Made by a program: the position numbers and the translations under genes | The notes under the pieces: generated by a model | The model's database searches: none | What the model saw: the letters and a program-made list of their open reading frames with translations, nothing else | Told to the model about the DNA's origin: nothing | Source of the DNA: Escherichia coli | GTDB lineage: Bacteria; Pseudomonadota; Gammaproteobacteria; Enterobacterales; Enterobacteriaceae | NCBI RefSeq assembly: GCF_003334305.1 | Contig: NZ_QOWS01000006.1 | Reading direction: 5' to 3' (one strand) | Length of the DNA stretch: 64,000 nucleotides | Shown here: one piece after another, positions 1 to 64,000 of the stretch | Numbering within the stretch: the first letter of the stretch is position 1 | Layout: the number at the start of each line of letters is the position of its first letter

Positions 1-627
1 CTCTTTCAGCGCCGCAATCGCCAGCGGGGCGCTGTTAACCAGCTGCTGCGCCAGTTCGCGGGCGTTATCCATCAGTTCCGCCTGGCTAACCACGCGGTTG
101 ACTATCCCCCAACGCAGCGCCTCTTCTGCGCCCATTCGTCTGCCGGTCATCACCATTTCATTGACGATGGCAGGCGGCAGGATCTTCGGTAGACGCAGCA
201 CGCCGCCGCTGTCAGGAACGATGCCCAGCTTGGCTTCCGGCAGGGCGAAGCTGGCGTTATCGGCACAAACAATAAAATCTGCCGCCAGCGCCAGTTCGAA
301 ACCGCCGCCAAAGGCATAGCCGTTCACAGCTGCGATAACCGGTTTGTCGAGATTGAAAATTTCGGTTAATCCCGCAAATCCACCCGGGCCAAAGTCAGCA
401 TCCGGTGCTTCGCCTTCTGCTGCCGCTTTTAAATCCCAGCCCGCGGAAAAGAACTTCTCTCCGGCACCGGTAATAATGGCGACACGTAATTGCGGATCGT
501 CACGGAAATTTAGAAATACTTCGCCCATTTCAAAGCTGGTTTTTGCATCAATAGCATTCGCTTTTGGACGATCAAGGGTAATTTCCAGAATTGATCCATT
601 GCGGGTCAGATGTAATGATTCACTCAT
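1..627 (-). CDS. caiD: carnitinyl-CoA dehydratase (crotonase family); N-terminal part only, gene runs off the window start
   Basis: Reverse-strand reading from the ATG at complement of 625-627 gives [11 protein letters not shown]...; frame stays open to position 1; sits in the canonical caiTABCD order. Confidence 0.9.
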
Positions 628-735
628 TCCTTTTCTCCATTTTTGCTTTTTCAGGGACGACAACATCCCTGCAAAAAATGCATATTGTTTTATAGCGTGA
701 TTATTAGCTGGCAGGGTAGTTCCCTGCTGTTTCAT

Positions 736-2304
736 TTATTTCAGATTCTTTCTAATTATTTTCCCCGAGCAATTACGTGGCAGATCTTTTCTGATCTCCA
801 GATAAGAGGGCACTTTAAATTTCGCCATATTTTGTTCGCAGAAGCGGAAAAATTCCTCTTCGCTCAATGTTTCACCTTCATTCAGCACCACAAATGCTTT
901 GATGGCTTCATCGCGAATCGAATCTTTAATACCCACAACCACGATATCCTGAATTTTTGGATGGGTGGCGATGATATTTTCCAGCTCCACGCAGGAGACA
1001 TTCTCGCCACCGCGTTTGATCATATTGCAGCGGCGATCGACGAAATAAAAAAAGCCCTCTTCGTCGCAGTATCCGGTATCGCCGGTATGTAGCCAGCCGT
1101 CGGCTTCCAGCACTTTCGCAGTGGCTTTCGGGTTGAGAAAATACTCTTTGAAGATGGTTTTCCCTGGTACGCCTTTAATACAGATTTCACCGATCTCACC
1201 TGCCGGGAGCGGGCGATTGTGATCGTCGCGGATCTCCGCTTCGTAGCAAAACCCCGCCCGACCAATCGACGGCCAGCGTCGTTTATCGCCAGGGCGATCG
1301 CCGATAATGCCCACAATGGTTTCCGTCATCCCATAAGACGTCAGCAAGCGAACGCCGAAGCGTTCACAAAACGCATCTTTTTCCTGCTCCGACAAGTTGA
1401 GATAAAACATCACTTCCCGCAGGCGGTGTTGCCGATCGTTCGCTGAAGGCGGCTGCACCATCAACGTACGGATCATCATCGGAATACATTCGGTAATGGT
1501 GGCGCGGTACTTCTGCACCTGTCCCCAGAAGGCGCGGGCGCTGTATTTCTCGACCAGCACAAAGGTGGCCCCGGCAGAAAACGCCGCCATCGCCGCAGTA
1601 CACTGGCAATCGATATGAAACGCAGGCATTACCGTCAGGTAGACGTCATCGTCACGCAGTGCACACTGCCAGGCGGAGTAATATCCAGCGAAGCGCAGGT
1701 TGTAATGGGTAATCACCACACCTTTCGGTCGGGAGGTGGTGCCGGAGGTGAAGAGAATTTCCGCCGTATCGTCAGTCGATAGCGGCGGTGCATAGCACAA
1801 GGTGGCAGGTTGTTGATTTTTCAGTTGAGTAAACGAACTCACGCCATCATCAGCGGGAAGTGCCACATCTGTCAGGCAAATGTGCCGCAATTGAGTGGCA
1901 TCTTCCTGCTGAATCTGTTGATACATAGGATAGAATTGCGCACTGGTCACCAGCAGGCACGCCTGGCTATTTTGCAGGATCCACGCGCTTTCCTCGCGTA
2001 ACAGGCGGGCGTTAATCGGCACCATAATCGCGCCAATTTTTGCCAGCCCGAACCAGCAAAAGATAAATTCCGGGCAGTTGTCGAGATGTAGTGCAACCTT
2101 GTCGCCTTTGCGAATCCCCAGCGTATAAAACAGGTTTGCCGTGCGGTTAATCTCCTGATTTAACTCAAGATAACTATACCGGTTAACGACTCCGCCGCTG
2201 GATTCACAAATCAGCGCCGTTTTATGACCGTAAACGTCCGCAAGATCGTCCCACATTTGACGTAGATGTTGTCCGCCAATGATATCCATTGCACCTCTAT
2301 CCAT
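736..2304 (-). CDS. caiC: crotonobetaine/carnitine-CoA ligase (acyl-CoA synthetase family)
   Basis: 522-aa ORF; AMP-binding signature [10 protein letters not shown]; the start as I recall it is the internal MDIIGGQHL, i.e. about 2289. Confidence 0.93.
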
Positions 2305-2362
2305 TTTTGTTCGTTTGTTATTGGGCGGGCGCTAGTCAGGCAAGCCGACTGACGCCACGCGT

Positions 2363-3598
<1,236 letters not shown>

Positions 3599-3614
3599 TT
3601 ATGTAGCGCATGAC

Positions 3615-3699
3615 TGCCGGATGCGGCGTAAACGCTTTATCCGGCCTACATTCGTGCTCCCGTAGGCCTGATAAGACGCATTAGCGTCGCATCAGGCAG
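3615..3699. repeat. REP (repetitive extragenic palindrome) pair in the caiB-caiA spacer
   Basis: GCCGGATGCGGCGTAAACGCTTTATCCGGCCTACA and GTAGGCCTGATAAGACGCATTAGCGTCGCATCAGGC in inverted orientation. Confidence 0.85.
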
Positions 3700-3708
3700 C
3701 GCACGGAC

Positions 3709-4851
3709 TTAGCGGTATTGCTTCAGCACCGCGCGACCCAGCGTCAGGATCTGCATTTCGTCAGATCCCCCGGAGACGCGGTCTACACGCAGATCACGCC
3801 AGAAGCGGCTGATGCGGTGGTTGCCCGCAATCCCGACACCGCCCAGCACCTGCATTGCGCTATCCACCACTTCAAATGCCGCATTGGCGCAGAAGTATTT
3901 GCACATCGCTGCATCGCCAGAGGTGATGGTGCCGTTGTCTGCTTTCCACGCTGCTTCATACAGCATGTTTTTCATGGAGTTTAATTTGATCGCCATGTGG
4001 GCGAATTTTTCCTGAATCAACTGGAAACGACCAATAGCCTCGCCAAACTGCACGCGCTGGTTGGCGTAGCGCGCCGCATCTTCAAAGGCGCACATCGCCG
4101 TACCGTAGTTGGTGAGGGCTACCAGGAAACGTTCATGATCGAACTCTTCTTTGACGCGGTTAAAGCCGTTACCTTCCCGACCGAACATGTCTTTCTCGTC
4201 CAGTTCCACGTCGTCAAAGGTGATTTCACAGCAGCTATCCATACGCAGACCGAGCTTTTCAAGTTTGGTCACTTTGATGCCCGGTTTGCTCATATCAACA
4301 AACCATTCGGTGTAGACAGGTTTGTCCGGAGAAGCCCCGTCGCGCGCCATCACCACGATGTACGGGGTGTAGGCGCTGCTGGTAATAAAACACTTACTAC
4401 CATTAAGATAAATCTTACCATTTCTACGGGTATAAGTCGTTTTCAGGCTACCCACGTCGGAGCCCGCGCCCGGTTCGGTAATCGCTGAGTTCCACATCTG
4501 CTTACCGGTGCCGCGGAAAGCCATAATCTTGTCGATCTGCTCTTGTGTGCCTTCGCGCAGGAAGGTGTTGAACCCGCCCGGCAACTGGTACAGCACATAG
4601 GTTGGTGCCCCCAGACGTCCCAGCTCCATCCACACGGCGGCGAGAGTAACAAACCCCGCGTCCAGACCACCGTGCTCTTCAGGGATCAGCAGACTGTCGA
4701 TACCCATATCCGCCAGTGCTTTGACAAAACGTTCCGGGTAGACGCTGTCACGGTCGCACTCGGCAAAATAGGCCTCCCAGTTTTCGCTGGCCATCAGTTC
4801 GCGGATACCGGCGACAAACAGTTCCTGCTCATCATTTAAATTAAAATCCAT
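3709..4851 (-). CDS. caiA: crotonobetainyl-CoA dehydrogenase/reductase (acyl-CoA dehydrogenase family)
   Basis: 380-aa [22 protein letters not shown]...; acyl-CoA dehydrogenase-like. Confidence 0.95.
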
Positions 4852-4881
4852 CTTTCAACCTCTTGATATTTTGGGGGTTAA

Positions 4882-6399
<1,518 letters not shown>

Positions 6400-6535
6400 T
6401 TAATTCCACTGTGAAAACGAATATTTATTTTGCGTTCCCGTTTGTTTTATTTTTGTTAACATTTAATATAATTATTATTAACCTCGTGGACGCGTTAATG
6501 GCTAACTCATAATGGGTATTCAATAAGCTGCATTC

Positions 6536-6551
6536 TGTGATTGTTATCACA
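6536..6551. promoter_or_regulatory. CRP (cAMP receptor protein) site, perfect consensus palindrome TGTGATTGTTATCACA
   Basis: Exact TGTGA-N6-TCACA seen in sequence within the cai/fix intergenic region. Confidence 0.7.
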
Positions 6552-6592
6552 TTTTTGTTTCGGGTGAATAGAGGGCGCTTTTCTCGTTAATT

Positions 6593-6607
6593 TTGATTAT
6601 TAATCAG
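6593..6607. promoter_or_regulatory. possible FNR/CRP-family half-site pair TTGATTATTAATCAG (imperfect)
   Basis: Resembles TTGAT-N4-ATCAA with a shifted or imperfect right half; cai/fix are anaerobically induced. Confidence 0.3.
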
Positions 6608-6647
6608 TTTGTTATGTTGTGTTGTGAGTAAAAAAATAGCATCTGAC

Positions 6648-6778
6648 TTTCAATATTGGTGATCCATAAAGCAATATTGAAAATTTCTTTTTGCTACGCC
6701 ATGTTTTCAATATTGGTGAGGAACTTAACAATATTGAAAGTTGGATTTATCTGCGTGTGACATTTTCAATATTGGTGA
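6648..6778. promoter_or_regulatory. CaiF-type activator sites: three copies of TTTCAATATTGGTGA, two of them paired with CAATATTGAAA after a 13-bp spacer
   Basis: Copies at 6648-6662, 6705-6719 and 6764-6778; partners at 6672-6682 and 6729-6739; the core CAATATTG is itself a palindrome; lies in the divergent caiT-fixA control region. Confidence 0.7.
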
Positions 6779-6869
6779 TTAAAGTTTTATTTCCAAATTA
6801 AAGGGCGTGATATCTGTAATTAACACCACCGATATGAACGACGTTTCCTTCATGATTTCTGGAGATGCA

Positions 6870-7640
6870 ATGAAGATTATTACTTGCTATAAGTGCGTGC
6901 CTGATGAACAGGATATTGCGGTCAATAATGCTGATGGTTCATTAGACTTCAGCAAAGCCGATGCCAAAATAAGCCAATACGATCTGAACGCTATTGAAGC
7001 GGCTTGCCAGCTAAAGCAACAGGCAGCAGAGGCGCAGGTGACGGCCTTAAGTGTGGGCGGTAAAGCCCTGACCAACGCCAAAGGGCGTAAAGATGTGCTA
7101 TCGCGCGGCCCGGATGAACTGATTGTGGTGATTGATGACCAGTTCGAGCAGGCACTGCCGCAACAAACGGCGAGCGCACTGGCTGCAGCCGCCCAGAAAG
7201 CAGGCTTTGATTTGATCCTCTGTGGCGATGGTTCTTCCGACCTTTATGCCCAGCAGGTTGGTCTGCTGGTGGGTGAAATCCTCAATATTCCGGCAGTTAA
7301 CGGCGTCAGCAAAATTATCTCCCTGACGGCAGATACCCTCACCGTTGAGCGCGAACTGGAAGATGAAACCGAAACCTTAAGCATTCCGCTGCCTGCGGTT
7401 GTTGCTGTTTCCACTGATATCAACTCCCCACAAATTCCTTCGATGAAAGCCATTCTCGGCGCGGCGAAAAAGCCAGTCCAGGTATGGTCGGCGGCGGATA
7501 TCGGTTTTAACGCCGTGGACGCCTGGTCTGAACAACAGGTTGCTGCGCCGAAACAGCGCGAACGTCAGCGCATCGTGATTGAAGGCGACGGCGAAGAACA
7601 GATCGCCGCATTTGCTGAAAATCTTCGCAAAGTCATTTAA
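6870..7640 (+). CDS. fixA: electron-transfer flavoprotein beta-subunit homologue (carnitine reduction)
   Basis: Track ORF 6807-7640 is 5'-extended; the ATG at 6870 ([14 protein letters not shown]) is preceded by GGAGAT and matches the FixA N-terminus. Confidence 0.9.
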
Positions 7641-7654
7641 TTACAGGGGATGCT

Positions 7655-8596
7655 ATGAACACGTTTTCTCAAGTCTGGGTATTCAGCGATACCCCTTCTC
7701 GTCTGCCGGAACTGATGAACGGTGCGCAGGCTTTAGCTAATCAAATCAACACCTTTGTCCTCAATGATGCCGACGGCGTACAGGCAATCCAGCTCGGCGC
7801 TAATCATGTCTGGAAATTAAACGGCAAACCGGACGATCGGATGATCGAAGATTACGCCGGTGTCATGGCTGACACTATTCGCCAGCACGGCGCAGACGGC
7901 CTGGTGCTGCTGCCAAACACCCGTCGCGGCAAATTACTGGCGGCAAAACTGGGTTATCGCCTTAAAGCGGCGGTGTCTAACGATGCCAGCACCGTCAGCG
8001 TACAGGACGGTAAAGCGACAGTGAAACACATGGTTTACGGTGGTCTGGCGATTGGCGAAGAACGCATTGCCACGCCGTATGCGGTACTGACCATCAGCAG
8101 CGGCACGTTCGATGCGGCTCAGCCAGACGCGTCACGCACTGGCGAAACGCACACCGTGGAGTGGCAGGCTCCGGCTGTGGCGATTACCCGCACGGCAACC
8201 CAGGCGCGCCAGAGCAACAGCGTCGATCTCGACAAAGCCCGTCTGGTGGTCAGCGTCGGTCGCGGTATTGGCAGCAAAGAGAACATTGCGCTGGCAGAAC
8301 AGCTTTGCAAGGCGATAGGTGCGGAGTTGGCCTGTTCTCGTCCGGTGGCGGAAAACGAAAAATGGATGGAGCACGAACGCTATGTCGGTATCTCCAACCT
8401 GATGCTGAAACCTGAACTGTACCTGGCGGTGGGGATCTCCGGGCAGATCCAGCACATGGTTGGTGCTAATGCATCGCAAACCATTTTCGCCATCAACAAA
8501 GATAAAAATGCGCCGATCTTCCAGTACGCGGATTACGGCATTGTTGGCGACGCCGTGAAGATCCTTCCGGCGCTGACCGCAGCTTTAGCGCGTTGA
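7655..8596 (+). CDS. fixB: electron-transfer flavoprotein alpha-subunit homologue
   Basis: 313-aa [23 protein letters not shown]...; 14 bp after fixA. Confidence 0.93.
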
Positions 8597-8646
8597 TCCA
8601 CTCTGGCAGGGCTGCATTTTGGCCCTGCCGCTGACAGGGAGCTCTT

Positions 8647-9933
8647 ATGTCCGAAGATATCTTTGACGCCATCATCGTCGGTGCAGGGCTTGCCGGTTCG
8701 GTTGCCGCACTGGTGCTCGCCCGCGAAGGTGCGCAAGTGTTAGTTATCGAGCGTGGCAATTCCGCAGGTGCCAAGAACGTCACCGGCGGGCGTCTCTATG
8801 CCCACAGTCTGGAACACATTATTCCTGGTTTCGCCGACTCCGCCCCCGTAGAACGCCTGATCACCCATGAAAAACTCGCGTTTATGACGGAAAAGTCAGC
8901 GATGACTATGGACTACTGCAACGGTGACGAAACCTCGCCATCCCAGCGTTCTTACTCCGTTTTGCGCAGTAAATTTGATGCCTGGTTGATGGAGCAGGCC
9001 GAAGAAGCGGGCGCGCAGTTAATTACCGGGATTCGTGTCGATAACCTCGTACAGCGCGATGGCAAAGTCGTCGGTGTAGAAGCCGATGGCGATGTGATTG
9101 AAGCGAAAACGGTGATCCTTGCTGACGGGGTGAATTCCATCCTTGCCGAAAAGTTGGGGATGGCAAAACGCGTTAAACCGACGGATGTGGCGGTTGGCGT
9201 GAAGGAACTGATCGAGTTACCGAAGTCGGTAATCGAAGACCGTTTTCAGTTGCAGGGTAATCAGGGCGCGGCTTGTCTGTTTGCGGGATCACCCACCGAT
9301 GGCCTGATGGGCGGCGGCTTCCTTTATACCAATGAAAATACCCTGTCGCTGGGGCTGGTTTGTGGTCTGCATCATCTGCATGACGCAAAAAAATCGGTGC
9401 CGCAAATGCTGGAAGATTTCAAACAACATCCGGCCGTTGCACCGCTGATCGCGGGTGGCAAGCTGGTGGAATATTCCGCTCACGTAGTGCCGGAAGCAGG
9501 CATCAACATGCTGCCGGAGCTGGTCGGTGACGGCGTATTGATTGCCGGCGATGCCGCCGGAATGTGTATGAACCTCGGTTTTACCATTCGCGGTATGGAT
9601 CTGGCGATTGCCGCCGGGGAAGCTGCAGCAAAAACCGTGCTTTCAGCGATGAAAAGCGACGATTTCAGTAAGCAAAAACTGGCGGAATATCGTCAGCATC
9701 TTGAGAGTGGCCCGCTGCGCGATATGCGCATGTACCAGAAACTACCGGCGTTCCTTGATAACCCACGCATGTTCAGCGGCTACCCGGAGCTGGCGGTGGG
9801 CGTGGCGCGTGACCTGTTCACCATTGACGGCAGTGCGCCAGAACTGATGCGCAAGAAAATCCTCCGCCACGGTAAGAAAGTGGGCTTCATCAATCTAATC
9901 AAGGATGGCATGAAAGGAGTGACCGTTTTATGA
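8647..9933 (+). CDS. fixC: FAD-dependent oxidoreductase (ETF-quinone oxidoreductase-like)
   Basis: 428-aa ORF with N-terminal dinucleotide-binding motif DAIIVGAGLAGS. Confidence 0.93.
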   Translation: MSEDIFDAIIVGAGLAGSVAALVLAREGAQVLVIERGNSAGAKNVTGGRLYAHSLEHIIPGFADSAPVERLITHEKLAFMTEKSAMTMDYCNGDETSPSQRSYSVLRSKFDAWLMEQAEEAGAQLITGIRVDNLVQRDGKVVGVEADGDVIEAKTVILADGVNSILAEKLGMAKRVKPTDVAVGVKELIELPKSVIEDRFQLQGNQGAACLFAGSPTDGLMGGGFLYTNENTLSLGLVCGLHHLHDAKKSVPQMLEDFKQHPAVAPLIAGGKLVEYSAHVVPEAGINMLPELVGDGVLIAGDAAGMCMNLGFTIRGMDLAIAAGEAAAKTVLSAMKSDDFSKQKLAEYRQHLESGPLRDMRMYQKLPAFLDNPRMFSGYPELAVGVARDLFTIDGSAPELMRKKILRHGKKVGFINLIKDGMKGVTVL

Positions 9934-10217
9934 CTTCTCCCGTCAATGTGGACGTCAAACTGGGCGTCAATAAATTCAATGTCGATGAAGAGCATCCGCA
10001 CATTGTTGTGAAGGCCGATGCTGATAAACAGGTGCTGGAGCTGCTGGTGAAAGCGTGCCCCGCAGGTCTGTACAAGAAGCAGGATGACGGCAGTGTGCGC
10101 TTCGATTACGCCGGATGTCTGGAGTGCGGCACCTGTCGCATTCTGGGGCTGGGGTCGGCGCTGGAACAGTGGGAATACCCGCGCGGCACCTTTGGTGTGG
10201 AGTTCCGTTACGGCTGA
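9930..10217 (+). CDS. fixX: ferredoxin-like protein
   Basis: 95-aa ORF with a Cys cluster (CLECGTC); start overlaps the fixC stop by 4 nt (ATGA). Confidence 0.9.
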   Translation: MTSPVNVDVKLGVNKFNVDEEHPHIVVKADADKQVLELLVKACPAGLYKKQDDGSVRFDYAGCLECGTCRILGLGSALEQWEYPRGTFGVEFRYG

Positions 10218-10274
10218 TGTTGGTTTGATACGTAACGCCGCACTGACTCTCATTGCAAAAAACAGGAATAACCC

Positions 10275-11606
10275 ATGCAACCGTCCAGAAACTTTGACGA
10301 TCTCAAATTCTCCTCTATTCACCGCCGCATTTTGCTGTGGGGAAGTGGTGGTCCGTTTCTGGATGGTTATGTACTGGTAATGATTGGCGTGGCGCTGGAG
10401 CAACTGACTCCGGCGCTGAAACTGGACGCTGACTGGATTGGCTTGCTGGGTGCGGGAACGCTCGCCGGGCTGTTCGTTGGCACATCGCTGTTTGGCTATA
10501 TCTCCGATAAAGTCGGACGGCGCAAAATGTTCCTCATTGATATCATCGCCATCGGCGTGATATCGGTGGCGACGATGTTTGTCTCATCCCCTGTCGAACT
10601 GTTGGTGATGCGGGTACTTATCGGCATTGTCATCGGTGCAGATTATCCCATCGCCACCTCAATGATCACCGAGTTCTCCAGTACCCGTCAGCGGGCGTTT
10701 TCCATCAGCTTTATCGCCGCCATGTGGTATGTCGGCGCGACCTGCGCCGATCTGGTCGGCTACTGGCTTTATGATGTGGAAGGCGGCTGGCGCTGGATGC
10801 TGGGTAGCGCGGCGATCCCCTGTTTGTTGATTTTGATTGGTCGATTCGAACTGCCTGAATCTCCCCGCTGGTTATTACGCAAAGGGCGAGTAAAAGAGTG
10901 CGAAGAGATGATGATAAAACTGTTTGGCGAACCGGTGGCTTTCGATGAAGAGCAGCCGCAGCAAACCCGTTTTCGCGATCTGTTTAATCGCCGCCATTTT
11001 CCTTTTGTTCTGTTTGTTGCCGCCATCTGGACCTGCCAGGTGATCCCAATGTTCGCCATTTACACCTTTGGCCCGCAAATCGTTGGTTTGTTGGGATTGG
11101 GGGTTGGCAAAAACGCGGCACTGGGGAACGTGGTGATTAGCCTGTTCTTTATGCTCGGCTGTATTCCGCCGATGCTGTGGCTAAACACTGCCGGACGGCG
11201 TCCATTGTTGATTGGCAGCTTTGCCATGATGACGCTGGCGCTGGCGGTTTTGGGGCTGATCCCGGATATGGGGATCTGGCTGGTAGTGATGGCCTTTGCG
11301 GTGTATGCCTTTTTCTCTGGCGGGCCGGGTAATTTGCAGTGGCTCTATCCTAATGAACTCTTCCCGACAGATATCCGCGCCTCTGCCGTGGGCGTGATTA
11401 TGTCCTTAAGCCGTATTGGCACCATTGTTTCGACCTGGGCACTGCCGATCTTTATCAATAATTACGGTATCAGTAACACGATGCTAATGGGGGCGGGTAT
11501 CTCGCTGTTTGGCTTGTTGATTTCCGTAGCGTTTGCCCCGGAGACTCGAGGGATGTCACTGGCGCAAACCAGCAATATGACGATCCGCGGGCAGAGAATG
11601 GGGTAA
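10275..11606 (+). CDS. yaaU: putative MFS-family transporter
   Basis: 443-aa multi-span membrane ORF at the yaaU position after fixX. Confidence 0.85.
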   Translation: MQPSRNFDDLKFSSIHRRILLWGSGGPFLDGYVLVMIGVALEQLTPALKLDADWIGLLGAGTLAGLFVGTSLFGYISDKVGRRKMFLIDIIAIGVISVATMFVSSPVELLVMRVLIGIVIGADYPIATSMITEFSSTRQRAFSISFIAAMWYVGATCADLVGYWLYDVEGGWRWMLGSAAIPCLLILIGRFELPESPRWLLRKGRVKECEEMMIKLFGEPVAFDEEQPQQTRFRDLFNRRHFPFVLFVAAIWTCQVIPMFAIYTFGPQIVGLLGLGVGKNAALGNVVISLFFMLGCIPPMLWLNTAGRRPLLIGSFAMMTLALAVLGLIPDMGIWLVVMAFAVYAFFSGGPGNLQWLYPNELFPTDIRASAVGVIMSLSRIGTIVSTWALPIFINNYGISNTMLMGAGISLFGLLISVAFAPETRGMSLAQTSNMTIRGQRMG

Positions 11607-11713
11607 ATTGTTCAGATTTCTCTCTTTTCTGAATCAATATTATTGACTATAAGCCGCGTGAATATATGACTACACTTTGTGGGAAAACAAAGGCGTAATC
11701 ACGCGGGCTACCT

Positions 11714-12236
11714 ATGATTCTTATAATTTATGCGCATCCGTATCCGCATCATTCCCATGCGAATAAACGGATGCTTGAACAGGCAAGGACGCTGGAAGGC
11801 GTCGAAATTCGCTCTCTTTATCAACTCTATCCTGACTTCAATATCGATATTGCCGCCGAGCAGGAGGCGCTGTCTCGCGCCGATCTGATCGTCTGGCAGC
11901 ACCCGATGCAGTGGTACAGCATTCCACCGCTCCTCAAACTTTGGATCGATAAAGTTTTCTCGCACGGCTGGGCTTACGGTCACGGCGGCACGGCGCTGCA
12001 TGGCAAACATTTGCTGTGGGCGGTGACGACCGGCGGCGGGGAAAGCCATTTTGAAATTGGTGCGCATCCGGGCTTTGATGTGCTGTCGCAGCCGCTACAG
12101 GCGACGGCAATCTACTGCGGGCTGAACTGGCTGCCACCGTTTGCCATGCACTGCACCTTTATTTGTGACGACGAAACCCTCGAAGGGCAGGCGCGTCACT
12201 ATAAGCAACGTCTGCTGGAATGGCAGGAGGCCCATC

Positions 12237-12244
<8 letters not shown>
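11714..12244 (+). CDS. kefF: flavodoxin-like quinone oxidoreductase, regulatory subunit of the KefC K+ efflux system
   Basis: 176-aa [26 protein letters not shown]...; its TAG stop overlaps the kefC start. Confidence 0.9.
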
Positions 12245-14770
<2,526 letters not shown>

Positions 14771-14792
14771 TTTTGTATAGAATTTACGGCTA

Positions 14793-14828
14793 GTGCCGGA
14801 TGCGACGCCGGTCGCGTCTTATCCGGCC
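14793..14828. repeat. single REP element between the convergent folA and apaH
   Basis: GTGCCGGATGCGACGCCGGTCGCGTCTTATCCGGCC. Confidence 0.8.
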
Positions 14829-14847
14829 TTCCTATATCAGGCTGTGT

Positions 14848-15690
14848 TTAAGACGCCGCCGCTTCGCCCAAATCCTTATGCCGGTTCGACGGCTGGACAA
14901 AATACTGCTTATCTTCCCAGCGCAGGCAGGTTAATGACCCACCCCAGCAGCAGCCGGTATCCAGCGCGTAAATACCTTCCGGCGTACCTTTGCCTTCCAG
15001 CGATGCCCAGTGACCAAAGGCGATGCTGTATTCTTCAGCGACAGGGCCAGGAATCGCAAACCACGGTTTCAGTGGGGCAGGGGCTTCTTCCGGCGATTCT
15101 TTGCTGTACATATCCAGTTGACCGTTTGGAAAGCAAAAACGCATACGGGTAAAGGCGTTGGTGATAAAACGCAGTCTTCCCAGCCCCCGCAATTCCGGTG
15201 ACCAGTTATTTGGCATATCGCCGTACATAGCGTCGAGAAAGAAGGGATAGGAGTCACTCGATAGCACCGCTTCTACATCGCGCGCGCACTCTTTGGCGGT
15301 CTGTAGATCCCACTGCGGCGTGATCCCTGCGTGGGCCATCACCAACTTTTTCTCTTCGTCGATTTGCAGCAAAGGCTGGCGACGCAGCCAGTTAAGCAGC
15401 TCGTCGGCATCCGGCGCTTCCAGCAGCGGTGTCAGGCGATCTTTCGGTTTATTGCGGCTGATCCCGGCAAATACCGCCAGCAGATGCAGATCGTGATTGC
15501 CCAGCACCAGACGTACGCTGTCGCCTAAGGATTTCACATAGCGCAGAACATCCAGCGAACCCGGCCCGCGCGCGACCAGATCGCCCGTCAGCCAGAGGGT
15601 ATCTTTCCCAGGGGTAAATTCTACTTTATGCAGCAATGCGATCAGTTCATCGTAACAACCATGAACGTCGCCAATAAGGTATGTCGCCAT
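14848..15690 (-). CDS. apaH: bis(5'-nucleosyl)-tetraphosphatase (symmetrical), Ap4A hydrolase
   Basis: 280-aa [19 protein letters not shown]... with metallophosphatase motifs GDVHG and GNHD. Confidence 0.95.
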
Positions 15691-15696
15691 ATTCTT

Positions 15697-33147: not shown

Positions 33148-33299
33148 GGACTTTTCTGCCGTGATTATAGACACTTTTGTTACGCGTTTTTGTCATGGCT
33201 TTGGTCCCGCTTTGTTACAGAATGCTTTTAATAAGCGGGGTTACCGGTTGGGTTAGCGAGAAGAGCCAGTAAAAGACGCAGTGACGGCAATGTCTGATG

Positions 33300-33320
33300 C
33301 AATATGGACAATTGGTTTCT
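33300..33320. promoter_or_regulatory. araO2 AraC half-site (DNA-looping operator) in the araC leader
   Basis: CAATATGGACAATTGGTTTC is the reverse complement of the araO2 sequence as I recall it (AAACCAATTGTCCATATTG). Confidence 0.6.
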
Positions 33321-33347
33321 TCTCTGAATGGCGGGAGTATGAAAAGT

Positions 33348-34226
33348 ATGGCTGAAGCGCAAAATGATCCCCTGCTGCCGGGATACTCGTTTAACGCCCA
33401 TCTGGTGGCGGGTTTAACGCCGATTGAGGCCAACGGTTATCTCGATTTTTTTATCGACCGACCGCTGGGAATGAAAGGTTATATTCTCAATCTCACCATT
33501 CGCGGTCAGGGGGTGGTGAAAAATCAGGGACGAGAATTTGTCTGCCGACCGGGTGATATTTTGCTGTTCCCGCCAGGAGAGATTCATCACTACGGCCGTC
33601 ATCCGGAGGCTCGCGAATGGTATCACCAGTGGGTTTACTTTCGTCCGCGCGCCTACTGGCATGAATGGCTTAACTGGCCGTCAATATTTGCCAATACGGG
33701 TTTCTTTCGCCCGGATGAAGCGCACCAGCCGCATTTCAGCGACTTGTTTGGGCAAATCATTAACGCCGGGCAAGGGGAAGGGCGCTATTCGGAGCTGCTG
33801 GCGATAAATCTGCTTGAGCAATTGTTACTGCGGCGCATGGAAGCGATTAACGAGTCGCTCCATCCACCGATGGATAATCGGGTACGCGAGGCTTGTCAGT
33901 ACATCAGCGATCATCTTGCTGACAGCAATTTTGATATCGCCAGCGTCGCACAGCATGTTTGCCTGTCGCCGTCGCGTCTGTCACATCTTTTCCGCCAGCA
34001 GTTAGGGATTAGCGTCTTAAGCTGGCGCGAGGACCAACGCATTAGTCAGGCGAAGCTGCTTTTGAGCACCACCCGGATGCCTATCGCTACCGTCGGTCGC
34101 AATGTTGGTTTTGACGATCAACTCTATTTCTCGCGAGTATTTAAAAAATGCACCGGGGCCAGCCCGAGCGAGTTCCGTGCCGGTTGTGAAGAAAAAGTGA
34201 ATGATGTAGCCGTCAAGTTGTCATAA
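33348..34226 (+). CDS. araC: arabinose operon transcriptional regulator (AraC family founding member)
   Basis: Track ORF 33297-34226 is 5'-extended; the ATG at 33348 ([22 protein letters not shown]) gives 292 aa. Confidence 0.95.
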
Positions 34227-34311
34227 TTGGTAACGAATCAGACAATTGACGGCTTGACGGAGTAGCATAGGGTTTGCAGAATCCCTGCTTCGTCCATTTG
34301 ACAGGCACATT

Positions 34312-35076
34312 ATGCAAGCATTGCTGGAACACTTTATTACCCAATCCACCGTGTATTCATTGATGGCGGTGGTGTTGGTGGCCTTTCTGGAGTCGCTGGC
34401 GCTGGTCGGTTTGATTCTACCCGGTACGGTGCTGATGGCGGGGCTGGGAGCGCTGATTGGCAGCGGCGAGTTAAGTTTCTGGCACGCCTGGCTGGCAGGG
34501 ATCGTCGGTTGCCTGCTGGGCGACTGGATCTCCTTCTGGCTGGGCTGGCGTTTTAAAAAGCCGTTGCATCGCTGGTCATTTCTGAAGAAAAACAAAGCAT
34601 TACTCGATAAAACTGAACATGCGTTGCATCAACACAGCATGTTCACCATTCTGGTCGGTCGCTTTGTTGGCCCGACGCGTCCGCTGGTGCCAATGGTGGC
34701 GGGAATGCTGGATCTGCCGGTGGCAAAATTCATTACGCCGAATATTATCGGCTGCCTGCTGTGGCCACCGTTTTACTTCCTGCCTGGGATTCTGGCGGGC
34801 GCGGCGATCGATATTCCAGCCGGAATGCAGAGCGGCGAGTTTAAATGGTTGCTGCTGGCGACGGCGGTATTTTTGTGGGTTGGTGGCTGGCTGTGCTGGC
34901 GGTTATGGCGCAGCGGTAAAGCAACCGATCGTTTAAGTCATTATTTGTCGCGCGGCCGTTTGTTGTGGCTGACGCCGTTAATTTCTGCCATCGGCGTGGT
35001 GGCGCTGGTGGTGTTAATTCGCCACCCGTTGATGCCGGTGTATATCGATATTTTGCGTAAAGTGGTTGGGGGTTAG
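34312..35076 (+). CDS. yabI: DedA-family inner-membrane protein
   Basis: 254-aa hydrophobic ORF MQALLEHFITQSTVYSLMAVVLVAFLESL... Confidence 0.85.
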   Translation: MQALLEHFITQSTVYSLMAVVLVAFLESLALVGLILPGTVLMAGLGALIGSGELSFWHAWLAGIVGCLLGDWISFWLGWRFKKPLHRWSFLKKNKALLDKTEHALHQHSMFTILVGRFVGPTRPLVPMVAGMLDLPVAKFITPNIIGCLLWPPFYFLPGILAGAAIDIPAGMQSGEFKWLLLATAVFLWVGGWLCWRLWRSGKATDRLSHYLSRGRLLWLTPLISAIGVVALVVLIRHPLMPVYIDILRKVVGG

Positions 35077-35094
35077 GAGATAGTCTTGTGCGGG

Positions 35095-35182
<88 letters not shown>

Positions 35183-35189
35183 GTGCATA

Positions 35190-35888
35190 CTAACCCGTAA
35201 TCCCCAATAGTGCCGAAGCACTCGCCTTACCGCTCAACAACTCATTGGTCTTACCCTGCCAGGCGATGCGCCCGTCGGCGACCACCACCGAGCGTGTGGC
35301 GATCCGCGCCGCATCTTCCACACTGTGCGACACCATCAATAGCGTCATTTTTTGCTGCTGGCAGCTCGTGCTCACCAGCGTCAGCATCTCCTGACGTAAC
35401 GCCGGATCGAGCGCAGAGAACGGTTCATCGAGCAATAAAATCGGCTGTTCGCGCACCAGACAACGCGCTAACGCCACGCGCTGTCGCTGACCGCCGGAAA
35501 GCTCGCCCGGTAACCGCGCCATTAAATTATCAATCCCCATCTGGCGGGCGATAGCGTGCATTTTCTCCTGCTGCGCCGCGTTCAGCTTCAATCCCGGATT
35601 AAGCCCCAGCCCGATGTTCTGCGCGACCGTCAGGTGGCTGAACAGGTTGTTCTCCTGAAACAGCATCGATACCGGACGGCGTGACGGCGGCGTCGTGGTG
35701 TGATCAACGCTGTCGATAGTCAGCGAACCGCTGGCTGGCGTCAGAAAACCGGCAATCAAATTCAGCAGGGTACTTTTACCCGCGCCGCTTGGCCCGAGGA
35801 TTGCCACCTGCTCGCCGCGTTCTACCGTTAAGCTAAAACGCATCGGCAAATGGTGATAAAGCCAGGTGATATCAGTCAGTTTTAACAT
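35190..35888 (-). CDS. thiQ: thiamine ABC transporter ATP-binding protein
   Basis: Track ORF extends to 35909; the internal start [20 protein letters not shown] at 35888 gives 232 aa; Walker [10 protein letters not shown]; 17-nt overlap with thiP. Confidence 0.9.
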
Positions 35889-37482
35889 TTCGCCCCGGTA
35901 GTTTTTCAATCACGGTAAACAGCAGAAAACAGAGTAGTAGCAGAATTAACGCGGTGACCGCGCCGTCCTGGCTGCGATAGGAGCCAATTTGCTGGTAGAG
36001 ATAAAACGGCAGGGTACGGAAATCATCGTTACCGAACAACGCCACTACGCCAAAATCACCAATCGACAGCACGCAGGCAAAAGCCAGCGCCTGCGCCAGT
36101 GGACGTTTCAGGGCGTGCAGCTCGACCACTTTTAAGCGCGACCAGCCTTCAATGCCCAGCGACTGACACAATATACTGTAGCGGGCGGTGATATCGCGCA
36201 TCGGGTTTTCCAGTACTTTCAGCGCATAAGGGATCGCCATTAACGCATTGGTGAAAATCACAATGCCGTCAGCAGATTGTGGCAGGCCGATAGTGTTGTT
36301 GAGCAGTAAAAAGAAGCCGGTAGCCAGCACAATCCCCGGCATGGCGAGGATCAACATGCCGCTCATCTCCAGCGCCTGACCCGCCAGCATTTTCTGCCGC
36401 GCCCGCAGTTCGCGACTGCTCCATAGCAGCATCATGGTCAGCACTACGCACAATACACCTGCCGCCAGCGCAATACGCAACGAGGTCCACAGCGCCTGCC
36501 ACAGCACCGGTTGTGCCAGCACTTCCGGCAACTGGCGATTTACGCCATCGACGATCACCGCCAGCAACGGTGGCAGCAACAGCAGCAGCGCCAGCACTAT
36601 TAACACCGTGTCGCAAATGCGGCTATGCAGACGATCGTCCGGATCGCGCCAGCCTTGCAGCAGCGTGGTACCGGGCGCAATGGCCTTACTTAGTCGCTGA
36701 CTCAACAGCACCAGCCCAAGGCAACACACCATCTGGAGCAGCGCCAGCATCGCCGCGCGGGCAGGATCGTAGTCGTAACTCAGCGCCTGATAAATAGCCA
36801 GCTCGATAGTAGTTGCCTGCGGACCGCCGCCCAGCGATAGCACGGTGGCGAAGCTGGCGAAACAGAGCATAAAGATAAGCGCGGCAACCGGCGGGATTTG
36901 TCGCCGTAGCCACGGCCATTCGACGAAGCGGAAAAAATGCCAGCCGCGCATCCCAAGCTGGGCGGCAAGCTGACGTTGTTCGCCGGGAATGTTTTCCAGT
37001 GCCTGGAGTAATAAGCGGCTCGCCATCGGCAGATTAAAAAATACGTGCGCCAGCAAAATGCCTTGCAGGCCGTAGGGCGAAAAGGTCCACTCCAGACCGA
37101 GCGATTGGCAGAGCGATGCCAGCCAGCCCTGACGACCATAGACGCTAAGAATGCCGAAAACAGCAACTAGCACCGGGAGGATCAAGGTCATTGCGCACAG
37201 ACGCAACAGCGCCAGCCGACCCGGAAAGCGCCTGCGATAGAGGGCGCGGGCGAGGAATATCGCGGGTACGACAGAGAGTAGCGCCGAGAGAAACGCCTGC
37301 CAGAAGGAGAAGCGCACCACATGCCACAGGTAGCTGTCCTGCCAGACTGCCACCCAGTTACCCTGCGGCGCGTTCCACCACAGGGCGAGAAACGCCGCGA
37401 GCGCAACCGCTACCACCAGCGTGGCGGCGCTTACACCTGGAATTAACCAGCCGGGAATTAACGGCTGACGGCGCGTTGCCAT
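35872..37482 (-). CDS. thiP: thiamine ABC transporter permease
   Basis: 536-aa multi-span [25 protein letters not shown]... Confidence 0.9.
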
Positions 37483-38441
37483 TCGCTAATCCATGCCTGA
37501 CGTTGTGCCGCCACTTCAGCTGGTGTGAACTCCAGCGTGGTGGCCGGTTTGGTCAATTGTTCAAACCCGGCAGGCAGCGTGACATTTGCCACCGGATACA
37601 TCCAGTTACCGGTTGGGATCGCATTCTGAAAAGCCGGAGAAACCATAAACTGGAGGAATTTTTGCGCCAGCTCCGGCTGCTTGCTGGCAGCGGTGCGGGC
37701 GGCGACTTCCACCTGCAGATAGTGACCTTCGCTAAAGTTCGCGGCGGCGTAGTTATCTTTTTTCTCTTCGAGAATGTGATAAGCCGGAGAGGTGGTGTAA
37801 CTCAGTACCAGATCGCTTTCACCTTTTAAAAACAGGCCGTAGGCTTCGCTCCAGCCTTTGGTGACCGTGACGGTTTTCTTCGCCAGTTTTTGCCAGGCTT
37901 GTGGGGCGTCATCGCCATAGACTTTTTGCATCCACAACAGCAGGCCCAGCCCCGGCGTACTGGTGCGCGGATCCTGATAAATCACCCGCCAGTTTTGATC
38001 GCTCTCAACCAATTCTTTCAGGCTTTGCGGCGGGTTTTTCAGTTTGTTCTTGTCATAGACGAAGGCGAAATAGCCGTAATCAAACGGGACGAAAGTGTCA
38101 TTATTCCAGCCGCCGGGAACGTTAACGGCATCCGCTGCCACACCGCTTTTGGCAAATAGTCCGGTTTTACTGGCGGCGTCTAACAGATTGTTATCCAGCC
38201 CCAGCACCACATCGGCTTTACTATTTTTGCCTTCCATCCGTAGACGGTTGAGAAGCGAAACGCCATCTTCCAGCGCCACCAGTTTCAGTTCGCAGTTACA
38301 GTCGGCTTCAAAAGCTTTTTTGATCTTTGGACCAGGCCCCCAGTCGGCGGCGAAGGAATCGTAGGTATAAACAGTCAGAACGGGTTTAGCGAAAACGGGC
38401 GCTGTGCACAGCAACAGCAGGGGAAGACATTTTTTTAACAC
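37458..38441 (-). CDS. thiB: thiamine/TPP periplasmic binding protein
   Basis: Track ORF starts at 38453 (MRCKVLKKCLP); the known N-terminus MLKKCLPLLLLCTAPVFA corresponds to a GTG start at 38441; signal peptide present. Confidence 0.88.
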   Translation of the reverse strand: MLKKCLPLLLLCTAPVFAKPVLTVYTYDSFAADWGPGPKIKKAFEADCNCELKLVALEDGVSLLNRLRMEGKNSKADVVLGLDNNLLDAASKTGLFAKSGVAADAVNVPGGWNNDTFVPFDYGYFAFVYDKNKLKNPPQSLKELVESDQNWRVIYQDPRTSTPGLGLLLWMQKVYGDDAPQAWQKLAKKTVTVTKGWSEAYGLFLKGESDLVLSYTTSPAYHILEEKKDNYAAANFSEGHYLQVEVAARTAASKQPELAQKFLQFMVSPAFQNAIPTGNWMYPVANVTLPAGFEQLTKPATTLEFTPAEVAAQRQAWISEWQRAVSR

Positions 38442-38479
38442 TTTGCACCTCAAAAAAGAGTGGCAAAGGACTTGAGAAG

Positions 38480-38565
38480 GAGCCTCAAATCCCTTCGCCG
38501 GCGTTATCCGGATCAGGTTCGACGGGTATTTTCTCAGCGCACGCGTTTGCGTGGCACCCCGTTGA
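38480..38565 (-). ncRNA. TPP (thi-box) riboswitch in the thiBPQ 5' leader
   Basis: Minus-strand GGGGTGCCACGCAAACGCGTGCGCTGAGAAAATACCCGTCGAACCTGATCCGGATAACGCCGGCGAAGGGATTTG carries the conserved CUGAGA and ACCUGAUCNGGAUAAUGCC-like thi-box. Confidence 0.85.
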
Positions 38566-38604
38566 GAACGGCGTTAGTGTAGTGATTTTGTTATCTACCA
38601 GCAA

Positions 38605-40260
38605 TCATGGATCCGGCGGCGCAAACCACGCTGATTTAAAATCGAACCAGCCGAGGGTATTCATACGCAGGCCGCGCATACTGCGTTGTCCCTGAATGAT
38701 CAGCCAGTGGTGGATAAGCGGCACCATTGCTTTACTGGCGACCAGTTGCTGGCACCAGTTCGCCAGGTTCATTTCGCCATTGCGCCAGCGGGCGGCGTCG
38801 GCTTGCCAGTCGATCGGAATACAGTGTTGGAGCAGCGGCACCTCGCACAAGTGCGCGAACAGCGAAAAATCCAGCGGCAGCGTAAAGTTGGCGCTATTAA
38901 GCCAGATATCGCTCTCGATCTCTCCTTCATGCCACTGATCGTAGTCGATCTCTTTGATTTCCAGCGTGACCTGGTGGCTTGCCAGAATCTGCTGCATGAT
39001 CCCGGCAATCACCCGATGCTCACTGTGATCCTGATAAAAGGTCAGGGTGAGGCTTTCCAGACCAGCCGGTTTTTCGCTCTTTATGGTGCGGGCATGGTGC
39101 CAACGGGGGAGCAGTCCATAAGCCGGGAACCACAGTTGCTGGTACTGTTCCTCAGCGAAATAGACCAGATTAGTTGGAGAAAGCACATAGCTTACCCAGT
39201 CCCTGACTTGCTGATTCGCACCGCGATGGGTGCGGCTGTCGAATAGTAAATAGTAGCAACCTTCCTCCAGGCGGCTTTCAATCTCTTTTTCCTCGCCCTG
39301 TGGACCTTTTAGCATCAGACCTCCAGCTGGCTCGTCGGCAATTTCCGGCAGAACCCAGACGTTAACTTCATCGATTAATGCCCGGTAACCGAAGAAGTCA
39401 TCGAATGCCTGAATTTTCAGTTGATTGGTGGTGTTGCGGATCACCGCATACGGACCGGTGCCGATGGGATGGCTGGCAAAGTTACTGAGGGTTTCCCATT
39501 CGCGCGGCAGGATCATCGCCGGAACTTGCCCCAGCAGTAACGGTAACCAGCGGTCCGGTTGCGTGAGATGGATATCCAGCGTCCAGGGCGTCGGCGACAC
39601 AATGTCCGCAATATGCGAATAGAGCGGCAGCGTATTGATTCGTTTTAAAGAGGCGATCACGTCGTCCATTTCCAGTTCACGACCATGATGAAAATGGACT
39701 CCTGGACGCAAAAAGAAACGCCAGTGAAGCGGTGATATTTGCTGCCAGTGGTGGGCGATGTCTGCTTCCAGTTCCCCATTTTCCTCATTTATGCGCGTTA
39801 GCGAACTGAAGATTTGCCGGGCAATATGGGTTTCGGAACGGCGCAATGCGCTGCCAGGTAGCAGATTACGCAACGGACGATAGTAGAGCACGCGCAGGAT
39901 GTGCCGCCCCTGGCGGAAGCTGCGGCCCAGATGAGAAACCAGCATTTGCCGCACAGTCGCTTTGTCGCCAACCAACTGCACTAGTTGGTCGATACGATCC
40001 TGCTCCAGCAGGTCTTCCGCCCGCTGTTGCTGAAGCGCCAGCCCGGTATAGAGGAATGTCAGACGCGAGCGTTTACCACGCCCGACTTCCGCTTCCCACG
40101 TCAGCCAGCCGCGATCCTGCATGGTGTTGAGCAGGGTGCGCATATGACGACGCGAGCAGCTCAATAACGCTGCCAGTTCGTTGAGCGTTGTGTCCTGCGA
40201 TTTACCCTCGCAGCATTGCCACAGGCGGATGAACTGTTGTTGCAGACGAGCAGATGGCAT
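38605..40260 (-). CDS. sgrR: transcriptional activator of sgrS (N-terminal HTH plus solute-binding-protein-like domain)
   Basis: Track ORF extends to 40281; the internal start [21 protein letters not shown] at 40260 gives 551 aa. Confidence 0.9.
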
Positions 40261-40327
40261 AAAAGGGGAACTCCTGTGCAAAAGACAGCAATTTTATTTT
40301 CCCTATATTAAGTCAATAATTCCTAAC

Positions 40328-40554
40328 GATGAAGCAAGGGGGTGCCCCATGCGTCAGTTTTATCAGCACTATTTTACCGCGACAGCGAAGTTGTGCTGGT
40401 TGCGTTGGTTAAGCGTCCCACAACGATTAACCATGCTTGAAGGACTGATGCAGTGGGATGACCGCAATTCTGAAAGTTGACTTGCCTGCATCATGTGTGA
40501 CTGAGTATTGGTGTAAAATCACCCGCCAGCAGATTATACCTGCTGGTTTTTTTT
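40328..40554 (+). ncRNA. sgrS: sugar-phosphate stress small RNA SgrS (Hfq-dependent, dual-function)
   Basis: Starts GATGAAGCAAGGGGGTGCCCC...; contains the base-pairing segment GAGTATTGGTGTAAAATCACCCG and ends in the terminator hairpin CCAGCAGATTATACCTGCTGG plus a U8 tract; divergent from sgrR. Confidence 0.9.
40349..40480 (+). CDS. sgrT: 43-aa peptide encoded within SgrS (glucose-uptake inhibitor)
   Basis: ATG at 40349 gives MRQFYQHYFTATAKLCWLRWLSVPQRLTMLEGLMQWDDRNSES; it is the 3' part of track ORF 40181-40480. Confidence 0.85.
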   Translation: MRQFYQHYFTATAKLCWLRWLSVPQRLTMLEGLMQWDDRNSES

Positions 40555-40581
40555 ATTCTCGCCGCGCTAAAAAGGGAACGT

Positions 40582-41760
40582 ATGATCTGGATAATGACGA
40601 TGGCTCGCCGTATGAACGGTGTTTACGCGGCATTTATGCTGGTCGCTTTTATGATGGGGGTGGCCGGGGCGCTACAGGCTCCTACATTGAGCTTATTTCT
40701 GAGTCGTGAGGTTGGCGCGCAACCTTTCTGGATCGGACTCTTTTATACGGTGAATGCTATTGCTGGGATCGGCGTAAGCCTCTGGTTGGCAAAACGTTCT
40801 GACAGTCAGGGCGATCGGCGAAAACTGATTATATTTTGCTGTTTGATGGCTATCGGCAATGCGCTATTGTTTGCATTTAATCGTCATTATCTGACGCTTA
40901 TCACCTGTGGTGTGCTTCTGGCATCTCTGGCCAATACGGCAATGCCACAGTTATTTGCTCTGGCGCGGGAATATGCGGATAACTCGGCGCGAGAAGTGGT
41001 GATGTTTAGCTCGGTGATGCGTGCGCAGCTTTCTCTGGCATGGGTTATCGGTCCACCGTTGGCCTTTATGCTGGCGTTGAATTACGGCTTTACGGTGATG
41101 TTTTCGATTGCCGCCGGGATATTCACACTCAGTCTGGTATTGATTGCATTTATGCTTCCGTCTGTGGCGCGGGTAGAACTGCCGTCGGAAAATGCTTTAT
41201 CAATGCAAGGTGGCTGGCAGGATAGTAACGTACGGATGTTATTTGTCGCCTCGACGTTAATGTGGACCTGCAACACCATGTACATTATTGATATGCCGTT
41301 GTGGATCAGTAGCGAGTTAGGATTGCCAGACAAACTGGCGGGTTTCCTGATGGGGACGGCAGCTGGACTGGAAATACCAGCAATGATTCTGGCTGGCTAC
41401 TATGTCAAACGTTATGGTAAGCGGCGAATGATGGTCATAGCAGTGGCGGCAGGAGTACTGTTTTACACCGGATTGATTTTCTTTCATAGCCGTATGGCGT
41501 TGATGACGCTGCAACTTTTTAACGCTGTATTTATCGGCATTGTTGCGGGTATTGGGATGCTATGGTTTCAGGATTTAATGCCTGGAAGAGCGGGGGCAGC
41601 TACCACCTTATTTACTAACAGTATTTCTACCGGGGTAATTCTGGCTGGCGTTATTCAGGGAGCAATTGCACAAAGTTGGGGGCACTTTGCTGTCTACTGG
41701 GTAATTGCGGTTATTTCTGTTGTCGCATTATTTTTAACCGCAAAGGTTAAAGACGTTTGA
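40582..41760 (+). CDS. setA: sugar efflux transporter (MFS)
   Basis: 392-aa 12-TM-like ORF MIWIMTMARRMNGVYAAFMLVAF... Confidence 0.9.
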   Translation: MIWIMTMARRMNGVYAAFMLVAFMMGVAGALQAPTLSLFLSREVGAQPFWIGLFYTVNAIAGIGVSLWLAKRSDSQGDRRKLIIFCCLMAIGNALLFAFNRHYLTLITCGVLLASLANTAMPQLFALAREYADNSAREVVMFSSVMRAQLSLAWVIGPPLAFMLALNYGFTVMFSIAAGIFTLSLVLIAFMLPSVARVELPSENALSMQGGWQDSNVRMLFVASTLMWTCNTMYIIDMPLWISSELGLPDKLAGFLMGTAAGLEIPAMILAGYYVKRYGKRRMMVIAVAAGVLFYTGLIFFHSRMALMTLQLFNAVFIGIVAGIGMLWFQDLMPGRAGAATTLFTNSISTGVILAGVIQGAIAQSWGHFAVYWVIAVISVVALFLTAKVKDV

Positions 41761-41781
41761 TGACGTGGACGATAGCGGAAA

Positions 41782-41801
41782 GCCCGGTCATTTGACCGGG
41801 C
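41782..41801. terminator. hairpin between the convergent setA and leuD (possible bidirectional terminator; no clear T-tract)
   Basis: GCCCGGTCatttGACCGGGC. Confidence 0.3.
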
Positions 41802-41808
41802 AAGGGGA

Positions 41809-43825
<2,017 letters not shown>

Positions 43826-43827
43826 GA

Positions 43828-46490
<2,663 letters not shown>

Positions 46491-46532
46491 GGTTTGGGTC
46501 CTTGTCTCTTTTAGAGCGCCTCGCTTCGGGCA

Positions 46533-46560
46533 TAAAAAAACCCGCGCAATGGCGCGGGTT
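46533..46560 (-). terminator. leu operon attenuator (intrinsic terminator between leuL and leuA)
   Basis: Minus-strand CCCGCGCCATTGCGCGGG followed by TTTTTTTA, 22 nt after the leuL stop. Confidence 0.85.
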
Positions 46561-46582
46561 TTTTGTTTGACTGCGTGCTGGC

Positions 46583-46669
46583 TTAATGCTGGATGCCGCT
46601 CACTCGTCTACCGCGCAAAGAAGATGCGTTTAGTAGTAGTAGACCGATAAAGCGAACGATGTGAGTCAT
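46583..46669 (-). CDS. leuL: leu operon leader peptide (28 aa, four tandem Leu codons)
   Basis: Hand translation of the complement of 46583-46669 gives [28 protein letters not shown]; the four Leu are all CUA; followed by the attenuator hairpin; it is the 3' part of track ORF 46583-46774. Confidence 0.85.
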
Positions 46670-46899
46670 TAAATCAGCTCCAGATGAATGCGATATGCTT
46701 TTAGAGTTACTGGATACAAAAACGGATGTCAACCCTGACGCAATAAAAACGTCCCGCCAGCGTGAGTTCTGCATCCGTAAAATTAGCTAATTGTGCTGCG
46801 GTGGTTAAAGTAAGCGATATTAATTTCTGCTTAACTACCGACGCTTTTCATCGGTTGACATATTTCAGCATAAATTTTTGCATCTAATCAACGAGGAAA

Positions 46900-47150
46900 A
46901 AGGGGACAAAATGCACGCGTTGCAAAACCTATCCTGATGATTTGTATTGAATTATATGTTTTGCGATTTTTTTTGATATTGATTTGGTGAATATTATTGA
47001 TCAATTAATGTTAAGAATTAATGCATTAAATATATAAATTAATTATTAAATAAGCACATTTAATCCATTTTGTAGATGATTGAGTATTCGCGGTAGTTAT
47101 GATTAGATTGTTTTCGCAACAAAAACATTATGGATTATTATGCTGTGGTA
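46900..47150. promoter_or_regulatory. strongly AT-rich leuO upstream region (candidate H-NS nucleation / LeuO autoregulation zone)
   Basis: Runs such as TTGATCAATTAATGTTAAGAATTAATGCATTAAATATATAAATTAATTATTAAATAAG; no coding capacity. Confidence 0.5.
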
Positions 47151-47328
47151 AATGACTCATTCCACGGCAATGGATTCTGTTTTTATCAGAACCCGTATCT
47201 TTATGTTTTCCGAATTTTACTCATTTTGCTTTTTCTTATTTTATATGCATGATAAATCATATTCTTCAGGATTATTTCTCTGCATTCCAATAAGGGAAAG
47301 GGAGTTAAGTGTGACAGTGGAGTTAAGT

Positions 47329-48273
47329 ATGCCAGAGGTACAAACAGATCATTCAGAGACGGCGGAGTTAAGCAAGCCACAGCTACGCATGGTCGATCTC
47401 AACTTATTAACCGTTTTCGATGCCGTGATGCAGGAGCAAAACATTACCCGTGCCGCTCATGTTCTGGGTATGTCGCAACCTGCGGTCAGTAACGCTGTTG
47501 CACGCCTGAAGGTGATGTTTAATGACGAGCTTTTTGTTCGTTATGGCCGTGGTATTCAACCGACTGCTCGCGCATTTCAACTTTTTGGCTCAGTTCGTCA
47601 GGCATTGCAACTAGTACAAAATGAATTGCCTGGTTCAGGTTTTGAACCCGCGAGCAGTGAACGTGTATTTCATCTTTGTGTTTGCAGCCCGTTAGACAGC
47701 ATTCTGACCTCGCAGATTTATAATCACATTGAGCAGATTGCGCCAAATATACATGTTATGTTCAAGTCTTCATTAAATCAGAACACTGAACATCAGCTGC
47801 GTTATCAGGAAACGGAGTTTGTGATTAGTTATGAAGACTTCCATCGTCCTGAATTTACCAGCGTGCCATTATTTAAAGATGAAATGGTGCTGGTAGCCAG
47901 CAAAAATCATCCAACAATTAAGGGCCCGTTACTGAAACATGATGTTTATAACGAACAACATGCGGCGGTTTCGCTCGATCGTTTCGCGTCATTTAGTCAA
48001 CCTTGGTATGACACGGTAGATAAGCAAGCCAGTATCGCGTATCAGGGCATGGCAATGATGAGCGTACTTAGCGTGGTGTCGCAAACGCATTTGGTCGCTA
48101 TTGCGCCGCGTTGGCTGGCTGAAGAGTTCGCTGAATCCTTAGAATTACAGGTATTACCGCTGCCGTTAAAACAAAACAGCAGAACCTGTTATCTCTCCTG
48201 GCATGAAGCTGCCGGGCGCGATAAAGGCCATCAGTGGATGGAAGAACAATTAGTCTCAATTTGCAAACGCTAA
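47329..48273 (+). CDS. leuO: LysR-type global transcriptional regulator (H-NS antagonist)
   Basis: Track ORF 47152-48273 is 5'-extended through AT-rich DNA; the ATG at 47329 ([33 protein letters not shown]) gives 314 aa. Confidence 0.9.
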
Positions 48274-48590
48274 CTGAATGCAGAATAGGCCAGACATGAA
48301 TGTCTGGTTTATTCTGCATTTTTTATTGAATGTAGAATTTTATTCTGAATGTGTGTGCTCTCTATTTTAGGATTAATTAAAAAAATAGAGAAATTGCTGT
48401 AAGTTGTGGGATTCAGCCGATTTATTGTCAATTTAATCCTTCGTAATGGAGGATTTTATCGTTTCTTTTCACCTTTCCTCCTGTTTATTCTTATTACCCT
48501 GCGTTTATGTCTCTGGCTGCCAATTGCTTAAGCAAGATCGGACGGTTAATGTGTTTTACACATTTTTTCCGTCAAACAGTGAGGCAGGCC

Positions 48591-50315
48591 ATGGAGATGT
48601 TGTCTGGAGCCGAGATGGTCGTCCGATCGCTTATCGATCAGGGCGTTAAACAAGTATTCGGTTATCCCGGAGGCGCAGTCCTTGATATTTACGATGCATT
48701 GCATACCGTGGGTGGTATTGATCATGTATTAGTTCGTCATGAGCAGGCGGCGGTGCATATGGCCGATGGCCTGGCGCGTGCGACCGGGGAAGTCGGCGTC
48801 GTGCTGGTAACGTCGGGTCCAGGGGCGACCAATGCGATTACCGGCATCGCCACCGCTTATATGGATTCCATTCCATTAGTTGTCCTTTCCGGGCAGGTAG
48901 CGACCTCGTTGATAGGTTACGATGCCTTTCAGGAGTGCGACATGGTGGGGATTTCGCGACCGGTGGTTAAACACAGTTTTCTGGTTAAGCAAACGGAAGA
49001 CATTCCGCAGGTGCTGAAAAAGGCTTTCTGGCTGGCGGCAAGTGGTCGTCCTGGACCAGTAGTCGTTGATTTACCGAAAGATATTCTTAATCCGGCGAAC
49101 AAATTACCCTATGTCTGGCCGGAGTCGGTTAGTATGCGTTCTTACAATCCCACTACTACCGGACATAAAGGGCAAATTAAGCGTGCTCTGCAAACGCTGG
49201 TGGCGGCAAAAAAACCGGTTGTCTACGTAGGCGGTGGGGCAATCACGGCGGGCTGCCATCAGCAGTTGAAAGAAACGGTGGAGGCGTTGAATCTGCCCGT
49301 TGTTTCCTCATTGATGGGCCTGGGGGCATTTCCGGCAACGCATCGTCAGGCGCTGGGCATGCTGGGAATGCACGGCACCTACGAAGCCAATATGACGATG
49401 CATAACGCGGATGTGATTTTCGCCGTCGGGGTAAGATTTGATGACCGAACGACGAATAATCTGGCAAAGTACTGCCCAAATGCCACTGTTCTGCATATCG
49501 ATATTGATCCTACTTCCATTTCTAAAACCGTGACTGCTGATATCCCGATTGTGGGGGATGCTCGCCAGGTCCTCGAACAAATGCTTGAACTCCTGTCGCA
49601 AGAATCCGCCCATCAACCGCTGGATGAGATCCGCGACTGGTGGCAGCAGATTGAACAGTGGCGCGCTCGTCAGTGCCTGAAATATGACACTCACAGTGAA
49701 AAGATTAAACCGCAGGCGGTGATCGAGACTCTTTGGCGGTTGACGAAGGGAGACGCTTACGTGACGTCCGATGTCGGGCAGCACCAGATGTTTGCTGCAC
49801 TTTATTATCCATTCGACAAACCGCGTCGCTGGATCAATTCCGGTGGCCTCGGCACGATGGGTTTTGGTTTACCTGCGGCACTGGGCGTCAAAATGGCGTT
49901 GCCAGAAGAAACCGTGGTTTGCGTCACTGGCGACGGCAGTATTCAGATGAACATCCAGGAACTGTCTACCGCGTTGCAATACGAGTTGCCGGTACTGGTG
50001 GTGAATCTCAATAACCGCTATCTGGGGATGGTGAAACAGTGGCAGGACATGATCTATTCCGGCCGTCATTCACAATCTTATATGCAATCACTACCCGATT
50101 TCGTCCGTCTGGCGGAAGCCTATGGTCACGTCGGGATCCAGATCTCTCATCCGCATGAGCTGGAAAGCAAACTTAGCGAGGCGCTGGAACAGGTGCGCAA
50201 TAATCGCCTGGTGTTTGTTGATGTTACCGTCGATGGCAGTGAGCACGTCTACCCGATGCAGATTCGCGGGGGCGGAATGGATGAAATGTGGTTAAGCAAA
50301 ACGGAGAGAACCTGA
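48591..50315 (+). CDS. ilvI: acetolactate synthase III large subunit
   Basis: Track ORF 48507-50315 is 5'-extended; the ATG at 48591 ([28 protein letters not shown]) gives 574 aa; TPP-enzyme motifs. Confidence 0.95.
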
Positions 50316-50317
50316 TT

Positions 50318-50809
50318 ATGCGCCGGATATTATCAGTCTTACTCGAAAATGAATCAGGCGCGTTATCCCGCGTGATTGGCCTTTTTTCCCAGCGTGGCTA
50401 CAACATTGAAAGCCTGACCGTTGCGCCAACCGACGATCCGACATTATCGCGTATGACCATCCAGACCGTGGGCGATGAAAAAGTGCTTGAGCAGATCGAA
50501 AAGCAATTACACAAGCTGGTCGATGTCTTGCGCGTGAGTGAGTTGGGGCAGGGCGCGCATGTTGAGCGGGAAATCATGCTGGTGAAAATTCAGGCCAGCG
50601 GTTACGGGCGTGACGAAGTGAAACGTAATACGGAAATATTCCGTGGGCAAATTATCGATGTCACCCCCTCGCTTTATACCGTTCAATTAGCAGGCACCAG
50701 CGATAAGCTTGATGCATTTTTAGCATCGATTCGCGATGTGGCGAAAATTGTGGAAGTTGCTCGCTCTGGTGTGGTCGGACTTTCGCGCGGCGATAAAATA
50801 ATGCGTTGA
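50318..50809 (+). CDS. ilvH: acetolactate synthase III small (regulatory) subunit
   Basis: Track ORF 50288-50809 is 5'-extended; the ATG at 50318 ([33 protein letters not shown]) gives 163 aa; 2 nt after the ilvI stop. Confidence 0.95.
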
Positions 50810-50833
50810 GAATGATCTCAGTGCGCAATTTGC

Positions 50834-50863
50834 AGCCCAACATGTCACGTTGGGCTTTTTTTG
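50834..50863 (+). terminator. intrinsic terminator after ilvH
   Basis: AGCCCAACatgtcacGTTGGGCT followed by TTTTTTT. Confidence 0.7.
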
Positions 50864-50988
50864 CGAAATCAGTGGGAACCTGGAATAAAAGCAGTTGCCG
50901 CAGTTAATTTTCTGCGCTTAGATGTTAATGAATTTAACCCATACCAGTACAATGGCTATGGTTTTTACATTTTACGCAAGGGGCAATT

Positions 50989-51993
50989 GTGAAACTGGAT
51001 GAAATCGCTCGGCTGGCGGGAGTGTCGCGGACCACTGCAAGCTATGTTATTAACGGCAAAGCGAAGCAATACCGTGTGAGCGACAAAACCGTTGAAAAAG
51101 TCATGGCTGTGGTGCGTGAGCACAATTACCACCCGAACGCCGTGGCAGCTGGGCTTCGTGCTGGACGCACACGTTCTATTGGTCTTGTGATCCCCGATCT
51201 GGAGAACACCAGCTATACCCGCATCGCTAACTATCTTGAACGCCAGGCGCGGCAACGGGGTTATCAACTGCTAATTGCCTGCTCAGAAGATCAGCCAGAC
51301 AACGAAATGCGCTGTATTGAGCACCTTTTACAGCGTCAGGTCGATGCCATTATTGTTTCGACGTCGTTGCCTCCTGAGCATCCTTTTTATCAACGCTGGG
51401 CTAACGACCCGTTCCCGATTGTCGCGCTGGACCGCGCCCTCGATCGTGAACACTTCACCAGCGTGGTTGGTGCCGATCAGGATGATGCCGAAATGCTGGC
51501 GGAAGAGTTACGTAAGTTTCCCGCCGAGACGGTGCTTTATCTTGGCGCGCTGCCGGAGCTTTCTGTCAGCTTCCTGCGTGAACAAGGTTTCCGTACTGCC
51601 TGGAAAGATGATCCGCGCGAAGTGCATTTCCTGTATGCCAACAGCTATGAGCGGGAGGCGGCTGCCCAGTTATTCGAAAAATGGCTGGAAACGCATCCGA
51701 TGCCGCAGGCGCTGTTCACAACGTCGTTTGCGTTGTTGCAAGGGGTGATGGATGTAACGCTACGTCGCGATGGTAAACTGCCTTCTGACCTGGCAATTGC
51801 CACCTTTGGCGATAACGAACTGCTCGACTTCTTACAGTGCCCGGTGCTGGCAGTGGCTCAACGTCACCGCGATGTCGCAGAGCGTGTGCTGGAGATTGTC
51901 CTGGCAAGCCTGGACGAACCGCGTAAGCCAAAACCTGGTTTAACGCGCATTAAACGTAATCTCTATCGTCGCGGTGTGCTCAGCCGTAGCTAA
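50989..51993 (+). CDS. cra: catabolite repressor/activator (LacI family; FruR)
   Basis: 334-aa ORF with GTG start: [25 protein letters not shown]... HTH followed by a periplasmic-binding-protein-like domain. Confidence 0.95.
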
Positions 51994-52509
51994 GCCGCGA
52001 ACAAAAATACGCGCCAGGTGAATTTCCCTCTGGCGCGTAGAGTACGGGAATGGACATCAATATCCTTAAAGTAAATAAGACTATTCCTGACTATTATTGA
52101 TAAGTTCTTTTAAACCCGCCCGTTAATTAACTCACCAGCTGAAATTCACAATAATTAAGTGATATCGACAGCGCGTTTTTGCATTATTTTGTTACATGCA
52201 GAGATGAATTGCCGATTTAACAAGCACTTTTCTTTGCTTTTGCGCAAACCCGCTGGCATCAAGCGCCACACAGACGCAACAGGGACTGTTAACCGGGGAA
52301 GATATGTCCTAAAATGCCGCTCGCGTCGCAAACTGACACTTTATATTTGCTGTGGAAAATAGTGAGTCATTTTAAAACGGTGATGACGATGAGGGATTTT
52401 TTCTTACAGCTATTCATAACGTTAATTTGCTGCGCACGTTGGACGTAAAATAAACAACGCTGATATTAGCCGTAAACATCGGGTTTTTTACCTCGGTATG
52501 CCTTGTGAC

Positions 52510-52594
52510 TGGCTTGACAAGCTTTTCCTCCGCTCCGTAAACTCCTTTCAGTGGGAAATTGTGGGGCAAAGTGGGAATAAGGGGTGAGGCTGGC
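52510..52594 (+). promoter_or_regulatory. mraZ promoter region with three GTGGG(A/G) direct repeats at 10-bp spacing (MraZ autoregulatory sites)
   Basis: TTGACA at 52514-52519; GTGGGAAATT, GTGGGGCAAA and GTGGGAATAA at 52551-52580, immediately upstream of the mraZ ATG. Confidence 0.7.
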
Positions 52595-53053
52595 ATGTTC
52601 CGGGGAGCAACGTTAGTCAATCTCGACAGCAAAGGGCGCTTATCAGTGCCTACCCGTTACCGGGAACAGCTGCTTGAGAACGCTGCCGGTCAAATGGTTT
52701 GCACCATTGACATTCATCACCCGTGCCTGCTGCTTTACCCCCTGCCTGAATGGGAAATTATCGAGCAAAAATTATCGCGTCTGTCGAGCATGAACCCGGT
52801 TGAGCGCCGTGTGCAGCGCCTACTGTTAGGTCATGCCAGCGAATGTCAGATGGATGGCGCAGGTCGATTGTTAATCGCGCCAGTACTGCGGCAACATGCC
52901 GGGCTGACAAAAGAAGTGATGCTGGTTGGACAGTTCAACAAGTTTGAGCTGTGGGATGAAACAACCTGGCATCAACAGGTCAAGGAAGATATCGACGCAG
53001 AGCAGTTGGCTACCGGAGACTTATCGGAGCGACTGCAGGACTTGTCTCTATAA
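52595..53053 (+). CDS. mraZ: transcriptional regulator MraZ
   Basis: Track ORF 52559-53053 is 5'-extended; the ATG at 52595 ([26 protein letters not shown]) gives 152 aa. Confidence 0.92.
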
Positions 53054-53054
53054 A

Positions 53055-53996
53055 ATGATGGAAAACTATAAACATACTACGGTGCTGCTGGATGAAGCCG
53101 TTAATGGCCTCAATATCCGTCCTGATGGCATCTACATTGATGGGACTTTTGGTCGCGGTGGTCACTCACGTCTGATCCTCTCGCAGCTTGGCGAAGAGGG
53201 GCGTTTGCTGGCGATCGATCGCGACCCGCAGGCTATCGCCGTTGCGAAGACTATTGATGATCCGCGCTTCTCCATCATCCACGGACCTTTCTCCGCGCTG
53301 GGCGAATACGTTGCCGAGCGCGATCTTATCGGCAAGATCGACGGCATTCTCCTCGATCTTGGCGTCTCTTCACCGCAACTTGATGATGCTGAGCGCGGCT
53401 TTTCCTTTATGCGCGATGGTCCGCTGGACATGCGTATGGACCCAACCCGTGGGCAGTCAGCCGCTGAATGGCTACAAACCGCAGAAGAAGCCGATATCGC
53501 CTGGGTATTGAAAACCTATGGTGAAGAGCGTTTTGCCAAACGCATTGCCCGCGCCATTGTCGAGCGTAATCGCGAACAGCCGATGACCCGCACCAAAGAA
53601 CTGGCGGAAGTCGTGGCTGCTGCAACGCCGGTGAAAGATAAGTTTAAACATCCCGCGACTCGTACCTTCCAGGCGGTGCGCATTTGGGTAAACAGTGAAC
53701 TGGAGGAGATAGAGCAGGCGCTAAAAAGCTCGCTCAACGTGCTGGCCCCGGGAGGGCGGCTTTCGATCATCAGCTTCCACTCGCTGGAAGACCGTATTGT
53801 GAAACGTTTTATGCGTGAAAACAGCCGCGGTCCGCAAGTTCCGGCAGGGTTACCGATGACTGAAGAGCAGCTCAAAAAACTGGGTGGCCGTCAGCTGCGA
53901 GCATTAGGCAAGTTAATGCCGGGCGAAGAAGAGGTGGCTGAGAATCCTCGTGCCCGTAGTTCAGTTCTGCGTATCGCAGAGAGGACGAACGCATGA
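53055..53996 (+). CDS. rsmH: 16S rRNA (cytosine1402-N4)-methyltransferase
   Basis: Track ORF 52926-53996 is 5'-extended; the ATG at 53055 ([38 protein letters not shown]) gives 313 aa; 1 nt after the mraZ stop. Confidence 0.93.
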
Positions 53997-54358
53997 TCAG
54001 CAGAGTGACAGAAGCTCTAAGCAAAGTTAAAGGATCGATGGGAAGCCACGAGCGCCATGCATTGCCTGGTGTTATCGGTGACGATCTTTTGCGATTTGGG
54101 AAGCTGCCACTCTGCCTGTTCATTTGCATTATTTTGACGGCGGTGACCGTGGTAACCACGGCGCACCATACCCGTTTACTGACCGCTCAGCGCGAACAAC
54201 TGGTGCTGGAGCGAGATGCTTTAGACATTGAATGGCGCAACCTGATCCTTGAAGAGAATGCGCTCGGCGACCATAGCCGGGTGGAAAGGATCGCCACGGA
54301 AAAGCTGCAAATGCAGCATGTTGATCCGTCACAAGAAAATATCGTAGTGCAAAAATAA
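53993..54358 (+). CDS. ftsL: cell-division protein FtsL
   Basis: 121-aa [54 protein letters not shown]...; ATGA overlap with rsmH. Confidence 0.93.
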
Positions 54359-54373
54359 GGATAAACGCGACGC

Positions 54374-56140
54374 ATGAAAGCAGCGGCGAAAACGCAGAAA
54401 CCAAAACGTCAGGAAGAACATGCCAACTTTATTAGTTGGCGTTTTGCGTTGTTATGCGGCTGTATTCTCCTGGCGCTGGCTTTTCTGCTCGGACGCGTAG
54501 CGTGGTTACAAGTTATCTCCCCGGATATGCTGGTGAAAGAGGGCGACATGCGTTCTCTTCGCGTTCAGCAAGTTTCCACCTCCCGCGGCATGATTACTGA
54601 CCGTTCTGGTCGCCCGTTAGCGGTGAGCGTGCCGGTAAAAGCGATTTGGGCTGACCCGAAAGAAGTGCATGACGCTGGCGGTATCAGCGTCGGTGACCGC
54701 TGGAAGGCGCTGGCTAACGCGCTCAATATTCCGCTGGATCAGCTTTCTGCCCGCATTAACGCCAACCCGAAAGGGCGCTTTATTTATCTGGCGCGTCAGG
54801 TAAACCCTGACATGGCGGACTACATCAAAAAATTGAAACTGCCGGGGATTCATCTGCGTGAAGAATCTCGCCGTTATTATCCATCCGGCGAAGTGACTGC
54901 TCACCTCATCGGCTTTACTAACGTCGATAGTCAGGGGATTGAGGGCGTTGAGAAGAGTTTCGATAAATGGCTTACCGGGCAGCCGGGTGAGCGCATTGTG
55001 CGTAAAGACCGCTATGGTCGCGTAATTGAAGATATTTCTTCTACTGACAGCCAGGCGGCGCACAACCTGGCGTTGAGTATTGATGAACGCTTGCAGGCGC
55101 TGGTTTATCGCGAACTGAACAACGCGGTGGCCTTTAACAAGGCTGAATCCGGTAGCGCCGTGCTGGTGGATGTCAACACCGGTGAAGTGCTGGCGATGGC
55201 TAACAGCCCGTCATACAACCCTAACAATCTGAGCGGCACGCCGAAAGAGGCGATGCGTAACCGTACCATCACCGACGTGTTTGAACCGGGCTCAACGGTT
55301 AAACCGATGGTGGTAATGACCGCGTTGCAACGTGGCGTGGTGCGGGAAAACTCGGTACTCAATACCATTCCTTATCGAATTAACGGCCACGAAATCAAAG
55401 ACGTGGCACGCTACAGCGAATTAACCCTGACCGGGGTATTACAGAAGTCGAGTAACGTCGGTGTTTCCAAGCTGGCGTTAGCGATGCCGTCCTCAGCGTT
55501 AGTAGATACTTACTCACGTTTTGGACTGGGAAAAGCGACCAATTTGGGGTTGGTCGGAGAACGCAGTGGCTTATATCCTCAAAAACAACGGTGGTCTGAC
55601 ATAGAGAGGGCCACCTTCTCTTTCGGCTACGGGCTAATGGTAACACCGTTACAGTTAGCGCGAGTCTACGCAACTATCGGCAGCTACGGCATTTATCGCC
55701 CACTGTCGATTACCAAAGTTGACCCCCCGGTTCCCGGTGAACGTGTCTTCCCGGAATCCATTGTTCGCACCGTGGTGCATATGATGGAAAGCGTGGCGCT
55801 ACCAGGCGGCGGCGGCGTGAAAGCGGCGATTAAAGGCTATCGTATCGCCATTAAAACCGGTACCGCGAAAAAGGTCGGGCCGGACGGTCGCTACATCAAT
55901 AAATATATTGCTTATACCGCAGGCGTTGCGCCTGCGAGTCAGCCGCGCTTCGCGCTGGTTGTTGTTATCAACGATCCGCAGGCGGGTAAATACTACGGCG
56001 GCGCCGTTTCCGCGCCGGTCTTTGGTGCCATCATGGGCGGCGTATTGCGTACCATGAACATCGAGCCGGATGCGCTGACAACGGGCGATAAAAATGAATT
56101 TGTGATTAATCAAGGCGAGGGGACAGGTGGCAGATCGTAA
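54374..56140 (+). CDS. ftsI: peptidoglycan D,D-transpeptidase FtsI (PBP3)
   Basis: 588-aa [27 protein letters not shown]...; motifs STVK, SSN, KTG. Confidence 0.95.
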
Positions 56141-57614
56141 TTTGCGCGACCTTCTTGCTCCGTGGGTGCCAGACGCACCTTCGCGAGCACTGCGAGAGAT
56201 GACACTCGACAGCCGTGTGGCTGCGGCGGGCGATCTCTTTGTAGCTGTAGTAGGTCATCAGGCGGACGGGCGTCGATATATCCCGCAGGCGATAGCGCAA
56301 GGTGTGGCTGCCATTATTGCAGAGGCGAAAGGTGAGGCGACCGACGGTGAAATCCGTGAAATGCACGGCGTACCGGTCATCTATCTCAGCCAGCTCAACG
56401 AGCGTTTATCTGCACTGGCGGGCCGCTTTTACCATGAACCCTCTGACAATTTACGTCTCGTAGGCGTAACGGGCACCAACGGCAAAACCACGACTACCCA
56501 GCTGCTGGCGCAGTGGAGCCAACTGCTTGGCGAAACCAGCGCGGTAATGGGCACCGTTGGTAACGGTCTGCTGGGGAAAGTGATCCCGACAGAAAATACC
56601 ACCGGTTCGGCAGTCGATGTTCAGCATGAGCTGGCGGGGCTGGTGGATCAGGGCGCGACGTTTTGCGCAATGGAAGTTTCCTCCCACGGGCTGGTACAGC
56701 ACCGTGTGGCGGCATTGAAATTTGCGGCGTCGGTCTTTACCAACTTAAGCCGCGATCACCTTGATTATCATGGTGATATGGAACACTACGAAGCCGCGAA
56801 ATGGCTGCTTTATTCTGAACATCATTGTGGTCAGGCGATTGTTAACGCCGACGATGAAGTGGGCCGCCGCTGGCTGGCAAAACTGCCGGACGCGGTTGCG
56901 GTATCAATGGAAGATCATATCAATCCGAACTGTCACGGACGCTGGTTGAAAGCGACCGAAGTGAACTATCACGACAGCGGCGCGACCATTCGCTTTAGTT
57001 CAAGTTGGGGCGATGGCGAAATTGAAAGCCATCTGATGGGCGCTTTTAACGTCAGCAACCTGCTGCTCGCGCTGGCGACACTGCTGGCACTTGGCTACCC
57101 GCTGGCTGATCTGTTAAAAACCGCCGCGCGTCTGCAACCGGTTTGCGGACGTATGGAAGTGTTCACTGCGCCAGGCAAACCGACGGTGGTGGTGGATTAC
57201 GCGCATACGCCGGATGCACTGGAAAAAGCCTTACAGGCGGCGCGCCTGCACTGTGCGGGCAAGCTGTGGTGCGTCTTTGGCTGTGGTGGCGATCGCGATA
57301 AAGGTAAGCGTCCACTGATGGGCGCAATTGCCGAAGAGTTTGCTGACGTGGCGGTGGTGACGGACGATAACCCGCGTACCGAAGAACCGCGTGCCATCAT
57401 CAACGATATTCTGGCGGGAATGTTAGATGCCGGACATGCCAAAGTGATGGAAGGCCGTGCTGAAGCGGTGACTTGCGCCGTTATGCAGGCTAAAGAGAAT
57501 GATGTGGTACTGGTCGCGGGCAAAGGCCATGAGGATTACCAGATTGTTGGCAATCAGCGTCTGGACTACTCCGATCGCGTCACGGTGGCGCGTCTGCTGG
57601 GGGTGATTGCATGA
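56127..57614 (+). CDS. murE: UDP-MurNAc-L-Ala-D-Glu:meso-diaminopimelate ligase
   Basis: 495-aa ORF with GTG start; [30 protein letters not shown]...; GTNGKTT P-loop; 14-nt overlap with ftsI. Confidence 0.95.
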
Positions 57615-58969
57615 TTAGTGTAACCCTTAGCCAACTTACCGATATTCTCAACGGTGAACTGCAAGGTGCAGATATCACCCTTGATGCTGTAACCACTGAT
57701 ACCCGAAAACTGACGCCGGGCTGCCTGTTTGTTGCCCTGAAAGGCGAACGTTTTGATGCCCACGATTTTGCCGACCAGGCGAAAGCTGGCGGCGCAGGCG
57801 CACTACTGGTTAGCCGTCCGCTGGACATCGACCTGCCGCAGTTAATCGTCAAGGATACGCGTCTGGCGTTTGGTGAACTGGCTGCATGGGTTCGCCAGCA
57901 AGTTCCGGCGCGCGTGGTTGCTCTGACGGGGTCCTCCGGCAAAACCTCCGTTAAAGAGATGACGGCGGCGATTTTAAGCCAGTGCGGCAACACGCTTTAT
58001 ACGGCAGGCAATCTCAACAACGACATCGGTGTACCGATGACGCTGTTGCGCTTAACGCCGGAATACGATTACGCAGTTATTGAACTTGGCGCGAACCATC
58101 AGGGCGAAATAGCCTGGACTGTGAGTCTGACTCGCCCGGAAGCTGCGCTGGTCAACAACCTGGCAGCGGCGCATCTGGAAGGTTTTGGCTCGCTTGCGGG
58201 TGTCGCGAAAGCGAAAGGTGAAATCTTTAGCGGCCTGCCGGAAAACGGTATCGCCATTATGAACGCCGACAACAACGACTGGCTGAACTGGCAGAGCGTA
58301 ATTGGCTCACGCAAAGTGTGGCGTTTCTCACCCAATGCCGCCAACAGCGATTTCACCGCCACCAATATCCATGTGACCTCGCACGGTACGGAATTTACCC
58401 TACAAACCCCAACCGGTAGCGTCGATGTTCTGCTGCCGTTGCCGGGGCGTCACAATATTGCGAATGCGCTGGCAGCCGCTGCGCTCTCCATGTCCGTGGG
58501 CGCAACGCTTGATGCTATCAAAGCGGGGCTGGCAAATCTGAAAGCTGTTCCAGGCCGTCTGTTCCCCATCCAACTGGCAGAAAACCAGTTGCTGCTCGAC
58601 GACTCCTACAACGCCAATGTCGGTTCAATGACCGCCGCTGTTCAGGTACTGGCTGAAATGCCGGGCTACCGCGTGCTGGTGGTGGGCGATATGGCGGAAC
58701 TGGGCGCTGAAAGCGAAGCCTGCCATGTACAGGTGGGCGAAGCGGCAAAAGCTGCTGGTATTGACCGCGTGTTAAGCGTGGGTAAACAAAGCCATGCTAT
58801 CAGCACCGCCAGCGGCGTTGGCGAACATTTTGCTGATAAAACTGCGTTAATTACGCGTCTTAAATCACTGATTGCTGAGCAACAGGTAATTACGATTTTA
58901 GTTAAGGGTTCACGTAGTGCCGCCATGGAAGAGGTAGTACGCGCATTACAGGAGAATGGGACATGTTAG
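57611..58969 (+). CDS. murF: UDP-MurNAc-tripeptide:D-Ala-D-Ala ligase
   Basis: 452-aa [22 protein letters not shown]...; GSSGKTS P-loop; 4-nt overlap with murE. Confidence 0.95.
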
Positions 58970-60045
58970 TTTGGCTGGCCGAACATTTGGTCAAATATTA
59001 TTCCGGCTTTAACGTCTTTTCCTATCTGACGTTTCGCGCCATCGTCAGCCTGCTGACCGCGCTGTTCATCTCATTGTGGATGGGCCCGCGTATGATTGCT
59101 CATTTGCAAAAACTTTCCTTTGGTCAGGTGGTGCGTAACGACGGTCCTGAATCACACTTCAGCAAGCGCGGTACGCCGACCATGGGCGGGATTATGATCC
59201 TGACGGCGATTGTGATCTCCGTACTGCTGTGGGCTTACCCGTCCAATCCGTACGTCTGGTGCGTGTTGGTGGTGCTGGTAGGTTACGGTGTTATTGGCTT
59301 TGTTGATGATTATCGCAAAGTGGTGCGTAAAGACACCAAAGGGTTGATCGCTCGTTGGAAGTATTTCTGGATGTCGGTCATTGCGCTGGGTGTCGCCTTC
59401 GCCCTGTACCTTGCCGGCAAAGACACGCCCGCAACGCAGCTGGTGGTCCCATTCTTTAAAGATGTGATGCCGCAGTTGGGGCTGTTCTACATTCTGCTGG
59501 CTTACTTCGTCATTGTGGGTACTGGCAACGCGGTAAACCTGACCGATGGTCTCGACGGCCTGGCAATTATGCCGACCGTATTTGTCGCCGGTGGTTTTGC
59601 GCTGGTGGCGTGGGCGACCGGCAATATGAACTTTGCCAGCTACTTGCATATACCGTATCTGCGACACGCCGGGGAACTGGTCATTGTCTGCACGGCGATA
59701 GTCGGGGCAGGACTGGGCTTCCTGTGGTTTAACACCTATCCGGCGCAGGTCTTTATGGGCGATGTAGGTTCGCTGGCGTTAGGTGGTGCGTTAGGCATTA
59801 TCGCCGTACTGCTACGTCAGGAATTCCTGCTGGTGATTATGGGGGGCGTGTTCGTGGTAGAAACGCTTTCTGTCATCCTGCAGGTCGGCTCCTTTAAACT
59901 GCGCGGACAACGTATTTTCCGCATGGCACCGATTCATCACCACTATGAACTGAAAGGCTGGCCGGAACCGCGCGTCATTGTGCGTTTCTGGATTATTTCG
60001 CTGATGCTGGTTCTGATTGGTCTGGCAACGCTGAAGGTACGTTAA
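58963..60045 (+). CDS. mraY: phospho-MurNAc-pentapeptide translocase
   Basis: 360-aa polytopic [34 protein letters not shown]... Confidence 0.95.
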
Positions 60046-60047
60046 TC

Positions 60048-61364
60048 ATGGCTGATTATCAGGGTAAAAATGTCGTCATTATCGGCCTGGGCCTCACCGG
60101 GCTTTCCTGCGTGGACTTTTTCCTCGCTCGCGGTCTGACGCCGCGCGTTATGGATACGCGTATGACACCGCCTGGCCTGGATAAATTACCCGAAGCCGTA
60201 GAACGCCACACGGGCAGTCTGAATGATGAATGGCTGATGGCGGCAGATCTGATTGTCGCCAGTCCCGGTATTGCACTGGCGCATCCATCCTTAAGCGCTG
60301 CCGCTGATGCCGGAATCGAAATCGTTGGCGATATCGAGCTGTTCTGTCGCGAAGCACAAGCACCGATTGTGGCGATTACCGGTTCTAACGGCAAAAGCAC
60401 GGTCACCACGCTAGTGGGTGAAATGGCGAAAGCGGCGGGGGTTAACGTTGGTGTGGGTGGCAATATTGGCCTGCCAGCGTTGATGCTGCTTGATGCTGAG
60501 TGCGAACTGTACGTGCTGGAACTGTCGAGCTTCCAGCTGGAAACCACCTCCAGCTTACAGGCGGTAGCAGCGACCATTCTGAACGTGACTGAAGATCATA
60601 TGGATCGCTATCCGTTTGGTTTACAACAGTATCGTGCAGCAAAACTGCGCATTTACGAAAACGCGAAAGTTTGCGTGGTTAATGCTGATGATGCCTTAAC
60701 AATGCCGATTCGCGGTGCGGATGAACGCTGCGTCAGCTTTGGCGTCAACATGGGTGACTATCACCTGAATCATCAGCAGGGAGAAACCTGGCTGCGGGTT
60801 AAAGGCGAGAAAGTGCTGAATGTGAAAGAGATGAAACTTTCCGGGCAGCATAACTACACCAATGCGCTGGCAGCACTGGCACTGGCAGACGCAGCTGGTT
60901 TACCGCGCGCCAGCAGCCTGAAAGCGTTAACCACCTTCACCGGTCTGCCGCATCGCTTTGAAGTGGTGCTGGAGCACAATGGCGTACGCTGGATTAACGA
61001 TTCGAAAGCCACTAACGTCGGCAGTACGGAAGCGGCGTTGAATGGCTTGCAGGTAGACGGCACGCTGCATTTGTTGCTGGGCGGCGATGGTAAATCGGCG
61101 GACTTCAGTCCACTGGCGCGCTATCTGAATGGCGACAACGTGCGTTTGTACTGTTTTGGTCGTGACGGTGCGCAGCTGGCGGCGCTACGCCCGGAAGTGG
61201 CAGAACAAACCGAAACCATGGAACAAGCGATGCGCTTGCTGGCTCCGCGTGTTCAGCCGGGCGATATGGTTCTGCTCTCCCCGGCCTGTGCCAGCCTTGA
61301 TCAGTTCAAGAACTTTGAACAACGAGGCAATGAGTTTGCCCGTCTGGCGAAGGAGTTAGGTTGA
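60048..61364 (+). CDS. murD: UDP-MurNAc-L-Ala:D-Glu ligase
   Basis: 438-aa [32 protein letters not shown]...; GSNGKST P-loop. Confidence 0.95.

Positions 61365-64000: not shown

Follow-up and report, generated by a model that had tools for sequence, protein, structure and literature searches.

Palindromic sequences lie between caiB and caiA, inside the caiTABCDE operon, in an Escherichia coli contig (NZ_QOWS01000006.1, assembly GCF_003334305.1) of which a stretch of 64,000 nucleotides, hereafter the window, was analysed. A preliminary description of this DNA had named them canonical REP units, together with similar sequences in four further spacers, and had regarded their copy number as a likely source of the differences in length from K-12. 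The REPs of E. coli, also called palindromic units, are reportedly organised as BIMEs, a description that is said to go back to Stern in 1984 and to Gilson and Bachellier. The questions raised by the cai spacer are therefore if these sequences belong to that family, how far they account for the differences from K-12, and what they could do at the ends of genes.

Nine REP units in five gene spacers

The 64-kb window was collinear with positions 35,536-101,039 of K-12 MG1655, with an identity of ~98-99%, and a 701-bp query over the first locus (caiB/caiA) was 100% identical to many E. coli chromosomes, including that of SE11. The genes around the five spacers were placed from open reading frames and the K-12 annotation; the RefSeq table consulted for K-12 listed no REP features. 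Two spacers separate co-oriented genes inside operons, namely caiB (2363-3580, minus strand) from caiA (3709-4851, minus strand, stop codon at 3709-3711) in caiTABCDE, and araD (ending near 29627, minus strand) from araA (from 29796, minus strand) in araBAD. The other three lie in convergent gene pairs: folA (ending at 14770, plus strand) and apaH (14848-15690, minus strand), djlA (ending at 22647, plus strand) and rluA (from 22764, minus strand), and yabI (34312-35076, plus strand) and thiQ (from 35190, minus strand, stop codon at 35190-35192). The split into two intra-operonic sites (cai and ara) and three convergent ones given in the preliminary description agrees with this layout, and its canonical REPs are real at all five spacers, as nine units were recognised by reading, by a profile scan and by folding, and the Rfam naRNA4 model matched at the same five loci. 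Its coordinates were good to 1-3 nt; the unit at folA/apaH, given as 14793-14828, was refined to 14795-14831 (2-3 nt off).

The nine units, all of them in gene spacers, comprise four inverted pairs (BIMEs) and one singleton. The strand of a unit was defined as the one reading 5'-GCC..CTAC-3', and in the five stretches inspected the units read as GCC(G/T)GATGCG...CTTATC(C/A)GGCCTAC. In the caiB-caiA spacer, a y-type REP on the plus strand (3616-3649, reading GCCGGATGCGGCGTAAACGCTTTATCCGGCCTAC on that strand and with GTAG on the minus strand, which is the mRNA strand) is placed tail-to-tail, across a 12-nt linker (3650-3661), with a z2-like REP on the minus strand (3662-3697), which has 0 mismatches to the strict pattern and was also found by the profile and by folding. 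In the cai mRNA, this z2-like unit begins 11 nt past the caiA stop codon.

The araD-araA pair is likewise tail-to-tail and, with its 13-nt linker, makes up one 85-bp BIME unit. Its first member is a short y-like REP of 29 nt (29696-29724, plus strand), the weakest of all in the profile scan (E = 1.3e-4), in which the upper stem is truncated and of which tandem repeats are present in K-12; its second member is a z2-like REP (29738-29773, minus strand) with one stem mismatch, beginning 22 nt past the araA stop codon. That stop codon is itself adjoined by a possible degenerate half-REP at 29778-29795, which reads acctgatgtggctac here and accggatgcggctac in K-12.

A third tail-to-tail pair, with a 14-nt linker, was found at yabI/thiQ, where a z2-like REP (35097-35133, plus strand) begins 20 nt past the yabI stop codon and a y-type REP (35148-35181, minus strand), whose lower stem includes a compensatory U-A pair, begins 8 nt past that of thiQ. 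The pair at djlA/rluA is head-to-head and BIME-2-like, and matches Rfam naRNA4; a z2-like REP (22658-22694, minus strand), with its GTAG from 10 nt past the djlA stop codon, is followed after a 15-nt linker (22695-22709) by a y-type REP with a 1-nt deletion in the lower stem (22710-22742, plus strand). The singleton at folA/apaH (14795-14831, plus strand) is atypical: its lower stem is of the y type and its upper stem of the z2 type, it carries GAAG for GTAG, and it gave only weak naRNA4 matches.

Hairpin structure of the units

When folded in the GTAG orientation, all nine units gave the same kind of hairpin, in which a lower stem of 7 bp is followed by the 2x2 AA/GC mismatch, an upper stem with 2-6 bp as folded and a loop, and the GTAG located 5' of the hairpin foot was kept in eight of them, the folA/apaH unit being the exception. 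In the alignment of the nine units, 98% of the stem cells were paired, compared to 24-48% when the partner columns were slid. Changes on both sides were observed in three pairs of this alignment: G-C to U-A at stem position 4, which is the difference between y and z, C-G to U-A in the thiQ-side unit at 35148-35181, and A-U to G-C in the upper stem. The covariation score was reached by none of 500 shuffles. The y units were identical to the crystallised y REP GTAGGACGGATAAGGCGTTTACGCCGCATCCG (PMC3479197) at 30 of 32 positions, counted by eye, and the z units matched the z2 half of the Rfam naRNA4 consensus, which comprises a y half and a z2 half.

Spacers containing REPs were also folded as RNA from the transcribed strands, giving z scores of -2.75 to -4.9 against shuffles; the cai spacer (3581-3708) reached -51.1 kcal/mol (z = -3.5).

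Scans of the window and class of the pairs

A profile made from the nine units scored them with E values between 2e-11 and 1e-4, and the next best match in the 64 kb had E = 2.3; as such a profile is circular for its own units, it shows only that none was missed. Formal scanning with a REP consensus had been proposed as a check in the preliminary description, and the sequences do match, with 0.00 matches to the strict consensus pattern expected in shuffles. A rigid 36-nt consensus allowing up to three mismatches recovered only two of the nine units, its loop length being too strict. The first fuzzy regular expression had found five units, along with a match in sgrS (40344-40372) that is a false positive, and was superseded by the profile and Rfam.

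The Rfam model naRNA4 (RF02564), which is derived from the REPs of the REP325 BIME and is independent of our units, matched only at these five loci (E up to 10). The match at djlA/rluA (22661-22740, minus strand) scored 75.8 bits and passed the gathering score (59.5 bits), whereas those at the other four loci, with 27-40 bits, fell under that threshold. Queries made from REP-containing spacers were dispersed; the median number of places per genome was 27 for one of them and 9 for another.

The elements share with the E. coli REP/BIME family (y, z1 and z2; PMC3333891) the imperfect palindrome of 29-37 nt, the 5' GTAG and the 2x2 stem mismatch, as well as the extragenic site, the inverted pairs with short linkers and the variation in tandem copy number at araD-araA. 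There is no essential difference, although one unit here is a y/z hybrid with GAAG (14795-14831) and another has a truncated upper stem (29696-29724). That the five loci are members of the classical E. coli family of REPs, or palindromic units, is in our judgement nearly certain.

Regarding the class of the pairs, BIME-1 (y plus z1, with a long L linker containing a site for IHF) was ruled out. The linkers measure 12-15 nt and a search for the IHF consensus WATCAANNNNTTR in all five spacers gave no match; therefore, the pairs are not BIME-1 and are BIME-2-like or atypical. The traits of BIME-2 that were found are four pairs of y and z2-like units, short linkers, and amplification of the ara pair from one to three times among strains, with one unit per locus here.

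Differences in length from K-12

Over the whole window, K-12 is longer by 1504 bp, and the two sequences are separated by two multi-base differences and five single-base indels. Both multi-base differences fall in REP spacers. The araD-araA spacer of K-12 measures 284 bp and holds three 85-bp pairs in tandem, compared to one pair in 168 bp here; the additional 170 bp of REP in K-12 are partly offset by a BoxC/TMECO element of 54-55 bp that is present here. At djlA/rluA, the spacer of K-12 measures 1507 bp and contains an island with yabP/yabQ, a remnant of espY1, and no REP, compared to 116 bp with a REP pair here; this site accounts for 1391 bp of the extra length of K-12. Spacer lengths are the same in both strains at cai (128 bp), folA/apaH (77 bp) and yabI/thiQ (113 bp). 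Therefore, the proposal that REP copy number is the source of the length differences holds for the 170 bp at araD-araA, but not for the island at djlA/rluA or for the three spacers of equal length, and copy number does not explain the bulk of the difference.

The second repeat at araD-araA had been overlooked in the preliminary description. It is a BoxC/PIT/TMECO triplex-motif repeat on the minus strand (29638-29692), flanked by the REP pair on one side and by the Shine-Dalgarno of araD on the other, and its core (29651-29685) is an exact match to the TMECO consensus of PMC4666352, with 0.00 matches expected by chance. The pattern searched was CCCTCNCCC N3-6 GGGNGAGGG N3 GGGNGAGGG, intergenic and multicopy. 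In addition to the exact consensus, the element shares with the published BoxC/PIT/TMECO repeats its intergenic site, its multicopy nature (a median of 12 places per genome for the family) and a spacer that varies between strains, as reported for TMECO loci (PMC4666352). The junction between BoxC and araD was present in 1569 of 5426 complete genomes, and the block alters the bases immediately 5' of the araD ribosome-binding site compared to K-12. BoxC/TMECO and REP are separate repeat families, linked here by the ara spacer that they have in common and elsewhere by the replacement of REPs at yabI/thiQ.

Variation of the five spacers among E. coli strains

Ten further genomes were chosen across the range of identity, ~40 kb around lptD was taken from each, and the five spacers were extracted, so that 12 strains could be compared. 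As proxies for the population, places covering at least 80% of a junction query were counted in 5426 genomes. This comparison of copy number across strains, also proposed in the preliminary description, gave a constant cai spacer and four variable ones.

The cai pair was present in all 12 strains, in spacers of 117-128 bp. At araD-araA, one, two or three pairs were found, with spacers of 114, 199 or 284 bp, and yabI/thiQ had two, one or zero units among the 12 strains; the two-unit form of the latter was detected in 4754 of the 5426 genomes (~88%). The REP at folA/apaH was found in three of the 12 strains, the remaining ones having ccdAB or other genes and no REP, and the REP form was present in 2857 genomes of 5426 (~53%). 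This agrees with the figure of roughly 50% that a passage of PMC3184786 attributes to Mine et al. 2009. The REP pair at djlA/rluA was detected in half of the strains (6/12), in spacers of 116, 117 or 149 bp; the rest had an island of 1.45-1.5 kb (espY1 or yabPQ) and no REP, and the REP form was counted in 2462 of the 5426 genomes (~45%). E. coli strains in nature can thus dispense with four of the five sites.

Several details of the alternative alleles were recorded. The 77-bp folA/apaH spacer of the window (14771-14847) is the allelic alternative to a ccdAB (ccdO157-type) toxin-antitoxin cassette or to cargo of another kind. In the alleles with cargo, the REP is missing and apaH differs slightly at its 3' end (849 vs 843 nt). 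The island that takes the place of 22648-22763 at djlA/rluA carries the gene of the T3SS effector espY1 or its K-12 remnant yabP/yabQ, plus a fragment of an IS4/Tn5 transposase. In the 149-bp allele of the same spacer, seen in three strains, the loop of the z unit apparently holds a complete extra REP (gtaggcctgataagacgcg | gtaggccggataagacgcgccagcgtcgcatccggc | gagcagcatcagaca), a nested arrangement that, if true, would be direct evidence for REP insertion. At yabI/thiQ (the orthologue of 35077-35189), two of the sampled strains had a BoxC-type element (ttcccctcaccc...ggaggggcgaggggg) instead of the REP pair, so two unrelated repeat families alternate at one site. Finally, the orthologue of the araC-yabI spacer (34227-34311), which has no REP in the window, was another insertion hotspot in four sampled strains, with inserts made up of an IS630 fragment and two hypothetical genes, or of a five-gene island (sugar kinase, DHDPS-like protein and tripartite tricarboxylate transporter).

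Among the 12 strains, therefore, four of the five REP spacers alternate among REP, BoxC and gene cassettes (ccdAB; espY1/yabPQ), and the alleles that bear cargo lack REPs. It is conceivable, though improbable, that REP spacers are the preferred exchange points of this segment, the REP being an attachment site or the scar of an empty site in a cassette turnover driven by TnpA-REP or by IS elements.

The caiA-caiB spacer in other genera

Species representatives searched with a degenerate CaiB peptide pattern yielded 66 loci, and the caiA-caiB spacer could be delimited in 63 of them, with lengths from 27 to 386 bp. The pair found in the window was the same in Escherichia sp. MOD1, whereas E. whittamii had three pairs with 36-nt linkers in a spacer of 386 bp and a divergent representative labelled 'E. 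coli' had seven REP units in 305 bp. Salmonella and Citrobacter had REP-like families of their own at this junction, and an unrelated perfect hairpin followed soon after the caiA stop codon in Proteus, Providencia, Trabulsiella, Pluralibacter, one of the two Shewanella species and others.

The folding of these spacers had a median z of -3.4, with 78% of the values below -2, so that a stable hairpin is present in most of the 63 species with sequences that are unrelated. The caiB-caiC spacer, used as a control, was also structured (median z = -2.2, with 60% below -2). This weakened the idea of a specially conserved hairpin at caiA-caiB; intercistronic hairpins appear as a general trait of the cai operon, and not as one unique to this junction. 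The cai junction across genera also suggests, as a milder variant of the turnover described above, that REPs colonise and replace intercistronic hairpins that existed before them.

Proposed role of the REPs at DNA and RNA level

The explanation that best covers these data, and which we consider probable, is that the loci are REP/BIME hairpins, spread as DNA by TnpA-REP and, as RNA, protecting the upstream mRNA and damping read-through. For the narrower claim that these particular REPs act locally as RNA stabilisers or attenuators, our confidence is only slightly better than even. Against it count the dispensability of four of the five sites and the structured caiB-caiC control; in its favour are the strong folding of the spacers and the cai pair kept in all 12 strains.

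At the DNA level, according to the literature, REPs would be non-autonomous hairpin elements that the Y1 transposase TnpA-REP (RAYT) recognises in single-stranded form. Binding takes place through the 5' GTAG and the stem mismatch, both of which are needed (Ton-Hoang 2012, PMC3333891), and the enzyme cleaves at CT dinucleotides located in linkers and next to the inverted partner, and can recombine BIMEs. The araD-araA BIME of MG1655 is itself a substrate for cleavage and strand exchange or recombination by TnpA-REP, and the number of tandem BIMEs differs between strains (PMC3333891). TnpA-REP could in this way account both for the dispersal of REPs and for the tandem gain and loss of 85-bp pair units. 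On the same basis, the folA/apaH unit, with GAAG, should not be recognised by TnpA-REP. No RAYT (TnpA-REP) gene was found within the 64-kb window.

At the RNA level, a single unit, or both arms of a pair together, would form a stable G+C-rich hairpin without a U-tract, and such a hairpin would block 3'-to-5' exonucleases and, aided by Rho, could partially attenuate transcription. In caiTABCDE, the REP pair would favour caiT-caiA over the downstream genes caiB-E, and that of araBAD would favour araB-araA over araD; at the three convergent junctions, each of the two transcripts would owe both the formation and the protection of its 3' end to the REPs. A literature search on REPs in cai or araBAD returned no relevant paper. 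A 2026 preprint (10.64898/2026.03.23.713779) describes REP325 as a partly Rho-dependent attenuator and as a stabiliser of upstream mRNA, and reports that the ratio of upstream to downstream expression is higher genome-wide in tandem gene pairs that contain REPs, with elevated expression in convergent pairs. In the same preprint, loci varied greatly and REPs did not change the half-life of mRNAs in a uniform way.

Given that every element forms a G+C-rich hairpin where a gene ends, simple Rho-independent terminators and palindromes arisen by chance had to be considered, but no hairpin is followed by a U-tract, a scan for intrinsic terminators detected none at four loci and one weak match of chance level in the yabI/thiQ linker, and the match to the consensus goes far past chance. 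Such an origin has a negligible probability and is already refuted by the sequence; with no convincing intrinsic terminator in the five spacers, the REPs are their only strong 3' structures. The djlA/rluA pair might also encode a nucleoid-associated RNA like naRNA4, condensing the chromosome with HU, given that its match is above the gathering score and on the strand that corresponds to the 3' UTR of rapA-rluA. However, the Rfam model is essentially a profile of a y-linker-z2 BIME, so the match shows family membership and not function; in addition, REP325/naRNA4 caused no measurable nucleoid compaction (10.64898/2026.03.23.713779), and the pair is missing from about half of the E. coli genomes, K-12 included. 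This role was set aside on the grounds of the preprint and of the absence of the locus in about half of the strains, and we see it as very improbable. It is also unlikely, to a lesser degree, that the elements are mainly protein sites on DNA, that is, BIME-2-type gyrase, IHF or Pol I sites that shape supercoiling or chromosome organisation. Pairs of y and z2-like units with short linkers have the architecture of BIME-2, and an extract of PMC6379681 describes in vivo gyrase cleavage sites as over-represented in a BIME-2 subset; nevertheless, the loci highlighted for gyrase enrichment in that extract are the multi-site BIME-2 loci sucC-sucB and tldD-yhdP, none of the five studied here, and the lack of the IHF consensus and the length of the linkers exclude the BIME-1 type.

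Two other explanations deserve more weight. As quoted in section 8 of PMC12306157, a REP located less than 16 nt past a stop codon can make the ribosome stall during termination, so that less of the upstream protein is produced (Liang, Rudd and Deutscher 2015), and the distances for caiA (11 nt), djlA (10 nt to GTAG, 14 nt to the stem) and thiQ (8 nt) make these three genes candidates that may be subject to such an effect. Translational down-regulation as the explanation for these REPs is nonetheless doubtful, since at most three of the eight flanking genes would be affected, with folA, apaH, rluA, araA and yabI at 16-24 nt, and the djlA of K-12 does without any REP. More plausible, although still tentative, is that the REPs are selfish or neutral passengers, dispersed by TnpA-REP and persisting where they are harmless, in convergent gaps and roomy operon spacers, with no selected local function. 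The polymorphism in presence or copy number at four of the five loci (12 strains and 5426 genomes), the interchange of ccdAB, the espY1 island or BoxC with REPs at identical sites, and units that are decaying (GAAG in the folA/apaH unit, the 1-nt stem deletion in 22710-22742 and the stem mismatch in 29738-29773) all speak for it, and such widespread presence/absence polymorphism keeps it alive. Against it stand the cai pair, fixed in 12 of 12 strains at a junction where other genera keep an unrelated hairpin, the published effects of REPs on expression, and the maintenance of the stems by compensatory changes, although the requirements of the transposase could explain these changes equally. 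Passenger DNA of this kind and TnpA-REP-spread elements that form protective RNA hairpins are compatible and do not exclude each other.

Relation to known systems

REPs between malE and malF are said to act as mRNA stabilisers, a role credited to Newbury and Higgins in 1987. There, a REP pair lies between cistrons of one operon, and the same is true of caiA-caiB and araA-araD. With REP325/naRNA4 (RF02564; PMC4550694; 10.64898/2026.03.23.713779), the djlA/rluA locus shares the head-to-head y-linker-z2 unit, and its position in a 3' UTR fits the dual model of terminator and stabiliser; REP325, however, has six tandem units compared to one at djlA/rluA, and the other four loci are tail-to-tail pairs or a singleton. 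The REPINs of Pseudomonas and their RAYTs (PMC3116915) are likewise inverted REP doublets, whose mobilisation is ascribed to a Y1 transposase present in single copy, but belong to another sequence family and host, and the window has no RAYT gene.

REPs, BIMEs, their intra-operonic and convergent locations, the variation in copy number (at araD-araA specifically) and the alternative of REP or ccdAB at folA-apaH are already in the literature. As these are long-described families at sites known to carry them, the finding is correct but ordinary. For annotation, its value lies in masking or labelling the nine REP units and the BoxC element as repeats, and these elements pinpoint the structural differences between this strain and K-12. 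The natural alleles with zero to three pairs also provide a ready-made series for testing the effects of REPs on operon polarity.

Apart from the REPs, the Rfam matches in the window comprised SgrS (40328-40554, plus strand), the leader of the leu operon (46534-46683, minus strand) and the TPP riboswitch upstream of thiB (38472-38571, minus strand), all at the positions expected from K-12.

Follow-up and report, generated by a model that had tools for sequence, protein, structure and literature searches.

The CRP site at the class II position of the Escherichia coli cai promoter: sequence, geometry and conservation

The caiT-fixA intergenic region

The window analysed here is a stretch of 64,000 nucleotides (64 kb) of Escherichia coli DNA that contains the start of two carnitine-related operons. 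On the minus strand, a 504-codon open reading frame at 4882-6396 corresponds to caiT, the first gene of caiTABCDE, which encodes an L-carnitine/gamma-butyrobetaine antiporter. On the plus strand fixA, the first gene of fixABCX, occupies 6870-7640. Both assignments follow from the reading frames and from the annotation in E. coli genomes. The spacer between the two genes measures 473 bp and has a G+C content of 32%, compared to 53% for the whole window. A segment of 511 bp around the palindrome discussed below is present in 5,395 of the 5,426 complete E. coli genomes, where the flanking genes are annotated as caiT and fixA; it is identical (100%) to the corresponding part of several E. coli chromosomes and 98% identical to that of K-12 MG1655. 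According to reviews, the cai-fix spacer is controlled by cAMP-CRP, FNR and CaiF, and induction of the cai genes requires CRP (PMC2131755).

Other types of elements were also considered for this region. A 41-codon open reading frame with a GTG start, located at 6425-6550 on the minus strand, overlaps the palindrome, but it was dismissed in view of its location in the leader and promoter and of a conservation pattern that resembles a binding site and not a series of codons. A search of positions 6300-6950 against Rfam returned a single sub-threshold match, to a eukaryotic snoRNA (E = 0.67), which does not indicate an RNA element in this segment.

Sequence and strength of the CRP box

The 16-mer TGTGATTGTTATCACA is found at exactly 6536-6551, where the original prediction had placed a perfect CRP palindrome. 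All ten consensus positions of TGTGA-N6-TCACA are matched, the extended form TGTGAT-N4-ATCACA also fits, and self-complementarity extends to 12 of the 16 positions. When both strands are scanned, this is the sole zero-mismatch core in the 64-kb window; if one mismatch is tolerated the number of matches rises to three, with 1.8 expected. After dinucleotide-preserving shuffling the window holds a mean of 0.06 perfect cores, and at least one such core occurs in 6 of 100 shuffles. Since the count of perfect cores taken alone thus reaches only p ~ 0.06 for the window, the case for the site rests on its position, its conservation and the published binding data.

The strength of the box was evaluated with a symmetrised CRP matrix derived from 106 sites occupied in vivo, taken from the ChIP-seq table of enterotoxigenic E. 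coli (ETEC) H10407 with the caiT site excluded (PMC4287617). In this weight-matrix scan, which had been proposed as a check on the palindrome, the box obtained 17.75 bits, the best match in the window and the ninth highest score among the 107 ChIP sites. A perfect TGTGA-N6-TCACA core is present in 8 of these 107 sites (7.5%). Such cores are uncommon, not rare, and the original statement that a perfect consensus is rare among natural CRP sites was too strong. The other ChIP-seq-occupied sites with a perfect core are those of mtlA, galP, maa, ycfQ/bhsA, ygcW/yqcE, yibI and fdhD/fdoG, which belong to operons different from cai, and in the excerpted RegulonDB rows for CRP (PMC3105977, Table S4) a perfect core also appears at azuC, as TGTGATTTGTATCACA.

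The second-best matrix match in the window, AGTGACGTAAATCACA at 14105-14120, scores 16.6 bits and has one core mismatch. It begins 6 nt past the stop codon of a kefC-like open reading frame (12141-14099) and lies upstream of a folA-like one. Neither the ETEC ChIP table nor the SELEX article in its main text includes this sequence.

Geometry of the cai promoter

The centre of the box lies at 6543.5. A -10 hexamer, CATTAT, is located on the minus strand at 6509-6514, 21 nt downstream of the CRP 16-mer, and was recognized by this distance and by its conservation across species. A cai start 7 nt past the hexamer would fall at 6502 on the minus strand, 41.5 bp from the centre of the box, which agrees with the distance of -41.5 given in RegulonDB. 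The -35 region reads CAGAAT, matches the consensus at only two of six positions and is overlapped by the CRP box. Poor agreement of this kind is typical of class II promoters, where CRP touches RNA polymerase directly and substitutes for the -35 element (Busby and Ebright 1999). With the start taken to be 7 nt past the hexamer, the box at 6536-6551 is centred near -41.5 over the -35 region, as class II sites are. A consensus scan for sigma-70 promoters in the sequence found the fix promoter and did not list the cai promoter, as is to be expected of a class II promoter that lacks a -35 element. Between the start and the caiT gene there is a 5' untranslated leader of about 105 nt (6397-6501, minus strand), which is 82% invariant across Escherichia. 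EcoCyc, as cited in PMC3680233, has ArcA sites here, at +28 and +50.

The arrangement is the same as in class II promoters such as galP1, which likewise combines CRP at -41.5 and a weak or absent -35 element with a -10 hexamer 21 nt after the 16-mer. The two differ in that the core of the cai site is perfect, whereas the gal site appears as TTTATTCCATGTCACA in the galETKM -41.5 row of the RegulonDB table in PMC3105977. They also differ in that cai additionally needs a pathway-specific activator, CaiF, which is bound more than 100 bp further upstream.

In view of the above, the sequence at 6536-6551 is almost certainly a high-affinity cAMP-CRP site, namely CRP site 1 of the class II promoter of E. 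coli caiTABCDE. The sequence, the position, the geometry relative to the -10 hexamer and the conservation on which this reading is based were computed here, and no result obtained here speaks against it; the value of -41.5 and the evidence that CRP binds in vivo and in vitro are from the literature. The proposed mechanism is that a CRP dimer would occupy the box, with its centre 41.5 bp upstream of the predicted cai start, and, if the general class II mechanism applies, would contact RNA polymerase directly and thereby replace the -35 element. Full activation of cai would also need CaiF, the carnitine-specific activator, acting from two upstream boxes of the type TTTCAATATTG-N13-CAATATTGAAA.

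The site in databases and earlier work

Publications have described the cai CRP site since the 1990s. Buchet and co-workers are said to have obtained DNase I footprints of CRP at the -41.5 box in 1998. These authors reportedly named the element 'perfect CRP motif 1' (Buchet et al. 1998, J Bacteriol 180:2599).

The RegulonDB rows excerpted in Table S4 of PMC3105977 list CRP as an activator of caiTABCDE at -41.5 with the sequence TGTGATACCAATCACA, which is the K-12 allele of the box read on the cai strand. In Table S3 of the same paper the cai CRP site is given the K-12 position 42078.5; this maps to 6543.5 in the window, which is the centre of the box. The caiT site, as TGTGATTGGTATCACA, is the first entry in the CRP ChIP-seq table of ETEC H10407 (PMC4287617), and caiT and fixA are among the targets of CRP found by genomic SELEX (PMC3105977). 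The RegulonDB activator row, the ChIP-seq entry and the SELEX result bear out the expectation that the palindrome is a CRP site of the cai-fix control region, in keeping with the cAMP-CRP dependence of carnitine metabolism. The proposed comparison with start sites led to the same outcome, since the catalogued cai start sets the palindrome at the canonical class II position. Locus, position and half-sites are those of CRP site 1 of caiTp in RegulonDB and EcoCyc; the only difference is one base in the spacer, the window having TGTGATTGTTATCACA where K-12 and ETEC H10407 have TGTGATTGGTATCACA.

The site is therefore already known: it is catalogued in RegulonDB and EcoCyc, has been recovered by ChIP-seq and SELEX, and offers nothing new for E. 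coli. Its practical value is that of a positive control, in which a real and functional operator was correctly identified from sequence alone. Small additions concern the class II geometry over about 20 genera, the narrow range of the perfect core and the occurrence of FNR-type boxes in some lineages, as described below.

The fix side and the CaiF boxes

A promoter scan places the fix promoter on the plus strand at 6757-6785, with a -35 hexamer GTGACA (6757-6762), a 17-nt spacer and a -10 hexamer TAAAGT (6780-6785), from which a start near 6792 can be derived. Upstream of it are two weak CRP sites. One, GGTGAGGAACTTAACA at 6715-6730 (8.0 bits), is centred at 6722.5, or -69.5 of fix; the other, GGTGATCCATAAAGCA at 6658-6673 (5.0 bits), is centred at 6665.5, or -126.5 of fix. 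Within the spacer GGTGAGGAACTTAACA is the second-best match to the CRP matrix, and GGTGATCCATAAAGCA stands further down the list. The RegulonDB rows excerpted in Table S4 of PMC3105977 assign to fixABCX a site GGTGAGGAACTTAACA at -69.5, identical to the sequence found here, and a site GGTGATCCATAAAACA at -126.5, from which GGTGATCCATAAAGCA deviates by one base. A fix start at 6792 reproduces both catalogued distances.

The weak CRP sites are embedded in the binding sites of CaiF. Two boxes with the structure TTTCAATATTG-N13-CAATATTGAAA agree with the CaiF consensus quoted in PMC12083890. The cai-proximal box is a perfect inverted repeat at 6648-6682 with its centre at 6665 (-163 of cai, -127 of fix) and encloses GGTGATCCATAAAGCA; the fix-proximal box, recognized as a repeat of the same structure, is at 6705-6739 with its centre at 6722 (-220 of cai, -70 of fix) and encloses GGTGAGGAACTTAACA. 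A fifth, unpaired CaiF-type half-site, TTTCAATATTGGTGAT, is present on the plus strand at 6764-6779, between the -35 and -10 hexamers of fix, and belongs to a family of direct repeats with three copies. In Proteus species there are seven CAATATTG cores rather than five.

The position of the perfect box relative to the two starts bears on the question of which operon it serves. A single CRP site could in principle drive both cai and fix, in the manner of araBAD-araC or gltA-sdhC, and indeed the box is located between both starts and both operons depend on CRP. However, between the centre of the box and the predicted fix start at 6792 there are 248.5 bp, which puts the box at -248.5 of fix, outside the distances of about -41 to -93 at which class I and class II sites act. 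Separate CRP sites are moreover catalogued for fix, at -69.5 and -126.5. Mutagenesis by Buchet and colleagues in 1998 reportedly showed that the -41.5 box is needed for cai and not for fix, and the cai and fix starts are said to have been mapped in the same work to positions 289 bp apart. Furthermore, caiTABCDE-fixABCX is placed among the operon pairs that distinct CRP molecules control (PMC3105977). A shared site is thus very improbable. The palindrome does lie between the divergent promoters, as was originally noted, but service to fix does not follow from this position: the box serves cai only, as a class II site, because of its distance of 248.5 bp to the fix start and because fix has weak CRP sites of its own.

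The segment that connects the CRP box to the first CaiF box is a variable linker of 94 bp (6552-6645) and a hot spot of divergence: in Escherichia only 35% of it is invariant, compared to 82-97% of the flanking parts. From the centre of the box to the first CAATATTG core the distance is 108-111 bp in Escherichia, Citrobacter, Salmonella, Pseudocitrobacter and Phytobacter, and 124-125 bp in Proteus, Pluralibacter, Trabulsiella and Entomohabitans. The preservation of linker length despite the divergence of its sequence suggests that the spacing between CRP and CaiF may be under constraint.

Conservation of the cai promoter

Within E. coli the spacer of the box (6541-6546) is polymorphic and reads TTGTTA, TTGGTA, TGTTAG or TTGTTG; the nine sampled genomes carry these four alleles between them, and none of the nine departs from the ten-base core. 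Counting exact 44-mer haplotypes centred on the box by megablast, a procedure that covered 4,702 of the 5,395 genomes and left the remaining haplotypes to sampling, gave 2,537 genomes with TTGTTA, the allele of the window, 1,411 with TTGGTA, the K-12 allele, and 504 with TGTTAG. These three perfect-core haplotypes account together for 4,452 of the 5,426 complete E. coli genomes, and the allele of the window is the commonest. Across the genus Escherichia the share of invariant positions is 80% in each half-site and 17% in the spacer. Among the species sampled the perfect core is confined to Escherichia, Citrobacter youngae and Intestinirhabdus alba. The cai promoters of Citrobacter, Salmonella, Proteus and Providencia carry a CRP box with one mismatch.

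To cover a wider range of organisms, the region upstream of caiT was compared in 80 loci that encode relatives of CaiT. An alignment of 22 species shows invariance at GTGA and T.AC in the box, at the GA that follows and at the A and T in positions 2 and 6 of the CATTAT hexamer, and the stretch from box to hexamer is free of gaps. For 53 of the 54 Enterobacterales loci, the top-scoring CRP-matrix match in the 700 nt upstream of caiT has a hexamer CANNAT, usually CATTAT, CATCAT or CATGAT, at exactly +21. The 53 loci contain 34 distinct box spacers. Thus, the half-sites are kept and the spacer is free to vary in orthologous promoters, and about 20 genera share the class II geometry at cai.

This pattern also bears on the possibility that the palindrome arose by chance in AT-rich intergenic DNA and has no function. 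The shuffled sequences give this idea some basis, as roughly 0.06 perfect cores expected per 64 kb corresponds to several per genome and 6 of 100 shuffled windows hold one. A chance palindrome would not, however, be expected to keep its half-sites around a free spacer in about 20 genera at a fixed distance of 21 nt from a -10 hexamer, nor to coincide with an in-vivo ChIP-seq peak and a database entry. In view of this conservation and of the binding data in the literature, the explanation was rejected, and we give it practically no weight.

The FNR question

The original prediction also mentioned an imperfect FNR-like motif 40 bp from the palindrome. The sequence concerned, TTGATTATTAATCAG, is indeed located at 6593-6607, at a distance of 41 bp, and was compared to the FNR consensus TTGAT-N4-ATCAA. 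In the required register with a 4-bp spacer it matches at 7 of 10 positions, and 9 of 10 is reached only with a 5-bp spacer. Of its positions 40% are invariant within Escherichia, where only ATCA (6603-6606) is unchanged throughout; the left half is replaced by TTCAT, CTTCA or TTCTT in other Escherichia and is altered even in one lineage of E. coli. The FNR ChIP-seq and ChIP-chip peak list, obtained in glucose minimal medium without carnitine, proceeds from caiF (34065) to mraZ (89279) with no peak at cai-fix (PMC3688515). Sequence and position of the motif were thus correct, but its identity as an FNR site did not hold up in view of the score at N4, the poor conservation and the peak list, and TTGATTATTAATCAG is probably not a functional FNR site. 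In the same study the cai genes are treated as indirect FNR targets that respond via CaiF; caiT and fixA do not appear in its table of hns/stpA mutants.

Two other positions have been attributed to FNR. EcoCyc, as quoted in PMC3680233, lists FNR sites of cai at -90.5 and -41.5. Allowing for one extra base in the window relative to K-12, the -90.5 site would correspond to TTAATTTTGATTAT at 6587-6600, which matches the consensus at 7 of 10 positions and overlaps TTGATTATTAATCAG in a different register. The -41.5 site would be the CRP box itself, of which the inner 14-mer GTGATTGTTATCAC agrees at 8 of 10 positions with TTGAT-N4-ATCAA. An FNR box, for example the one at -41.5 of the caiF promoter, shares its architecture and its centre-to-start geometry with class II CRP boxes; what separates the two consensus sequences is one key position per half-site.

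Accordingly, the box could be a dual target of CRP and FNR, or be used by FNR under anaerobic conditions, in which case oxygen control would be exerted directly at the box. The 8/10 match of GTGATTGTTATCAC, the quoted EcoCyc entries at -41.5 and -90.5, and the orthologous boxes of other bacteria, which are a perfect FNR box in Budvicia and closer to FNR than to CRP in Hafnia and Edwardsiella, are in agreement with this option. On the other hand, the E. coli cai box has the CRP-discriminating G in both half-sites (GTGA, not TTGA), and caiF has an FNR ChIP peak whereas none is listed for cai-fix. Overproduction of CaiF reportedly restored induction in an fnr mutant in the 1998 work of Buchet and colleagues, which means that the fnr requirement was bypassed. 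Direct use of the box by FNR is for these reasons improbable, and binding by CRP remains the preferred assignment. Direct FNR action at the cai-fix spacer would be putative at most and looks weak; exclusive use of the box by CRP is probable but not certain, because the box matches the FNR consensus at 8 of 10 positions and EcoCyc is reported to list FNR at -41.5.

CRP-type and FNR-type boxes in other lineages

In several lineages the element at the -41.5 position has a different character. Hafnia, Edwardsiella, Leminorella, Limnobaculum and one Serratia possess a hybrid, TTTGATTAAGATCACG, with an FNR-like left half and a CRP-like right half; the pattern [TC]TTGATT[AT]AGATCAC[GA] has one mismatch to FNR and one to three mismatches to CRP. 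The cai promoter of Budvicia has a perfect FNR box, TTGATTTCGATCAA; the Budvicia sequence ATTGATTTCGATCAAG contains a perfect TTGAT-N4-ATCAA. The FNR-type and hybrid boxes are those of the Hafniaceae and Budviciaceae loci (L025, L047, L049 and L051-L057 of our set), at approximately 240-310 nt upstream of caiT. Whether CRP-type, hybrid or FNR-type, all these boxes keep a distance of exactly 21 nt to one and the same -10 hexamer.

As the Enterobacterales evolved, the caiT class II box could conceivably have been converted from one of the two types, CRP or FNR, to the other, but we propose such a conversion only tentatively and consider it rather doubtful. If the bound regulator truly differs, a single place in the promoter would sense cAMP in certain lineages and oxygen in others. 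Were such a conversion to have occurred, the E. coli box, with its 8/10 match to FNR, might keep some residual FNR responsiveness.

Two further observations concern the limits of this promoter layout. Among the Enterobacterales loci, only that of Yokenella regensburgei (locus L029, 1270-1375) lacks a CRP-like box upstream of caiT; it has a short spacer, and the place of the CRP box of other species is taken by a CaiF-type half-site, CAATATTGAA. Outside the Enterobacterales, Shewanella species (loci L071, L076-L078, L082 and L083) have the sequence CGTGATAACGATCACT upstream of the caiT homologue, followed in four loci by CATGAT at +21, and the class II layout of the cai promoter may extend to this genus.

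What the first reader, a model, noticed from the sequence alone, without database searches (positions are those of the whole stretch)
6648..6778. Two CaiF-type paired half-sites with exact 13-bp spacing, plus an unpaired third copy next to fixA
Seen in sequence: TTTCAATATTGGTGA occurs three times (6648-6662, 6705-6719, 6764-6778). The first two are each followed after exactly 13 bp by CAATATTGAAA, giving two inverted-repeat sites. Established: CaiF activates the divergent cai and fix operons through inverted repeats with 13-bp spacing in this region. The third copy has no partner within 30 bp and lies about 90 bp upstream of the fixA ATG; whether it is a functional half-site or a decayed site is an open inference.
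Basis: partly seen in the sequence, partly recalled or inferred. Interest (0 to 1): 0.45.

Follow-up and report, generated by a model that had tools for sequence, protein, structure and literature searches.

The report
Conserved third CaiF box in fix promoter
Besides the two known paired binding sites for the carnitine regulator CaiF between the E. coli cai and fix operons, a third, unpaired copy of the same motif sits inside the fix core promoter. It is conserved in 20 genera, so it is almost certainly a working control element and not a decayed leftover.

Summary
TTTCAATATTGGTGA occurs three times exactly (6648, 6705, 6764). The first two have CAATATTGAAA partners 13 bp after the 11-nt arm (9 bp after the 15-mer). 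These are the published CaiF sites F1 and F2 of the E. coli caiT-fixA intergenic region.

The open question was the third copy, called P here. P has no partner. In caiT-fixA regions from 80 genomes, the 14-mer TTCAATATTGGTGA plus a downstream GT(T/A)TTATTT block is the best-conserved stretch found, 0.95 against about 0.54 in the flanks across 20 genera. It lies about 106 bp upstream of the fixA ATG wherever paired sites exist. The number of paired sites varies from 0 to 3, while P is kept in all but one genome. Edwardsiella and Hafnia encode CaiF orthologues and have P alone; their relatives Leminorella, Limnobaculum and one Serratia also have P alone.

In E. coli, P fills the 17-bp spacer of the predicted fixA promoter (GTGACA-17-TAAAGT, start about 6792), at -28 to -14.

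Best reading: P is a promoter-embedded CaiF operator, placed like the target of GrlA (same Pfam family) in the LEE1 P1 spacer. CaiF binding at P and the direction of its effect are inferred. F1 and F2 are already known; P looks like an unannotated new member.

The parts
6648..6682 (+). F1: paired CaiF site, TTTCAATATTG-N13-CAATATTGAAA. Its centre is at about -127 of the fix start.
   Evidence: pair I7. The sequence equals the published F-site formula. It is present only in the Escherichia/Citrobacter/Salmonella-type genera, Proteus and Providencia.
6705..6739 (+). F2: paired CaiF site. Its centre, 6722, is at about -70 of the fix start.
   Evidence: pair I3. The arm-to-arm offset of 24 nt is invariant in every genus that has the pair.
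6764..6778 (+). P: the third, unpaired copy TTTCAATATTGGTGA. It contains the palindrome CAATATTG at 6767-6774.
   Evidence: There is no partner. Mean column conservation is 0.95 across 20 genera. It is invariant in a 94%-identical E. coli strain. The 70-mer around it is never below 95% identical in the 5391 E. coli genomes that matched.
6757..6762 (+). Predicted -35 hexamer GTGACA of the fixA promoter.
   Evidence: Consensus scan, 9 of 12 matches with a 17-bp spacer. Conserved only in the Escherichia/Citrobacter/Salmonella clade and partly in the distant genera.
6780..6785 (+). Predicted -10 hexamer TAAAGT of the fixA promoter. The implied start is about 6792.
   Evidence: A start at 6792 puts the second-best CRP core match of the region at -69.5. 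That is the position a RegulonDB paper gives for a CRP site at fixAp.
6784..6792 (+). Conserved block GTTTTATTT just downstream of P. In distant genera it reads GTATTATTT and contains TATTAT, so it may be the ancestral -10.
   Evidence: Mean column conservation 0.89 across 20 genera.
6715..6730 (+). CRP-like core GGTGAGGAACTTAACA inside the F2 spacer. It re-uses the GGTGA tail of the repeat.
   Evidence: 8 of 10 matches to TGTGA-N6-TCACA, centre 6722.5. One search places a CRP site at -69.5 of fixAp.
6658..6673 (+). Weaker CRP-like core GGTGATCCATAAAGCA inside the F1 spacer.
   Evidence: 6 of 10 matches, centre 6665.5, which is -126.5. says fixAp has a pair of CRP sites placed like those of acsP2.
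6536..6551 (.). Perfect CRP core TGTGATTGTTATCACA, at -41.5 of the inferred cai start (about 6502).
   Evidence: 10 of 10 matches. It is conserved, together with a CATTAT -10 at 6509-6514 on the - strand, across genera.
4882..6396 (-). caiT, the L-carnitine/gamma-butyrobetaine antiporter and first gene of the cai operon.
   Evidence: RefSeq annotation.
6870..7640 (+). fixA, the first gene of fixABCX.
   Evidence: RefSeq annotation.

Best explanation
The window holds the E. coli cai-fix control region. Copies 1 and 2 with their partners are the known CaiF sites F1 and F2.

The third copy, P, is a functional, selectively maintained CaiF-type operator. It is a single palindromic CAATATTG core with the same TT and GGTGA flanks as the left arms of F1 and F2, and it is built into the fixA core promoter. 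In E. coli it fills the 17-bp spacer between GTGACA and TAAAGT, at -28 to -14.

The most likely mechanism is that CaiF, loaded with its crotonobetainyl-CoA signal, occupies P next to RNA polymerase and activates fix from within the promoter. This is the way its family relative GrlA acts in the spacer of LEE1 P1. F2 and F1, each with a CRP site in its 13-bp gap, would be upstream auxiliary sites that raise CaiF occupancy and also serve the divergent cai promoter.

Shown here: the sequence, its conservation, its position relative to fixA and to consensus promoter elements, and its co-occurrence with caiF. Inferred: that CaiF binds P, and that binding there activates and does not limit.
For: 1. 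P matches the F left arms at 15 of 15 positions.

2. In 43 of 69 caiT-fixA regions P lies 103-109 bp upstream of the fixA ATG with at most 2 mismatches. These regions cover the 14 genera sampled that have paired sites.

3. Across 20 genera TTCAATATTGGTGA has a mean column conservation of 0.95, against 0.53-0.55 in the flanks. It is followed by a conserved GT(T/A)TTATTT block at 0.89. FixA protein identity to these genera falls to 61-74%.

4. The number of paired sites varies: 0 (Leminorella, Limnobaculum, Edwardsiella, Hafnia and a Serratia), 1 (seven loci, including Pluralibacter, Yokenella, Atlantibacter and Trabulsiella), 2 (the E. coli clade) and 3 (Proteus). P is kept throughout.

5. Edwardsiella and Hafnia, which have P only, encode CaiF orthologues at 52-55% identity beside the fix operon. 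Four of the six residues reported as critical (Y11, N43, Y47, R75) are invariant.

6. The consensus scan gives GTGACA-17-TAAAGT with P as the spacer. The implied start, 6792, agrees with the CRP position of -69.5.

7. CaiF belongs to Pfam CaiF_GrlA, and GrlA is reported to act in the LEE1 P1 spacer.

8. Within E. coli the 70-mer around P is exact in 4603 of 5391 genomes and never below 95%. A control 70-mer 150 bp upstream is far more variable.
Against: The held papers cite only two CaiF sites, F1 and F2. The primary footprinting papers could not be read, so a negative footprint at P may exist.

The spacer geometry rests on a consensus match and an inferred start. It holds only for the Escherichia/Citrobacter/Salmonella clade. 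No consensus promoter is called around P in Proteus, Providencia, Edwardsiella or Hafnia. There the conserved TTTTAT/TATTAT would place P over the -35 side instead.

The fix spacer is 17 bp, which is optimal, and not over-long as at MerR-type promoters or LEE1 P1, which has 18 bp. The LEE1 spacer shows no real sequence similarity to P (by eye).

One genome, Entomohabitans (L036), has lost the P core while keeping a paired site and fixA.

The invariant GGTGA tail is not explained by the published 11-nt CaiF arm.
Confidence: 0.6

Rival explanations
1. P is a core-promoter element conserved for RNA polymerase or for a factor other than CaiF. Its identity to the F arms would then reflect common descent by duplication, not binding of the same protein.
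For: P sits within the predicted core promoter. It is contiguous with a conserved -10-like block. The GGTGA tail is not part of the published CaiF arm. The F1 and F2 units are clear duplicates of each other, 73% identical over 51 nt. Budvicia shows a 27-bp tandem duplication of the P unit.
Against: Promoter spacers are not normally sequence-constrained, yet 14 consecutive positions are near-invariant across 20 genera. Those positions are exactly the ones shared with sites known to bind CaiF. CaiF's reported critical residues are conserved in genomes that have P alone. As a CRP site P scores only 6 of 10, and its right half lacks both C positions.
Confidence: 0.17
2. P is a CaiF operator that works negatively. 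At high CaiF levels, occupancy of the spacer blocks RNA polymerase and caps fix expression, while activation comes only from F1 and F2.
For: A protein bound at -28 to -14 commonly represses (general knowledge). The spacer is already the optimal 17 bp, and the hexamers match 9 of 12. No spacer remodelling therefore seems needed.
Against: In five genera P is the only CaiF-type box in the region. In the two of these that were checked, CaiF is present. A purely negative site would make CaiF a repressor there, although it is known only as an activator. The family relative GrlA activates from a spacer position.
Confidence: 0.15
3. P is a decaying remnant of a third paired site, or of a tandem duplication, and has no present function.
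For: It has no partner. The copies are spaced 57 and 59 bp apart, as in a tandem array. One genome has lost the core (L036).
Against: It is conserved at 0.95 per column across 20 genera, at a fixed distance from fixA in the 14 genera with paired sites. It is retained where no paired site exists. The position where a partner would lie is occupied by a different block that is itself conserved. P is near-invariant across the 5391 E. coli genomes that matched.
Confidence: 0.03

Closest known systems
CaiF sites F1 and F2 of the E. coli cai-fix intergenic region (Buchet et al. 1999, as cited in PMC12083890 and PMC3680233)
   Same: Copies 1 and 2 are these sites. P shares the full 11-nt arm and four further bases with their left arms. 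It lies in the same regulatory region, 59 bp downstream of the F2 left arm.
   Different: P has no inverted partner at 13 bp or anywhere nearby. It lies inside the core promoter and not at -70 or -127. It is phylogenetically more widespread than either paired site. None of the accessible papers lists it as a CaiF site.
GrlA target in the spacer of the LEE1 P1 promoter of EHEC/EPEC (Islam et al. 2011, as cited in PMC4730234 and PMC4856446)
   Same: The regulator is in the same Pfam family, PF07180 CaiF_GrlA. The target lies between the -35 and -10 hexamers of the activated promoter.
   Different: LEE1 P1 has an 18-bp spacer with no dyad. The fix spacer is 17 bp and carries a perfect 8-bp palindrome. 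The two spacers are not similar in sequence. GrlA has no known upstream auxiliary sites like F1 and F2.
MerR-family operators (dyad in an over-long promoter spacer)
   Same: [quoted passage not shown]
   Different: CaiF is not a MerR-family protein. The spacer is 17 bp and not 19-20 bp, so the untwisting logic of MerR is not obviously needed.
Class I CRP-dependent promoters with tandem CRP sites (acsP2 type, -69.5 and about -122.5)
   Same: According to RegulonDB v8, fixAp has a CRP pair at similar positions. These coincide with the GGTGA-N6-xxxCA cores inside F2 and F1.
   Different: This explains the GGTGA tail in F1 and F2 only. The equivalent sequence at P is a poor CRP core (6 of 10) and would be centred at -10.5.

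Membership tests
CaiF F-type operator (TTTCAATATTG-N13-CAATATTGAAA) | 11-nt arm TTTCAATATTG | tested here: met
   Exact in all three copies.
CaiF F-type operator (TTTCAATATTG-N13-CAATATTGAAA) | Inverted partner arm exactly 13 bp away | tested here: not met
   Met for copies 1 and 2 (pairs I7 and I3). Not met for P: 7 of 11 mismatches at the expected position, and the best nearby 11-mer matches 7 of 11. P is therefore not filed as an F-type paired site.
CaiF F-type operator (TTTCAATATTG-N13-CAATATTGAAA) | Protected by purified CaiF in footprinting or gel shift | not testable with these tools
   Secondary sources report this for F1 and F2 only. The primary papers are not held.
CaiF F-type operator (TTTCAATATTG-N13-CAATATTGAAA) | Occurs in the cai-fix control region of genomes that encode CaiF | tested here: met
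   Named CaiF proteins were found for Salmonella, Citrobacter, Providencia, Atlantibacter, Trabulsiella, Intestinirhabdus and others, and for Edwardsiella and Hafnia. A review reports caiF in Proteus. All of these carry P. No box was found in Shewanella or Ferrimonas, but their CaiF status was not checked.
Spacer-binding activator operator (GrlA/LEE1 P1 type, MerR-like) | Operator lies between the -35 and -10 hexamers | tested here: inconclusive
   Met for the consensus-predicted E. coli promoter GTGACA-17-TAAAGT, whose start agrees with the CRP position of -69.5. There is no experimental start site in hand, and no consensus promoter is called in four other genera.
Spacer-binding activator operator (GrlA/LEE1 P1 type, MerR-like) | Over-long spacer (18 bp at LEE1 P1, 19-20 bp for MerR family) | tested here: not met
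   The fix spacer is 17 bp. LEE1 P1 has 18 bp.
Spacer-binding activator operator (GrlA/LEE1 P1 type, MerR-like) | Regulator is of the GrlA family | tested here: met
   CaiF hits PF07180 CaiF_GrlA with E = 2e-6. Homologues carry the same precomputed domain.
CRP binding site | TGTGA-N6-TCACA core with both G/C-containing halves | tested here: not met
   P: GGTGA-N6-TTTTA, 6 of 10, with neither C of the right half. F2: 8 of 10. The cai-proximal site: 10 of 10.
Sigma-70 promoter | -35 and -10 hexamers with 16-18 bp spacing | tested here: met
   9 of 12 matches with a 17-bp spacer. This is a consensus match only, and the number of such matches in the region is no higher than in shuffles.

The most novel reading that the evidence does not exclude
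The unpaired box in the fix promoter spacer is the primary and ancestral CaiF operator. CaiF, like GrlA, would be a spacer-binding activator, making this a family-wide mechanism for PF07180 proteins. The textbook paired sites F1 and F2 would be lineage-specific auxiliary sites. They would have arisen by tandem duplication, with 0 to 3 copies depending on genus, and would have been co-opted with CRP to reach the divergent cai promoter.
Probability: 0.35. Interest if true: 0.55.

Novelty: new member of a known kind. Interest (0 to 1): 0.42.

Why it matters
The cai-fix region is a textbook-level example of a divergent promoter pair co-activated by CRP and a specific regulator. It is also the chassis of current L-carnitine biosensors.

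If the promoter-embedded box is the real point of CaiF action, the accepted two-site model is incomplete. Sensor and promoter engineering should then treat -28 to -14 of the fix promoter as an operator. CaiF and the virulence regulator GrlA would also share a spacer-binding activation mode, giving a mechanistic handle on a small, poorly understood regulator family.

The practical stakes are modest. This is one regulon in enteric bacteria.

Tried and rejected
1. The primary papers (Buchet 1998, PMC107209; Buchet 1999) are not held. Five literature searches found no mention of a third CaiF site.

2. CRP as the explanation for P's GGTGA tail: rejected, 6 of 10 matches with no C in the right half.

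3. A CaiF-like box in the cai core promoter: E. coli has ATTCAATAAGC at 6518-6528, but it is not conserved in other genera. The conserved part there is GGGTATTCA plus the -10. Rejected as chance.

4. A P-like box upstream of caiF (autoregulation): none within 3 mismatches in E. coli. A 2-mismatch hit near the Edwardsiella caiF is not conserved in Hafnia.

5. Sequence similarity between P and the GrlA-responsive LEE1 P1 spacer: the spacer was retrieved and compared. Both are AT-rich, with no meaningful match.

6. An RNA element: no Rfam match of note in 6200-7100. P lies upstream of both inferred transcript starts.

7. caiF within the 3-kb flanks of the 80 loci: none found. This was resolved for Edwardsiella and Hafnia with 10-kb flanks.

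8. Helical phasing between P and the F sites: the spacing from the F2 left arm to P is conserved at 59-61 bp, but F1-F2 spacing varies from 55 to 59 bp. No consistent phase argument could be made.

Full report
**What is in the sequence**

The window stretch 6397-6869 is the 473-bp region between caiT (4882-6396, minus strand) and fixA (ATG at 6870, plus strand). It is 100% identical to some E. coli chromosomes and matches 5392 of 5426 complete E. coli genomes. K-12 MG1655 differs by a few substitutions and two 1-bp deletions, both upstream of the repeats.

The 15-mer TTTCAATATTGGTGA occurs exactly three times, at 6648, 6705 and 6764. The repeat finder extends copies 1 and 3 to 16 nt. Copies 1 and 2 have perfect inverted partners CAATATTGAAA at 6672-6682 and 6729-6739. 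The gap is 13 bp from the 11-nt arm, and so 9 bp from the end of the 15-mer.

The third copy has no partner. Seven of 11 bases mismatch at the expected position, and nothing in the next 65 bp matches better than 7 of 11.

Five of its eight occurrences in the 64-kb window lie within 124 bp here, against 1.25 expected for the whole window. An 'unpaired half-site' may therefore be a complete dyad on its own.

**What is already known**

[quoted passage not shown] Each site is a pair of 11-bp inverted repeats separated by 13 bp, TTTCAATATTG-N13-CAATATTGAAA. They cite Eichler 1996 and Buchet 1999. Copies 1 and 2 are those sites.

The primary papers could not be read. None of the accessible papers mentions a third site.

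**Comparative test of the third copy (P)**

I fetched 80 loci encoding CaiT relatives, one genome per species. I located caiT and fixA in each and extracted 69 caiT-fixA intergenic regions in the window's orientation.

- P is found with at most 2 mismatches, 103-109 bp upstream of the fixA ATG, in 43 of them. The list covers every Escherichia, Citrobacter, Salmonella, Pseudocitrobacter, Phytobacter, Intestinirhabdus, Pluralibacter, Yokenella, Atlantibacter, Trabulsiella and Proteus region, all but one Providencia region, and two unnamed Enterobacteriaceae. Providencia heimbachae (L038) has the exact box 139 bp upstream of the ATG, ahead of a longer leader.
- The number of paired sites varies. 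There is one pair in seven loci, two in the E. coli clade and three in Proteus, always with the 24-nt arm offset and 55-59 bp between units.
- P is always 59-61 bp downstream of the last left arm.
- In six more distant genera (Leminorella, Limnobaculum, Edwardsiella, Hafnia, Budvicia and a Serratia) P lies 264-312 bp upstream of the fixA ATG, ahead of a longer leader. Five of them have one unpaired box. Budvicia has two, through a 27-bp tandem duplication.
- In five of these six genera no paired site was seen anywhere in the region. Budvicia was not examined for this.

An alignment of one sequence per genus (20 genera), anchored on P, gave these values for the mean frequency of the commonest base:

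| Stretch | Mean top-base frequency |
|---|---|
| P 15-mer (the 14 bases TTCAATATTGGTGA are each at least 85%) | 0.95 |
| GT(T/A)TTATTT block, starting 6 nt after P | 0.89 |
| 30 nt upstream of P | 0.53 |
| Sequence downstream of the conserved block | 0.55 |

FixA protein identity to these genera falls to 61-74%, so unconstrained non-coding DNA should be randomised at this distance.

Within E. coli, the 70-mer centred on P is exact in 4603 of 5391 genomes and never below 95%. A control 70-mer 150 bp upstream is detectable in only 3104 genomes, 1087 of them at 90-95%. That variable zone is visible in the three-strain alignment.

The one exception is Entomohabitans (L036), where the P core has decayed while GGTGA and the T-rich block remain.

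**Does P track CaiF?**

CaiF proteins with source names were found for Salmonella, Citrobacter, Trabulsiella, Intestinirhabdus, Cedecea, Providencia, Atlantibacter and others. A review reports caiF in Proteus.

For the distant group I retrieved 10-kb flanks. Edwardsiella and Hafnia both encode a PF07180 protein downstream of the fix operon. It is 52-55% identical to E. coli CaiF over its whole length. Residues Y11, N43, Y47 and R75 are invariant. These are four of the six residues whose alanine replacement impaired the CaiF biosensor.

So a CaiF orthologue with conserved critical residues coexists with a control region whose only CaiF-type box is the unpaired one. Shewanella and Ferrimonas regions have no box; their CaiF status was not checked.

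**Where P sits relative to the promoter**

A consensus scan of the intergenic region finds one plus-strand sigma-70-like promoter, GTGACA (6757-6762), 17 bp, TAAAGT (6780-6785). The number of such matches in the region is no higher than in shuffles, so this alone is weak. It implies a start near 6792.

Independent support comes from the CRP sites. Ranking all 16-mers of the region against TGTGA-N6-TCACA gave:

| Start | Matches | Centre | Position |
|---|---|---|---|
| 6536 | 10 of 10 | 6543.5 | -41.5 of a cai start at 6502 |
| 6715 (inside F2) | 8 of 10 | 6722.5 | -69.5 of a fix start at 6792 |
| 6658 (inside F1) | 6 of 10 | 6665.5 | -126.5 of a fix start at 6792 |

The cai start at 6502 fits a conserved CATTAT -10. 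The RegulonDB v8 paper states that fixAp has a CRP pair positioned like that of acsP2, and in the same passage names -69.5 as the proximal CRP position. From my own memory of the Buchet abstracts, not verified here, the figures are -41.5 (cai), -69.5 and -126.5 (fix), with the two start sites 289 bp apart. The geometry above reproduces these once the two K-12 deletions are allowed for.

With the start at 6792, P occupies -28 to -14. That is the whole 17-bp spacer except one base at each end.

This geometry is clade-specific. GTGACA and TA..GT are conserved only in the Escherichia/Citrobacter/Salmonella group. No consensus promoter is called around P in Proteus, Providencia, Edwardsiella or Hafnia. 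In those genera the conserved hexamer 6 nt after P (TTTTAT, TTTAAT, or TATTAT in the distant group) is the likelier -10. That would shift P about 5 bp towards the -35 side. Under either alignment the palindrome lies between the -35 and -10 positions.

**Why GGTGA?**

In F2 and F1 the GGTGA tail forms the left half of the CRP-like cores, which explains its presence there. At P the equivalent core, GGTGA-N6-TTTTA, scores 6 of 10, lacks both C positions and would be centred at -10.5. CRP therefore does not explain the invariance of GGTGA at P.

Either the CaiF recognition unit is longer than the published 11 nt on this side, or these bases are constrained by RNA polymerase. This remains unexplained.

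**Mechanism**

CaiF belongs to Pfam CaiF_GrlA. GrlA, the LEE-encoded activator of ler, is described as acting in a MerR-like way on the spacer of LEE1 P1. I retrieved that promoter (TTGACA, 18 bp, TACACA). It is not similar in sequence to P, it has no dyad, and its spacer is one base longer. The parallel is therefore positional and by family, not by sequence.

The best-supported reading is that P is a promoter-embedded CaiF operator through which CaiF acts directly on RNA polymerase at fix, with F2 and F1 plus CRP as upstream auxiliaries shared with cai.

That CaiF binds P is an inference from three things: sequence identity with proven sites, conservation, and co-occurrence with CaiF. That it activates is a weaker inference, from P-only genera and from the GrlA precedent.

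The rivals are:
- a CaiF-independent promoter element;
- a negative, occupancy-limiting CaiF operator;
- a functionless relic, which the conservation data effectively exclude.

**Verdict**

F1 and F2 are already known. The third copy is real, is not a decayed site, and is apparently not annotated as a CaiF site in the accessible literature. I rate it a new member of a known kind, with a moderately interesting mechanistic implication that simple experiments could settle.

Noticed in passing
window 6806-6835 (fix leader, about +15 to +44); same relative position in L021, L023, L024, L026-L033, L064; L020/L042/L044/L048/L049/L052 about 38-57 nt after P: There is a second conserved block downstream of P, in the fix leader. 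The pattern TG.TA..T.T is at least 85% conserved across 20 genera. Distant genera share an invariant GAATCATGGTATTTCTATTG, and Proteus-type genera have TGTTAATTCTATATTACATTGCC. It could be a binding site for another regulator (NarL-heptamer-like TACTYAT or ArcA-box-like in some genera) or a leader element. It was not identified.
   Followed up: partly
L084 about 9735-9790 (minus strand), and the aligned block in L020, L042, L044, L048, L049, L052: In the distant genera, the cai-proximal conserved block reads TTATAATGA-N15-AATAATCCGTGATCTTAATCAAA. On the cai strand this gives TTGATTAAGATCAC, an FNR-like box, where E. coli has the perfect CRP core. The cai promoter in these genera seems to have swapped its global regulator and has no CaiF box nearby.
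   Followed up: no
L047 (Budvicia aquatica), 339 and 312 nt upstream of the fixA ATG: The P unit is tandemly duplicated with a 27-bp period: TTTCAATATTGGTGAtgaaGGTATTgt followed by TTTCAATATTGGTGAtagaGGTATTATTTT. This shows that the box-plus-hexamer unit does duplicate in nature.
   Followed up: no
window 6520-6640: A hypervariable stretch lies between the cai CRP site and F1 within E. coli. It holds nearly all differences between this window, K-12 and a 94%-identical strain, including two 1-bp indels. A 70-mer from it is too diverged for megablast in about 2300 genomes. The F1-P-leader segment next to it is almost invariant.
   Followed up: partly
L084/L085 (Edwardsiella) and L086/L087 (Hafnia), 2590-5860: Gene order differs from E. 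coli. caiF lies downstream of fixX, together with an MFS transporter and a BD-FAE/alpha-beta hydrolase gene. No caiE-like gene is apparent after caiD. Edwardsiella has a second AMP-binding ligase gene there.
   Followed up: no
L036 (Entomohabitans teleogrylli), about 110-130 nt upstream of the fixA ATG: This is the only genome with a paired site in which the P core is lost (TTCAGCGACGTCGGGTGAGTTTTTATTTAT). GGTGA and the T-rich block remain, and fixA is intact. It is a natural 'P mutant' and worth testing for fix regulation.
   Followed up: no
window 6807-6869: The longest fixA reading frame starts at GTG 6807, giving 277 aa. RefSeq and all homologues start at ATG 6870. The 63-nt in-frame extension is leader, not coding.
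   Followed up: yes
window 16126, 58453, 60461: There are three further CAATATTG palindromes elsewhere in the window. None has the TT or GGTGA flanks within 3 mismatches, so they are probably chance.
   Followed up: partly

Follow-up and report, generated by a model that had tools for sequence, protein, structure and literature searches.

The window analyzed here is a 64,000-nucleotide stretch of Escherichia coli DNA. Its minus strand carries, in order, sgrR, an intergenic leader, thiB, thiP and thiQ, as seen both in the list of open reading frames and in the mapped annotation; the assignment of thiBPQ rests on annotation and on tblastn. thiBPQ is the thiamine/TPP ABC-transporter operon and its leader is 128 nt long. 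K-12 coordinates (NC_000913.3) were converted to window positions by subtracting 37039. A 501-nt query around the riboswitch shows 100% identity with several complete genomes, and 5400 of 5426 E. coli genomes contain a match to it. The principal genes and RNA features are as follows.

38605..40260, minus strand: sgrR coding sequence (list of open reading frames, mapped K-12 and RefSeq annotation), with a translation ending in FAPPDP before the stop
38607..38605, minus strand: sgrR stop codon TGA (sequence and annotation)
38472..38571, minus strand: TPP aptamer (RF00059), a full-length cmscan match and a RefSeq feature
38477..38569, minus strand: SroA small RNA of the K-12 annotation, 93 nt (sroA at 75516..75608 of NC_000913.3, offset 37039), comprising the aptamer plus 7 nt
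37458..38441, minus strand: thiB (tbpA), GTG start at 38441..38439
35872..37482, minus strand: thiP, downstream of thiB
35190..35888, minus strand: thiQ, downstream of thiP
40328..40554, plus strand: SgrS RNA (RF00534, 228.8 bits) with sgrT within it, divergent from sgrR

When the whole window was compared with Rfam 15, cmscan returned a single match to the TPP riboswitch family (RF00059), at 38571..38472 on the minus strand. It scores 66.1 bits (E 8.9e-11) against a gathering score of 54.3 bits and covers model positions 1-105 of 105, untruncated. The CTGAGA of the thi-box is read at 38537..38532 on the minus strand and is followed by ACCTGATCCGGATAACGCCGGCGAAGGGA. The consensus for ligand contact is present within 38537..38491, with CUGAGA in the pyrimidine-sensor arm and ACCUGAUC..GG..UAA..CC..GCG.AGGGA in the pyrophosphate-sensor arm. 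Both the thi-box and the ligand-contact sequences align to the RF00059 consensus with the posterior probability that cmscan denotes by an asterisk. In RefSeq, records that match the window identically have a “TPP riboswitch” annotated at exactly these positions (3230..3329 of the locus, equivalent to window 38571..38472). The aptamer lies on the same strand as thiB and ends 43 nt before its GTG.

These results bear out the original prediction of a minus-strand TPP riboswitch upstream of thiBPQ with a thi-box in its leader. The comparison with the RF00059 covariance model, proposed there as the check, gave the significant minus-strand match described above. The interval proposed for the element, 38480..38565, spans the aptamer from P1 to P1, and the predicted aptamer start about 40 bp past the sgrR stop agrees with a P1 that begins 38 nt after that codon (38607..38605). 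The element is the E. coli thiB (tbpA) TPP riboswitch, at the same locus as K-12 SroA, and this identity was already known. As one of the three textbook E. coli TPP riboswitches, annotated in RefSeq and previously dissected by mutagenesis, SHAPE-seq, toeprinting and single-molecule FRET, it holds little value as a discovery. Elsewhere in the window, Rfam matches were recorded on the minus strand for the leucine operon leader (RF00512, 46534..46683, 145.8 bits) and for naRNA4/CssrE (RF02564, 22661..22740, 75.8 bits), the latter resembling a REP-type repeat element.

Leader positions are numbered from the published +1, such that nt n corresponds to window position 38570 - n. The cmscan alignment resolves the aptamer into the following parts.

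38566..38562 with 38488..38484, minus strand: P1 (nt 4-8 with 82-86)
38561..38556 with 38529..38523, minus strand: P2 (nt 9-14 with 41-47)
38555..38537, minus strand: P3 hairpin (nt 15-33)
38537..38532, minus strand: CUGAGA (nt 33-38)
38517..38492, minus strand: P4/P5 (nt 53-78)

The optional P3a helix is absent, with 10 model positions deleted in the cmscan alignment; all pairs from P1 to P5 are canonical except at this deleted helix. The K-12 thiB/tbpA TPP riboswitch (SroA, b4762; RF00059) has the same locus, flanking genes, +1 and expression platform as the window. Over 321 aligned nt the two are 98% identical, and within the leader they differ by only two bases, both in the P3 loop (38547..38548). 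With one extra substitution in the promoter spacer at 38596, the window shows no functionally notable difference from the K-12 element. The P3 loop varies within the species: the window allele has AAAC, K-12 GUAC and an O157-type strain GGAC. At 38596 the window has A where K-12, the O157-type strain and E. albertii have T.

Downstream of the aptamer, the unconstrained ViennaRNA fold of nt 1-145 (-48.4 kcal/mol, z = -2.65) contains two further elements.

38468..38492, minus strand: anti-P1 (antisequestering) stem, nt 78-87 with linker nt 93-102, taking in the P1 3′ strand
38441..38468, minus strand: expression-platform hairpin, nt 102-129, pairing the start codon's first base as well as the Shine-Dalgarno sequence GAGG (38451..38448)

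In this fold, the pairs of the anti-P1 stem join nt 79-87 to linker nt 93-101, and the hairpin pairs G119-G121 of the Shine-Dalgarno sequence and G129 of the GUG start. The P1 3′ strand (nt 82-86) has alternative partners in nt 4-8 and nt 94-98, so that P1 and the anti-P1 stem are mutually exclusive. When the aptamer was forced in a constrained fold, the anti-P1 stem was lost and the Shine-Dalgarno hairpin retained. Because this hairpin is predicted in both states, plain thermodynamic folding fails to reproduce the ON/OFF difference, and constrained folding of the leader yielded none at the Shine-Dalgarno sequence. The literature attributes the difference to cotranscriptional competition.

The family membership, anatomy, conservation, synteny and promoter footprint of the riboswitch were established by the present analysis, and its ligand response, translational mechanism and transcription start are taken from the literature. 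TPP-dependent translational repression has been demonstrated for thiB: weakening the sequestering stem by mutation breaks regulation, the 3′ half of the linker is essential, and the anti-P1 stem has itself been probed by mutation (Berman 2023, PMC10578472). In the same study, mismatch and rescue mutants of the incumbent (P1 5′), substrate (P1 3′) and invader (linker) strands shifted the switch towards OFF or ON in agreement with a strand-displacement model. In toeprinting assays 30S binding is blocked by TPP, and cotranscriptional sensing is the more efficient, with pause sites at nt 104, 117 and 136 cited from earlier work (Grondin 2024, PMC11487190). The mutation G35C, which alters the G of CUGAGA at window 38535, abolishes regulation (Grondin 2024, PMC11487190). 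For the K-12 allele, the binding-site mutants G35C and G17C both lose regulation, and toeprint and reporter assays are concordant (PMC10578472, PMC11487190).

In the mechanism described for this element, the aptamer (nt 4-86) folds while the leader is transcribed. Binding of TPP locks P1, so that the linker CUCAAG is unable to invade the P1 3′ strand; the downstream hairpin then pairs the Shine-Dalgarno GAGG and the GUG start, and 30S binding is blocked (OFF). Without TPP, the linker displaces the P1 5′ strand to form the anti-P1 (antisequestering) stem, allowing thiB to be translated (ON). TPP also lowers the thiB mRNA level (Grondin 2024, PMC11487190), a drop that is a secondary effect. Involvement of Rho at thiB is still disputed, since the lower mRNA reported by Grondin stands against the lack of any bicyclomycin effect (Berman 2023, PMC10578472).

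The two other E. coli TPP riboswitches offer a useful comparison. Like thiB, thiM is a translational OFF switch in which the Shine-Dalgarno sequence is hidden on TPP binding, and its secondary effects at the mRNA level likewise need part of the coding region. What sets thiB apart from it is a GUG start together with an anti-P1 “invader” that is encoded separately, in the linker. The thiC riboswitch shares the aptamer family and a cotranscriptional sensing aided by pause sites. It is, however, larger and holds Rho-dependent termination signals within the riboswitch itself, whereas the shorter thiB element does without the optional P3a helix.

Related loci were gathered by a DNA pattern search of genome contigs with CTGAGANNNTACCCNNNGAACCTGATCNGG, a pattern so generic that TPP riboswitches from many phyla were matched. 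At least 15 useful Enterobacterales loci were among the matches listed; one of them, in Gilliamella, is not adjacent to thiB. By tblastn and Rfam, the order sgrR, TPP match (63-75 bits), thiB is kept in at least 14 Enterobacterales loci. The genera with this order are Escherichia (E. albertii), Enterobacter, Klebsiella, Leclercia, Siccibacter, Superficieibacter, Acerihabitans, Pectobacterium (in which the locus ends before sgrR could be seen), Dickeya and Edwardsiella. Side observations from these genomes include a ~55-nt insertion in the P3 arm of the thiB riboswitch of Dickeya oryzae (locus L102, ~2296..2366; Rfam 66.5 bits), in which CATGTAC occurs three times and CATGCAC once. The sok antitoxin (RF01794) was also found near sgrR-thiB in Siccibacter/Superficieibacter (L109 6760..6911, L028 14536..14688), with none in the window.

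Across an alignment of 17 leaders, P1, P2, P4 and P5 are invariant, with 100% of cells paired. As a consequence of this invariance within Enterobacterales, covariation in these helices gives no support beyond conservation; nor does it in the anti-P1 stem. The invariance of P2, P4 and P5 is partly circular, as the search pattern fixed the aptamer core. P3 varies between taxa in sequence and length, and its hairpin is formed in 16 of the 17 leaders. For the anti-P1 stem the paired fraction is 93.5% of cells, compared with 20-72% when its 3′ partner is slid, and its changes are one-sided only (e.g. U-A to U-G). The helix of the Shine-Dalgarno hairpin is likewise conserved, with UA changed to CG at one pair in four sequences.

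A further reading of the leader is that the ~93-nt fragment of the SroA annotation (38569..38477) also acts in trans as a small RNA with its own targets, which would be compatible with the cis riboswitch. K-12 annotation lists SroA as an ncRNA. In Salmonella, a ~100-nt transcript accumulates under tigecycline while tbpA mRNA is unchanged, and its deletion reduces survival. Nevertheless, the literature on SroA/thiB that was examined gives no validated target, and the fragment amounts to the stable aptamer extended by 7 nt, and its 3′ end lacks a terminator, as expected of a product of leader decay or pausing. We consider a trans-acting role unlikely.

As regards transcription, the published +1 used by two laboratories maps onto window position 38569, 35 nt past the sgrR stop. 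Grondin 2024 counts the U of the GUG start as U130, and its oligo MSR5 starts GTTCTCAACGGGG directly after the pBAD +1 (PMC11487190). The construct of the second laboratory begins at the Vogel 2003 transcription start (Berman 2023, PMC10578472). The K-12 sroA 5′ end, 75608, also maps to 38569, and 5′ RACE in Salmonella placed the start 129 nt upstream of the tbpA start codon. It is formally possible that the 38569 end, as seen by Vogel 2003 and the Salmonella RACE, is a processing site and not a primary (triphosphate) end. Upstream of it, two putative hexamers were recognized.

38569, minus strand: published +1 (G) of sroA/thiBPQ (Grondin 2024; Berman 2023/Vogel 2003; K-12 sroA 5′ end; Salmonella 5′ RACE)
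38576..38581, minus strand: putative -10 TACACT (4/6), separated by 17 bp from the -35 and by 6 nt from the +1
38599..38604, minus strand: putative -35 TTGCTG (3/6), directly after the sgrR stop and kept beside the espY2 island junction

The gap reads TGA-TTGCTG-N17-TACACT-N6-G. A sigma-70 core promoter requires ~35 bp, with a -10 that has A at position 2 and T at position 6 and lies 5-9 nt ahead of a mapped start, and a -35 located 16-18 bp beyond it. Because the -35 abuts the stop, the spacer is 17 bp and the -10 lies 6 nt before the +1, such a promoter fits the 35-bp gap exactly. The original prediction had held that a promoter of its own would scarcely fit into ~40 bp, a view that this arrangement does not support: both putative hexamers are accommodated with the +1 at 38569. 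The hexamer match is weak (7/12), and such sites occur at 6.7 per kb per strand in the window, which on sequence alone is chance frequency. A stricter consensus promoter scan of 38300..39100 found no promoter at threshold. Since that scan called nothing, the promoter call rests on the relaxed match together with conservation. A lacZ fusion with the “natural promoter” alone was active and insensitive to TPP, though the upstream limit of the fragment was not given (Grondin 2024, PMC11487190).

A sigma-54-like sequence, GG-N8-TTGCT, was also considered over the sgrR stop (38600..38614, minus strand) and rejected. With 16 such sites in the window against 25 expected, and a TTGC that is not conserved outside Escherichia, it is probably a chance occurrence. 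A separate GGGCAC...TTGCT at 40347..40333 on the minus strand lies near the RpoN gSELEX peak reported for sgrR (K-12 77346; Shimada 2021, PMC8743547).

Two other sources of thiBPQ transcription had been put forward as plausible, read-through from sgrR and a promoter inside the sgrR 3′ end. In the first, thiBPQ would be transcribed mainly as part of one sgrR-sroA-thiBPQ operon and 38569 would be a processing site. The gap of just 35 nt agrees with this reading, as does an intrinsic terminator scan of the minus strand over 38300..39100, which found none after sgrR and before the riboswitch. Databases likewise give sgrR-sroA-tbpA-thiPQ as one unit (quoted in Shimada 2021, PMC8743547). That single unit is, however, a computational inference only, and on nitrogen depletion sgrR mRNA rose 6.5-fold with no increase of thiQ (Shimada 2021, PMC8743547). 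The activity of the promoter-only fusion (PMC11487190) also counts against it. In the second case, one more weak minus-strand site lies within 200 nt upstream (GTGCCG-17 bp-GATCAT, 38724..38696). Sites of such quality nonetheless occur at chance frequency, and a start there would fall ~120 nt upstream of the mapped 5′ end.

Comparison among Enterobacterales bears directly on these possibilities. When the 17 leaders are stacked without gaps and anchored on P1, one of TACACT, TACAAT and TAGAAT fills the same six columns in every row. The distance from the sgrR stop to the promoter varies between 0 and ~80 nt, and the spacing of the -10 from P1 does not change with it, which argues against read-through. 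TTGCTG occurs at the -35 position only in Escherichia. A conserved CTTTCG-like motif, a poor match to TTGACA, takes this position in Enterobacter, Leclercia, Klebsiella, Siccibacter, Superficieibacter, Pectobacterium, Dickeya and Edwardsiella. One may suppose that CTTTCG is bound by an activator or by some alternative sigma factor, or that transcription of sgrR occludes the thiB promoter where the two overlap at the sgrR end, and hence that the operon is under unrecognized transcriptional control; we regard this as improbable. If true, occlusion by sgrR would link sugar-phosphate stress to thiamine uptake.

Natural variation within E. coli provides further evidence. In 1035 of the 5426 complete E. 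coli genomes (~19%), including O157:H7-type strains, a ~1-kb island lies between sgrR and the riboswitch. It carries the type III secretion effector gene espY2 on the opposite strand, convergent with the operon (7997..9000 of locus L003, and the same in L004). The insertion point is the sgrR stop codon, window 38605/38606; the window itself has no island. Homology to the window stops exactly at this stop and resumes at GATTGCTGG...TACACT, which means that island strains keep only 37 bp with the proposed -35 and -10. The C-terminus of SgrR in these strains ends in PPDPE, compared with PPDP in strains without the island.

In island strains, 1 kb with a convergent gene separates sgrR from the riboswitch, and no sgrR sequence remains beside the riboswitch. 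Given this island, the -10 fixed in 17 of 17 leaders and the rise of sgrR without thiQ, read-through is hardly likely to be the main source. A promoter within the sgrR 3′ end, at odds with both the published +1 at 38569 and the 37 bp kept by island strains, is less likely still. Transcription of the thiB TPP riboswitch/SroA leader thus most probably begins at G 38569, under a weak sigma-70-type promoter that fills the 35-bp gap. We infer that these footprinted hexamers serve as the functional promoter, with only minor read-through from sgrR; some is possible because no intrinsic terminator follows sgrR. Taken together, the promoter footprint across genera and the natural polymorphism of the espY2 island argue for a thiBPQ promoter packed against the sgrR stop, so that the sgrR-sroA-thiBPQ operon of the databases calls for caution. 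A by-product of the analysis is thus a correction to operon annotation.

The island strains also differ on the far side of sgrR. In both that were examined (L003, 6010..6338, and L004), sgrT lies directly beside leuD and setA is absent. In the window (40582..41760) and in K-12, setA is located between sgrST and the leu operon.

Follow-up and report, generated by a model that had tools for sequence, protein, structure and literature searches.

Identification of the 227-nt RNA as SgrS

Positions 40328 to 40554 (plus strand) of the window, that is, the whole stretch of 64,000 nucleotides that was analyzed, correspond to sgrS of Escherichia coli in its K-12-type allele, a 227-nt Hfq-dependent small RNA encoded divergently from its activator gene, sgrR. 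We put the probability of this reading at about 98%. In a whole-window scan with Rfam 15, the SgrS covariance model (RF00534) covered 40328 to 40554 (plus strand) over positions 1 to 232 of its 232 positions, with a score of 228.8 bits against a gathering score of 37 (E = 2.7e-64). A preliminary description of this DNA had placed a 227-nt SgrS unit at these same coordinates and had proposed the covariance model as a check; the model matched at full length and with exactly these ends. The sequence, which runs from GATGAAGCAAGGGGGTGCCCCATG...GCCAGCAGATTATACCTGCTGGTTTTTTTT, had no mismatch over 227 nt (100% identity) to the annotated sgrS gene (b4577) of E. coli K-12 MG1655 at 77367 to 77593. The predicted fold of the full RNA was -79.2 kcal/mol, with a z score of -3.4 relative to dinucleotide shuffles. 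SgrS has been documented as a discrete 227-nt RNA (PMC4021124), and sgrS was matched in 5400 of the 5426 complete E. coli genomes. No evidence contradicting the identification as SgrS was found.

The sgrS/sgrT locus is an ordinary, textbook element that is already known, and its identification here adds nothing new. SgrS/SgrT is a model for one transcript that doubles as riboregulator and mRNA, and its recovery with exact boundaries by a reading of the sequence alone serves as a calibration point. The elements of the RNA are as follows.

40328..40554, plus strand: sgrS, dual-function small RNA, 227 nt (full-length RF00534 match, identical to K-12 b4577)
40338..40348, plus strand: K-12-type inverted repeat GGGGGUGCCCC, SgrS nt 11-21, forming a hairpin over the sgrT Shine-Dalgarno sequence
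40349..40480, plus strand: sgrT, 43 codons plus TGA (PF15894; annotated as WP_001248770.1 / b4662 at the same place)
40494..40515, plus strand: mRNA base-pairing region, SgrS nt 167-188 (predicted duplex with K-12 ptsG)
40510..40523, plus strand: small hairpin GGUG-UAAAAU-CACC, just ahead of the terminator (RNAalifold consensus)
40525..40554, plus strand: intrinsic terminator, with an 8-bp stem and a 7-nt loop at 40525-40547 and T8 at 40547-40554 (terminator scan, Rfam structure line)

Compared with the K-12 system (RF00534, b4577; PF15894, b4662), all 227 nt, the neighboring genes, the peptide, and the hairpin over the Shine-Dalgarno sequence were the same in the window. Nothing differed from MG1655 inside the RNA, whereas the flanking genes sgrR and thiB differed by 3.3 to 3.5%.

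Genomic context and promoter of sgrS

The gene order in the window was the canonical K-12 order, namely, thiB, the sroA/TPP riboswitch, sgrR, the divergent sgrS/sgrT, setA, and leuDCBA. SgrS was thus found divergent from sgrR inside the thiB-leuD interval, with a gap of 67 bp between the two genes. The neighboring features are as follows.

38472-38571, minus strand: TPP riboswitch upstream of thiB, annotated as the small RNA sroA in K-12 (Rfam match)
38605..40260, minus strand: sgrR, the divergent activator of sgrS, 551 aa from the ATG at 40260 (NCBIfam NF010149)
40261..40327, plus strand: sgrR-sgrS intergenic region, 67 bp, with the sgrS promoter inside
40582..41760, plus strand: setA, sugar efflux transporter, starting 27 nt after the sgrS terminator (TIGR00899, 602 bits; annotated as setA)
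46534-46683, minus strand: leucine operon leader (Rfam match)

The sgrR open reading frame (ORF) matched the SgrR equivalog model NF010149 with 1128.9 bits against a cut-off of 476 (NCBIfam), and K-12 and other E. coli strains carry an annotated sgrR at this position; the mechanical ORF list extends its start to a TTG at 40281. The sgrR sequence of the window was 100% identical to that of E. coli strains such as H15, A7, and A28. An Rfam match to a naRNA4/REP-type element was also present in the window at 22661-22740 (minus strand).

An alignment of 96 loci (91 unique sequences) revealed two blocks of the intergenic region that were at least 90% conserved, CAGCAATTT at 40288-40296 and TCCCTATATTAAGTCAATAAT at 40301-40321, with GATGAA at the sgrS +1 position downstream of them. 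The sgrS -10 element is likely AATAAT at 40315-40320, 7 nt ahead of +1. No good -35 element for sgrS was found in the 67-bp intergenic region, which would fit an activator-dependent promoter. A promoter suggested by a consensus scan (AAGACA-16-TATATT at 40282-40309) was rejected because 18 nt lie between the end of its -10 and the annotated +1.

A comparison of window positions 37961-42961 with positions 75000-80000 of NC_000913.3 gave a mosaic pattern of divergence. Differences from MG1655 amounted to 3.5% in thiB, 3.3% in sgrR, and 2.0% in the TPP element. They were 0% from the sgrR-sgrS intergenic region through sgrS to the spacer before setA, 0.17% in setA itself, and about 0.5% in leuD and leuC. 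This mosaic divergence suggests that a recombination boundary may lie near the start of sgrR. In the same collection of 5426 complete genomes, the sgrS and sgrR queries each matched 5400 genomes and were each absent from 26; the equal counts suggest that the same 26 genomes may lack both genes. Three matches of the two queries were on replicons labeled as plasmids.

Base-pairing region and 3' module

The preliminary description had located the pairing segment near the 3' end of the RNA. A near-invariant 13-mer core, CUGAGUAUUGGUG, was found there at 40501-40513, 41 nt from the SgrS 3' end, and it matched exactly the consensus 5'-CUGAGUAuUGGUG-3'. According to PMC2760817, this 13-nt core hardly varies among homologues of SgrS; in the 100 loci collected here (see below), its presence is a given, because the scan pattern included it. 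SgrS nt 167-188 was predicted to form a duplex of -27.8 kcal/mol with ptsG positions -29 to -8, across the Shine-Dalgarno sequence, as computed on short windows with the ptsG 5' region of K-12 MG1655, since ptsG lies outside the window and the window strain is not MG1655 (its sgrR differs by 3.3%). Shuffled sequences gave a mean of -12.4 kcal/mol, and 0 of 1000 were as good.

The description's terminator hairpin with a U8 tail was likewise borne out, and the RNA ends with a Rho-independent terminator and a long poly(U) tail with the small hairpin ahead of it. Each of the 8 pairs of the terminator stem was formed in 71 or all 72 of the unique homologues, and exchanges between G-C and A-U and between C-G and U-A were compensatory. 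Similarly, the 4 pairs of the small hairpin formed in 68 to 72 of the 72 unique 3' ends according to RNAalifold. The small hairpin is described as part of the Hfq-binding module (Ishikawa et al. 2012, as cited in PMC4021124). Two loci, from Citrobacter youngae CCUG 30791 and Citrobacter sp. Res13 (L027 and L083), had kept the core and a 40-aa SgrT, and the usual GCCAGCAG...CUGCUGGC terminator was replaced in them by unrelated sequence with a weak hairpin before a T run. These may represent a distal-terminator form like the published Klebsiella case.

In the mechanism described in the literature, the accumulation of sugar phosphates would lead SgrR to turn on sgrS. Through its 3' region (nt 167-188), SgrS would then pair with ptsG at the ribosome-binding site, as well as with manXYZ, yigL, and further targets, resulting in a translation block and RNase E decay, while the yigL mRNA would instead be stabilized. 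The 5' region would be translated into the 43-residue SgrT, which would bind PtsG (EIICB-Glc) and stop glucose uptake, and the small hairpin, the terminator, and the U8 tail would together make up the Hfq-binding module. Sensing of glucose-phosphate stress by SgrR, repression of ptsG and manXYZ by SgrS with Hfq, and stabilization of yigL have been reported (PMC4021124, PMC3901232, PMC12612679), as has the binding of SgrT to EIICB-Glc (PtsG) with a block of transport (PMC3901232; also PMC4021124 and PMC12612679). As far as can be read from the DNA, every sequence element that this mechanism would require is present in the window. The identity and anatomy of the RNA, its complementarity to ptsG, its structural conservation, and the coding constraint on sgrT are observations on the window itself; induction by SgrR, Hfq dependence, and the action of SgrT on PtsG would carry over from the literature on the identical K-12 sequence.

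The sgrT frame is protein coding

As the preliminary description had stated, a 43-codon ORF starts at an ATG at 40349 and ends at a TGA at 40478-40480; its translation is MRQFYQHYFTATAKLCWLRWLSVPQRLTMLEGLMQWDDRNSES. The ORF is identical to K-12 b4662, annotated at 77388-77519, and the RefSeq product name at the window-identical match is "glucose uptake inhibitor SgrT." It is contained within SgrS on the 5' side of the pairing region and has an ATG and a Shine-Dalgarno sequence of its own (AAGGGGG, 6-12 nt ahead of the ATG and inside a hairpin); 14 nt separate its stop codon from the GTG at 40495, the first triplet of the scan motif described below (GTGNNN plus the core). The peptide matched Pfam family PF15894 over residues 3-37 of 43 (E = 3.5e-13, 49.5 bits). 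The NCBIfam scan returned no HMM matching SgrT. A word-indexed protein search with the 43-aa peptide, in which the word index limits sensitivity, returned almost only E. coli variants.

A comparison of the peptide across species, also proposed in the preliminary description, was made with peptides taken from DNA. One genome per species (GTDB r220) was scanned for the pairing core followed by a T run, with a pattern that was the reverse complement of GTGNNNCTGAGTANTGGTG-N20-50-TTTTTT. The scan needs GTGNNN plus the core and T6 within 20-50 nt, and the resulting sample is therefore pattern ascertained; homologues whose terminator is distal (Klebsiella) or whose core has diverged (Aeromonas, Photorhabdus, and probably Yersinia) are underrepresented in it. 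A credible SgrS 3' end was found in 100 of the 101 scanned loci. The remaining one, from a Photobacterium metagenome-assembled genome (L067), was discarded as a chance match without the hairpin, sgrR context, or SgrT. An SgrT-like ORF was located just upstream of the core in 85 of the 100 species-level loci, a split of 85:15 that is not an unbiased frequency, because the pattern under-samples some homologues. All of these 85 ORFs but one (L095, truncated where its locus ends) had a purine-rich Shine-Dalgarno sequence and an ATG.

Together with the window's own ORF, the 85 ORFs gave 77 distinct SgrT peptides, 37 to 70 residues long, in which the pattern F..YF.AT..WL..RL..L..LMQW is conserved. 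The median dN/dS of the sgrT frame was 0.21 (Nei-Gojobori, 84 unique sequences) and was below 1 in 99.8% of 2462 pairs, as opposed to medians of 1.14 and 1.52 in the two shifted frames. Diversity at the three codon positions was 0.28, 0.23, and 0.45. Judged from the low dN/dS, the contrast with the shifted frames, and the diversity by codon position, the sgrT frame is protein coding and under purifying selection where it is present.

A K-12-type hairpin over the sgrT Shine-Dalgarno sequence

In the window, the G at SgrS nt 13 (40340) creates the inverted repeat listed above. The local fold was -6.0 kcal/mol with G13 versus -0.4 kcal/mol with the common A13 variant. In published work, mutations at C19/C21 that weaken this hairpin raised the production and function of SgrT (Wadler and Vanderpool, PMC2760806), and the native K-12 allele made very little SgrT, which was rescued only once the hairpin was weakened (PMC2760806; PMC4021124). 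Since the G13 hairpin hides the Shine-Dalgarno sequence, native SgrT output from the window allele is expected to be low. With the GGGG/CCCC hairpin over the Shine-Dalgarno sequence, this allele would be expected to have a weak peptide arm, with base pairing dominant, and the term "dual-function" may be largely nominal in the window strain, given low native SgrT.

The exact 71-nt 5' segment of the window was found in 1417 of the 5426 complete E. coli genomes (26%). Another difference lies within the peptide. SgrT of the window has Gly at position 32 (G116, 40443), where nearly all homologues have Glu or Asp, and in the 77-peptide sample, Gly at this position occurred only in the window allele. 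G13 and G116 are two K-12-type derived bases; strain 0-4 differs from the window by G13A alone and strain C10 by G13A plus G116A.

Loss of sgrT and two 3' alleles of sgrS

The gene sgrT has been described as the most variable feature of SgrS and as missing in Yersinia and Photorhabdus (PMC2760817, Horler and Vanderpool 2009). Within E. coli, the start codon of sgrT is changed from ATG to ATT in O157:H7, with SgrS otherwise kept, and strain HS-02 has a frameshift in sgrT. The exact 71-nt 5' segment of the O157 type was present in 312 of the 5426 complete genomes (about 6%). The CDS with the ATT start (L002:2522-2524) is still annotated as sgrT by RefSeq (WP_001248768.1).

Among the 100 species-level SgrS loci, 15 had no SgrT-like ORF in any frame (L022, L026, L033, L034, L035, L050, L052, L069, L072, L078, L090, L097, L098, L100, and L105). 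The Rfam SgrS model matched all 15 with 45.6 to 74.2 bits, as RNAs of 91 to 215 nt, and the promoter blocks, the pairing core, and the terminator were kept; the TPP riboswitch was seen within the locus examined in 11 of them. The taxa include Hafnia paralvei, Pseudescherichia vulneris and relatives, Phytobacter massiliensis, Entomohabitans, Atlantibacter species, Yokenella, and some "Enterobacter." These losses go beyond the Yersinia and Photorhabdus cases of the 2009 survey. The preliminary description had held that loss of sgrT in relatives with intact SgrS would speak against the identification. Such loss is seen in O157:H7, HS-02, and 15 of the 100 loci, and the identification stands. Loss of sgrT with SgrS intact is thus not a valid ground for refutation, and the peptide arm is dispensable in some lineages, in line with Horler and Vanderpool (2009).

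The sgrS genes of E. coli fell into two classes, one with at least 90% identity to the window allele (3242 genomes) and one with 80-90% identity (2158 genomes), a ratio of about 60:40. In the O157:H7 / CFT073-type allele (about 88.6% identity), the promoter, the first ~170 nt, the invariant core, and the terminator stem were as in the window, and most differences fell between about sgrT codon 37 and the terminator loop. A comparison of window positions 40494-40581 with L002:2434-2760 and L003:2434-2751 showed divergence starting near sgrT codon 37 and extending past the terminator, with the pairing core spared. The C terminus of SgrT is WEGSHSDY in the O157:H7 / CFT073 type versus WDDRNSES in the window. 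The O157:H7 / CFT073 type also has A13 in place of G13, without the hairpin over the Shine-Dalgarno sequence, and lacks setA downstream; the ATT start of sgrT in O157:H7 (also in PMC2760817) comes in addition to these differences.

The gene setA was found in 3241 genomes, in identity bands one genome off those of the sgrS class with at least 90% identity, and the O157:H7 and HS-02 loci were without setA. From these matching counts, which were compared as totals, the sgrS 3' allele appears to be linked to the presence of setA. The allele boundary seems to lie inside the small RNA gene and to travel with the setA indel. Taken jointly, a view of the evolution of this locus can be offered tentatively, and we would sooner doubt it than rely on it: the peptide arm would be repeatedly dispensable, two 3' alleles at about 60:40 would travel with the presence or absence of setA, and their junction would lie inside sgrS at the end of sgrT. 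If this is true, sgrS is a case of a dual-function RNA divided by a recombination or indel boundary that leaves the pairing core intact. The repeated loss or damping of sgrT, with the pairing core invariant, gives a modest, testable view of which arm is dispensable.

Alternative readings of the locus

The mechanical ORF list contains a TTG-initiated ORF of 99 aa at 40181-40480, of which sgrT could be merely the C-terminal part of a conventional protein. The frame is indeed open from the TTG at 40181, and a few database entries carry an N-terminally extended SgrT of 52-55 aa. However, the annotated 5' end of sgrS lies 147 nt downstream of the start of this ORF, which shares its initial 80 nt with the coding sequence of sgrR on the complementary strand and also runs across the conserved promoter blocks. 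The frame upstream of the ATG was open for a median of only 7 codons in 85 homologous loci, versus 60 here, and the Pfam match is confined to residues 3-37 of the 43-aa peptide. We therefore regard the 99-aa ORF as an artefact, and its reading as a real protein is effectively refuted. The preliminary description had already dismissed this ORF as a product, on the view that it runs into the sgrR promoter; it does reach the promoter, and rather than being confined to it, it enters the sgrR coding sequence. The 227-nt unit as a whole could also be mainly a 5' leader of the setA mRNA, with the terminator acting as an attenuator that governs read-through into setA. This is very improbable. The start of setA 27 nt past the terminator on the same strand, the activation of setA by SgrR, which places it in the same regulon as sgrS (PMC4021124), and the presence of setA in step with the sgrS 3' allele would agree with a leader, but SgrS and its terminator are kept without a downstream setA in 2158 E. 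coli genomes and in many other species, the terminator with its U tail is a conserved Hfq-binding module, and the discrete RNA is documented, as cited above. Read-through into setA would be compatible with the identification as SgrS and would not replace it; cotranscription of sgrS and setA is presumed.

A further possibility accepts the RNA as SgrS and holds that, in the window strain, it is a riboregulator only, with sgrT intact yet effectively silent and the peptide contributing nothing natively. The stability of the G13 hairpin, the very low SgrT published for the native K-12 allele, the restriction of Gly32 to the window allele within the sample, and the repeated loss of sgrT elsewhere all point this way. 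Against it, the ORF is intact with its ATG and Shine-Dalgarno sequence, the allele is unchanged over the 71-nt 5' segment in 1417 genomes, and K-12 SgrT is active once expressed (Wadler and Vanderpool 2007 and Lloyd et al. 2017, as cited in PMC12612679); moreover, low expression of sgrT does not equal none. We consider a complete silence of the peptide arm unlikely, though of the three readings weighed here it is the one with the most in its favor.

Relation to other SgrS forms and dual-function RNAs

As the full-length, ORF-bearing form of SgrS, the RNA of the window can be compared with the short homologues without sgrT, which are also divergent from sgrR and have the same promoter blocks, core, and terminator, but which are only 91 to 215 nt long and lack an SgrT-like ORF. 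RNAIII/hld, SR1/SR1P, AzuCR, and VcdRP resemble SgrS in combining a pairing regulator and a small ORF on one transcript (PMC12612679), although neither their sequences nor their structures are related to those of SgrS. The ORF of SgrS occupies a different part of the molecule from the pairing region, and the two have a common pathway (PtsG) as their target.

Follow-up and report, generated by a model that had tools for sequence, protein, structure and literature searches.

An Escherichia coli leu operon leader matching the leuL attenuator of K-12 MG1655

Does the region preceding leuA in this strain of Escherichia coli carry a diverged form of the leucine operon attenuator, or the one that is known from strain K-12? 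The question was raised by a first-pass annotation of the window, that is, the whole 64-kb stretch of DNA (64,000 nucleotides) analysed here, in which it was claimed that a leader with tandem leucine codons and a downstream hairpin form the classic leu attenuation arrangement, and that the leader peptide differs from that of K-12. That description gave no strand; the leader and its attenuator are on the minus strand of the window. We conclude with near certainty that the feature is the E. coli leuL leader together with the ribosome-mediated transcription attenuator of the leu operon, identical to that of K-12 MG1655. The leuL attenuator is already known, and nothing about the feature is new.

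The leader open reading frame (ORF) is located at 46583..46669 (minus strand, as are all elements of the attenuator below) and consists of 28 codons and a stop, with the ATG at 46669 and the TAA at 46585-46583. A Shine-Dalgarno sequence, GGAG, lies at 46678..46681, 8 nt before the AUG, and either GGAG or GGGG is retained in the genera of our cross-genus alignment (A3). Read directly from the window, the four tandem CUA leucine control codons occupy 46631..46642, being codons 10-13 from 46642 to 46631 on this strand, just as the annotation had described them, and the fifth leucine of leuL is encoded by TTG at codon 18. The 12-mer that forms the CTA run (CTACTACTACTA) is present as a single copy in the 64-kb window and is absent from all 100 dinucleotide-preserving shuffles. 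CTA makes up 3.65% of the 1643 leucine codons in the window's 32 long ORFs, and at this codon usage the chance of finding four CUA codons out of four is ~1.8e-6.

Downstream of the leader ORF is an intrinsic terminator (segments 3:4) at 46534..46564, composed of a 13-bp G+C-rich stem, the loop CAUU and a U7 tract at 46540-46534. The hairpin, AAAAAACCCGCGC-CAUU-GCGCGGGUUUUUU, covers 46564..46535, with the U-tract ending at 46534, and its inverted repeat is flanked by an A-run and a T-run. The spacer from the U-tract to the leuA ATG at 46490 is exactly 43 nt long (46533..46491), as originally reported. The 523-aa ORF that begins there (44919..46490, minus strand) encodes 2-isopropylmalate synthase and is annotated as leuA in all matching genomes; it is the first structural gene downstream of the attenuator, and leuB, leuC and leuD come after it. 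The arrangement of a leucine-codon run followed by this hairpin is not due to chance.

Comparison with known sequences identifies the element. The Rfam family Leu_leader (RF00512) matches 46683-46534 on the minus strand with 145.8 bits (E = 1.7e-33), well above the gathering score of 50, and the model is covered fully (positions 1-148 of 148), with the terminator corresponding to model positions 120-148; the same family assignment was obtained when the whole window was searched. Window positions 46440-46900 are 100.0% identical over 461 nt to positions 83479-83939 of K-12 MG1655 (NZ_LR881938.1), and a direct alignment of the leader with that of MG1655 contains zero differences over 261 nt. The MG1655 counterpart is annotated "leuL: leu operon leader peptide" (WP_001300467.1) and is followed by leuA. 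By exact-sequence look-up, the window peptide also matches the cluster named LPL_ECOLI, so that the feature is E. coli leuL by both its DNA and its peptide. The K-12 leuL (RF00512, LPL_ECOLI) has the same promoter region, ORF, four CUA codons, three alternative structures and leuA start; there is no difference inside the feature, whereas the surrounding genome is ~1.6% different. All the parts of an attenuator were found, namely a leader ORF with a Shine-Dalgarno sequence and start codon, tandem leucine codons, an intrinsic terminator and an antiterminator, the last of these in silico. The RF00512 match, the leuL annotation upstream of leuABCD and the mutually exclusive hairpins fully support the interpretation as a classic leu attenuator, and our analyses yielded no evidence against the leuL attenuator assignment.

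The alternative RNA structures were predicted for a modelled transcript extending from 46696 to 46534, a leader of 163 nt. This leader folds with -55.7 kcal/mol, compared with a mean of -36.4 kcal/mol (sd 3.45) for shuffled sequences (z = -5.58), and not one of 200 shuffles reaches the energy of the leader. The free leader is predicted to fold in two parts, a protector and the terminator (46564-46535), the latter with an energy of -19 to -20 kcal/mol. The protector (segments 1:2, 46596..46659), which is part of the minimum-free-energy structure of the free leader and has -21.5 kcal/mol when isolated, pairs the control-codon region and the codons upstream of it (46659-46638) with GGUAGACGAGUGAGCGG (46612-46596), and within its inner hairpin CGCA pairs with UGCG. 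The preemptor, or antiterminator (segments 2:3, 46552..46616), pairs GCGCGG at 46616-46611 with CCGCGC at 46557-46552 and encloses a small hairpin; CCGCGC also belongs to the 5' arm of the terminator. In these predictions, the protector, preemptor and terminator share bases and are mutually exclusive, in agreement with the folding of alternative structures that the annotation had anticipated.

The influence of a translating ribosome was modelled by masking all sequence 5' of the ribosome's leading edge, with the A site placed on each CUA codon in turn, and the preemptor was tested on a transcript that ended before the 3' arm of the terminator. Whichever of the four CUA codons the masked ribosome occupies, the preemptor is the most stable fold (-19.9 kcal/mol) as long as the 3' arm of the terminator is absent. 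For a ribosome placed at codon 18 or the stop codon, GCGCGG is covered in the masking fold and the terminator alone can form. When bases on either side of the masked zone were still permitted to pair, long-range folds of doubtful physical meaning resulted for CUA codons 3 and 4, and that masking procedure was replaced. The in silico folds suggest that ribosome masking would switch the leader between the protector and preemptor states. In the complete leader with the ribosome masked at the CUA run, the terminator is still preferred thermodynamically (-31.7 versus -19.9 kcal/mol), and antitermination must therefore be kinetic and co-transcriptional; we infer that it depends on the order of synthesis, in line with the accepted model.

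In this model, the transcript would begin ~27 nt before the leuL AUG, and translation of its 28-codon leader by a ribosome would set in. With ample charged Leu-tRNA, the ribosome would pass the four rare CUA codons and cover or release segment 2, allowing the 3:4 terminator and U-tract to form and transcription to stop ~43 nt before leuA. Under leucine shortage, it would stall on the CUA run, masking segment 1 and leaving the GCGCGG of segment 2 free to pair with newly transcribed CCGCGC in the preemptor, such that no terminator forms and transcription reads through into leuABCD. Without any ribosome on the leader, the 1:2 protector would form and transcription would terminate. The response to Leu-tRNA charging in this account is taken from established knowledge and the cited literature. 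The E. coli leu attenuator goes back to Wessler & Calvo 1981, as cited in bioRxiv 10.1101/2021.05.27.446073. For MG1655, in which the sequence is identical, that report describes pausing at the four CUA codons in ribosome profiling and a 29-fold baseline drop in RNA from leuL to leuA across the attenuator in RNA-seq, as well as an induction of a leuL-leuA'-nLuc reporter under m1G37 deficiency that was 11.5-fold with CUA and 2.7-fold with UUA (bioRxiv 10.1101/2021.05.27.446073). In the S. typhimurium leader, changing the three CUA codons to CUG lowers sensitivity (Carter et al. 1986, to the extent that this work is summarised in PMC1183508).

Putative elements of the leu promoter were assigned from sequence upstream of the leader, a -35 hexamer, TTGACA, at 46727..46732 and a -10 hexamer, TAACTC, at 46704..46709, 17 bp 3' of the -35 hexamer (both minus strand). 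The putative -35 TTGACA is invariant in 7 E. coli (alignment A1) and across 7 genera or species (A3), and the putative -10 sits in the conserved block TATCCAGTA(A/C)C(T/A)CTAAAAGCATATC of A3. These putative promoter blocks are conserved in Escherichia albertii, Salmonella, Citrobacter, Enterobacter, Leclercia and Kluyvera and are invariant in the sampled E. coli. A transcription start near 46696 agrees with the position that we take to be the leuLp start of K-12, and it implies a leader of ~160 nt, presumably the published leader length.

A consensus promoter and terminator scan of window positions 46400-47200 reported neither the leu promoter nor the leu attenuator terminator. The putative -10 hexamer TAACTC was missed because the scan demands a T at position 6 of the hexamer. 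As for the terminator, our guess is that extension of the stem via A/U pairs consumes the T-run for which the scan looks 3' of the stem. We treat both missing calls as a limitation of the scan and not as evidence against the feature, and they illustrate that the rules of such scans can overlook canonical sites. The same scan also gave a weak hairpin on the plus strand at 46484-46500, overlapping the leuA start codon.

A comparative scan of one genome per species was carried out with the pattern TGCGCGG-N(40-70)-CCCGCGCNNNTGCGCGGG, which yielded at least 120 loci and at least 121 pattern matches. At least 89 of the matches have a short ORF with a leucine run just upstream, and all 89 belong to Enterobacterales; the remaining matches among those listed, most of them from genomes of high G+C content, arose by chance. 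In at least 89 Enterobacterales genomes, leuA is preceded by the whole conserved set of CUA run, ORF, protector, preemptor and terminator. A run of three to five leucine codons is present in all 89 of the Enterobacterales leaders listed, as well as in an E. coli strain from Marmota that is described below. From the matches listed, 87 distinct leaders (86 species genomes and the window) were assembled into alignment A2. Within these 87 leaders among the matches listed, 262 of the 294 codons of the leucine run (89%) are CTA, 17 are CTT and 15 are CTC, while CTG, TTA and TTG do not occur in the run at all.

Pairing in the same alignment (87 leaders among the matches listed) is strongest in the core of the structures, with the core protector helices paired in 96.6% and 98.9% and the terminator in 95.5%. 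At A2 columns 62/98, which form the base of the control-codon helix, there is a compensatory switch between UA (42 sequences) and CG (35 sequences). Outer helices of the minimum-free-energy fold of E. coli show pairing in only 45-57% of A2, so we place them outside the conserved mechanism. The closing helix of the preemptor is kept in 100% of A2, a circular result since its bases are fixed by the search pattern, and covariation was likewise uninformative as independent proof of the preemptor and terminator, the bases of which are set by the pattern. From A2, RNAalifold recovered nothing beyond the core protector hairpin and the terminator.

At the level of the peptide, the residues conserved in A2 (87 leaders among the matches listed) are G-LLL(L)-N-A and (L/V)-R-G, and the N- and C-terminal residues vary freely. 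The conserved residues are encoded by the CUA run, by AACGCA, an arm of the inner hairpin, and by UGCGCGG, an arm of the preemptor. Since the conserved residues coincide with the CUA run and the RNA arms, constraints on the RNA and codons explain the conservation of the peptide, which thus appears to reflect the demands of RNA structure and control codons and not a function of the peptide itself. The leader peptide of Escherichia albertii is the same as that of E. coli; that of Salmonella enterica subsp. arizonae is MSHIVRFTGLLLLNAFSVRGRRVGGIQH, and its locus (L092) aligns along the whole length of the leader. Leaders of Citrobacter, Enterobacter, Kluyvera and Leclercia have four leucine codons. 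In Serratia, Yersinia, Erwinia, Pantoea, Pectobacterium, Rahnella and their relatives, the leaders are mostly of the form LL-G-LLL (loci L010, L020, L054, L106 and others), with two leucine codons, usually CUA CUN, then glycine, then three leucine codons, the last of which is in many cases CUU or CUC. No glycine codon interrupts the run in the Escherichia, Citrobacter and Enterobacter group, where four CUA codons follow one another directly.

Within E. coli, a megablast search with 46440-46900 found the region in 5400 of 5426 complete genomes, and in 4876 of these 5400 the identity of the 163-nt leader reaches 99% or more. The 26 complete genomes in which megablast gave no match to the region may carry leu deletions, as in some laboratory strains. 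For three of the 5400 matches, the record carries a plasmid label. The leuL that diverges most within the complete genomes (94.6% identity) is that of strain STEC299 from Marmota (NZ_CP022279.1, L128:88-177); it encodes a peptide of 29 residues and, with five consecutive CUA codons in place of four, represents natural variation in control-codon number. Six E. coli genomes were also sampled individually, five of them selected for divergent flanks. The one codon change among these six is a TCT to TTT substitution (S17F) in AH21G053; the other changes are a 1-nt indel in the A-tract before the terminator and a single change downstream of the terminator.

The neighbourhood of leuL in the window strain differs from MG1655 unevenly. 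There are 31-57 differences per kb at 34-39 kb (thiQPB/sgrR), 1-2 per kb at 40-42 kb (sgrS/setA) and none in 46258-47352, a pattern suggestive of recombination mosaicism, of purifying selection acting on the regulatory region, or of the two together. In the araD-araA intergenic region (~29637-29776), there is a repeat of ~83 nt that is present in more copies in K-12, the window being 116 nt shorter; presumably this is a difference in the copy number of a REP/BIME-type repeat. Three other RNA elements of the window score above their Rfam gathering scores: the SgrS sRNA (40328-40554, plus strand, 228.8 bits), a TPP riboswitch upstream of thiB (38472-38571, minus strand, 66.1 bits) and naRNA4/CssrE, a REP-derived nucleoid-associated RNA (22661-22740, minus strand, 75.8 bits).

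The view that the leuL peptide has diverged from K-12 through strain- or species-level evolution, with the control codons kept, is one to which we give practically no credence. The window strain is indeed not K-12: over 29693-64000 it is 98.4% identical to MG1655, with 543 differences, and its best 24-kb match is strain A7, not K-12. The peptide that the annotation gave for K-12 (MSHIVRFTGLLLLNAFIVRGRPVGGIQH) and the window peptide also disagree in 7 of their 28 residues. However, there are zero differences from MG1655 in the 1,095 bp of 46258-47352, which comprise the leuA 5' end, leuL, the promoter and most of the leuL-leuO spacer, and the leader is among the most conserved stretches of its neighbourhood and not a divergent one. 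The same peptide, WP_001300467.1, is found in MG1655 and in four other sampled E. coli genomes with divergent flanks. Moreover, the peptide given in the annotation is not that of K-12 at all; it is exactly the Salmonella enterica leader (LPL_SALTY), which shares the architecture, the length of 28 aa, the GLLLLNA..RG core, the terminator core and the position upstream of leuA, and which is reported to have three CUA codons among its four leucine codons in S. typhimurium, as opposed to four in E. coli (PMC1183508). The apparent divergence arose because the Salmonella leader was mistaken for the E. coli one. Alignment to K-12 had been named beforehand as decisive, and the exact identity of leuL refutes the proposed divergence. 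Strain divergence in the leader was also rejected in view of the six sampled E. coli, which show only the minor changes given above.

We regard it as comparably far-fetched that the hairpin and U-tract belong to another transcript, for instance as the terminator of an antisense RNA on the plus strand, with the leucine run being a coincidence. The terminator reads almost as a palindrome, flanked on its two sides by an A-tract and a T-tract, and could in principle end transcription arriving from the leuA-antisense direction; plus-strand positions 46511-46565 score 33.9 bits as a partial Leu_leader, below the gathering score. Yet the full-length RF00512 match is on the minus strand only, the run of four CUA codons would hardly arise by chance at the codon usage of the window, and the joint conservation of codon run, ORF and hairpins upstream of leuA in at least 89 Enterobacterales genomes speaks against coincidence. 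A slightly better case, though still a very improbable one, can be made for a role in trans of the LeuL peptide, or of the ~160-nt terminated leader RNA, in addition to the role in cis. Trans-acting products of an attenuator are documented for trpL of S. meliloti, namely peTrpL and rnTrpL (PMC7298713 and PMC6614838), and the terminated leader is abundant in MG1655 RNA-seq (bioRxiv 10.1101/2021.05.27.446073). On the other hand, the conservation of the leuL peptide in the 87 leaders among the matches listed is explained by the RNA and control-codon constraints, its terminal residues are free to vary, and no trans target is indicated by the present data.

The reading as the cis-acting leuL attenuator places the feature beside other amino acid operon leaders. 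The trpL, hisL, thrL, pheL and ilvL attenuators share its logic, with a short ORF, tandem codons for the end product, 1:2, 2:3 and 3:4 pairings and an intrinsic terminator, but their control codons and sequences differ from those of the leu leader. The Rfam Thr, Phe and Trp leader models match here weakly and via the terminator only, with 19.8-27.6 bits against thresholds of 41-55.

As a classic, experimentally dissected attenuator that is present in essentially every E. coli genome, leuL has little discovery value, and the useful outcome of this analysis is a correction, in that a Salmonella leader had been confused with that of E. coli and the feature is not a variant. The leu leader is a standard example of the use of the rare codon CUA, and the operon has been called a paradigm of rare control codons (PMC1183508). 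Our comparative set again bears out what textbooks state, namely that throughout Enterobacterales there is strong selection for the rare codon CUA in the control of leucine synthesis by this leader.

Follow-up and report, generated by a model that had tools for sequence, protein, structure and literature searches.

The DNA in front of leuO in this Escherichia coli contig raises the question whether it belongs to the gene or to its control region. A purely mechanical search yields a 373-aa open reading frame (47152..48273, plus strand), which begins within AT-rich DNA upstream of the annotated leuO, and this in turn raises the question where translation of LeuO starts. I analysed the locus within the window, i.e. 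the whole stretch of 64,000 bp, and in an alignment of orthologous loci from 79 Enterobacteriaceae species. The DNA between leuL and leuO is very probably non-coding and is the control region shared by the divergent leuLABCD and leuO of E. coli, a region that is already known as ordinary regulatory DNA.

The original prediction had named the flanking genes as divergent leuLABCD and leuO, and this identity is established by a Leu_leader match, a LeuO equivalog match, the RefSeq annotation and identity to K-12 (coordinates in Table 1). The spacer between the RefSeq features of leuL and leuO (46670-47328) measures 659 bp with 67.1% A+T, and all 659 bases are identical to those of E. coli K-12 MG1655 (window coordinates equal K-12 coordinates minus 37039). 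Compared to the leuO control regions described in K-12 and Salmonella, it is thus the same DNA as that of K-12, with no differences in the spacer, and the locus was found in 5400 of 5426 complete E. coli genomes. The left edge that was assumed at first, 46775, is not a biological boundary; it merely reflects where a mechanical 63-aa open reading frame that encloses leuL (46583..46774, minus strand) ends, and lies 105 bp off. The leuL peptide is kept across the 79 loci. LeuO itself scores 572.4 bits against NCBIfam NF007063 (cutoff 262), with residues 10-314 aligned, its effector-binding domain matches PDB 6GZ0/6GZ1, and HTH_1 (PF00126) and LysR_substrate (PF03466) domains are precomputed for the cluster that holds this exact protein. 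In a search of representatives at 50% identity, homology in all relatives starts at LeuO residue 17-21, from which it follows that the N-terminal tail is specific to the family and unconserved. The LeuO encoded here has Ser9, in contrast to the Pro9 of several other LeuO sequences from E. coli.

Table 1. Features of the leuL-leuO locus in window coordinates (a dot marks features without a strand)
Feature	Position	Strand	Basis or remark
leu operon leader RNA (attenuator)	46534..46683	-	Rfam RF00512 Leu_leader, 145.8 bits vs gathering 50, full length
leuL leader-peptide CDS, 28 aa	46583..46669	-	RefSeq in a 100%-identical strain and K-12
leuL promoter: -35 TTGACA 46732-46727, -10 TAACTC 46709-46704, TSS 46696	46696..46732	-	
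Conserved 16-mer TTAGCTAATTGTGCTG, candidate Lrp site	46783..46798	.	87-102 bp upstream of leuL TSS
AT-rich core, presumed H-NS/StpA platform	46800..47200	.	Composition; H-NS binding from literature
ATATTGATTTGGTGAATAT, candidate core of LeuO binding site I	46976..46994	.	Likeness to cas promoter palindrome
TTAAT/ATTAA cluster, including palindromes TTGATCAA (starts 46997) and TTAATGCATTAA (47018-47029)	47004..47064	.	
Non-coding part of mechanical 373-aa ORF	47152..47310	+	
Conserved block TATGTTTTCCGAAT with RcsB-type half site TTTTCCGA (47206-47213), candidate BglJ-RcsB box	47202..47215	+	
Proximal leuO core-promoter block CTTATTTTATATGCATGATAAATCATA, ends at TSS 47261	47235..47261	+	Identity 0.84 across genera
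Upstream initiation module: SD AGGGAG 47299-47304, 6-nt TTAAGT, GTG 47311, in leuO frame	47299..47313	+	-7.9 kcal/mol
Annotated initiation module: SD GGAG 47319-47322, spacer TTAAGT, ATG 47329	47319..47331	+	RefSeq; -5.9 kcal/mol
leuO CDS, 314 aa, LysR-type regulator	47329..48273	+	RefSeq WP_001297362.1

The marked AT-richness claimed for 46775-47328 is real. With 69.1% A+T, these 554 bp stand well above the mean of the window, 46.8% (sd 4.2% in 554-bp windows; z = 5.4), and rank first among stretches of their length in the 64 kb; 0.03% of all 554-bp windows are equally AT-rich, and the window-wide maximum of 69.5% begins at 46777-46778. The richest 200 bp (46941-47140) reach 78.5% A+T, and the part from 46670 to 46775, which holds the leuL promoter, is less AT-rich than the rest of the spacer. 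A/T tracts in the AT-rich core amount to 30/kb versus 9/kb, and TpA steps to 89/kb versus 40/kb. The repeated TTAAT/ATTAA runs that were predicted are in excess only locally: nine occurrences in a 111-bp cluster, against 2.8 expected, represent an enrichment (p about 0.007), but the 11 occurrences over the 554 bp are not clearly above the 6.2 expected from composition (p about 0.07). Nine of these 11 fall within 47004-47064. One E. coli genome carries an IS1 insertion at 47002-47010. The helical periodicity of AA/TT is weak (p about 0.03) and was given no weight. The 10-bp motif TCGATAAATT, the published high-affinity site of H-NS, is not enriched in the spacer, where it has two matches only, each with 2 mismatches, and is therefore uninformative.

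High A+T together with silencing by H-NS is typical of acquired islands, and the AT-rich DNA might be a horizontally acquired insert that H-NS silences as foreign. However, the spacer is flanked by core genes and present in the same 5400 of 5426 E. coli genomes, and its features recur far beyond the species: in the 79 Enterobacteriaceae it is 567-759 bp long (median 635) with 56-69% A+T (median 65.6%), and the leuA-leuO interval, which includes leuL and the leader, is also long and AT-rich in Yersinia (1104 bp, 69% A+T) and Morganella (861 bp, 61% A+T). The outgroup DNA was obtained via three sequences from a homologue search aimed at Yersiniaceae, which returned mostly fragments. Mobile-element features are absent from the spacer, save for the secondary IS1 insertion of the one strain. 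I consider an acquired origin exceedingly improbable. In the AT-rich core, sequence identity among the 79 species is only 0.2-0.6, yet length and A+T content are conserved, and sequence conservation in the spacer is limited to five short islands, each of which fits a promoter, a protein-binding or a translation-initiation element.

On the leuL side, a conserved block at 46681-46733 covers the leuL promoter, whose start corresponds to K-12 83735 (minus strand) with 3642 reads (Kim et al. 2012, whose TSS table also lists the promoter sequence). The conserved 16-mer farther upstream has a mean identity of 0.92 across genera; it agrees with the Lrp consensus YAGHAWATTWTDCTR at 13 of 15 positions, and at most 3 mismatches are seen in 78 of the 79 loci. 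The spacer holds four such Lrp-like matches versus 0.41 expected, and leuO is an Lrp target by SELEX and ChIP-seq in the literature, so that a putative Lrp site may be placed exactly at 46783-46798. Within the AT-rich core, ATATTGATTTGGTGAATAT is identical at 15 of 19 positions to ATATTCATACTGTGAATAT, the sole 19-bp palindrome in the K-12 cas promoter, a likeness that is not significant alone. LeuO site I at leuO is described as having a palindrome near-identical to that of the cas promoter (PMC6698644), and its core may lie at 46976..46994, in which case the leuO region and the cas promoter would share a 19-bp palindrome-like LeuO site.

On the leuO side, the block with the RcsB-type half site shows an identity of 0.78 across genera. 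The half site fits the core wwTTCykA and lies 48-55 bp upstream of the mapped leuO start at 47261; the BglJ-RcsB site has the same published core and is located about 57 bp upstream of the P2 start, which suggests 47206-47213 as the candidate BglJ-RcsB box. The start at 47261 equals K-12 84300 (plus strand; 68-nt 5'UTR; Kim et al. 2012), and it is backed by only 4 reads because leuO is silent in laboratory culture. A scan of the spacer for consensus sigma-70 promoters returned one site (TTCGCA, 17 nt, TATTAT, at 47113-47141), which is possibly the distal promoter P1; as this is fewer than in shuffled sequences, the site was given no weight. Stratmann et al. (2012) have reportedly mapped P1, P2, the BglJ-RcsB site and the sites of LeuO at base resolution; the base-level placements given above are indirect. 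The candidate Lrp, LeuO and RcsB-type positions coincide with the few islands that are conserved in the 79 species, and can serve as a guide for mutagenesis.

The roles of H-NS/StpA, LeuO, BglJ-RcsB and Lrp, as well as the transcription starts, are taken from the literature. leuO is silenced by H-NS/StpA, has two promoters, P1 and P2, is autoregulated by LeuO and is activated by BglJ-RcsB (PMC5025477, PMC3950696, PMC6698644). An H-NS ChIP-chip signal was observed at leuO in E. coli (PMC1636352), and H-NS ChIP-seq and counter-silencing were reported for leuO of Salmonella (PMC10981669). Together these papers bear out the claim that the spacer is a known H-NS/LeuO regulatory zone; studies of this control region include those of Breddermann and Schnetz (2016) and Fragel et al. 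(2019), and in Salmonella those of Chen and Wu and of Figueroa-Bossi et al. (2024).

From left to right, the layout I propose would consist of the leuL promoter (start at 46696), the conserved Lrp-like box at 46783-46798 and the AT-rich platform, some 400 bp at 70-78% A+T in which composition is conserved and sequence is not. On this platform H-NS and StpA would polymerise and keep the leuO promoters off, and it would also bear the LeuO autoregulatory site or sites. At the right end, an RcsB-type box would be followed by the proximal leuO promoter with its start at 47261 and by an unstructured 5'UTR of 50-68 nt. Silencing would be relieved by BglJ-RcsB beside the proximal promoter, by LeuO itself, by supercoiling driven by transcription from the neighbouring leu promoter, or by insertion of an IS element. 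The bgl, cas (upstream of casA), yjjQ-bglJ and proV promoters are likewise AT-rich platforms that are silenced by H-NS filaments and relieved by a specific DNA-binding antagonist, LeuO and/or BglJ-RcsB. However, leuO as the target of silencing is a core regulator that is inherited vertically, and unlike in these other systems the platform is shared with a divergent and highly active biosynthetic promoter.

Alternatively, an unannotated small gene or small RNA may account for the length of the spacer. At 659 bp the spacer is unusually long, and this length is conserved; it contains several mechanical open reading frames of 22-59 aa, and a weak additional start is present at K-12 83745 (plus strand, 3 reads). 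However, these frames are intact in only 0-13 of 75 loci, sequence conservation is low over the central 400 bp, and searching 46300-48600 against Rfam with a permissive E-value yielded the Leu leader and chance-level matches only, with no RNA family in the spacer. A hidden gene is thus very improbable. Folding of the leuO 5'UTR leads in the same direction: RNAalifold on the 79 aligned 5'UTRs gave an empty consensus structure, and single-sequence folds of the 5'UTR and of 47150-47345 had z-scores of -0.8 to +0.5, which indicates that the 30 conserved nt preceding the ATG do not represent an RNA structure.

The AT-rich DNA could finally be coding if the 373-aa frame were a genuine, N-terminally extended LeuO. 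The frame is indeed open over 59 additional codons, and LeuO of 373 aa has been deposited in GenBank (AAN41736.1 and others), yet an open frame of such length also occurs in 1.7% of shuffles of the T-rich upstream DNA. The ATG of the frame, at 47152, precedes the mapped leuO start at 47261 by 109 nt, although a transcript from the distal P1 could still cover it. In the anti-SD duplex calculation no Shine-Dalgarno sequence was detected before this ATG (-3.1 kcal/mol, compared to -7.9 at GTG 47311 and -5.9 at ATG 47329). Outside Escherichia the 59-codon extension is intact in none of 75 orthologous loci, due to frame-shifting length differences in 51 and in-frame stops in 24, whereas the next 6 and 22 codons are intact in all 75. 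Even within E. coli, O157:H7 and other strains carry a common allele, TAA at 47212, that cuts the extension short. The extension overlaps the conserved promoter and RcsB-type elements, and the frame in which the same promoter block is read differs between E. coli and Citrobacter. The extension does not improve the LeuO family score (571.6 bits with it, 572.4 without). There is next to no chance that the 373-aa form is genuine. As was suspected, the frame is artificially extended, its length being due to nothing more than the chance absence of in-frame stops from the T-rich upstream DNA as far back as 47151. Such over-extended 'longest ORF' calls are familiar from older genome annotations, and the 373-aa LeuO stands in the records of Shigella flexneri 301 and 2457T, S. 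sonnei Ss046 and some E. coli; the case differs from the usual one in that LeuO has at least six lengths in the databases, namely 294 (an older K. pneumoniae record), 314, 320/322, 342, 367 and 373 aa. RefSeq has corrected the 373-aa form. The AT-rich stretch and the long frame are thus the control region of leuO known from textbooks and an artefact of annotation, with nothing new to explain there.

The same cannot be said of the start codon. The original prediction took ATG 47329 as the real start, and this matches both RefSeq and the start in the outgroups; however, it is not the sole candidate, as the in-frame GTG 47311 is conserved and has the stronger Shine-Dalgarno sequence. Protein evidence for an N-terminus upstream of MPEVQTD was looked for and not found. 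The two starts are preceded by an exact 10-nt direct repeat, GGAGTTAAGT, at 47301-47310 and 47319-47328. The module of ATG 47329 is homologous to the single module of Yersinia, GTGGAGTTAAGC-ATG, and also to those of Morganella and Providencia, and the upstream module is missing in these three genera. Judging from these homologies, ATG 47329 is the ancestral leuO start. Among the 79 Enterobacteriaceae loci, a start codon is found at the position of GTG 47311 in 72, and both starts are present in 64. In eight species, the Kluyvera group and Kosakonia oryzendophytica, the upstream codon is the only start (always ATG with a strong SD), seven species have lost it and retain the position of ATG 47329 only, and not a single one lacks both. 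In all 79 aligned loci the frame between the two starts is free of indels and stops. The downstream SD is kept wherever ATG 47329 exists, and decays (mean -4.0 kcal/mol) in the eight species that have only the upstream start. Coding and RNA-level constraint are inseparable over the 18 nt between the starts, because the substitutions are too few for an analysis by codon position and the segment overlaps the downstream SD.

These patterns suggest that GTG 47311 may be used in E. coli. Translation in the Enterobacteriaceae probably can start there as well, which would add six residues (MTVELS) to the non-conserved tail, so that LeuO of E. coli could be 320 aa, 314 aa, or both. A more far-reaching reading is that GTG 47311 provides the principal N-terminus of E. 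coli LeuO (320 aa) and that the RefSeq start lies six codons too far downstream. The stronger SD at an equal spacing of 6 nt, the retention of the upstream start in 72 of the 79 species, in eight of them as the only possible one, and the uninterrupted frame between the starts are all in line with this reading. NCBI, moreover, annotates LeuO from the upstream start in K. pneumoniae (322 aa), Trabulsiella (321 aa) and Kluyvera, and a 320-aa E. coli LeuO is deposited on 235 contigs. On the other hand, the ancestral module is that of ATG 47329, its SD is maintained wherever this ATG is present, the seven species with this start alone do without the upstream one, and LeuO of the 314-aa numbering has shown activity in vivo as well as in vitro (PMC6698644). 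All in all, I regard a principal start at the GTG as unlikely, albeit far less so than the alternatives discussed above. GTG is also a weaker initiator than ATG.

Returning to two starts that coexist, their history may have been a tandem duplication of 18 bp, comprising GGAG, 6 nt, the start codon and NCA GN, in the ancestor of the Enterobacteriaceae. This would have generated two in-frame starts, mostly both kept, with a few reciprocal losses. In E. coli, where both are intact, LeuO would either be made as 320 and 314 aa, or this master regulator, being tightly silenced, would have in the upstream module a back-up or a site for loading ribosomes. I would give this scenario an even chance. No description of such a duplication of the leuO start module was found in the literature examined. 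Tandem in-frame starts that give two isoforms exist in E. coli in infB, clpB and cheA. leuO resembles these genes in having two in-frame starts, each with its own SD, but its starts are only 18 nt apart and resemble an 18-bp tandem duplication, and the predicted products differ by merely six residues in an unconserved tail.

One regulator is thus represented in public databases by at least six lengths, the 373-aa artefact among them. LeuO is a master antagonist of H-NS, and the comparative evidence suggests that it may have an alternative N-terminus that is six residues longer. The choice of start would then matter for tagged constructs and for expression plasmids that are cloned from the annotated ATG.

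The DNA between the divergent leuLABCD operon and leuO is markedly AT-rich, as the original prediction had it: A+T makes up 69.1% of positions 46775-47328, while the window averages 46.8% (z = 5.4), a value matched by just 0.03% of windows of equal length, and no other 200 bp of the window are as AT-rich as 46941-47140 (78.5%). A/T tracts of at least 4 nt occur at threefold, and TpA steps at 2.2-fold, the density of the window. The repeated TTAAT/ATTAA runs that had been noticed stand out only locally. Nine of their 11 occurrences lie in 47004-47064, where they exceed what composition predicts (p about 0.007), but over the whole region the excess is marginal (p about 0.07). The left edge at 46775 has to be abandoned, since it only marks where a mechanical ORF of 63 aa, engulfing leuL, ends; the true spacer begins at 46670. 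Second in A+T within the window is 6364-6917, whose 554 bp are 67.9% A+T, rising to 72% in the 200 bp of 6590-6789.

The RefSeq positions of leuL and leuO (table) were taken from a strain 100% identical here, from K-12 MG1655 and from a third strain. As the spacer 46670-47328 is identical to K-12 83709-84367 at 659 of 659 positions, the window coordinate equals the K-12 coordinate minus 37039.

Genes and conserved islands around the leuL-leuO spacer (window coordinates)
Feature	Position	Strand	Remark
leuA	44919-46490	-	
leu leader	46534-46683	-	Rfam Leu_leader, 145.8 bits (gathering score 50)
leuL CDS	46583-46669	-	RefSeq-equivalent position
leuO	47329-48273	+	RefSeq equivalent, 945 nt, 314 aa
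leuO as mechanical ORF	47152-48273	+	373 aa
ilvI			fourth of the four genes, after leuA, leu leader and leuO
Island 1	46681-46733		
Island 2	46785-46795		extends to 16-mer 46783-46798
Island 3	47202-47215		
Island 4	47235-47261		
Island 5	47299-47328		

The leuL-leuO stretch is present in 5400 of 5426 complete E. coli genomes. The other 26 gave no match and another 27 matched over less than 80% of it, such as NZ_CP065615.1, where the match is restricted to the leuL end; these genomes possibly carry leuO deletions or rearrangements. Scanning a single genome from each species yielded 80 Enterobacteriaceae loci, in 79 of which both leuL and leuO could be placed. Their spacers measure 567-759 bp (median 635) with 56-69% A+T (median 65.6%), compared with about 52% in leuO itself, and in Yersinia and Morganella the leuA-leuO interval is likewise long and AT-rich. 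Since identity to the window sequence is only 0.2-0.6 in the central part (46800-47200) of the alignment of all loci, it is the length and composition of the spacer that are conserved, and mostly not its sequence. The exceptions are five short conserved islands, numbered from left to right.

That the spacer is a known H-NS/LeuO regulatory zone is borne out by the literature. H-NS and StpA silence leuO, which has at least two promoters, a distal P1 that reaches full activity only when hns and stpA are both mutated and a proximal P2 activated by BglJ-RcsB, and LeuO regulates its own gene both positively and negatively (PMC5025477, PMC3950696, PMC6698644). H-NS occupies leuO in E. coli ChIP-chip (PMC1636352) and in Salmonella ChIP-seq; in the latter species, counter-silencing of leuO by transcription introduced upstream exceeds tenfold (PMC10981669).

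Several islands coincide with known or candidate elements. Island 1 is the leuL promoter, with its transcriptional start site (TSS) at window 46696 (K-12 83735, minus strand, 3642 reads, TTGACA, 17 nt, TAACTC; Kim et al. 2012). The 16-mer of island 2, TTAGCTAATTGTGCTG, ranks with the most strongly conserved elements in the spacer and is kept in almost all 79 species. It agrees at 13 of 15 positions with YAGHAWATTWTDCTR, the string that serves as Lrp consensus in the literature, and a match with at most 3 mismatches is found there in 78 of 79 loci; allowing up to 2 mismatches, the spacer has 4 Lrp-like matches where its shuffles lead one to expect 0.41. Genomic SELEX and ChIP-seq studies report leuO as a direct Lrp target, and 46783-46798 is a candidate for the base-level site of this binding. 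Island 3 carries TTTTCCGA, in agreement with wwTTCykA, the core published for BglJ-RcsB. Most genera have TATATTCCTAA here, which comes close to the RcsB half in the RcsAB box given by the paper on that core. [quoted passage not shown] Position 47212 in this box is polymorphic within E. coli: K-12 and the window have CCGAAT, O157:H7 and others CCTAAT. T is the Enterobacteriaceae consensus, and the allele could affect BglJ-RcsB responsiveness. Island 4 ends exactly at 47261, the sole leuO TSS of Kim et al. 2012 (K-12 84300, plus strand, 4 reads, 68-nt 5'UTR). LeuO site I at leuO bears a palindrome near-identical to that of the cas promoter (Fragel et al., PMC6698644). In K-12 that promoter has just one palindrome of 19 bp, ATATTCATACTGTGAATAT. 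The spacer resembles it most closely at 46976-46994 (ATATTGATTTGGTGAATAT, 15/19), where I would tentatively place the core of site I.

Insertions upstream of the gene activate leuO. One complete E. coli genome, NZ_CM194533.1, has a 768-bp IS1 (1429-2196 of its locus, L003) at window 47002-47010, inside the TTAAT/ATTAA cluster, with the 9-bp target duplication CAATTAATG; it splits most of the AT-rich core off from the proximal leuO promoter.

The leuO-ilvI spacer (48274-48506) is also AT-rich (67.4%). Within it are yabR (48428-48472, minus strand), which is K-12 b4726, encodes a small protein of 14 aa and is labelled 'hypothetical protein' in the identical strain, and, at 48333-48347, a palindrome matching the Lrp consensus, as would suit the control of ilvIH by Lrp. 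On the plus strand, the terminator hairpin of the leu attenuator gives a partial Leu_leader hit as well (46511-46565, 33.9 bits), and because it is symmetric, with U/A runs flanking both sides, it may stop transcription in either direction.

The 373-aa ORF had been judged an artificial extension of leuO, and seven independent lines confirm that its additional 59 codons (47152-47328) are non-coding. The mapped TSS comes 109 nt after its ATG. No Shine-Dalgarno sequence precedes this codon (anti-SD duplex -3.1 kcal/mol, vs. -7.9 and -5.9 for the gene-adjacent modules). The aligned extension is intact in none of 75 non-Escherichia loci (51 with frame-shifting length, 24 with in-frame stops); all 75 keep its last six codons, 47311-47328, and leuO codons 1-22 intact. 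The E. coli and Citrobacter extensions run through the conserved promoter block in frames that differ from each other. In O157:H7 and two other divergent E. coli strains the T at 47212 creates an in-frame TAA, which reduces the extension to 38 open codons. The LeuO equivalog model scores 571.6 bits with the extension and 572.4 without it, aligning to residues 69-373, and 1.7% of shuffles of the same T-rich DNA give an equally long open frame. GenBank nevertheless holds the 373-aa form for several Shigella and E. coli genomes.

The proposed start of leuO, ATG 47329, has GGAG upstream of it at a spacing of 6 nt and is both the RefSeq call and the ancestral start; beside it, however, is a conserved tandem start. 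An exact 10-nt direct repeat, GGAGTTAAGT, lies in island 5. Its first copy, 47301-47310, is directly followed by GTG 47311, which is in frame, and its second, 47319-47328, by the ATG. Scoring both positions across the 79 aligned loci gave start codons at both in 64, upstream only in 8, downstream only in 7 and at neither in none, and no indel or stop separates the two positions in any of the 79. The upstream-only loci (the Kluyvera group and Kosakonia oryzendophytica) all use ATG, and their downstream Shine-Dalgarno has decayed (mean -4.0 kcal/mol); the downstream-only loci belong to Siccibacter, Atlantibacter, Klebsiella indica, Silvania and Raoultella terrigena; in R. terrigena an ATG stands one codon beyond. 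Yersinia, Morganella and Providencia, used as outgroups, possess a single initiation module, in Yersinia GTGGAGTTAAGC-ATG, almost the same as the E. coli downstream module, and no counterpart of the upstream one. The downstream ATG is thus ancestral, and the upstream module was added in Enterobacteriaceae, plausibly by an 18-bp tandem duplication. A third copy of GGAGTTAAG at 47363-47371, within leuO codons 12-14, is found in Escherichia only, has no start codon after it and is probably without consequence; the in-frame peptide thus has ELS three times (RELS, VELS, AELS).

The annotated start varies: NCBI begins LeuO at the upstream codon in K. pneumoniae (322 aa), Trabulsiella and Kluyvera, and at the downstream codon in E. 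coli, Salmonella and Citrobacter, with a 320-aa E. coli form on 235 contigs. Deposited lengths in E. coli and Shigella are 314, 320, 342, 367 and 373 aa, and K. pneumoniae records hold an older 885-nt call besides the 322 aa. This diversity is a clean case of start-codon annotation drift. Because homology to all other LysR-type proteins begins at residue 17-21, the choice of start alters just the length of an unconserved tail, and LeuO as numbered with 314 aa is functional (PMC6698644).

The AT-rich leuL-leuO finding is thus real and was read correctly, as a control region that is already known. The conserved tandem start is the sole loose thread: it leaves ATG 47329 as the real start short of proof at the protein level, and it gives no rescue of the 373-aa ORF.

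Follow-up and report, generated by a model that had tools for sequence, protein, structure and literature searches.

A candidate secondary promoter and rigidly spaced conserved blocks in the cra-mraZ intergenic region of Escherichia coli and other Enterobacteriaceae

The intergenic region between cra and mraZ in Escherichia coli contains, in addition to the known mraZ promoter (Pmra) at its 3' end, a series of short sequence blocks that are strongly conserved across the Enterobacteriaceae and that, in the case of islands B and C, lie at near-constant distances from one another and from Pmra. Island B has the layout of a promoter directed towards mraZ and contains a published transcription start. 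On balance it is probable that this block is a conserved secondary promoter of the dcw cluster, and that the gap as a whole serves the mraZ-to-lpxC operon as a long cis-regulatory region made up of several parts.

The region was analysed within a 64,000-nucleotide stretch of E. coli DNA (contig NZ_QOWS01000006.1 of assembly GCF_003334305.1), referred to throughout as the window. The genes cra (50989-51993) and mraZ (from 52595) are separated by 601 bp (51994-52594), equivalent to 89033-89633 in K-12; window coordinates correspond to K-12 coordinates minus 37039, a conversion that was checked base by base. The 601-bp sequence is present in 5,424 of 5,426 complete E. coli genomes, with a contiguous copy missing in about 1-3 of the 5,426, and shows 100% identity to that of B-lineage strains. 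An initial annotation of the window had described a gap of about 600 bp with no assigned feature other than the mraZ promoter, and indeed no RefSeq feature was found within it in the K-12 record or in 20 E. coli genomes sampled across the identity range. The interior of the gap is moderately AT-rich, as had also been described, with 52038-52513 having a G+C content of 40% versus 53% over the whole window. The initial annotation was mistaken in considering this to be the largest gap in the window, since the unannotated interval between leuL (46583-46669) and leuO (from 47329) is larger at 659 bp (46670-47328). GATC sites are absent from 51980-52700 (720 bp), where approximately three would be expected by chance, an absence that is not significant when taken alone.

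The extent of sequence constraint was examined in 80 loci from across the Enterobacteriaceae, ranging from Escherichia to Buttiauxella, Cedecea, Siccibacter and Franconibacter, which were retrieved by an MraZ scan of a genome collection. The best 120 MraZ matches were all at least 85% identical, with the Yersiniaceae and Erwiniaceae lying outside this sample. At every locus with sufficient flanking sequence cra is located directly upstream of mraZ, the gap between them measuring 553-733 bp in the 78 species in which it could be measured. Third codon positions of cra, employed as a neutral yardstick, average 52% identity to E. coli, and 7% of them reach a conservation of at least 0.9; the corresponding value for positions in the gap is 26%, and these are clustered in runs of 17-44 nt. 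The principal conserved segments, with mean conservation, are as follows.

52180-52196: island A, 17 nt, 0.91
52286-52293: CTGTTAAC, 0.91
52305-52348: island B, 44 nt, 0.93
52399-52407 and 52411-52434: island C, 9 and 24 nt, 0.95 and 0.89
52509-52547: Pmra core, 39 nt, 0.97
52551-52574: MraZ repeats, 24 nt, 0.89

The constraint on island B is thus nearly equal to that on the known promoter Pmra. The same pattern is evident within E. coli, where eight diverse sequences contain 3 variable sites in 191 bp of island sequence versus 30 in the remaining 410 bp (Fisher p = 0.003).

The following elements are located towards the 3' end of the gap.

52504-52519: CRP-like site TGTGACTGGCTTGACA, centred at approximately -40.5 and in overlap with the -35 of Pmra
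52514-52551, plus strand: Pmra, comprising a TTGACA -35, an 18-nt spacer, a TAAACT -10 ending at 52543, and starts at 52550/52551
52552-52576, plus strand: MraZ operator repeats, TGGGA at 52552, TGGGG at 52562 and TGGGA at 52572, conserved and with 10-bp spacing

The Pmra -35 is therefore located at 52514, exactly where the initial annotation had placed it, with the spacer and -10 hexamer completing the promoter. The three direct TGGGN repeats constitute the MraZ operator, to which MraZ is reported to bind (Eraso et al. 2014). The CRP-like site was the sole match returned by motif scans and has one mismatch to TGTGA-N6-TCACA; its left (TGTGA) half is poorly conserved beyond the Escherichia/Citrobacter group, hence any CRP input may be lineage-specific. 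Published starts for Pmra at K-12 89589/89590 correspond to window 52550/52551 (PMC4782308, PMC3415461). Genomic SELEX places mraZ among the targets of CRP (PMC3105977), while the PdhR probe of Goehler et al. (PMC3265435), to which binding was weak, spans 52493-52536.

Evidence for transcription from further upstream is provided by the Cappable-seq GTF of PMC4782308, which contains four plus-strand starts within the gap. These are listed with their scores, together with the elements that surround the third of them.

52104 (K-12 89143), plus strand: start, score 6.2
52198 (K-12 89237), plus strand: start, score 2.1
52286-52293, plus strand: candidate weak -35 element CTGTTAAC, at -35 to -28 relative to start 52321
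52303-52348, plus strand: island B, the core of the candidate upstream promoter, comprising a -10, discriminator, published start and initial transcribed region
52321 (K-12 89360), plus strand: start, score 9.4
52551 (K-12 89590), plus strand: Pmra start, score 27.2

The start at 52321 is positioned 6 nt 3' of the hexamer TAAAAT and is directed towards mraZ, its signal in this single dataset being about one third of that of Pmra; the mapped start base, a T, is an unusual one. A shallower dataset for E. coli and Klebsiella (PMC3415461) contains Pmra alone, with a 45-nt UTR in both species. The initial annotation had suggested that the gap might house further sites for control of the dcw cluster or a small RNA that had escaped annotation, and had proposed conservation and transcription as checks. 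Since constraint is not uniformly low, being concentrated instead in sharp islands across the Enterobacteriaceae, and since three published plus-strand starts exist besides that of Pmra, the first of these suggestions gains support.

Several features of island B are those of a sigma-70 promoter, and the block is interpreted as such. The TAAAAT hexamer (52310-52315) matches TATAAT at five of six positions and is invariant in 80 sequences. It is followed by a GC-rich discriminator, GCCGCTCGCG, with GCCGC(T/C)CGCG between the -10 and the start being invariant, as is the GTCGCAA of island B, and the initial transcribed region, GTCGCAAACTGACACTTTATATTT, is near-invariant over the first 28 transcribed nucleotides. 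Upstream of these, CTGTTA (at -35 to -30, within CTGTTAAC) matches TTGACA at three of six positions with an 18-bp spacer and went unscored by the consensus promoter scan; nevertheless, CTGTTAAC is fixed at 24 nt before TAAAAT in 70 of the 80 sequences, despite variation in the sequence of the intervening spacer. The 28 invariant transcribed bases exceed the needs of a plain promoter, which indicates that something else constrains island B. Neither the terminator scan nor per-species folds revealed a terminator between island B and mraZ, and transcripts initiated at island B would thus be expected to read through Pmra and into mraZ with a 274-nt leader.

Base composition around island B is also distinctive. 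The segment immediately 5' of its -35 (52230-52285) has a G+C content of 54-65% across all species with no conservation of sequence, and the stretch 3' of the island (52330-52420) is AT-rich, at 22-39% G+C across all species. Composition rather than sequence appears to be maintained here.

A natural disruption of the element is found in E. coli strain 4/4, in which a full IS5 (retrieved segment 3818-5017) is inserted at CTAA 52309-52312 inside TCCTAAAAT, with duplication of the CTAA target, such that CTGTTAAC is parted from TAAAAT by 1.2 kb. The element at island B is therefore dispensable for viability. A metagenome scan for TAAAATGC-N7-GTCGCAA returned about 100 chance matches; those with similar flanks were all located upstream of mraZ, indicating that the island B core is not a dispersed motif. 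In one unrelated contig, Ga0137394_10027148, 24 nt identical to the core of island B (CCTAAAATGCCGACCGCGTCGCAA) occur at 4449-4475, directly before a gyrB-like start codon; this is probably a chance occurrence, although the match exceeds the length that the search pattern demanded.

The remaining features of the gap lie on either side of island B.

52009-52037: GC-rich hairpin immediately 3' of the cra stop codon, with folding energies of -22.9 (plus strand) and -23.3 (minus strand) kcal/mol
52075-52088: moderately conserved block TAAGACTATTCCTG, family consensus TTCAGATAATTCCTTA
52092-52104, plus strand: weak promoter, not conserved, with a TATTAT -10 at 52092-52097 and start 52104
52176-52198, plus strand: island A, TTTTTGCATTATTTTGTTACATG, with the weak published start 52198 inside it
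52207-52228: island A2, AATTGCCGATTTAACAAGCACT, defined by the conservation profile and alignment, family consensus AATTGCnGAATTAACAnnCA
52397-52434: island C, TTTTTTCTTACAGCTATTCATAACGTTAATTTGCTGCG, defined by conservation and spacing

Motif scans of the islands for LexA, DnaA, IHF, PdhR, Cra, PurR, sigma-54 and sigma-28 yielded nothing conserved. The islands bear a weak likeness to LacI-family operators (with a CG core), and island C a weak likeness to an H-NS nucleation motif. The sequence of island A2 in E. coli deviates from the family consensus. In island C, no promoter-like pair of hexamers was found on either strand, whether by scanning or by reading of the sequence. Islands A, A2 and C are presumably recognition sequences with selected distances to both promoters; together with the invariant 28 nt at the beginning of the transcript from island B they would either bind proteins on the DNA or act within the leader RNA.

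Nearer to cra, start 52104 has a good -10 (TATTAT), around which conservation is low. The block at 52075-52088 is likened here to the RcsAB box TaAGaatatTCctA, a weak resemblance that serves as a lead only. Compared with that consensus, the block matches at 10-12 of 14 positions in 38 of 79 species, a level attained by about 3% of shuffled sequences, and its location, flanked by the -35 and the -10 that belong to the weak start 52104, would be atypical for such a site. Strain 24AR0357 carries, at TTAA 52123-52126 in an unconserved part of the gap, an inserted miniature element of 109 bp (retrieved segment 734-842), the ends of which are the terminal inverted repeats of IS5 (GGAAGGTGCGAATAAG...CTTATTCGCACCTTCC).

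Distances between the blocks were measured from invariant words in the 79 loci that carry both anchors. The interval from TAAAAT in island B to TATTCA in island C is 99-102 bp, and that from TATTCA to the Pmra -35 is 101-104 bp, in all 79 loci; the sequences of both spacers are only about 50% conserved despite their constant lengths. The distance from island A to island B is looser, at 123-137 bp, and the cra-proximal segment is full of indels. Distant relatives, namely a metagenomic genome with MraZ and Cra proteins 84% and 88% identical, respectively, and two others, keep the 100-bp and 102-bp intervals. Decay of the islands is seen in a bee-associated lineage, where 211 bp separate B from Pmra. 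Such rigidity is unusual for regions composed of a promoter and cis-acting sites. Intervals of approximately 100 and 102 bp, or roughly 19 helical turns together, suggest a phase-dependent nucleoprotein arrangement that joins the upstream promoter to Pmra. Since the spacing is fixed and no covariation at the RNA level was detected, a phase-dependent protein complex at the level of the DNA is the favoured explanation for it; an element in the leader that is unstructured and bound by an sRNA or a protein is a less likely alternative.

The same observations could be taken further, by supposing that the blocks function purely at the DNA level as sites for transcription factors or nucleoid proteins that control Pmra remotely, via looping or wrapping, with the start at 52321 being incidental and TAAAAT forming part of a binding site. 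The rigid spacing, maintained though the spacer sequence varies, is compatible with this proposal, as are the lack of promoter features in islands A and C, the AT-richness of 52330-52420 in every species, and the reports of CRP and PdhR on the mraZ promoter region (PMC3105977, PMC3265435). However, start 52321 lies at the exact distance expected from a -10 hexamer with five of six consensus bases, the fixed element at the -35 position and the conserved discriminator complete the layout of a promoter, and the start yields a Cappable-seq signal about a third as strong as that of Pmra. A purely DNA-level role is accordingly regarded as unlikely, albeit with a weight that should not be neglected.

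The main rival to a secondary promoter serving mraZ is that island B drives an independent non-coding RNA, on either strand, with the conserved blocks representing recognition sequences in the RNA, such as seeds or protein sites. Two forms can be envisaged: a plus-strand RNA that begins at 52321 and ends by Rho-dependent termination or processing near island C, or an RNA of about 300 nt that runs leftward and has its end at the 52037-52009 hairpin. The near-invariance of the 28 leading transcribed nucleotides would suit an RNA of this type, and there is a precedent in UpsM, an sRNA within the long mraZ leader of R. sphaeroides (PMC5089854).

The hairpin is of relevance to the leftward form. 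The initial annotation had noted it, and it does fold, at about -23 kcal/mol; the accompanying statement that it has no T-tract holds for the plus strand only. On that strand, which is also that of cra, GTAGAGTACGGG comes after the stem, and the sequence does not qualify as a Rho-independent terminator, whereas on the minus strand the stem leads into the U-tract TATTTTTGTT (52008-51999), which is the canonical shape of an intrinsic terminator for leftward transcripts. The terminator scan missed the hairpin because its loop is longer than 8 nt. Both E. coli and E. albertii have the minus-strand U-run. In other genera this place is occupied by unrelated hairpins, whose T-run is mostly on the plus strand, the orientation expected of a terminator for cra. 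With the U-run confined to the minus strand, it may be that cra ends by another route in E. coli and E. albertii, or that leftward transcripts need to be stopped. This minus-strand orientation keeps the idea of a non-coding RNA alive, even though the U-tract is not conserved outside Escherichia. Candidate minus-strand promoters in island B (TTGCGA/GACATT and ATGACT/TATAAA) were rejected as conserved promoters, since key bases of their -10 elements are missing in most genera, and the promoter scan gave no site on the minus strand.

For the remainder, the search for an RNA gene in the gap gave negative results. An Rfam scan at E <= 10 returned only two matches, to families other than UpsM, both at chance level and both overlapping the cra hairpin, with best scores of 18 bits against a gathering threshold of 95 and 15 against a threshold of 70. 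RNAalifold, applied to 56 leaders extending from 52321 to the mraZ ATG, revealed no structure and no compensatory change upstream of Pmra. In per-species folds there was no consistent hairpin ahead of the conserved T-run at 52397-52405, nor in the GC-rich segment that precedes island B and CTGTTAAC, and fold z-scores were approximately -0.1 to -1. Published Term-seq tables (PMC7815308) contain no 3' ends between K-12 83641 and 89783. The small RNA that had been suggested for the gap is thus without positive support, and the absence of structure, terminator and 3' ends renders an independent RNA from island B rather improbable.

The presence of a small protein gene, either in the frame of island C (hydrophobic in E. 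coli, MTMRDFFLQLFITLICCARWT) or in the ORFs at 52159-52362 (plus strand) and 52414-52632 (minus strand), is very improbable, and as a conserved gene it is already refuted: although the variable island C positions 52406, 52409 and 52418 are third codon positions, the frame has no conserved start codon, many species and genera having no ATG, GTG or TTG in the interval that separates the upstream in-frame stop from the island C motif, island B has 1-nt indels in several genera, the small ORFs, which the initial annotation had rightly found unconvincing, are open in 9-27 of 78 species (17 and 24, respectively, for the two named), ORFs in the gap have no family match in NCBIfam, and none of the genomes retrieved has a gene call in the gap.

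With island B interpreted as a secondary promoter, the region can be compared with other systems. The multi-promoter regions by which E. coli controls its dcw cluster (Pmra/mraZ1p, and the ftsQ, ftsA and ftsZ promoters) likewise have tandem plus-strand starts that feed one long operon. The known part of the present region comprises Pmra and the MraZ operator at the 3' end of the gap, with start 52321 and islands A to C being unannotated in RefSeq. The searchable full-text literature contained no description of the element at start 52321, of islands A to C, or of their fixed spacing. An older review, as cited in PMC3265435, refers to five starts at the dcw cluster's 5' end, so the upstream starts may have been seen before. 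The candidate upstream promoter and islands A to C constitute a real and strongly constrained section of the control region of the dcw cluster, hitherto uncharacterised and composed of elements of a known kind.

GC-rich discriminators of the layout found in rrn-type promoters are associated with initiation that is sensitive to ppGpp and DksA. Promoters of the stringently controlled rrnB P1 type, as commonly described, combine a near-consensus -10 and a GC-rich discriminator with a non-optimal -35 and spacer, and the arrangement at island B (TAAAAT followed by GCCGCTCGCG) is similar. The discriminator suggests that the upstream promoter may be sensitive to growth rate or to ppGpp/DksA, in the manner of stable RNA promoters. 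The likeness to rrnB P1 has its limits, in that an UP element and Fis sites were not identified here, and the product would be an mRNA leader as opposed to a stable RNA.

A second parallel is with UpsM of Rhodobacter sphaeroides (PMC5089854), where a far-upstream promoter gives rise to a leader of 268 nt, compared with a predicted 274 nt here. UpsM is an abundant sRNA bound by Hfq, and it ends in a terminator of the Rho-independent type, whereas no terminator, conserved structure or detected 3' end is associated with the E. coli region, which unlike the UpsM system also keeps a strong proximal promoter. It is conceivable, though doubtful, that the Enterobacteriaceae possess a conserved long-leader layer of control, in which the island B leader (274 nt) or a separate RNA from one of the strands would use its invariant 5' end and island C to dock some sRNA or RNA-binding protein that sets the level of transcription into mraZ-ftsZ. 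If true, this layer would be the equivalent, in functional terms, that enterobacteria have of the UpsM/StsR system of alpha-proteobacteria.

How much of the cell-wall and division machinery is supplied depends on the dcw operon. A probable second promoter, deeply conserved and with a stringent-type discriminator, two or three unassigned near-invariant blocks, their rigid spacing of approximately 100 bp and the published capped 5' end at that promoter together provide defined targets for mutation, which could link growth rate or stress to the expression of division genes. More broadly, elements that are as constrained as a known promoter can reside in a gap left without annotation in the bacterium that has been studied best.

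Follow-up and report, generated by a model that had tools for sequence, protein, structure and literature searches.

Three phased GTGG boxes downstream of the Pmra -10 hexamer of Escherichia coli as the operator of the MraZ repressor

Three short direct repeats (MraZ boxes) located just upstream of mraZ in the 64 kb stretch of Escherichia coli DNA analyzed here (the window) constitute, with a probability of about 0.95, the operator of Pmra, the promoter of the dcw (mra) cluster, and are bound by the MraZ protein encoded in the adjoining gene. The element is already known, being the described E. coli MraZ binding site, and belongs to a well-characterised family. Direct binding of MraZ to the repeats upstream of E. 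coli mraZ and repression of Pmra were reported by Eraso et al. 2014, as cited in PMC8475190 and PMC7761207, which supports the proposal of an earlier note on this DNA that MraZ binds direct repeats in its own promoter region and represses the dcw cluster. The identification made here draws on the anatomy of the boxes, their non-random occurrence, their conservation and the presence of a cognate protein with DNA-contact residues, and takes binding and repression from the literature.

Many E. coli chromosomes match the 401 bp around the boxes with 100% identity, and the box region was found in 5424 of 5426 complete E. coli genomes. Strain K-12 MG1655 is identical to the window across the boxes, with position 52595 of the window corresponding to 89634 of MG1655. 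Genes follow the order ilvN, leader peptide, cra (50989-51993), a 600-bp intergenic region, mraZ (52595-53053, + strand), rsmH, ftsL and ftsI. According to the RefSeq annotation of an identical E. coli locus and the list of open reading frames, rsmH (mraW; 53055-53996, + strand) is the first gene after mraZ in the repressed operon, and is followed by ftsL and ftsI. Elsewhere in the window, Rfam matches above the gathering score correspond to SgrS (40328-40554, + strand), the leucine operon leader (46534-46683, - strand), a TPP riboswitch (38472-38571, - strand) and naRNA4 (22661-22740, - strand), all of which are expected in this part of the E. coli chromosome.

Pmra comprises a -35 hexamer TTGACA (52514-52519, + strand), identified by consensus scan and conserved across Enterobacteriaceae, and a -10 hexamer TAAACT (52538-52543, + strand), identified by promoter scan. 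With their 18-nt spacer (52514-52543) the two hexamers match the consensus at 10 of 12 positions, the best result of the consensus scan in the intergenic region. Box 1 begins 7 nt past the -10 hexamer, and the same gap occurs in 55 of 62 distinct relatives. The published transcription start lies 38 bp upstream of mraZ, giving a 38-nt 5' UTR (PMC7761207; PMC5089854), and thus maps to position 52557 on the + strand (52595 minus 38), inside the first repeat unit, whereas the geometry of the -10 hexamer predicts a start near 52550-52552. Box 1 overlaps the transcription start at either position, and boxes 2 and 3 fall within the first ~20 transcribed bases. The 13 nt that separate the published start from the -10 hexamer are an unusually long distance, and the exact overlap of the boxes with RNA polymerase is therefore uncertain. 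The repeats had previously been placed between the -35 hexamer and the ATG; the positions of both landmarks (TTGACA at 52514-52519, ATG at 52595) stand, but the location is more closely defined as between the -10 hexamer and the ATG, over the transcription start. A Shine-Dalgarno-like GAGG, read from the sequence, occurs at 52586-52589 (+ strand), 5 nt before the ATG.

Mutations listed from the long-term evolution experiment (LTEE) also bear on the promoter assignment. Two C to T substitutions, described as 82 and 53 bp upstream of mraZ (PMC4301190 supplementary data), map to positions 52513, the base on the 5' side of the -35 hexamer, and 52542, inside TAAACT. These positions are consistent with TTGACA and TAAACT being the working promoter.

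As read from the sequence, the boxes are GTGGGA (box 1, 52551-52556), GTGGGG (box 2, 52561-52566) and GTGGGA (box 3, 52571-52576), all on the + strand, and they head the 10-bp units GTGGGAAATT (52551-52560), GTGGGGCAAA (52561-52570) and GTGGGAATAA (52571-52580). Box starts are exactly 10 bp apart in a single orientation, and the start of box 1 precedes the mraZ ATG by 44 nt. The pattern GTGGGR-N4 repeated three times has a single match in the 64 kb window, both strands considered, and none in 100 dinucleotide-preserving shuffles. Also, TGGG-N6 in triplicate matches once in the window against 0.01 expected, and GTGG-N6 in triplicate matches once in the window and never in 200 block shuffles. 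At the same spacing, GTGG pairs are at chance level (4 observed versus 2.9 expected, two of the four belonging to the Pmra site). The three GTGGG(A/G) units at helical spacing that had been noticed earlier are therefore real, at exactly the positions given, and do not arise in shuffled sequence.

The description of these units as tandem 10-bp repeats holds in part only. Their 10-bp phase and common orientation were upheld, but the units are mutually 60-70% alike, repetition being confined to the 5-6 nt boxes, and Tandem Repeats Finder reported no array in the box region. A repeat search of the same region recovered just AGTGGGAA, present twice with 20-bp spacing. A tandem repeat array at 52551-52580 was rejected on these grounds, the units being too divergent, and three phased boxes is the accurate description.

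Conservation was assessed in 80 Enterobacteriaceae mraZ loci retrieved by a genome scan with the MraZ protein (88-96% protein identity). The triple GTGG-N6-GTGG-N6-GTGG is present on the coding strand, 30-80 nt upstream of the ATG, in all 80 loci, whereas it was absent from 16000 shuffled upstream regions. A second such triple was not found on either strand in the 271 kb of the 80 loci. The prediction that the repeats upstream of mraZ would be conserved among close relatives was thus borne out. The alignment was anchored on the GTGG triple, which by itself makes the GTGG columns invariant; in the columns free of this constraint, boxes 1 and 2 almost always have G as their fifth base (58 of 59 distinct sequences for box 1), and no exception occurs to the TT preceding box 2 or to the AAA preceding box 3. 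In contrast, the relatives differ freely at spacer positions 52566, 52567 and 52575-52579. At 52575, the fifth position of box 3, G occurs in E. coli only, the other 80 loci, E. albertii among them, having T, C or A. Because this G is limited to E. coli among the loci compared, the conserved unit, as judged from the alignment, is GTGG(G), or AAAGTGG in the case of box 3, rather than GTGGG(A/G); the latter motif is present in the window, but the core kept among relatives is GTGG. The abstract by Eraso and colleagues reportedly places the bound sites, three direct repeats, between Pmra and mraZ, and the repeat itself is said to have been written TGGGN with 5-nt spacers, in comparison to which the conserved core found here lies one base to the left, as GTGG.

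In 16 of the 80 loci (the Buttiauxella group and relatives), the ATG follows box 1 at 54 nt and not 44, with exactly one additional 10-bp period inserted ahead of the Shine-Dalgarno region, after box 3.

Within E. coli, approximately one third of the genomes show a one-base difference in the 96 bp around the boxes. In five sampled variants the two common polymorphisms fall at 52531 (C/A, in the spacer between the -35 and -10 hexamers, K-12 having A) and at 52549 (C/T, two bases before box 1), outside both the boxes and the hexamers. Strain WS3294A (NZ_CP035819.1), one of the 5424 E. coli genomes, has lost the 5 bp CAGTG equivalent to 52549-52553, which removes the GTG of box 1. This deletion could be either a natural operator mutant or an assembly error.

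The best 120 protein homologues of MraZ were all from Enterobacteriaceae, and distant taxa were taken instead from representative sequences at 36-63% identity, nine of which were located on metagenomic contigs. Strict triples of GTG(G/T)-N6 occur in three of these nine distant loci, one of them with four boxes, and at least two in-phase GTGN boxes occur in four further loci, so that recognisable boxes are found directly after a -10-like hexamer in 7 of 9, in support of the conservation of the repeats across bacteria. Several distant loci either repeat the E. coli layout, TTGAC(A/G)-17-TAAACT followed by boxes, or have box 1 fused to the -10 hexamer (TATAGTGG). In the remaining two loci (L088 and L090), the 200 nt preceding the called mraZ start contain no boxes. 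Their absence could be due to a longer leader such as that described for Rhodobacter mraZ (PMC5089854), to a wrong or different start codon, or to loss of the operator.

The protein expected to bind the boxes is encoded immediately downstream. The mraZ open reading frame (52595-53053) specifies 152 aa and is annotated in RefSeq as division/cell wall cluster transcriptional repressor MraZ; PF02381 is present in its homologues. The product contains two DxxxR motifs, DSKGR (residues 11-15) and DGAGR (residues 87-91). In the cryo-EM structure of the M. genitalium complex, K13, R15 and R86 are described as reading the GTG(T/G) bases in the major groove (PMC12957436), and K13, R15 and the second arginine are kept in the alignment of the E. 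coli protein to this solved MraZ (PDB 9qlr). The site therefore presents together at least three direct GTG(G/T) boxes separated by six nt with a 10-bp period; a position upstream of mraZ at the head of the dcw cluster, just downstream of the -10 hexamer and over the transcription start; a cognate MraZ with two DxxxR motifs and basic contact residues; and boxes that are kept at orthologous loci while their spacers vary.

The G-runs of the boxes lend themselves to a different explanation, namely that they form an intramolecular G-quadruplex, in the non-template strand or in the 5' UTR, that modulates mraZ transcription or translation in place of protein binding. Positions 52553-52584 (GGG-N7-GGGG-N6-GGG-N5-GGGG) are indeed the sole canonical motif of four G3+ tracts with N1-7 loops on the + strand of the window, and in S. 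aureus a G-quadruplex downstream of the mraZ promoter is described with biophysical data and reporter effects (PMC11796246). However, the motif needs the GGG of box 3, and with 52575 being G in E. coli only, the third tract is GG in the other 80 loci. What is conserved is GTGG at a 10-bp period and not four G3 tracts, and an mRNA beginning at the published start, 52557, would lack the first G tract. Since the third G tract is restricted to E. coli, a G-quadruplex cannot explain the conservation and is at most a lineage-specific overlay coexisting with MraZ binding; as a replacement for the MraZ operator we regard it as very improbable. A second canonical motif of the G-quadruplex type (GGGGAGAGGGCCGGGGTGAGGGG) was observed elsewhere in the window, on the - strand at 29650-29672. 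It lies in a G+C-rich palindromic repeat beside REP-like sequences, between two large - strand open reading frames, in what we take to be the araA-araD intergenic region.

It could also be argued that the repeats act in RNA, by giving the mraZ 5' UTR a structure or a site for protein binding (for example through CsrA GGA motifs, or as a translation enhancer), with the DNA periodicity being incidental. With a start at 52550-52557 the boxes lie largely within the transcribed leader, and boxes 1 and 3 contain GGA. Nevertheless, an RNA structural element was rejected, given that the leader folds no better than shuffled sequences (z = 0.29, with equal or better folding in 117 of 200 shuffles), and the CsrA/GGA reading was rejected as well, given that the GGA of box 3 is not conserved. 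Rfam yielded no family at the box site. Box 1 precedes the start site or coincides with it, and in several distant loci it overlaps the -10 hexamer (TATAGTGG), a position that has meaning at the DNA level, while strict 10-bp phasing is a property of the DNA helix. Action at the RNA level is accordingly a reading to which we attach next to no credence, and the MraZ operator remains the preferred identity of the boxes.

Whether this operator is larger than published was considered in the light of the bases that follow box 3. An in-phase GGGG (52581-52584, + strand) starts 10 bp after the start of box 3 and might be a degenerate fourth MraZ box, a function that we infer. Of 62 distinct relatives, 50 have GGGG at this position, box 3 plus 10, and in some of these the ribosome-binding site and ATG are displaced 10 bp downstream. 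This count carries little weight as evidence for a fourth box, because the sequences of the relatives are themselves related and the GGGG adjoins the Shine-Dalgarno region. The same four bases are a hot spot for IS150: four insertion alleles, 11-12 bp upstream of mraZ and recovered from at least six LTEE populations (PMC4301190 supplementary data), all map within 52581-52584 (REL606 92,424-92,427). An operator that exceeds the three published boxes, by means of a fourth box at 52581-52584 and of a quadruplex that is created by the T to G change in box 3 and competes with MraZ binding, is in our view unlikely. If the fourth box were true, the bound oligomer would also reach the Shine-Dalgarno region. 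If the box 3 reading were true, the E. coli-specific T to G change would create the G-quadruplex motif, and a quadruplex in the non-template strand and MraZ could compete.

For the three-box operator, the following mechanism is proposed. MraZ is an oligomeric protein of the AbrB/SpoVT type, each subunit providing a beta-strand 'cradle' as DNA-binding motif. Because the boxes are 10 bp apart, they face one side of the helix, and adjacent subunits of one oligomer could enter three successive major grooves cooperatively. By homology with the M. genitalium cryo-EM complex, each box would be occupied by a single subunit, and the oligomer ring would open as it binds. The boxes extend from 7 nt after the -10 hexamer over the transcription start and the first ~20-25 transcribed bases, and bound MraZ would be expected to block RNA polymerase. 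The outcome would be negative autoregulation of mraZ together with repression of rsmH, ftsL, ftsI and the mur genes. However, loss of mraZ in E. coli is described as having no evident phenotype (PMC8475190), and the physiological weight of MraZ repression in this organism is therefore unclear. Also, the MraZ of M. gallisepticum has been reported to behave as an activator on overexpression.

The site matters in that repression through the MraZ boxes at Pmra would set how strongly essential genes of division and of the cell wall (ftsL, ftsI and the mur genes) are expressed, and in that experimental evolution targets the Pmra region with adaptive mutations. The site has been mapped before, its counterparts in several phyla are characterised, and the complex has a published structure. 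What is added here to the described element is its comparative confirmation and a slightly sharper definition of the core, as GTGG with TT and AAA 5' flanks.

Comparison with published MraZ sites, as had been suggested for checking the repeats, revealed the same core and 10-bp period in M. genitalium and B. subtilis. The boxes of M. genitalium and other Mollicutes are given as AAAGTG(T/G)-N3 in four copies (PMC12957436; Fisunov et al. 2016), and the cryo-EM structure of the M. genitalium complex (2026) is described as having adjacent subunits of the opened MraZ ring bound cooperatively to successive boxes (PMC12957436). The two sets of boxes agree in their GTG(G/T) core, their direct orientation at 10-bp intervals, the A-rich stretch on the 5' side (AAAGTGG in E. 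coli box 3) and their placement at the transcription start; in the protein, K13, R15 and R86 of M. genitalium, which contact the DNA, correspond to K13, R15 and R91 in E. coli. They differ in the number of boxes (four versus three clear ones in E. coli), in the fourth base, which is mostly T rather than G in M. genitalium, and in the oligomer, reported mainly as an octamer in M. genitalium and as a 12-mer in E. coli (PMC12957436).

In B. subtilis, three GTGG[A/T]G repeats with 4-nt spacers are described as the sole triple in the PY79 genome (bioRxiv 2022.02.09.479790). Architecture and period are identical to those of E. coli and, in each case, the triple is the only one in the sequence searched, that is, the PY79 genome there and the 64 kb window here. 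Differences reside in the fifth and sixth bases of the boxes and in the dominant repressed target, which is ftsL in B. subtilis. PmraBc of B. cenocepacia resembles the E. coli site in the placement of its repeats downstream of the -10 hexamer and over the start site with a 10-bp period, but is described as having four 7-nt repeats, 3-nt spacers and a 100-nt 5' UTR (PMC7761207). S. aureus likewise has a G-rich segment between the mraZ promoter and the mraZ start, and the E. coli segment fits the G-quadruplex pattern; in E. coli, however, this pattern is lineage-specific and predicted, and it is the protein-binding core that is conserved and not the G tracts. The closest counterpart is the E. 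coli Pmra operator with its 'MraZ boxes' (Eraso et al. 2014, J Bacteriol 196:2053), which is the same locus with the same sequence and from which the site analyzed here shows no substantial difference.
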